DNA of 63,899 nt, filler included, from Octopus bimaculoides (Eukaryota), in NCBI RefSeq assembly GCF_001194135.2. It is 5 parts of 5 records of this genome, joined end to end, with 100 filler letters (N's around TTAATTAATTAA, not from the genome) between each part and the next. Parts side by side here need not be neighbours in the genome. Positions count along the whole stretch, not along the records: positions 16,502 to 37,786 come from NC_068983.1; 4 more parts are not named here. One strand, 5' to 3'. Position numbers and translations under genes: made by a program. Below the pieces are notes generated by a model. That model did no database searches, had not been told where the DNA came from, and was given only the letters and a program-made list of their open reading frames with translations. Shown one piece after another: positions 1 through 63,899 of the stretch (its first letter is position 1; each line of letters starts with the position of its first letter).

Positions 1-14984: not shown

Positions 14985-15149
14985 AGGCGCAGTTGTTTTT
15001 GTGAGGTAAGAATTTGCTTCTCAACCGCATAGTTCCAAGTTCAATTTCACTGTGACGCGCCCGAGGCAGGTGACTTCTGCTAAAGCTCCCGGCTGACCCA
15101 AGCATTGTGAGTATGTTTTTCAGACCAGAATTGAAAGAAGCCCATCGTA
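14985..15149 (+). mobile_element. SINE family A, diverged 5' half
   Basis: GGCGCAG...GGTAAGAATTTGCTTCTCAACCGCATAGTTCCAAGTTCAAT...AAGCATTGTGAGT...TGAAAGAAGCCCATCGTA aligns to the 40124 copy. Confidence 0.75.
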
Positions 15150-15187
15150 AACATACATGCACTCATAAATATGCACTCATAAATATG

Positions 15188-15224
<37 letters not shown>

Positions 15225-15359
15225 GTGTGTGTNNNNNNNNNNNNNNNNNNNNNNNNNNNNNNNNNNNNNNNNNNNNNNNNNNNNNNNNNNNNNNNNNNNN
15301 NNNNNNNNNNNNNNNNNNNNNNNNNNNNNNNNGGACACCATCTATTGCTATCGTATTAA

Positions 15360-15426
15360 CCGACCCGTTAGCACCATCACCATCACCAACAGCGGCAGCA
15401 GCAGCAACGATGCCTGTAGTAGTAGC

Positions 15427-15486
<60 letters not shown>

Positions 15487-15539
15487 TTCAGGAGTAGAAG
15501 AAGCAGCAGCGAAACTATTGACGCGATGCTTAATCCATA

Positions 15540-15588
<49 letters not shown>

Positions 15589-15629
15589 CTATGATGATGA
15601 CTATGATAACGACTACGAAGACAACGACT

Positions 15630-15669
<40 letters not shown>

Positions 15670-16020
15670 TGATGATGATGATGATGATGATGATGACGAT
15701 GACGATGATGATGATGATGATGACAACGATGATGAGGTCAGTGACGGCGGTAGCGTTTGTAGCGGCAACGGTTGTGCTAGCGGTGGTGGTGGTGGTGGTG
15801 GTAGTGGCGGTGGTGCTGGTGGTGGTGGCGGCGCCGGCGGCAGTATTGGTGATAATGATGATTGCAGTGGTGATGGTGACGGTGATGGTGATAATGCTGA
15901 CGGCGACATGAAGGCTGTGGCGGAGACGCAGGTACAGTCTGTGGAGGAGGGTGTTTGTGCTAGTTTTGGTGATGATGGTGATGATGATGATGATGATGAT
16001 GATATTAATGGCGCTGGTGA
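15360..16020. repeat. Compound (AGT)n, (GAT)n, (GAC)n, (GGT)n microsatellites
   Basis: Directly visible arrays; the Asp/Gly/Ser ORFs are repeat read-through. Confidence 0.9.
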
Positions 16021-16044
16021 TAATGAACTGTTGCTCTTGACCTC

Positions 16045-16200
16045 GTTGCCGAGGTCAACTTTGCCTTTCATCCTTTCGGGGTCGATAAATTAAGTACCAG
16101 TTACGCACTGGGGTCGATGTAATCGACTTAATCCCTTTGTCTGTTCTTGTTTGTCCCCTCTATGTTTAGCCCCTTGTGGGCAGTAAATAAATAAGAAACA
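16045..16200 (+). mobile_element. SINE family B, 3' half
   Basis: GCCGAGGTCAACTTTGCCTTTCATCCTTTCGGGGTCGATAAATTAAGTACCAGTTACGCACTGGGGTCGATGTAATCGACTTA is homologous to 23300-23370 and the reverse complement of 41195-41280. Confidence 0.85.
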
Positions 16201-16401
16201 AGTGTGACATGCTATCAATTCCAGGTATCTTCCATTCTCATGTTATATTATTCTTATACATATGCATATACATACATACATACATACATAGATATGATTG
16301 TGTGCATGTGTGTATGTGTTTATATTTGTGTGTACATGCATATATGTATCTGTGTATATCTATACAACACTCGTGTTACACTACGTTATATATATATATA
16401 T

Positions 16402-16501
16402 NNNNNNNNNNNNNNNNNNNNNNNNNNNNNNNNNNNNNNNNNNNNTTAATTAATTAANNNNNNNNNNNNNNNNNNNNNNNNNNNNNNNNNNNNNNNNNNN
16501 N
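16402..16501. other. Artificial assembly spacer 44N-TTAATTAATTAA-44N (also at 37787-37886, 43006-43105, 62242-62341)
   Basis: Four identical 100-bp units. The palindromic 12-mer places TAA in all six frames. Confidence 0.95.
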
Positions 16502-16648
16502 ATATATACATATATATATATATATATAGAAAGAGAGAGAGAGAGAGAGAGATGAGAGAGACACACAGACAGACAGGCAGACAGGCAGTCAGACAGACAG
16601 AGACAGATAAAGATGCATATATACACAGAGACAGAGAGAAAGAGGGAG

Positions 16649-16685
<37 letters not shown>

Positions 16686-16853
16686 AATATATAGAGAGAG
16701 AAGTGTATGTATATGTATTAATCAGTCAGATTCCAACAGATCTCATTTTCAATCTTATACAAATTTAAAAGTACCTTCATGTTTTATAATAACATGTTTT
16801 ATTGGTAAACAGCTAGACAATTTTAGTGCAATGACTGGATTGTCCCTTTAGAT

Positions 16854-17024
16854 AAATGCTCCGCAACCAGTGCTCCACAAGACGATGACAGATGTACCGC
16901 AGTTTAAGCGGAACATAATAATCTTTTCCCCTATACTTTTAGTTATATTTTTGGTTCACTTGTACCACCGAATTTTGAAATGAATACATGTGTACCGCGA
17001 GTGAAATAAGGTTACAGAGCATTG
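16854..17024. mobile_element. hAT-type MITE, decayed copy of the family at 49274-49457 (opposite orientation)
   Basis: 8-bp TSD CTTTAGAT (16846-16853 and 17025-17032) and degenerate TIRs. The internal TTATATTTTTGGTTCA.TTGT.CCACCGAATTTTGAAA matches the reverse complement of the 49.3-kb copy. Confidence 0.8.
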
Positions 17025-17341
17025 CTTTAGATACCTTCCGATACGTTCTAGCCGGCTGAAATTTATGAAAGCTGAGACGCTGCAGTTTGAATAATGTGGA
17101 AACGTAGTCGATACTGAAAACTCCTATTCATAGAAGTGTTTTAACCAATTAAAGTCACCGATAGAGAATTCGACTACACTCAGATTTTGAGAAAAATTTG
17201 ATGCTACAAACAGAAGTCCCAACTTAAATACCCTTAAGTATATAGGTATTTAAATTTAAATTAACAATATTGTCGATATTATTACAGTGTTTGAATAACA
17301 TATTCAAATCAATACTAATATTATTACACTTTATGCTGTTG

Positions 17342-18760
17342 TCAATTCAGAACAGGTATAAGATTTTCAATAATATCATTCTTTCACTTTTCTTCTAACT
17401 TCACATGAGGCGTAAAGTTTGTAAAATGGAAATATTTAAAACGTTTCATTTCTGCATATTTCTAAATGATTGCGAAATGGAGTTCTATCGGATATCAGGG
17501 TCAGTAAACTGTTGCTGTGTAGTCGCGCGCGTTCTGAAACAGAATTATCTGTCAAGCCAGTAATTTTTTTTTTTTTTTTTTTTCACAATTGGGACACGTT
17601 CTACTGCTGATCAGTTTTCTACTTTTACAGTTCAAATTTACATTTCGGATTATGATTCTTTCGGTTTTGTTGTTGATATACTGACTAGCTTGTGCAGAGT
17701 TGTAATGCAACGATCGACTTTCCATTTGGATAGCAGGAACGTTCTATCATTGTTATGTAGGGCAAACTTTGCCGTTGTAAACAAATGCTTAATGATTTTC
17801 TGTTGTATTTTACTTTGAAAGACTGTTCTAACAGTTACAAAATCTTTTAGCTCATTATTTTGTCTGATGAAATGCATGTATGATTTGGTGACGTTAAAAA
17901 TGTTCTGGTAAGATTGTATGATATTCTTTCTGGTCTTGTCTTTCTGTGAGTTATTCTATAGACATCTGATTTGCACGTTGTATACTTTCTTGCATATGTA
18001 GAGGTGAATATGCTTGTTTGAGAAGAAATACCTTCAGGTTGTCTTTGGTATCTACATCATGAGTGACAGTACAAATTTTCTCGGCTAAACACTATGGGTG
18101 TTACATTTTGTAGGCACTGGATATCATGGATTCAAGTATAGTCACCGATGTTTATTTGGTTCATTATAATACATATCCTCTGTAGTGTTGATTTTATTTT
18201 TTAATTATTATTATAATGAGAAATTATAATTATCGATTGCGAATTTCCTAGTTGAACGTAGAGTGATTAGACGAATGCTGAATTCTCCTAAAATGACTAC
18301 GTCTAAATTAGTAAACAATCATCAGGATAAATTTCCCATGCACTCAATATCTCCTAAACTCAAAGTTTTAGCTTTCTTCAACTGTTTGATACAAGTTATT
18401 TGTTCCAAGTATCGCATTGCTAAGTTTGTAAAACTGAAACAAAAGTGATTCCCATGACGATCCCTCTAATTTAAGATGATATTTTCAAATATGGAAATTC
18501 AACGTATTGTTTTCTAGTGTAAGGCAGATTACTCTATGGTGAATCTACAGGGAATTGCCTCTCTGATTTTTGACACAATATTTGATCGGCCATATTCCTA
18601 AATTTTGATTCTGCTTTTGAGGGGTTGACAAGACGAGGCATCAATACCATCCAAATAAAACGTGTTTTATGGGTGCATGTTAATTTCAAAATGTCAACGA
18701 AATGCTTATGCAATGGCTAGAATATTCCGGACCAGTTATGATCTAGGAATTTAGAAAGGG
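17342..18760 (-). mobile_element. Decayed Penelope-like retroelement (Neptune-like): RT core, thumb/linker and GIY-YIG endonuclease
   Basis: Multi-frame minus-strand translation gives GIVMGIT..TNLAMRYLEQ and DDCLLI (RT); YLN..TKCN..CLAEKICTV..LKVFLLKQAYS..IQRA (thumb); KIIKHLFTTAKF..DRCITT (linker); NCKS..CPNC..QQFTDPDIR..NHLEIC..FPFYKL..IIENLIPVLN* (EN, stop 17342-17344). Many stops and frameshifts; the 5' end is lost at or before the N-gap. Confidence 0.85.
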
Positions 18761-19867
18761 TGTGAAAGCACTTTACAGATATGTGCGTATGTGTATGTAT
18801 ATATATATATATATATNNNNNNNNNNNNNNNNNNNNNNNNNNNNNNNNNNNNNNNNNNNNNNNNNNNNNNNNNNNNNNNNNNNNNNNNNNNNNNNNNNNN
18901 NNNNNNNNNNNNNNNNNNNNNNNNNNNNNNNNNNNNNNNNNNNNNNNNNNNNNNNNNNNNNNNNNNNNNNNNNNNNNNNNNNNNNNNNNNNNNNNNNNNN
19001 NNNNNNNNNNNNNNNNNNNNNNNNNNNNNNNNNNNNNNNNNNNNNNNNNNNNNNNNNNNNNNNNNNNNNNNNNNNNNNNNNNNNNNNNNNNNNNNNNNNN
19101 NNNNNNNNNNNNNNNNNNNNNNNNNNNNNNNNNNNNNNNNNNNNNNNNNNNNNNNNNNNNNNNNNNNNNNNNNNNNNNNNNNNNNNNNNNNNNNNNNNNN
19201 NNNNNNNNNNNNNNNNNNNNNNNNNNNNNNNNNNNNNNNNNNNNNNNNNNNNNNNNNNNNNNNNNNNNNNNNNNNNNNNNNNNNNNNNNNNNNNNNNNNN
19301 NNNNNNNNNNNNNNNNNNNNNNNNNNNNNNNNNNNNNNNNNNNNNNNNNAAAATTGACTGCTTGATTGAAACCATATTTTGAACTTATTTTTCCGATTCA
19401 CAAAAGAAACCAAAATAAACTAAAAACCTGAAAAGATCAACAAACAACAAATATAAACATAAACAAGTTATAAAATATTTCCTAAGTGAGTTAGCATTCT
19501 TATATTTTTACCTACATTTCTATTTTGTTTGTGTTATTTCGAACATATGATATTGTAATAATGAACTTCAACGCAATTATCACTTCAAAAAAAAAAAAAA
19601 GACAATACAAAATAAGTTGCATTTATAAGAGCAGCCAAGTCGATAATTATCTACCATTTTCTGTTTCATCTATGAATCATCACAACTCTATCAGTTAATC
19701 TAAATGTCGAGATTACAACTGCTGATTATACACTTATGCCCTATATCAGTGTATATGTCTATCACTGTTATATGTCTATATGTATATCACTATTAGCTTT
19801 GTTTTCTGTTTTGCTTTGATGTCTTTCTCACTTCTCTCCTATACATATACAAACATATAATATATAT

Positions 19868-19902
<35 letters not shown>

Positions 19903-20561
19903 ATATAGAGATTGATAGATATAGATAAATTGATACATACATATGTGTGTGTATGTATGTTATTAGTATACAATGTATAATTATAGGTGAATATGCTTAT
20001 ATATACACATGTGTGTGTGTGTATTTATATATATGTATGTATACATATATTGTACAATTATTGGTGACTATCTTTATATATANNNNNNNNNNGAAGAACA
20101 TTTTAGTACCGGTTTCAGTCTTTGTGACTTTTTCAAATTAGAATAAAGTATGGAAAGCAATTAAGTTGTGTAAAAATTAAATTAAATGTTTTTTATAAAT
20201 ATTTCCATAGTTTTTAAATGCAAGGGACATTTTATTTTTTTTCTGTCTGTCTCTGTCTTTCTTTTTTACAGAAAAAAGTAAAATCTACCTTGTTTAATTT
20301 TCCTTCTACATATCAACTGGTGTGTTCCTTGTCAACCTTCTACATATATATAGAGGATATATATTAGAGGATATAACGGCAAAGGTAGCCGATAGGAAGA
20401 GGAGGGGTAAAGGAAAGAAAACGCAGAAACCAAATAAATGAAAAATATAGAACGATATGTAGATTAAAAAAAGCCTAAAGTCTCAGAAAAAGATATATCT
20501 AGCGGAAGTGAAATGTAATAAGGAAATCAATGTTCAAATTATATATAATGGTAGATATCGC

Positions 20562-21264
20562 TTATATGAACTGAAAGGTATGTTTCTTGCAATGTTTACA
20601 TCGATAAGCACGCTCTATAACCATGATTAGAAGGGGATGTTTAGAAAAAAGAATAAAAAATAATTCACAATTACAGAGATGACAAAATTCCTTGACTTTA
20701 TCATAAGGGAACGAAATTGAGAAAATCAACCAATCTAAATTAAATTGTTTATTATGGTCTTTTAGATACCAAATTAATTTACTAAGCCCTGTACCGTTAC
20801 GTTTATTACTATCCCTAAATGTAGAGTAATGATTAGAAATTTTTTTAGATAACTGAAAAGAAGAACTACCCATATACAAAAAGACATGAAGTAATTTTAC
20901 ACTTGTATTTTTAATTTTAGAATTACTAGACATAAACTTAATTCTGTTGGAATTGATTTCAGAGACAATAACCTTGTTATTAATATTTCTAGGAGGATGG
21001 TTGGTATTAGCTAAATTAATGTTAGTATTAGTAAATTGATTCTTATTTAGTAGACTAATATTATGTGAGGAGATAATTTGTAAGAGATTCTTTTGTTTTG
21101 GAAAAACCAATCCTAACCGTATGTGAGTTGATAATAGAGTAATGACTAGAATTCTTTGGAAAATTCCTAATAATGGCTTCCCGAAACTGCAAAGGAAGAT
21201 TAGATTTAATTTGCCTCCCATAAGGAATAATCAACCAAATAGTTTTGCTATTATTTGCCTTATT
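20562..21264 (-). mobile_element. Decayed Penelope-like retroelement (Naiad-like), linker plus GIY-YIG C-terminus
   Basis: TIWLIIPYGRQIKSNL..NFPKNSSHYSIINSHTVRIGFS, then a frameshift to LQIISSHN..YMGSSS..KKISNHYSTF..TGLSKLIWYLKD..W.I..FPY..CHLCNCELFFI..RCKH. This fits the IWFNPP / LSK.IW.LKD / C.LC..E / CRH pattern. Truncated by the N-gap at 21265. Confidence 0.85.
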
Positions 21265-22477
21265 NNNNNNNNNNNNNNNNNNNNNNNNNNNNNNNNNNNN
21301 NNNNNNNNNNNNNNNNNNNNNNNNNNNNNNNNNNNNNNNNNNNNNNNNNNNNNNNNNNNNNNNNNNNNNNNNNNNNNNNNNNNNNNNNNNNNNNNNNNNN
21401 NNNNNNNNNNNNNNNNNNNNNNNNNNNNNNNNNNNNNNNNNNNNNNNNNNNNNNNNNNNNNNNNNNNNNNNNNNNNNNNNNNNNNNNNNNNNNNNNNNNN
21501 NNNNNNNNNNNNNNNNNNNNNNNNNNNNNNNNNNNNNNNNNNNNNNNNNNNNNNNNNNNNNNNNNNNNNNNNNNNNNNNNNNNNNNNNNNNNNNNNNNNN
21601 NNNNNNNNNNNNNNNNNNNNNNNNNNNNNNNNNNNNNNNNNNNNNNNNNNNNNNNNNNNNNNNNNNNNNNNNNNNNNNNNNNNNNNNNNNNNNNNNNNNN
21701 NNNNNNNNNNNNNNNNNNNNTATATATATAAATATATATATATATACATTTATATACTTATTACATACAAGTGCGTGTATGTATGTACACAAGTATATAT
21801 TGCATAATCATAGGTGAATATATTTGTCAGGACGAGATAAGTAAGAAATTAATTCTAAATATTTTTTGAGGTATCGAATGTGATGTGCGGTTGCCACATG
21901 AAATACCAAACGCACCTTTCTTAGTTTAAGAAGGTAAGTATAATTTCAGAGTGATCCGCCTGCTACTTCTATTAGATCTGATCCTCACGTGGAATCTCAC
22001 TTGTTGGCCCATGTATATCACCTTAAATACAATGTGTACGACTGCGTTTAATTACTACCTAAATGCCTTCAAATACAAAAGCAAAATAGCTCACTTGGTC
22101 TGACAATCAGGATTTTAATCTCGATTACTATACAACCATCAACCCACGTCAAACTGTGTTTTCTTTCTCTGTCTTTAATTATGCCACACTTATACCTTAT
22201 TTCCCTGGAACTTTCGATAACTCTGTACTCACTCCAAGCCTCAGCAGCTCATATTCCTCCTCACTGCGACTAAATGTGCATAAAACCTGTATTATTATCT
22301 TTCATGAGCTCGAGATGAAATTTTAATTTCTCTTCGGTTCACACAGTTATGTCTTTTCTCACAAGTCTACGAAGGATCGTGCATTTCCATGTAACAATAT
22401 ATGATAAAATACACGTCCTAAACTCGCCTTCCCAGTACTATTAGACACATAACGACTTTCTTGATAGTGAGCTGGCA

Positions 22478-22655
22478 GAATTATTAGAGTGCCTTAAATA
22501 TGTATTGCGATATTTGAACGAGCTTTTTCAATTTTGAGTTCTAATCCGATCGAGGTCAACTTTATTTATCAACCTGCCGGGATCGAAAAAGTAAGTACTA
22601 ATGAAGAAAGGGAATCAGCGATACAGACTAACTTCCACCCATCAGAATTGCTAGA
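22478..22655 (+). mobile_element. SINE family B, highly decayed
   Basis: GTGAGCTGGCAGAATTATTAG...TGAGTTCTAATCC...GAGGTCAACTTT...GGGATCGAAAAAGTAAGTAC. Confidence 0.6.
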
Positions 22656-23015
22656 TTTGTTTTTATTTTAATTTCAAAGCCAGTGTGTTTTGTAATAGAA
22701 AATTCTATTCGGTGGCAGTTAAACTAAAAATATACATATAAACTAAAAATATAGACCTAAAGACAGTAAGAAACTCAACAATGAAAGGCCTTTAATTCAC
22801 CCTACTTACGTATGTGCGAAATTACAACCCTGACATATTGATATCTTCTATAAGGGAAAGTTTATTTAGTGCTTCAGCAATAGTGGTAGGAAAATAATGC
22901 ATTTATGTATATTATCTAATTTGCTGATCTGTTCGGAAAAGGTTAAGCTTTTAAGTACGAAAAGTACGAAGCCTGCTGTTTCAATTTCTGAATGAATCCA
23001 AGCTATTCTATTTTT

Positions 23016-23192
23016 AATATTGGTCTTAAATTTTGGCATAAGGTCAGGAACTTCGTTGGAGAGGGTTATTCGATTACATCAGCATCAGCATTTTAGCCTT
23101 AAATAACTACCAGTTGAGCGTCTGGTCGATGCAATCAACTCACACCCTTCCCTGAACTTGCTGGTCCTCTGCCAAAATTTGAAACCAATATT
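23016..23192. mobile_element. Two SINE family B 3' ends fused head-to-head (palindrome)
   Basis: 23-bp inverted repeat AATATTGGTCTTAAATTTTGGCA / TGCCAAAATTTGAAACCAATATT with 2 mismatches; each arm matches the family B tail. Confidence 0.75.
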
Positions 23193-23210
23193 AATATGCT
23201 ATGTTATATA

Positions 23211-23420
23211 AGGCGGTGAGATGGCAGAATCTTTATCGCGACGGACACAATGTTTAGCGGTATTTTTTCCGACTTTATATTCTGAGTTCAAATGCCATTG
23301 AAGTCGACTCTCTTTCACTTTTTAGGTCAATGAAATAAGTACCAGTTGAGGGGGTCGATGTAATCGACCTATTCATTATCCCCAAATCTGCTGGCCTTGT
23401 GCGTAAAAATTTGAAGCCAA
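23211..23420 (+). mobile_element. SINE family B, near full length
   Basis: AAGGCGGTGAGATGGCAGAATC...TTCTGAGTTCAAAT (B box)...AAGTACCAGTTGAG...GGTCGATGTAATCGAC...GCTGGCCTTGTGC..AAAATTTGAAGCCAA. Confidence 0.85.
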
Positions 23421-24192
23421 TTTTGTTATAATTAATATATTACTAAATCCTTTATAGTAAAACTAATGAAGCCATAACAGCACAGTTTTAGTCGTCTTCA
23501 AATACTGGACTTTGAAAGAAAGTATATAATATCTATGAATAATATGATTCAACTAAAAACACATTAGAGATACAATTGTGTCGATGAGAGTGAAGAGGCA
23601 ATTCTTAATGTTCAGTATCTTTTCAAAACATTAATTAATAAAGTAACGGAATAAGTACGATGTATAGAGTGTAAACTAGATTTAAGTGTTTTTTTTTAAT
23701 TAAGAAACATTTTTATTCTTTTAATGAAACGCATTCTGTCAAAATACATTATTAAATAGGTGTTGAGCAACATGCATACTATATGTTAGTAGGATATGGG
23801 AAAATGTACATTTTTTAAAAGCATTTTCAAGAACTTTAGTAGTGCAACAAAGACCACATTGACTTCAAACTAAAGTTTTAGTATATTCATACTTTCCAAA
23901 CCAAATGTTAGCATTACTGCAAACGGAACTGTTACGACTAAATACAGGAACTGTTATGTGGCATCCGGATACCGTGCACCGGTTAACATTAACATCCTTC
24001 ATACAAAAACAACCACAATTAAAACAAATACCTTCGGATAATTTCATGAAAACACCCGCTTTATTCTAAAAGCTTTTAGTCTTGAGATTGAAGTAACCTT
24101 AAAAATATTTGCTTGCTTTCTACCAGAATTAGACGCATACACAGATATATATAAGTCGTGCTGTGTCTATAAGTGTGTATGAGTTGATACGG

Positions 24193-24223
<31 letters not shown>

Positions 24224-24870
24224 CTCCAAGAGAACTAAATGTTAACTTATAATATGGTGATTTCTCTACAATATGTCTTGAGTTGGATAATAGCGTTCTT
24301 CGTGGCATTTACATACGTTTACAGCATTTCACACAGAATGTGACGGTTTTCCAATTTATATCTTGAAAATGGCAAACCACAGCCGCAACACATTTATATA
24401 AATGATTTCTTAATCCGGCCTAAAGCCACCTACTTGTGTAGGAAGGCTTATATTTGTTAGAGTCAATGTCCAGTATATGACCGGTATATTTTGTTTGAAG
24501 ATGATTTATAACATTTTCTTTCTAAAAATATTCCAAAGATATTAAATACTTAACTTATGCAATATATGTTGGCAAGACACTTACATCATGACGATTTTGT
24601 ACACCTTCTTTAAAGAGAGACATAACCAAATATTGGAACTGGCAAAACACGACAGTTTTATTAATTGTCTCTTATTAATGATCTCTGAAAATTATTCATG
24701 ATCATTGAAGTTAAAGAAAAAAACTTCTTCAGTCTATACAGAAAAGTAGTGTTGAGTGAAACGGCTTCAAATAATTCTCAGAATAAAAAAAAAACGCTCT
24801 TATTTATTGCTTCCTGTAATAAATTATGCATCAATGAAACTACTTTATACACCTTTTAATATTCTCTCTT

Positions 24871-24911
<41 letters not shown>

Positions 24912-25866
24912 NNNNNNNNNNNNNNNNNNNNNNNNNNNNNNNNNNNNNNNNNNNNNNNNNNNNNNNNNNNNNNNNNNNNNNNNNNNNNNNNNNNNNNNNN
25001 NNNNNNNNNNNNNNNNNNNNNNNNNNNNNNNNNNNNNNNNNNNNNNNNNNNNNNNNNNNNNNNNNNNNNNNNNNNNNNNNNNNNNNNNNNNNNNNNNNNN
25101 NNNNNNNNNNNNNNNNNNNNNNNNNNNNNNNNNNNNNNNNNNNNNNNNNNNNNNNNNNNNNNNNNNNNNNNNNNNNNNNNNNNNNNNNNNNNNNNNNNNN
25201 NNNNNNNNNNNNNNNNNNNNNNNNNNNNNNNNNNNNNNNNNNNNNNNNNNNNNNNNNNNNNNNNNNNNNNNNNNNNNNNNNNNNNNNNNNNNNNNNNNNN
25301 NNNNNNNNNNNNNNNNNNNNNNNNNNNNNNNNNNNNNNNNNNNNNNNNNNNNNNNNNNNNNNNNNNNNNNNNNNNNNNNNNNNNNNNNNNNNNNNNNNNN
25401 NNNNNNNNNNNNNNNNNNNNNNNNNNNNNNNNNNNNNNNNNNNNNNNNNNNNNNNNNNNNNNNNNNNNNNNNNNNNNNNNNNNNNNNNNNNNNNNNNNNN
25501 NNNNNNNNNNNNNNNNNNNNNNNNNNNNNNNNNNNNNNNNNNNNNNNNNNNNNNNNNNNNNNNNNNNNNNNNNNNNNNNNNNNNNNNNNNNNNNNNNNNN
25601 NNNNNNNNNNNNNNNNNNNNNNNNNNNNNNNNNNNNNNNNNNNNNNNNNNNNNNNNNNNNNNNNNNNNNNNNNNNNNNNNNNNNNNNNNNNNNNNNNNNN
25701 NNNNNNNNNNNNNNNNNNNNNNNNNNNNNNNNNNNNNNNNNNNNNNNNNNNNNNNNNNNNNNNNNNNNNNNNNNNNNNNNNNNNNNNNNNNNNNNNNNNN
25801 NNNNNNNNNNNNNNNNNNNNNNNNNNNNNNNNNNNNNNNNNNNNNNNNNNNNNNNNNNNNNNNNNN

Positions 25867-25942
<76 letters not shown>

Positions 25943-26706
25943 TACACCGAACGCGCAGACATACATACATACATACATACATACATACAAATACGTGGTC
26001 GCGTGCATTCGTGAGTGTGTGTGCACGCGTATTATGTCTGTTTGCGTTTGGTAAGTCTAAGCAAATATTTTATTTAAACTTGGAATTATTTAAAAACCTT
26101 TGATTTTAATTTCTGGTTCTTGTATCTCCTAACCAATGAATCCTGATCTTGTCCGTCACAAACAAGCGAAGTTCTTTCTGTTTTTGTCCTACCGATATAT
26201 GAGAATTTCATATGTCAATATATCATAAGGTCGATGACAGACGTTTCACGTCGGTTTTAATTAAATTCTCTTCACTTAACCACTAGCTTGTAATGGATTT
26301 TAGTCTACAGTAAATATAGATTTATAACTCCTAGTGGCATTTAAAAGATTGCCTTCATGAAGTCCTGCACATGACTTTTAGAGAACCCGTAGGTGTGTGT
26401 CTATAAAGATTGCAGTGAGAAATAATTCCACTCAAGCGGTTTGTTGTTCCGTATTCTAGTCTCATTGACAATTTTAACTCCGTAATGCATGGAACGTATG
26501 TCAGTGTTCTTGGTGCATAAAATTTAGAGCTGTGAGAAATAATTAACCATATGTTTATATTTTGAAAGCGACTATAATCATATTTAAACCATGGGTCTTT
26601 ATTTCAGAGCAACGATAAGATTTAAATATATTTGAATACTTTCACATTGGAGATTAGTAACAGGATACCAACTGTCGAATGTTTTGTTCAAACATAAACA
26701 GTTATA

Positions 26707-26998
26707 ATACAGTTCTATATTTAAGAGATGTGGAATTATGTACATTGTTTACATTTGACGGATATTTGTCCTCATCTTGCTTGTTGTTAGCACAACGTTT
26801 CGATTGATACACCCTCCAGCTTTCATCAGGTGTCTTGGAGAAATTTCAAACCTGAGTTCACATTCCTAAGGTATTTTTCCATGTTATTATTATTGTTGTT
26901 TTTGTTGTTGTTATTATTATTCAGGTCACTGCCTGGAATCGAACTCGGAATCTCGGGGTTAGTAGCCCGTGCTCTTAACCACTACGCCATATGCCCGT
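26707..26998 (-). mobile_element. tRNA-headed, hammerhead-carrying SINE-like element (HHR element 1), full copy
   Basis: The minus strand reads GGGCATATGGCGTAGTGGTTAAGAGCACGGGCTACTAACCCCGAGATTCCGAGTTCGATTCCAGGC (A box 26979-26989, B box 26935-26946), then (AAT/AAC)n, then a tail containing an HHR core. The left boundary is approximate. Confidence 0.85.
26789..26834 (-). ncRNA. Minimal type I hammerhead ribozyme motif (degraded stems)
   Basis: GACAC-CUGAUGA-A-AGCUG-GAGGGUGUAU-CAAUC-GAAA-C-G-U-U-GUGCU. The catalytic core is intact; stems I and II carry mismatches. Confidence 0.65.
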
Positions 26999-27017
26999 GT
27001 TCTATTCCAGGCAGTGA

Positions 27018-27074
<57 letters not shown>

Positions 27075-27244
27075 TAACAATGATAATAATAATAACATCA
27101 AAAAATATCTTAGGAATGAGAACTCAGGTTTGAAATTTCCCCAAGACACCTGATGAAGGCTGGAGTGTATATCAACCGAAACGTTGTGTTAACAACAAAT
27201 AAGATGAGTACAAATATCCGTCAAATGTAAATAATGTAAATAAT
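26999..27244 (+). mobile_element. HHR element 1, 5'-truncated inverted copy
   Basis: Begins inside the B box (GTTCTATTCCAGGCAGTGACCTGAAT), has an expanded (AAT)n, and is an inverted homologue of 26735-26945. Confidence 0.9.
27145..27190 (+). ncRNA. Minimal type I hammerhead ribozyme motif
   Basis: Stem I GACAC/GUGUU; core CUGAUGA (27150-27156) plus an extra A; stem II GGCUG/CAACC (one C.A mismatch); GAAA (27178-27181); palindromic stem III ACGU; GUU cleavage triplet. Confidence 0.8.
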
Positions 27245-30200
27245 AAAACGTTATCATTTTAACACCTTTATATATTTCATTAGTCATTCAATAGTCATCT
27301 GACATGTCTAGTGGTTTCCACTGACTTTTAATTTACTTCTGTAATACACAGTTACGCTTCCCTTAGTTGCACAGTTCTTAGTATCACAGTTTCGATACTG
27401 GAGTTGGCTTACTGTAATGACAGTTTGAACTACCAGTACTGTAAGCCAATGATGCCACTGCATAAAGGTCTGTACATACCTAAACTAAATAAATTGAAGT
27501 GTTTAGCAGTAAGTGCACAGACCAAAGACAGAGTGTTTTGTCGGGGACAATATAGGGCTTGCCAAATTTTACGAACCTCAGAAAGATAGAAGAAAAGTAA
27601 AAATCTGGTCGGAATATAGTTAATATTTTTCCCCTTCGTGGTAAATAGAATATGTACCAGTAATTCACTGAAATCATTTTTGTCAACAATAAACGTTTGC
27701 GTAATAAAATATTATTAGTACTACTCTCAAACGTCTATGTTGATATCAACGACATAATTACTTGAATTATATTCATAAATTTCTCAAGGACTTTCCAAAA
27801 GATACATGTAGAAAACAATACGATAGTTTTTCAAAGTTTCGCATTCAAGGTCTCAATAGTAGTATCTATTAGTTCCAAAAGCTCTTATTGAGAATGCTTA
27901 TTTTAATACCACTGAACAGATATGAAAACCATAGATGATAGGGAAAATAATGTAAAAAAGAATAAACATTTTGATATACAGTATAATAGCTCAGCCAAAT
28001 CGACAGAAAAGCTAAAATAGGTAATTGGATTTCACTAGAAGATTGACAAACACCACCAGTGTCATAATACTGAATGATATTTCTATTGTCGTTGGGGTAT
28101 ATGGACGCATGAATAAAAACGAAAGCAATGGTTCGAAAAGAATTCAACGGGAGTTAAAATATTCTCAGCATGCAGAGAGATTGAACACAATAAATCAACT
28201 TGCGTTGAAAACTAGAGGTGACATTGAGAAATCTATGAAAGAATATAAGTGGACGGTAGCATGAAAACATTTGCAACAACAGCACCATCCAACCCACATA
28301 ATTGATACCCAATTATGCATATTAGTTCTAATATTAGTTGCAGTGTTTTTTTTCAGTATATACACTAATTATTTCGACTGAATATACATGTACACATACC
28401 ATGTGCGTGTGTGCGCATGTATGTATGGGTGTTTGCATGTGTGCAAGACTACATCGAGTTGGTGTGCATGCATTATTTTAAAGATCTGGATATGTGAAAC
28501 GCGCCCAGTCTTCTCAGTAAAATCAGAAGAGACTGCTTCAGCTAAATATAACCAGTAATAATCATTGATTTTCATTCTAATTGATGCTTCACTAATCTCC
28601 CATGAAATCCTATCCTAAACATAATACAATCAGAATCTCCCTTTACCCAATACACCCAACACCATTGAAATATATCAACATCCTCAAGCATTACCGCTCC
28701 CAATAACCACAAAAATAAAAACAGTACCACTATTTCCATCGTAAACAACTTCGCTAAAATTCCTTTATCATCATTCCTTACAATAAAAAGCAGACAATAC
28801 TGTTTTCTAATGCATTTTATATCTTCAACGTATTAAAAACAGTTCTATTATTGAATACAATTCTGTTTGAGAGTCAGTTTTATAAAGAAATTTAACTGGA
28901 GCTAACATGAACACTCTAGAATGAACCGTATATCATATTGTCTGTCCTACTGAGCTTTATGGATGTTTTTTTCGTTCCCTATTTTTCAGAGTATTCAAGT
29001 AAGAGAAATTAATTTTTTTTTAATATCATTTCACATTTTTTCTTCCATACTGCACCTTTCTATTTTAATAGAAAAGATGTGAACAATACCACGAGTATAA
29101 TATAAGGGAAAAGAACTGATATTATTTTCTCATTCACTCAAATGTCGTTATTGAATATAATTTCACCCTAAATAGAATTTATATCCTCCATATTCTATTA
29201 CTAATAATTCCAACCGTGGTGATTATATTTACGCTTTCTGTAAAGCTAAACCAGTCAACGAAGAGAGCCTGCTTCAGGCAAAGCAACTGCTATACTGTTA
29301 TTGGTTAAGTGATATCAGACCACATTTTGTTACTACTTCAATCCATCATCGTAAAATAGAACAAACGAAAACATTAATAACGGACATTTGTGTCACCATA
29401 GTATTTTACAAAAGAACTTATGTCACGGCAATCAACTTCGAACTCGGAGAGACTAAGTAAAGTTTCGAATGAAACCACGTTCTATTTTATTCAATGGAAA
29501 TCGCATTCCTTTAATGCATTACACTTTATTTCCTCTTTGGAAACCCTTTTTAGTTTTCTCACACGAACTTGCCATTTGAACTTGGTTCTCTTTTCAAAAG
29601 AGTTAATATAATATTGTTGCAATGGAGGTTGTATAATGCTTTCCTTATATAACGTTCGTGAATAGCGACAGACATGTTTACAAAGACACATTGCTACTAT
29701 TCAAAGTAAATTACACACGCTGGTTACCTTTATTATGAGTTGGCATGAACATTAAATGAAGAAATAGTAAAATAAAGCAGAAAGAAAACGGTAAATTAAT
29801 AGAAGGTATTTTGTAAATTCCATCGTGGTACTAATAGTCATACTACATACACAAATAGTCTTTTATAATTATATAAGGGTAGCCATTTTGTTACAGCTAT
29901 TCTAACACCGAATGACTATGTTTGAAAGCAGTGCCTATACATATTCCTACTGTTTTCTTATCGGTATTAACACAATCGATATTGAATATAAATGAATAAG
30001 CGAAGTGAAATTATTATGGATCTATGTAGTGGCAAAATACTAGTTCTTTTTCATCTGCGATACTCTACGGTAATACATGTCAGTTGTGTTGATGTTTGAC
30101 TAATTCCATGAGAAAAATACCATCGGAGCACGAATAGGTAATATAGAGATTTAAAGACCTTCGATCATCTGAGACTAACCAAGTAATCAGAAGATAAACC

Positions 30201-31189
30201 AACCTCTAGGGGTGTTTAGAATTACAAATCACCAATGAAGGGACATAACTTCAATAAGATTAGTTGATCGAAATTATTGGACAATAAAAGCGATAGTAAT
30301 AGTATTGTAAACAGTCTTTAAAACCAACTGATGAAAGCAATAGTATGTGTATTGTAATTTCGATCAACTGATCTTATTTCATTATTCACACTATTTATTG
30401 AGTTTAAATATTAAACATCTCCACTGGGAGATTTTATCTACTAATTGCACAGCTAATAGAGGTTTTCAGGTCACTATGTTGCAATATGTGGGAGCTTACC
30501 GTATCTGTACTTAATATTTAGAATACTTTCCATAATGTATTTTGCATTTGCCATATTAATTTCCAATTACATCATTAATATTGGTGAAAACTGTAAGATT
30601 AATAAAAGCATGATGGTTTCGATTTTCTGTTGTAACTATTTTACTTGGGGTACCTTTTGCTCTGTCATTTTCTTCCTTTTTACGTTAAAGTTATATGCAT
30701 TTTTGTAAAATATTTGAAAATAGATGATACACAAAGGAACTATATATCAAGGAGGAAATCTAAAGATTTCAAGATCATATTGTCTCCAAGTTTTCTTTTT
30801 GTAACTAAACGAAGGCCAATAGGATCAACCAGATAGTTACAACCTCATCCAGATTTTCACTTACTGTGTACTCGTGATCTTACAACCTATTTACGATTAT
30901 TGATTTCTTTTGACTAAGCACAAAAGCTGGTGACTAAAAGAAGGAAACCTTTTGTGTATGTTTTTAAAAATCTATTATGGAGTGAAATGGTTCAAAGCAC
31001 ATTGTGACTTTTGACAATTTGAACAAAAGATCGCAGACTGCGTTTTTAGTTAATACTTGTCTATGTATCTTTTTTTATATGAAAAAAAATATTAATTTCC
31101 TGTGTGTATATTTGTCTTCTCAAGGATATTTTTTCTTATGGATTTATCTTTAGAGAGAATATAACATTGAAATTATATAACACTCTCTC

Positions 31190-31229
<40 letters not shown>

Positions 31230-32574
31230 GATAGATAGATGGACATATATAAACATATGCACGCACATGAATACATATATTCCCGCGCACGCGCGCAGAC
31301 ACACACATGTACACATATATATAATTCTTGTGACTAGAACTCTTCTAATTCGTTCCAGTTTCACTGTCCTTATCCAAAAATTAGAGCTTTCTAAGATTCT
31401 CCCGACGTCATCATGTTTTCGTAATGCTACAATCGTTTATTACATCCAAATCAATTTTTATACAATGTGAAGGCTGAATAGATATCCACAGTTGATAAAC
31501 GGAGCGTTTATTTTTCAATAATCAAACAACCTGGATCTTTATATTCTGTCAAAATCATTCATCATTTCAGCGATAACACATCACATAATATGGTTTGATG
31601 AAGCATTCCCCTTTACTTTACAATTATAGTGCTGAATTTTACAATATTTCCTTGTCATTGTTGTACGATGTAATATTTTTTATAGGGTATCTTAGAACAA
31701 TACCAATTGAATGACTGTGTTGTATCGTACTAAAATTAGCCGACACCTCAACGTAATATGTTATAGTGCTTCTGAATTTACCTGACAAGTTAGTAAAGAA
31801 GTCGAAAGCATAATTACTCTAATTAGTGATGAAAGCTGAGTCGTGTCACAAGTCTTATCATAGACGAGTATTTAGGGAGCATTATTAACAATATTATGCA
31901 TGAAATGTAATGACTATTTTCTTATCTAAACAAAGTGCTGTAATGTTGGAGATAAACTTTCTAGAAATTAAATCATCACAGCTTATTTGCGCTATCTAGC
32001 AAATTTCCTTAGGAAGGCACGAACATTGCTGCTCTCGTTATCCATGAAACCAAAATAACTTTTAATCCATACGTGATCACGAAAAGCCAAGGATTTGATT
32101 CTAGTCACAACAATAATTAAGTGGGATAAATATTCATTATGCATTATGTTTATCTATTTAGAAAATGAACGAAATAGACTGTTTTCTATATCAGATCAGA
32201 CAGAAAATATCTGAAAATATTTCCTGTCTTGATAGAGACTATTGTAATCTAATTATGTTTCACAATGTCAGGTCAGTACTACAATGAAACAGCACATAGA
32301 ATAAAAATTTCTAGTTGAGGACAAAGTGAAGACATTGAATTCAAATTAGAAGCATCCTTCATTAGGATTTCTTGTCAGCAAATATCTCTCATCAGTTTTG
32401 AATCATACGCACAGCTAATATGATTATACTGCAATACAATTACAATGTTTCGATCGGAACATCTATTTACAGTCTTAAAGGTTTAATGTTACTAAATGTA
32501 TGAGTTCTATTAAAAACAATAAGTAAATATATTTTTGTTTTAATGGAAATGGGCCATGACAGGAATGTGACGTA

Positions 32575-33816
32575 TCAGGTCATCCCATAAGTTCTGTCCG
32601 ATTTTACCTTTTTTAAATTGAATGAAATTTAATAGTATTTTAGAATGTCTAATGGAATTAAAAATTGTTTTTATGCATTTGTATACATTTAAACTAATTA
32701 AATATTATTTTACAGAATAATAGAATTAAAATTTCTTTAATTAAAACCCTTTCTAACATGGAAGTATCCAAAGAGCATTTAAGGCACATAATGCTTTATG
32801 AATACAAAAAAGGAAACTCTACAGCTGAAGCGATTCGAAACATATACTCAGTTTATAGGAAAGAATGCTTGAATGAAAGAACTTGCAGAAGATGGTTTGC
32901 AAAATTCAGAAGGGGAGATTTCAGCCTTCAAGATGAAGATCGAACAGGACGTCTACTTGAGTTTAATGATAAGCTCATTGAGGCATTACTTGAAGAAAAT
33001 CCTGCATTATCAGTTGAAGAATTGGCAATAAAGCTGAGTTCAAACCATACGACTGTTCATCGTCATCTTCAACAACTTAGAAAGGTTCCTAAACTTGGAA
33101 AATGGGTGCCTCATGAATTGTCCGAAAACAACCGCATTTCCCGAGTTGACATCTGCTCTTCTCTCCATTCTCAGGAACTCATTTCACCCTTTTTGAATAG
33201 ACTTGTGACTGGTGACAGTGGGTTGGTAAAAGGGAAAAAGCTCAACCACAACCGAGAAGGGAACTTCATGGAAAAAAGGTTCTTCTCTCTATCTGATGGG
33301 ATTGCAAAGGAGTAATTCACTTTGAATTGTTACCACCTAATGCAAAAATCAATACTCAAGTCTACTGTCAGCAATTAGAGCGTTTGAACCAAGCTTTGAA
33401 GAAAAAAAGACCCGCTTTAGTGAATCGAAAAAAAGTGATGTTTCATCAGGACAATGCGTGACCCCACACTGCAAAGATCTCATCACAGAAGATCGAAGAG
33501 CTTGGTTGAGAAAAAATTCCTCATCCACCTTATTCTCCCGATCTTTCTCCTTCAGACTACCGTTTGTTTCGTAGTTTACAGAATCATTTGGGGGACATAA
33601 CTTTCGCAAACCAGGAGGAGGTCGAAACTGACATTTCAGAGTTCTTCACTTTGAAACCAAAAGAGTTTTACACAGATGGGATTAAAAAGCTTGTAAATAG
33701 ATGGAAGGAAGTCATAGATAATCAAGGAAAGTACTTTGATGATTAAATTTCAATTAAACATTTGATCAGTTATTTTCTTTATTCAAAATTCGGACAGACC
33801 TTATGTGATGACAAAT
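32575..33816 (+). mobile_element. Mariner DNA transposon (DD34D), non-autonomous relic
   Basis: Left TIR TCAGGTCATCCCATAAGTTCTGTCCGATTTT after TA (32573-32574); right TIR AAAATTCGGACAGACCTTATGTGATGAC (33785-33812) with a degraded tip; encloses a transposase. Confidence 0.95.
32758..33746 (+). pseudogene. Mariner transposase pseudogene
   Basis: HTH N-terminus, WVPHEL and LVTGD, then a short deletion/frameshift, then KKVLLSI*WD..HQDNA*PH..G*E..HPPYSPDLSPSDY (exactly 34 residues between the 2nd and 3rd catalytic Asp), ending GKYFDD*. Three premature TGA stops. Confidence 0.95.
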
Positions 33817-35829
33817 CAGAAATATGAGTTATATGCTATTTTTTCAAAGAATTACGTGTAAACAATAACTTTTCCTGGTAGTTAGTTATAACAAATCAAC
33901 ACGAGTAAACGAAAATTGTTATTAAAATACTTTCAAAATATTTCCTGTCATTCTTTAAAACTATTTTTTAATACTTGTATTGTTATATTTCGTCCTCAAC
34001 GGGAGGAGACACGTGGGGTGGAGAGTTGTTGAAGAGGTTACAGGGGCTAAACATCACCGGCAGCCATTGAGATTTTAATTACGAATTATTAAGAACGTGG
34101 CGATTTCTGTGTCATTAATAATTCATAATTAGAAAGTGAAACGTAAGTCAGTTAGTCTGTTTCCATGTTTGGAGAATATAGAAATTTATATTACTTATAC
34201 AGCTTATAGCTGTTAGAAAACACGAAAATTCCAGCTTCATAATCTTCCTTTTACGAAACTTTAATATTAAATTCACCATAAACTTGATTTGTCTGTCTTG
34301 CATTTTGTCTTCGTTAGAATTCATGTTATATACATACATATATATATACATATATATATATATATACATATATAAATATNNNNNNNNNNNNNNNNNNNNN
34401 NNNNNNNNNNNNNNNNNNNNNNNNNNNNNNNNNNNNNNNNNNNNNNNNNNNNNNNNNNNNNNNNNNNNNNNNNNNNNNNNNNNNNNNNNNNNNNNNNNNN
34501 NNNNNNNNNNNNNNNNNNNNNNNNNNNNNNNNNNNNNNNNNNNNNNNNNNNNNNNNNNNNNNNNNNNNNNNNNNNNNNNNNNNNNNNNNNNNNNNNNNNN
34601 NNNNNNNNNNNNNNNNNNNNNNNNNNNNNNNNNNNNNNNNNNNNNNNNNNNNNNNNNNNNNNNNNNNNNNNNNNNNNNNNNNNNNNNNNNNNNNNNNNNN
34701 NNNNNNNNNNNNNNNNNNNNNNNNNNNNNNNNNNNNNNNNNNNNNNNNNNNNNNNNNNNNNNNNNNNNNNNNNNNNNNNNNNNNNNNNNNNNNNNNNNNN
34801 NNNNNNNNNNNNNNNNNNNNNNNNNNNNNNNNNNNNNNNNNNNNNNNNNNNNNNNNNNNNNNNNNNNNNNNNNNNNNNNNNNNNNNNNNNNNNNNNNNNN
34901 NNNNNNNNNNNNNNNNNNNNNNNNNNNNNNNNNNNNNNNNNNNNNNNNNNNNNNNNNNNNNNNNNNNNNNNNNNNNNNNNNNNNNNNNNNNNNNNNNNNN
35001 NNNNNNNNNNNNNNNNNNNNNNNNNNNNNNNNNNNNNNNNNNNNNNNNNNNNNNNNNNNNNNNNNNNNNNNNNNNNNNNNNNNNNNNNNNNNNNNNNNNN
35101 NNNNNNNNNNNNNNNNNNNNNNNNNNNNNNNNNNNNNNNNNNNNNNNNNNNNNNNNNNNNNNNNNNNNNNNNNNNNNNNNNNNNNNNNNNNNNNNNNNNN
35201 NNNNNNNNNNNNNNNNNNNNNNNNNNNNNNNNNNNNNNNNNNNNNNNNNNNNNNNNNNNNNNNNNNNNNNNNNNNNNNNNNNNNNNNNNNNNNNNNNNNN
35301 NNNNNNNNNNNNNNNNNNNNNNNNNNNNNNNNNNNNNNNNNNNNNNNNTATACGCACGTCCCACTTAGTTCATTCAGATTTCGGGACTTGCTGTCAGTCG
35401 TGCGTAAATCCCACATTGCGTATTCATACGTGGTCCTATGCAGAGAGATGTGCGATATAAGTTAATATAAGGAGCACATCAATAATGATAGAAAAAGAAA
35501 ACACGGGCTTGAAAGTGGTACTCCCTTATTTTATCTATTACATATATTTCAGTATTCGTTTTCTTTTTTTTTTTTTTTGTCTTTGCTTATGAAGTGTACC
35601 GATGAGCGACGGATTGCATCTATGGTGTGACAGCATGTGTTCCGGAATACTGAAATGTGTATAACAGATGGAATAAGAGACTACCACATTCAAGCGCATA
35701 CTGTGTTATCTCTCATTTCATATATATATTGTAGGTATATGTTTGTGAGGTTATATATGTGTATGTGTGTGTGTGTATATATATATATACATACATACAG
35801 TCATACATTTGTCTGTGAGATTATGTTTG

Positions 35830-35868
<39 letters not shown>

Positions 35869-37694
35869 NNNNNNNNNNAATTTAATGAATAGAATAGCTT
35901 TTACAACAAAGCAACCAAATGTGTATTGGTGATGTTTATTGATTAGGTTATCGATTATTTTACTGATAGGCTAGATATGAAATTGAAAGTGGATTCCTGG
36001 AGGTTCAGAAGAGGGATTTGAACCTGTATCATGAAGTATTGACGCCAAATATGTGTAGAGATACGATTCAGAATTCTAGTGTTTTAGATCCCCTACTCCT
36101 CTTTTAAAAATGAAGTAAAGAGTTGGGAGATACCAAGAAATACCACACTCTAAATGAATTAAATACGAGATCTAGTTTTTAATCGCATATGCCACAGCCG
36201 CCTTTGGAAAGGACATGGCTACTACACAAACTAATTTTTATTCCCTAAAATTAATAGCCTACTGCATCAGAGAAACACTAGCCCTTGAATTTATACATTA
36301 TATTAGAGAAAAACAATTTATTTCAAGAGATATCTAATTACGAGTGTTATATCATTTACGGGCCATTTACTTTGGCAGACATATTTCAGTTGATTGTCTT
36401 GTAAAATCCTAACCATTATCATTGTAATATATTAATTATCATGACTGAACACTGTCTATCCGCCAACAATAAAGTCGATCTAATTCGTTTATGGTGTTTT
36501 ACTTTTTGTCTGTTCTCTTAAGTAGGGGAAGTATTGTTGTGGAATTGCTATGCGCAACTAAAGAATCAAGCGTTAGAAAAGTTTACTAATATAGGCTGGC
36601 ATATGTGCACGAGTAGTTACTGTAGTAGTTCATGGGAGAAACGGGACGTTGCGGCTGTGGTGTTTCAAAATTGAACTAATGTCATTTCAAGCAACCTGCA
36701 AAACAAATATTTCATTCCTCCCCAGCCTAAAATTATAAGGCTTTCTGCTTAGCCAGAATAAATTTCCTTTAAGTTGAGAGACAAAAAGGTTGAGTAACAA
36801 AACAAAACGATCTAATGCATTTTCATTTGTCTTAATAAAAATACTACGTACATCATTTTTAGTTCTTCTTAAAATAATAATAAATTGTATCCTAGACAAG
36901 TACAGTACTTAGATAAATCGACAGCACATTGCCTCTAAGATGACTAACTATATACTAAAGTCTGAAATAATTTTAATTTTCTCTGTTCAGACGTGATCCT
37001 AAATATTTTATTACTGCATATAACGGTGGAATAGCAGTAAGAGTAATGTAATTGATTGCTTAAAGTTTTTACTTACGCCCCTTTCAGTTCTGAAGTAAAA
37101 TTACGTTGAGGGAGGTTTTGCCTTTTATCTTTATAACAAATAACTATCATGTTCTAGGATTGACACTGCGTCGTCACATATTGAATAAATGACCTGCCAA
37201 TATTGCTCGGAAAACCTTTCTCACTGATATTCAATGTATCCATGTGTATAACACCTACCCGTACAGTCTCAAGAATACATACAGTTGCTAAAATACTGCA
37301 TCCCAACGCAAATTCCTACATTGTTTATTCCACATTTTACCCCATCTGCGCTTTTTTCTTTTTAGTCAAAAATATGTCAACCAAGGAGACCATACCAGGT
37401 CACACAACCTGCTAGAAATAACTACTAGTTGAGTGGCTCTCCCTCAGATCAAAATAGACTGACTTAAATAAAAGGAGAAATATCGGATGATGTTATCCCT
37501 TTAATTCAAAAAGAAAGGATGGTCATAGCAGTAAGGATTTTGCTGATTAGACTGTTTAATGAAGATGGCCAGAGAATAAAAATCTACAACCGATGCCTTT
37601 GTGCTTTGTACAGCATCGAACTAAATGCGACAAAGGATAATGAATATAGCTGTCATGTAAAACTTATTTGAATCTCATTCTCTGCGTTCACAGT

Positions 37695-37770
37695 GCTGGT
37701 CCTACTGAAATCGATTGTCGTATTGCGTTTCACAAGGTCAGCAATTTTTGGGAAAGGGACAAGTCCATAT
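37695..37770 (-). mobile_element. SINE family B, 3' fragment
   Basis: CACAAGGTCAGCAATTTTTGGGAAAGGGACAAGTC is the reverse complement of the family B tail. Confidence 0.55.
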
Positions 37771-38020
37771 ATACATATATATATATNNNNNNNNNNNNNN
37801 NNNNNNNNNNNNNNNNNNNNNNNNNNNNNNTTAATTAATTAANNNNNNNNNNNNNNNNNNNNNNNNNNNNNNNNNNNNNNNNNNNNTATATATATATATA
37901 TGAACTCTGTGTGTGTGTATATGTATGTATACATACACACACGCATACATACATACGTTCATATATACATATACACGCGTGTACGCGCGCACACACACAC
38001 ACACACACACATATTTTATT

Positions 38021-38066
38021 TTTTACTTGTTTCAGTCATTAGACTGCGGCTATGCTGGGGCACCTC
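38021..38066 (-). mobile_element. SINE family A, 3' terminal fragment
   Basis: TTTTACTTGTTTCAGTCATTAGACTGCGGCTATGCTGGGGCACC matches 43965-44008. Confidence 0.8.
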
Positions 38067-40123
38067 CATATATATCACTGCCTTTCCAGGTGTTTGTCAT
38101 ATGTTTTTATTAGAGGCTTAGTACTCTTGAATCGTAAATCTGAGTTTTGGGTTCATAATTGATTAAGCGACACAAAGTTAAGAAATAAGCGCCACAATAT
38201 ATAAGTCAAAAATATTTGTACACATATCGAGATGTAAATAATTATCAGTAGATCAAGATTATTTATGTTGCCGAAATAGCTCTTAGAATATGAGGAACAT
38301 GGTCAGAGATTTAACACCATGTTCTAAAACATGTTTTCATGGCTTCACAATTTTTTTTACTGTGCTGCTAATTATTATAATCTTGCATTAAAAGACAGTA
38401 GCTCCTAAGATGTAATACATGGAAAGAGAACGACACACGTATTCATAAAACGCAAAAAACAGAAATGCTTATATGGTACAGTTCACTCTATAATTTAGTG
38501 TTCGTTTTAATATTGTCAGGACTCTCCTAAAGCTTATAAAGAAGCATTTTTCGGTTGACTATAGATATCATAGGGACTTTTAATGAAAAAGAGATTGGTG
38601 CAGCGCATTGTTGTATCATAAACTGTTATTGTTCTATAACCTAATTAAAGAGTCACGGGGCGAACAGGCGAAATTCTTCCTAGGCAATTAAAACAGCCCC
38701 AATGCTTAACTTCTCAACGATTTATATCTTTCTAAAGCATTTGTTTACTGAGGTACGCTTCCCTTTATAGATGACACTGAGACAAAAAGCAATAGATGGC
38801 TTACTGAAAATCCTCTTAATCATAGATTCTCGTAATATATGTACACATTCAGAATTGAAAATGACGCCGTACTATCCAAATATTTTTAGATCTTTAGGTA
38901 AAATAACAAGTTCAACTGATACATTAAAGAGCATCGATCTTATACATCAAAGATTCCAGAAGGTGCGAGATCCATCTAAGCCTTATGCAAATTCAAACAA
39001 AATCGAAATTGGTGGATCCTTGCAAGCGTTTCCACTGACATTTATTGAAGAATTTCCGTAGTAATAGGTCAGCTCTAATCGAGTGAATTTATCGTCAAAA
39101 GTGTTCGATTCGTAACCAATTTGCCTTTTAAGGAGAAACAGAGACTGCATTATTTGATGTCTCCTTTTTTTTATTTATAATAGAAGGGTGTAATTTAGAA
39201 AAAAGATTTGGTTGATATTTCTAGCATATCCACCGACTCTATAGAGCAGTGTTTTCTAGACATTTCTTTTTTAAGTTTTACCTCTATTTAAATCCTAACA
39301 AAATTAAATGTCGCCAACATAAATTTGTGTTAAACAAGAACTGCATATTTCCAGTACAATTCAATACGAACTGTAAAGTGATGTTATGAAGTTAGTCTTA
39401 GACTATGTAGTTTAAGCTTTGACAGAGCCAGTTTCGTACTTGACGCTAGAATATGCTAGTTTCTAGTTTTAGACCCAATGTGGTGCAGTGCTGGAACCTA
39501 GCTTTCATGTATAGCAAGATTTCAGTGTAAGAAGTACATCGACAACCTGTGGCATTAGGTTTGGATGTCTTGGCATTTCTTCTCAAAAACCGGAAAATGC
39601 AATCAATATCCGGCAGGATTAAATCTGATACAGGTCACGGGATTATTTCTTAACTTCAGGAATTCGACTTTTGCAGGGTTAGTATCAGAGACGATGGATT
39701 CGTTGACAAGAAAAAGCTGTGCGTGTAACCACTGAGGTGTTCTTCTCAATTTTGTCCTTATATTCATTTGAAGATTTCTCCCAGGCGTCAATCCATCATT
39801 CTCATGTTTGGCCCCAAGACTATATTAATTTATTTATTGTCATCGTTTCAAATTTCTGTTGTTTACTTTCGTACGTCTACCCTGTATATATTTTCGTTTG
39901 CTCGAACCCTAATTCTCCGCAGTTCTTGCTGTTGTCGCCGATATACGAGGTTCCTAGTCTTGTCGTTAAAGGCGTGAAACTAGGTATTAATATTTTTTGG
40001 TCGATAACTGATGAATTATTAGGGTTCTGGTGTTTGTCCTATGTTACATTTTATAGCATTTAAAGTATTTTTCATTTATGGAAACTGAACGCCACGCATC
40101 TTGACTTTTGTTAACAGTAAGCT

Positions 40124-40428
40124 AGGAGTGGCTGTGTGGTAAGTAGCTTGCTTACCAACCACATGGTTCCGGGTTCATTCCCACTGCGTGGCACCTTGGG
40201 CTAAGTGTCTTCTACTATAGCCTCGGGCCGACCAAAGCCTTGTGAGTGGATTTGGTAGACGGAAACTGAAAGAAGCCCGTCGTATATATGTATATGTATA
40301 TATATATATATGTGTGTATGTTTGTGTCTGTGTTTGTCCCCCAACATCGCTTGACAACCAATGCTGGTGTGTTTACGTCCCCGTAACCTAGCGGTTCGGC
40401 AAAAGAGACCAATAGAATAAGTACTAGG
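40124..40428 (+). mobile_element. SINE family A, young near-complete copy running into a gap
   Basis: tRNA-like head AGGAGTGGCTGTGTGGTAAG...CCGGGTTCATTCCC, CORE-like GTGGCACCTTGGGCTAAGTGTCTT, central TA/TG microsatellite and tail. Confidence 0.92.
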
Positions 40429-40692
40429 NNNNNNNNNNNNNNNNNNNNNNNNNNNNNNNNNNNNNNNNNNNNNNNNNNNNNNNNNNNNNNNNNNNNNNNN
40501 NNNNNNNNNNNNNNNNNNNNNNNNNNNNNNNNNNNNNNNNNNNNNNNNNNNNNNNNNNNNNNNNNNNNNNNNNNNNNNNNNNNNNNNNNNNNNNNNNNNN
40601 NNNNNNNNNNNNNNNNNNNNNNNNNNNNNNNNNNNNNNNNNNNNNNNNNNNNNNNNNNNNNNNNNNNNNNNNNNNNNNNNNNNNNNNNNNNN

Positions 40693-40748
<56 letters not shown>

Positions 40749-41025
40749 TTATTTATCTTTCTATCTATTTATATACATACTGCTGAAAGTAGTAAACATT
40801 TGAACAATTTTTTCGAGCTGTAGACATTCTTACAGGACAATATTTATAGAGATATATAAATTTAGTCATAAATTTGACAATGCCATTAACAGACTTCAGT
40901 GTCGATCAATGCTTCAAAAATGCTAACGCTGCCTAGTTCATGAGGCTTTTGTAAAGAACAGAGGAAATAGTAGAGATGTGATGCAATTTATGAAAACTTT
41001 TTTAAAACATTCTTGTACTCATCAG

Positions 41026-41182
41026 TTATAATTTTATAAATATACTTGTTAGATTTTATAAATATACTTGTTAGATTTATAATTTTATAAATATACTTGT
41101 TAGATTTATACTTGTGTAGATTTAGATTTATACTTGCTAGATTTATAAATATACTTGTTAGATTAATATACTTGTTAGATTT
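41026..41182. repeat. AT-rich minisatellite, ~22-bp unit TTTTATAAATATACTTGTTAGA
   Basis: About 7 degenerate units are visible. Confidence 0.85.

Positions 41183-63899: not shown

What the first reader, a model, noticed from the sequence alone, without database searches (positions are those of the whole stretch)
26707..26998. tRNA-headed SINE whose tail is a hammerhead ribozyme: candidate Penelope-dependent SINE / Pol III retrozyme
Seen: the minus strand has a tRNA-like head (A box TGGCGTAGTGG, anticodon-like loop CTACTAA, B box GAGTTCGATTCC), an (AAT/AAC)n linker, and a ~150-nt tail with GACAC-CUGAUGA-A-stem II-GAAA-CGU-U. Established: SINEs normally take their 3' end from a partner LINE, and minimal type I hammerheads are a hallmark of Penelope-like element pseudo-LTRs and of retrozymes. 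Inference: this is a chimeric Pol III-transcribed element with a pLTR-derived, self-cleaving tail, mobilised by PLE reverse transcriptase rather than by a LINE. I do not know of it being described for cephalopods, but cannot exclude that it is in repeat libraries under another name.
Basis: partly seen in the sequence, partly recalled or inferred. Interest (0 to 1): 0.9.

Follow-up and report, generated by a model that had tools for sequence, protein, structure and literature searches.

The report
tRNA-headed retroposon with Penelope-type tail
This is a decayed, roughly 510-bp head-to-head pair of copies of a short non-coding mobile element whose front looks like a tRNA gene and whose back carries the hammerhead-ribozyme motif and insertion signature of Penelope-like retrotransposons, which suggests these retrotransposons can move a SINE-like passenger, although only this one locus could be examined.

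Summary
The A and B boxes sit at tRNA positions 8 and 52. A covariance model built only from hammerheads of ORF-bearing Penelope-like elements (PLEs) of two bees and a fish scores the tail motif at 30.7 bits (E about 1e-6).

Region 26735-27244 is an imperfect palindrome. It consists of a full copy on the minus strand (head, AAT linker, tail) joined head-to-head to an inverted copy that is 5'-truncated inside the B box. That inverted copy carries the better-preserved hammerhead (39.8 bits, E about 3e-9).

This is the typical PLE insertion layout. The outer ends lie 59 nt beyond the predicted cleavage site, against 53-56 nt in real PLEs. The full copy starts at tRNA position +1.

The best reading is a PLE-made retrocopy of a composite RNA with a tRNA-like 5' end and a PLE-derived 3' end.

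Four things were not shown:
- that a multi-copy family exists (no second copy in about 59 kb of likely octopod DNA: this piece plus two Octopus loci);
- Pol III transcription;
- self-cleavage;
- the partner PLE.

The retrozyme label is not supported. The closest precedent is the Sm-alpha/Sj-alpha elements of schistosomes. I rate it a new variant of a known kind, of moderate interest.

The parts
26735..26996 (-). Full-length copy of the composite element (head + linker + tail), 262 nt
   Evidence: Arm alignment and motif coordinates. The 5' end coincides with tRNA position +1, 7 nt before A-box T8.
26922..26996 (-). tRNA-like head, 73 nt in tRNA numbering plus TG. A box 26989-26979 (positions 8-19), anticodon-like loop 26965-26959, B box 26946-26935 (position 52 onwards).
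   Evidence: A+B consensus: 1 match, 0 of 100 shuffles. ARAGORN and Rfam tRNA are negative, so the stems are degenerate.
26884..26921 (-). (AAT/AAC)n linker of the full copy
   Evidence: It is present in both arms and shares the ...AATAATAATAACAT junction with the tail.
26735..26883 (-). Tail of the full copy, 149 nt, ending in AATGTAAAC-AATGTACAT-AAT
   Evidence: It aligns without gaps to the other arm with 15 mismatches.
26789..26834 (-). H17 is at 26794, so cleavage is predicted between 26794 and 26793.
   Evidence: CM R1 30.7 bits, E 1.2e-6. It fails the strict descriptor because of A10.1 x C11.1.
26995..27244 (+). Inverted, 5'-truncated copy. It starts in the T arm/B box (CCGTGTTCTATTCC...) and is joined to the full copy through a 2-nt overlap at 26995-26996.
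   Evidence: (I1, I2).
27022..27095 (+). (AAT)~25 linker of the inverted copy, expanded relative to the other arm
   Evidence: TRF: period 3, 24.7 copies.
27096..27244 (+). Tail of the inverted copy, 149 nt
27145..27190 (+). Better-preserved PLE-type minimal hammerhead: GACAC-CUGAUGA-A-GGCUGG..UCAACC-GAAA-CG-U-U-GUGUU. H17 is at 27185.
   Evidence: Passes the descriptor. CM R1 39.8 bits, E 2.6e-9. Its MFE topology is the same as that of the bee PLE hammerhead.

Best explanation
The locus is an old, dead insertion made by the reverse transcriptase-endonuclease of a Penelope-like element (PLE) acting in trans on a short non-coding composite RNA.

That RNA began at position +1 of a tRNA-derived, Pol III-type promoter module (A box at +8, B box at +52). 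It continued through an (AAU)n stretch. It ended in a ~150-nt module derived from a PLE pLTR/ORF-start region, which carries the PLE minimal type I hammerhead and, about 59 nt further on, the site where PLE reverse transcription starts.

As with PLEs, both strands of an AT-rich target were cut and both 3'-OH ends primed cDNA synthesis. One cDNA reached the 5' end of the RNA. The other stopped in the T arm. The two were joined through a 2-nt overlap. The result is a head-to-head palindrome with the element's 3' ends facing outward.

Shown here:
- the motifs;
- the palindrome;
- the class-level identity of the hammerhead;
- the geometric match to real PLE insertions.

Inferred:
- Pol III transcription of a master copy;
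- recognition of the tail by a PLE protein;
- the origin of the composite, for example a 5'-truncated PLE copy landing in the (TAA)n tail of a simple tRNA-SINE.

In this setting the hammerhead is more likely a passenger within the RT-recognition module than a working processing site. A single copy cannot dimerise in cis, and cleavage would detach the head from the 3' end.
For: 1. A CM built only from hammerheads in pLTRs of ORF-bearing PLEs (Anthophora, Megachile, Trachinotus) hits both arms over the full model at 39.8 and 30.7 bits. The background maximum is 13.9 bits in the piece, 13.1 bits in 106 kb of control loci and 14.1 bits elsewhere in the training loci.

2. [quoted passage not shown] It even shares a CxA mismatch at the third helix II pair with the Anthophora PLE.

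3. The layout matches published PLE insertion structure: a full copy plus an adjacent inverted 5'-truncated copy, and both target strands cut and extended in vitro. I saw the same layout in L007, L009 and L010.

4. The distance from H17 to the outer end of the inverted repeat is 59 nt in both arms here, and 55, 56 and 53 nt in the three PLE loci. This fits internal RT initiation downstream of the hammerhead cut site.

5. The full copy begins at 26996, which is tRNA position +1 relative to the A box. Both arms share identical head/linker and linker/tail junctions. A single composite template therefore existed before this insertion.

6. The sense strand has no TTTT over 260 nt, while AAAA runs are present. 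Only 7.6% of 260-nt windows in the piece lack TTTT.

7. Octopus genomes hold many active Penelope families and about 900 mostly unclassified SINE families.
Against: - Only one locus was seen. There is no second copy of head or tail in the 18 kb of this piece, in 41 kb of O. vulgaris and O. bimaculoides DNA, or in metagenome, viral and prokaryote collections.
- No target-site duplication was found.
- No cephalopod PLE sequence was available, so tail-to-pLTR homology is untested. Similarity to PLEs is at class level only.
- The head does not fold as a tRNA, so promoter activity is only inferred.
- The MFE fold of a 61-nt stretch around each motif is not a hammerhead and is no more stable than shuffles.
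- The 3' end carries a 9-nt tandem duplication of a kind also seen at LINE/SINE 3' ends.
- The window's species is only inferred, from a mariner copy and a SINE shared with Octopus.
Confidence: 0.6

Rival explanations
1. One-off chimera rather than a family. A PLE reverse transcriptase copying the 3' end of PLE RNA switched template onto the (AAU)n-tailed RNA of an ordinary LINE-dependent tRNA-SINE. This is analogous to U6/L1 chimeric retrocopies. The result was inserted here once, and no master gene or family exists.
For: No other copy was found. The order is what template switching predicts: complete small-RNA-like 5' part, A-rich repeat, then a 5'-truncated PLE part. Dong-R4 LINEs, whose clade is associated with (TAA)n repeats (my recollection, not checked here), are the most active LINEs in O. 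vulgaris.
Against: Both arms carry the same linker/tail junction (...AATAATAATAACAT|) and the same head/linker junction. Two cDNAs primed from opposite strands must each have copied a sense template, so the chimeric RNA existed before this event. Two identical independent switches are unlikely.
Confidence: 0.17
2. Chance neighbours plus a DNA-level rearrangement. A simple tRNA-SINE ending in (AAT)n happened to lie next to a solo PLE 3' fragment. A later inverted duplication by replication template switching created the palindrome.
For: PLEs prefer AT-rich and microsatellite targets, with ATT cleavage. A PLE fragment abutting an (AAT)n tract is therefore expected by itself. No TSD was found.
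Against: This reading needs two coincidences. The duplication junction falls exactly at tRNA position +1, and both outer ends fall 59 nt after the hammerhead site, where genuine PLE copies end (53-56 nt). The arms are short (about 250 bp) and bounded on both sides by unrelated unique sequence.
Confidence: 0.12
3. The tail is the 3' end of a LINE (CR1, L2 or RTE type) and the hammerhead-like string is fortuitous. The element would then be an ordinary LINE-dependent tRNA-SINE.
For: The 3' end has a short tandem repeat (AATGTAAAY x2) and a small hairpin (GUUGU/ACAAC) upstream of it, as in stringent LINE/SINE tails. The MFE fold of the 61-nt stretch is not a hammerhead. Rfam hammerhead models do not hit.
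Against: The CM from independent PLE hammerheads gives E about 3e-9 in 42.6 kb of searched sequence (21.3 kb, both strands), which would still be below 1e-3 when scaled to a 2.7-Gb genome. The descriptor's chance rate is 0.003 per piece. An inverted 5'-truncated duplicate sharing the whole 3' region is a PLE signature, not a LINE signature.
Confidence: 0.06
4. A foldback or MITE-type DNA transposon with about 250-bp terminal inverted repeats that happens to enclose a tRNA-like fragment.
For: A 510-bp palindrome with strong hairpin potential (central 108 nt: -59.8 kcal/mol, z = -9.4).
Against: There is no TSD of any usual length at the ends and no known TIR terminus. The asymmetry at the centre is exactly the 5' 48 nt of a tRNA-like unit. 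The arms contain a strand-specific PLE ribozyme motif that reads outward on both sides.
Confidence: 0.03

Closest known systems
Sm-alpha / Sj-alpha SINE-like retroposons of Schistosoma (Ferbeyre 1998; Laha 2000; summarised in PMC6765202 and PMC2770079)
   Same: Short, non-coding elements with a tRNA-derived head carrying Pol III boxes, followed by a type I hammerhead in the body.
   Different: Sm-alpha carries a canonical, efficiently cleaving hammerhead with a real helix III and loop-loop contacts. It is often tandem and is present in more than 10,000 copies. Here the motif is the minimal PLE variant with no helix III. The arrangement is an inverted pair, not a tandem, and the copy number is unknown. 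No sequence homology was tested.
Pseudo-LTR / ORF-start region of Penelope-like elements and their insertion structure (Cervera & de la Pena 2014; Craig et al. 2021; Frangieh et al. 2024; loci L007, L009, L010)
   Same: Same hammerhead architecture: CUGAUGA-A-G...C-GAAA-CG-U-H. Same head-to-head inverted 5'-truncated copy. Same distance from the cleavage site to the copy's 3' end.
   Different: There is no RT/EN ORF and no direct pLTR. The 5' part is replaced by a tRNA-like module and an (AAT)n stretch. The 30-40-nt one-sided 'tail' extension could not be recognised.
Metazoan non-LTR retrozymes (Cervera & de la Pena 2020; Li, Clavereau & Pollet preprint 2026)
   Same: Small non-autonomous elements carrying type I hammerheads, argued to derive from PLE pLTRs and to depend on PLEs.
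   Different: Retrozymes are tandem direct repeats with a hammerhead in each unit, and they are expressed as circular RNA. None has a tRNA-like Pol III head. This locus has no tandem repeat.
LINE-dependent tRNA-SINEs of octopus (OR1/OR2/OK; tRNA-Core, tRNA-Deu families)
   Same: tRNA-derived head with A and B boxes, a few hundred bp long, in an octopod-like genome rich in SINEs.
   Different: Their tails come from LINEs. The abundant octopus SINE present in this same piece (about 23101-23442) is unrelated in sequence to this head or tail.
U6/L1-type chimeric retrocopies made by RT template switching
   Same: A small-RNA-like 5' part fused in the same orientation to a 5'-truncated retrotransposon 3' part.
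   Different: Those chimeras are one-off products flanked by TSDs. Here the same junctions occur in two independently primed cDNAs, which points to a pre-existing composite template.

Membership tests
PLE-type minimal type I hammerhead (min-HHR) | Conserved core C3U4G5A6N7G8A9 ... G12A13A14 A15.1 ... U16.1 H17 | tested here: met
   CUGAUGA ... GAAA-CG-U-U is intact in both arms.
PLE-type minimal type I hammerhead (min-HHR) | Unpaired nucleotide between A9 and 10.1, plus a G10.1-C11.1 closing pair | tested here: met
   The extra A is present in both arms. G10.1-C11.1 is present in the + arm (27145-27190) and mutated to AxC in the - arm. The feature list comes from PMC4209133.
PLE-type minimal type I hammerhead (min-HHR) | No helix III loop. 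Positions 15.2-16.2 are palindromic, so two motifs can pair. | tested here: met
   A-CG-U forms the palindrome ACGU, identical to the bee and fish PLE motifs.
PLE-type minimal type I hammerhead (min-HHR) | Helix I of 4-5 bp and an extended helix II (6-8 bp) | tested here: inconclusive
   In the + arm, helix I is 5 bp (including one G.U). Helix II has 5 pairs plus one CxA mismatch, at the same position as in Anthophora. In the - arm, helix I is 3 bp and helix II is disrupted.
PLE-type minimal type I hammerhead (min-HHR) | Significant score against a model of bona fide PLE hammerheads | tested here: met
   CM R1, built without the window sequence, gives 39.8 bits (E 2.6e-9) and 30.7 bits (E 1.2e-6). 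Background is at most 14.1 bits. E-values are rough.
PLE-type minimal type I hammerhead (min-HHR) | Self-cleavage, as a dimer or assisted by protein | not testable with these tools
   This needs in vitro transcription of monomer and dimer constructs, with and without PLE protein.
PLE-mediated insertion | Inverted 5'-truncated copy directly adjacent to the 5' end of the main copy | tested here: met
   The feature is described in PMC8557442 and was reproduced in L007, L009 and L010.
PLE-mediated insertion | The 3' terminus lies at the internal RT start site, a fixed short distance downstream of the hammerhead cut site | tested here: met
   59 nt in both arms, against 55, 56 and 53 nt in three PLE loci. 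The mechanism is described in PMC11167929.
PLE-mediated insertion | Partial tandem (pLTR) and/or a one-sided 30-40-bp tail extension | tested here: not met
   No direct repeat of the unit was found. A one-sided extension cannot be recognised without a consensus.
PLE-mediated insertion | Sequence homology of the tail to the pLTR/ORF start of an autonomous PLE in the same genome | not testable with these tools
   No cephalopod PLE could be retrieved. The best 120 hits to the PLE probe contained none, and there is no PLE fragment in the piece or in L001/L002.
tRNA-derived SINE | Internal Pol III promoter: A box and B box at tRNA positions | tested here: met
   TRGCNNAGTGG at +8 and (G)GTTCGANNCC at +52. 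One match, 0 of 100 shuffles.
tRNA-derived SINE | Recognisable tRNA cloverleaf or tRNA homology | tested here: not met
   ARAGORN finds nothing at default or ps90. At ps80 it makes only an odd 94-nt call that uses the palindrome as the acceptor stem. There is no Rfam tRNA hit at E<=10. This is common for old SINE heads.
tRNA-derived SINE | Dispersed multi-copy family | tested here: inconclusive
   No further copy was found in about 59 kb of likely octopod DNA (this piece plus two Octopus loci) or in any collection. A whole-genome search was not possible.
tRNA-derived SINE | Target-site duplication | tested here: not met
   The flanks share only a 7-mer, 19 and 27 nt from the ends, which is at chance level.
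Non-LTR retrozyme | Tandem direct repeats, each with a type I hammerhead, giving circular RNA | tested here: not met
   There are two motifs only, on opposite strands and diverging. There is no tandem array.
MITE / foldback DNA transposon | Terminal inverted repeats flanked by a TSD | tested here: not met
   Inverted repeats are present, but there is no TSD.

The most novel reading that the evidence does not exclude
Octopods harbour a true SINE family, possibly several among the roughly 900 'unclassified' SINE families. It would be transcribed by Pol III from a tRNA-derived head and would have taken its 3' recognition module from a Penelope-like element rather than from a LINE. That would be the first documented SINE-PLE partnership. 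Its insertions would carry the PLE double-priming signature, so many copies would be palindromes able to give hairpin RNAs.
Probability: 0.35. Interest if true: 0.75.

Novelty: new variant of a known kind. Interest (0 to 1): 0.55.

Why it matters
SINEs are defined by their dependence on LINEs. PLEs are a separate retrotransposon class whose non-autonomous dependants have only recently been discussed, as retrozymes.

A Pol III-headed passenger of PLEs would extend the SINE concept to a third RT class. It would give a compact natural substrate (about 150 nt) for mapping what a PLE protein recognises. It could also account for part of the large unclassified SINE fraction of octopus genomes.

The PLE habit of priming from both strands would make such elements a built-in source of long hairpins. 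That matters in animals with heavy A-to-I editing and small-RNA pathways.

If this is only a one-off chimera, it still documents trans-mobilisation of a foreign RNA by a PLE.

Tried and rejected
Searches for more copies:
- Self-BLAST of the piece found only the inverted arm.
- Peptides from all open frames of the tail, concatenated and searched against 5.8 billion proteins, gave no hit. The aim was to catch spurious ORFs called on other copies.
- The antisense ORF spanning tail, linker and head was searched against 1.84 billion representatives and gave none.
- Exact-product look-ups of three window ORFs found nothing on record.
- Pattern scans of metagenome, prokaryote-genome and viral collections gave nothing. 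The only hits were two 25-27-nt matches in bacterial MAGs with unrelated flanks and no hammerhead, which I treat as chance.
- Searching the sequence strings in the paper library gave nothing.

Sampling of Octopus DNA:
- Mariner homologues gave L001 (O. vulgaris) and L002 (O. bimaculoides). Neither holds a copy of the head, the tail or a PLE.
- L003 and L004 turned out to come from an unknown, non-octopus organism.

PLE probe:
- I wrote a PLE RT-EN consensus from memory, as a probe only. It retrieved 4,919 real PLE proteins, but no cephalopod was among the 120 listed. The partner-PLE test therefore failed.
- Amphioxus L006 and ENA L008 PLE loci gave no hammerhead with my descriptor.
- MAFFT misaligned the hemichordate U3-A8 variant, so it was left out of the model.

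Readings rejected:
- Assembly artefact. The arms differ by 10% and in microsatellite length.
- L1-style twin priming. That gives an inversion, not a duplication of the 3' region.
- The Rfam miRNA-like hits (MIR2606, mir-643). They score far below gathering thresholds and only reflect the hairpin.

Full report
**What is in the sequence**

Read on the minus strand, 26996-26735 contains the following:
- a 73-nt tRNA-sized module, GGGCATA-TG-GCGT-AGTGGTTAA-GAGC-...-CCGAG-TTCGATT-CCAGG-CAGTGAC-C;
- an (AAT/AAC)n stretch at 26921-26884;
- a 149-nt tail at 26883-26735.

The A box TGGCGTAGTGG starts at tRNA position 8 (26989). The B box starts at position 52 (26945). The consensus pair at this spacing occurs once in the window and in none of 100 shuffles.

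The stems are degenerate. ARAGORN finds no tRNA and makes only an odd call at relaxed thresholds. Rfam reports neither tRNA nor any hammerhead family, even at E<=10.

The tail holds GACAC-CUGAUGA-A-AGCUGG...UCAAUC-GAAA-CG-U-U-GUGCU at 26834-26789.

Region 26735-27244 is an imperfect palindrome (I1 and I2). The plus strand from 26995 reads CCGTGTTCTATTCC-AGGCAGTGACCTG-(AAT)~25-tail. This is an inverted second copy that begins inside the T arm/B box and runs to the same last base (...ATAAT) as the first copy.

The two tails align without gaps over 149 nt, with 15 mismatches (10 transitions; JC 0.108). Both the head/linker junction and the linker/tail junction are the same in both arms.

The asymmetric centre is the 5' 46-48 nt of the tRNA-like module. 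The junction is a 2-nt overlap at 26995-26996, which is exactly tRNA positions 1-2.

Beyond both outer ends the flanks are unrelated, and no target-site duplication is visible. The arms differ too much, in substitutions and in microsatellite length, for this to be an assembly artefact.

**Is the hammerhead real?**

[quoted passage not shown] - a G10.1-C11.1 pair;
- a long helix II;
- a 4-5-bp helix I;
- no helix III loop, with palindromic 15.2-16.2 so that two motifs pair.

Such motifs are also sometimes found 100-700 bp apart on opposite strands (PMC4209133).

The plus-arm copy (27145-27190) has all of these features and passes a descriptor written from them. The descriptor's chance rate is about 0.003 per piece.

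For an independent test I needed real PLE hammerheads. A PLE RT-EN consensus that I wrote from memory, used as a probe only, retrieved thousands of genuine PLE proteins carrying precomputed Pfam hits such as PF00078 (RVT_1) and, for a few, PF01541. I fetched six of their loci. The descriptor found hammerheads in four of them:
- hemichordate L005, in a 118-bp direct pLTR, with the U3-A8 covariant core;
- bee L007;
- fish L009;
- bee L010.

The bee and fish motifs read CUGAUGA-A-G...C-GAAA-CG-U-U/C, the same frame as here. The Anthophora motif even has CxA at the third helix II pair, as does the window's plus arm (Megachile has U.G there).

A covariance model built only from the two bee motifs and the fish motif gave these scores:
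- window plus arm: 39.8 bits, E 2.6e-9;
- window minus arm: 30.7 bits, E 1.2e-6;
- next best hit in the piece: 13.9 bits;
- best hit in 106 kb of other loci, including two Octopus loci: 13.1 bits;
- training sequences: 59-65 bits, and a non-training copy in L009: 52 bits.

The E-values are rough, but the gap is large.

RNAfold does not predict a hammerhead for a 61-nt stretch. With shorter flanks, the plus arm gives the same MFE topology as the bee motif. Thermodynamic folding is a weak test for this class.

**Is the layout PLE-like?**

PLE insertions often have an inverted 5'-truncated copy directly at the 5' end, and they prefer microsatellite targets (PMC8557442). A purified PLE protein cuts at ATT, extends both DNA strands, and starts reverse transcription internally, downstream of the hammerhead cut site, at two sites 30-40 nt apart. 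Hammerhead cleavage is not needed for insertion (PMC11167929).

Priming from both strands puts the 3' ends outward and the 5' ends together, which is the arrangement seen here. My control loci show the same arrangement:
- L007 has a 398-bp palindrome with hammerheads diverging from the centre.
- L009 has an inverted 3' fragment upstream of the ORF.
- L010 has two full elements head-to-head inside a satellite.

The distance from H17 to the outer end of the inverted repeat is 55, 56 and 53 nt in those loci, and 59 nt in both arms of the window.

**Do head and tail belong together?**

Three observations say yes for this event.
1. Both arms contain the 3' part of the head, the linker and the tail, with identical junctions. 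Two cDNAs primed from opposite strands must each copy a sense template, so a composite RNA existed beforehand.
2. The full copy begins at tRNA position +1, where a Pol III SINE transcript would start.
3. The sense strand has no T4 terminator over 260 nt, which is true of only 7.6% of such windows in the piece. This is weak support.

A DNA-level inverted duplication of two chance neighbours would have to hit both of these landmarks by accident.

**What could not be shown**

I found no second copy in any of these searches:
- the piece itself;
- protein-frame searches;
- exact look-ups;
- metagenome, viral and prokaryote scans;
- the paper library;
- 41 kb of O. vulgaris and O. bimaculoides DNA.

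The host is probably an octopod. The piece shares a mariner (86% identity to O. vulgaris) and an abundant octopus SINE with those loci.

Octopus genomes hold about 900 mostly unclassified SINE families and about 30 active Penelope families (PMC13282606). A low-copy family would therefore easily escape my sample. No cephalopod PLE was retrievable, so homology of the tail to a partner pLTR is untested. Transcription and cleavage are also untested.

If the arms were identical at insertion, JC 0.108 between them suggests an age of roughly 15 My on the calibration quoted. This is a rough inference.

**Comparison with what is known**

The nearest precedent is Sm-alpha/Sj-alpha of schistosomes: tRNA-derived, Pol III-type, SINE-like elements with a hammerhead. 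Those carry a canonical, active ribozyme and are often tandem.

Animal retrozymes have recently been argued to be non-autonomous PLE derivatives (preprint). They are tandem arrays without a Pol III head, so this locus fails that membership test.

I found no paper describing a tRNA-headed element with a PLE tail. This is an absence in the library searched, not proof that none exists.

**Verdict**

This is a PLE-made retrocopy of a composite RNA with a tRNA-like 5' end and a PLE-derived 3' end. It is a new variant of a known kind. Whether it belongs to a real SINE family is open.

Noticed in passing
window 32758-33315 (+): A 185-aa ORF that is the N-terminal half of a Mos1/mariner transposase (HTH_48, E 1.9e-21). 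The DNA is 86% identical to a copy in O. vulgaris and 83% identical to contigs of an unknown ENA assembly. The closest proteins are Limulus 'SETMAR-like' (72-74%). The distribution is patchy across phyla.
   Followed up: partly
window about 23101-23442: Copy or copies of an abundant octopus tRNA-derived SINE, 70-78% identical to several copies in L001 and L002. It is unrelated to the head studied here. A better-preserved copy with A and B boxes lies at about L002 11249 (-).
   Followed up: partly
window 20562-21221 (-): A 219-aa ORF with a Cys-rich C-terminal part. It has no Pfam hit and is not on record as a called gene. It may be a remnant of an unclassified mobile element.
   Followed up: partly
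L007 2998-3004 and L010 4729-4735: In the two bee PLEs the start codon of the RT ORF lies inside the CUGAUGA box of the hammerhead. In the window the same ATG opens a 25-codon frame that ends at a TAA 14 nt before the element's 3' end (both arms).
   Followed up: partly
L010 1-950 and 4848-7587: Two full-length PLE ORFs lie head-to-head (100% identical arms) inside an array of roughly 83-bp satellite repeats. A 30-nt extra 'tail' is present on one side only. This is a textbook example of the published PLE insertion signature.
   Followed up: partly
L005 6767-7070: A 300-bp self-complementary palindrome (81%) just downstream of the second pLTR hammerhead of a hemichordate PLE.
   Followed up: no
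L011 1932-1958 and L012 2397-2421: The tail segment GAGAACTCAGGTTTGAAATTTCCCCA has exact 27-nt and 25-nt matches in two bacterial MAG contigs: Gimesia, inside a 1632-aa ORF, and Thiomargarita, in non-coding sequence. The flanks are unrelated and there is no hammerhead. The matches are longer than expected for a 20-mer seed, but I treat them as coincidence.
   Followed up: partly
window 18817-19349, 21265-21720, 24912-25866, 34380-35348: The four large N gaps (456-969 nt) of the piece are bordered by di- or tetranucleotide microsatellites ((TA)n, (TG)n, (CT)n, (ACAT)n). The assembly appears to have broken at simple repeats. The nearest gap is about 870 bp from the element.
   Followed up: no
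window 26918-27025 (-): The centre of the palindrome would fold as a near-perfect 108-nt RNA hairpin (-59.8 kcal/mol, z = -9.4). It gives sub-threshold Rfam matches to miRNA precursor families. If transcribed, it could be a substrate for Dicer or ADAR.
   Followed up: partly
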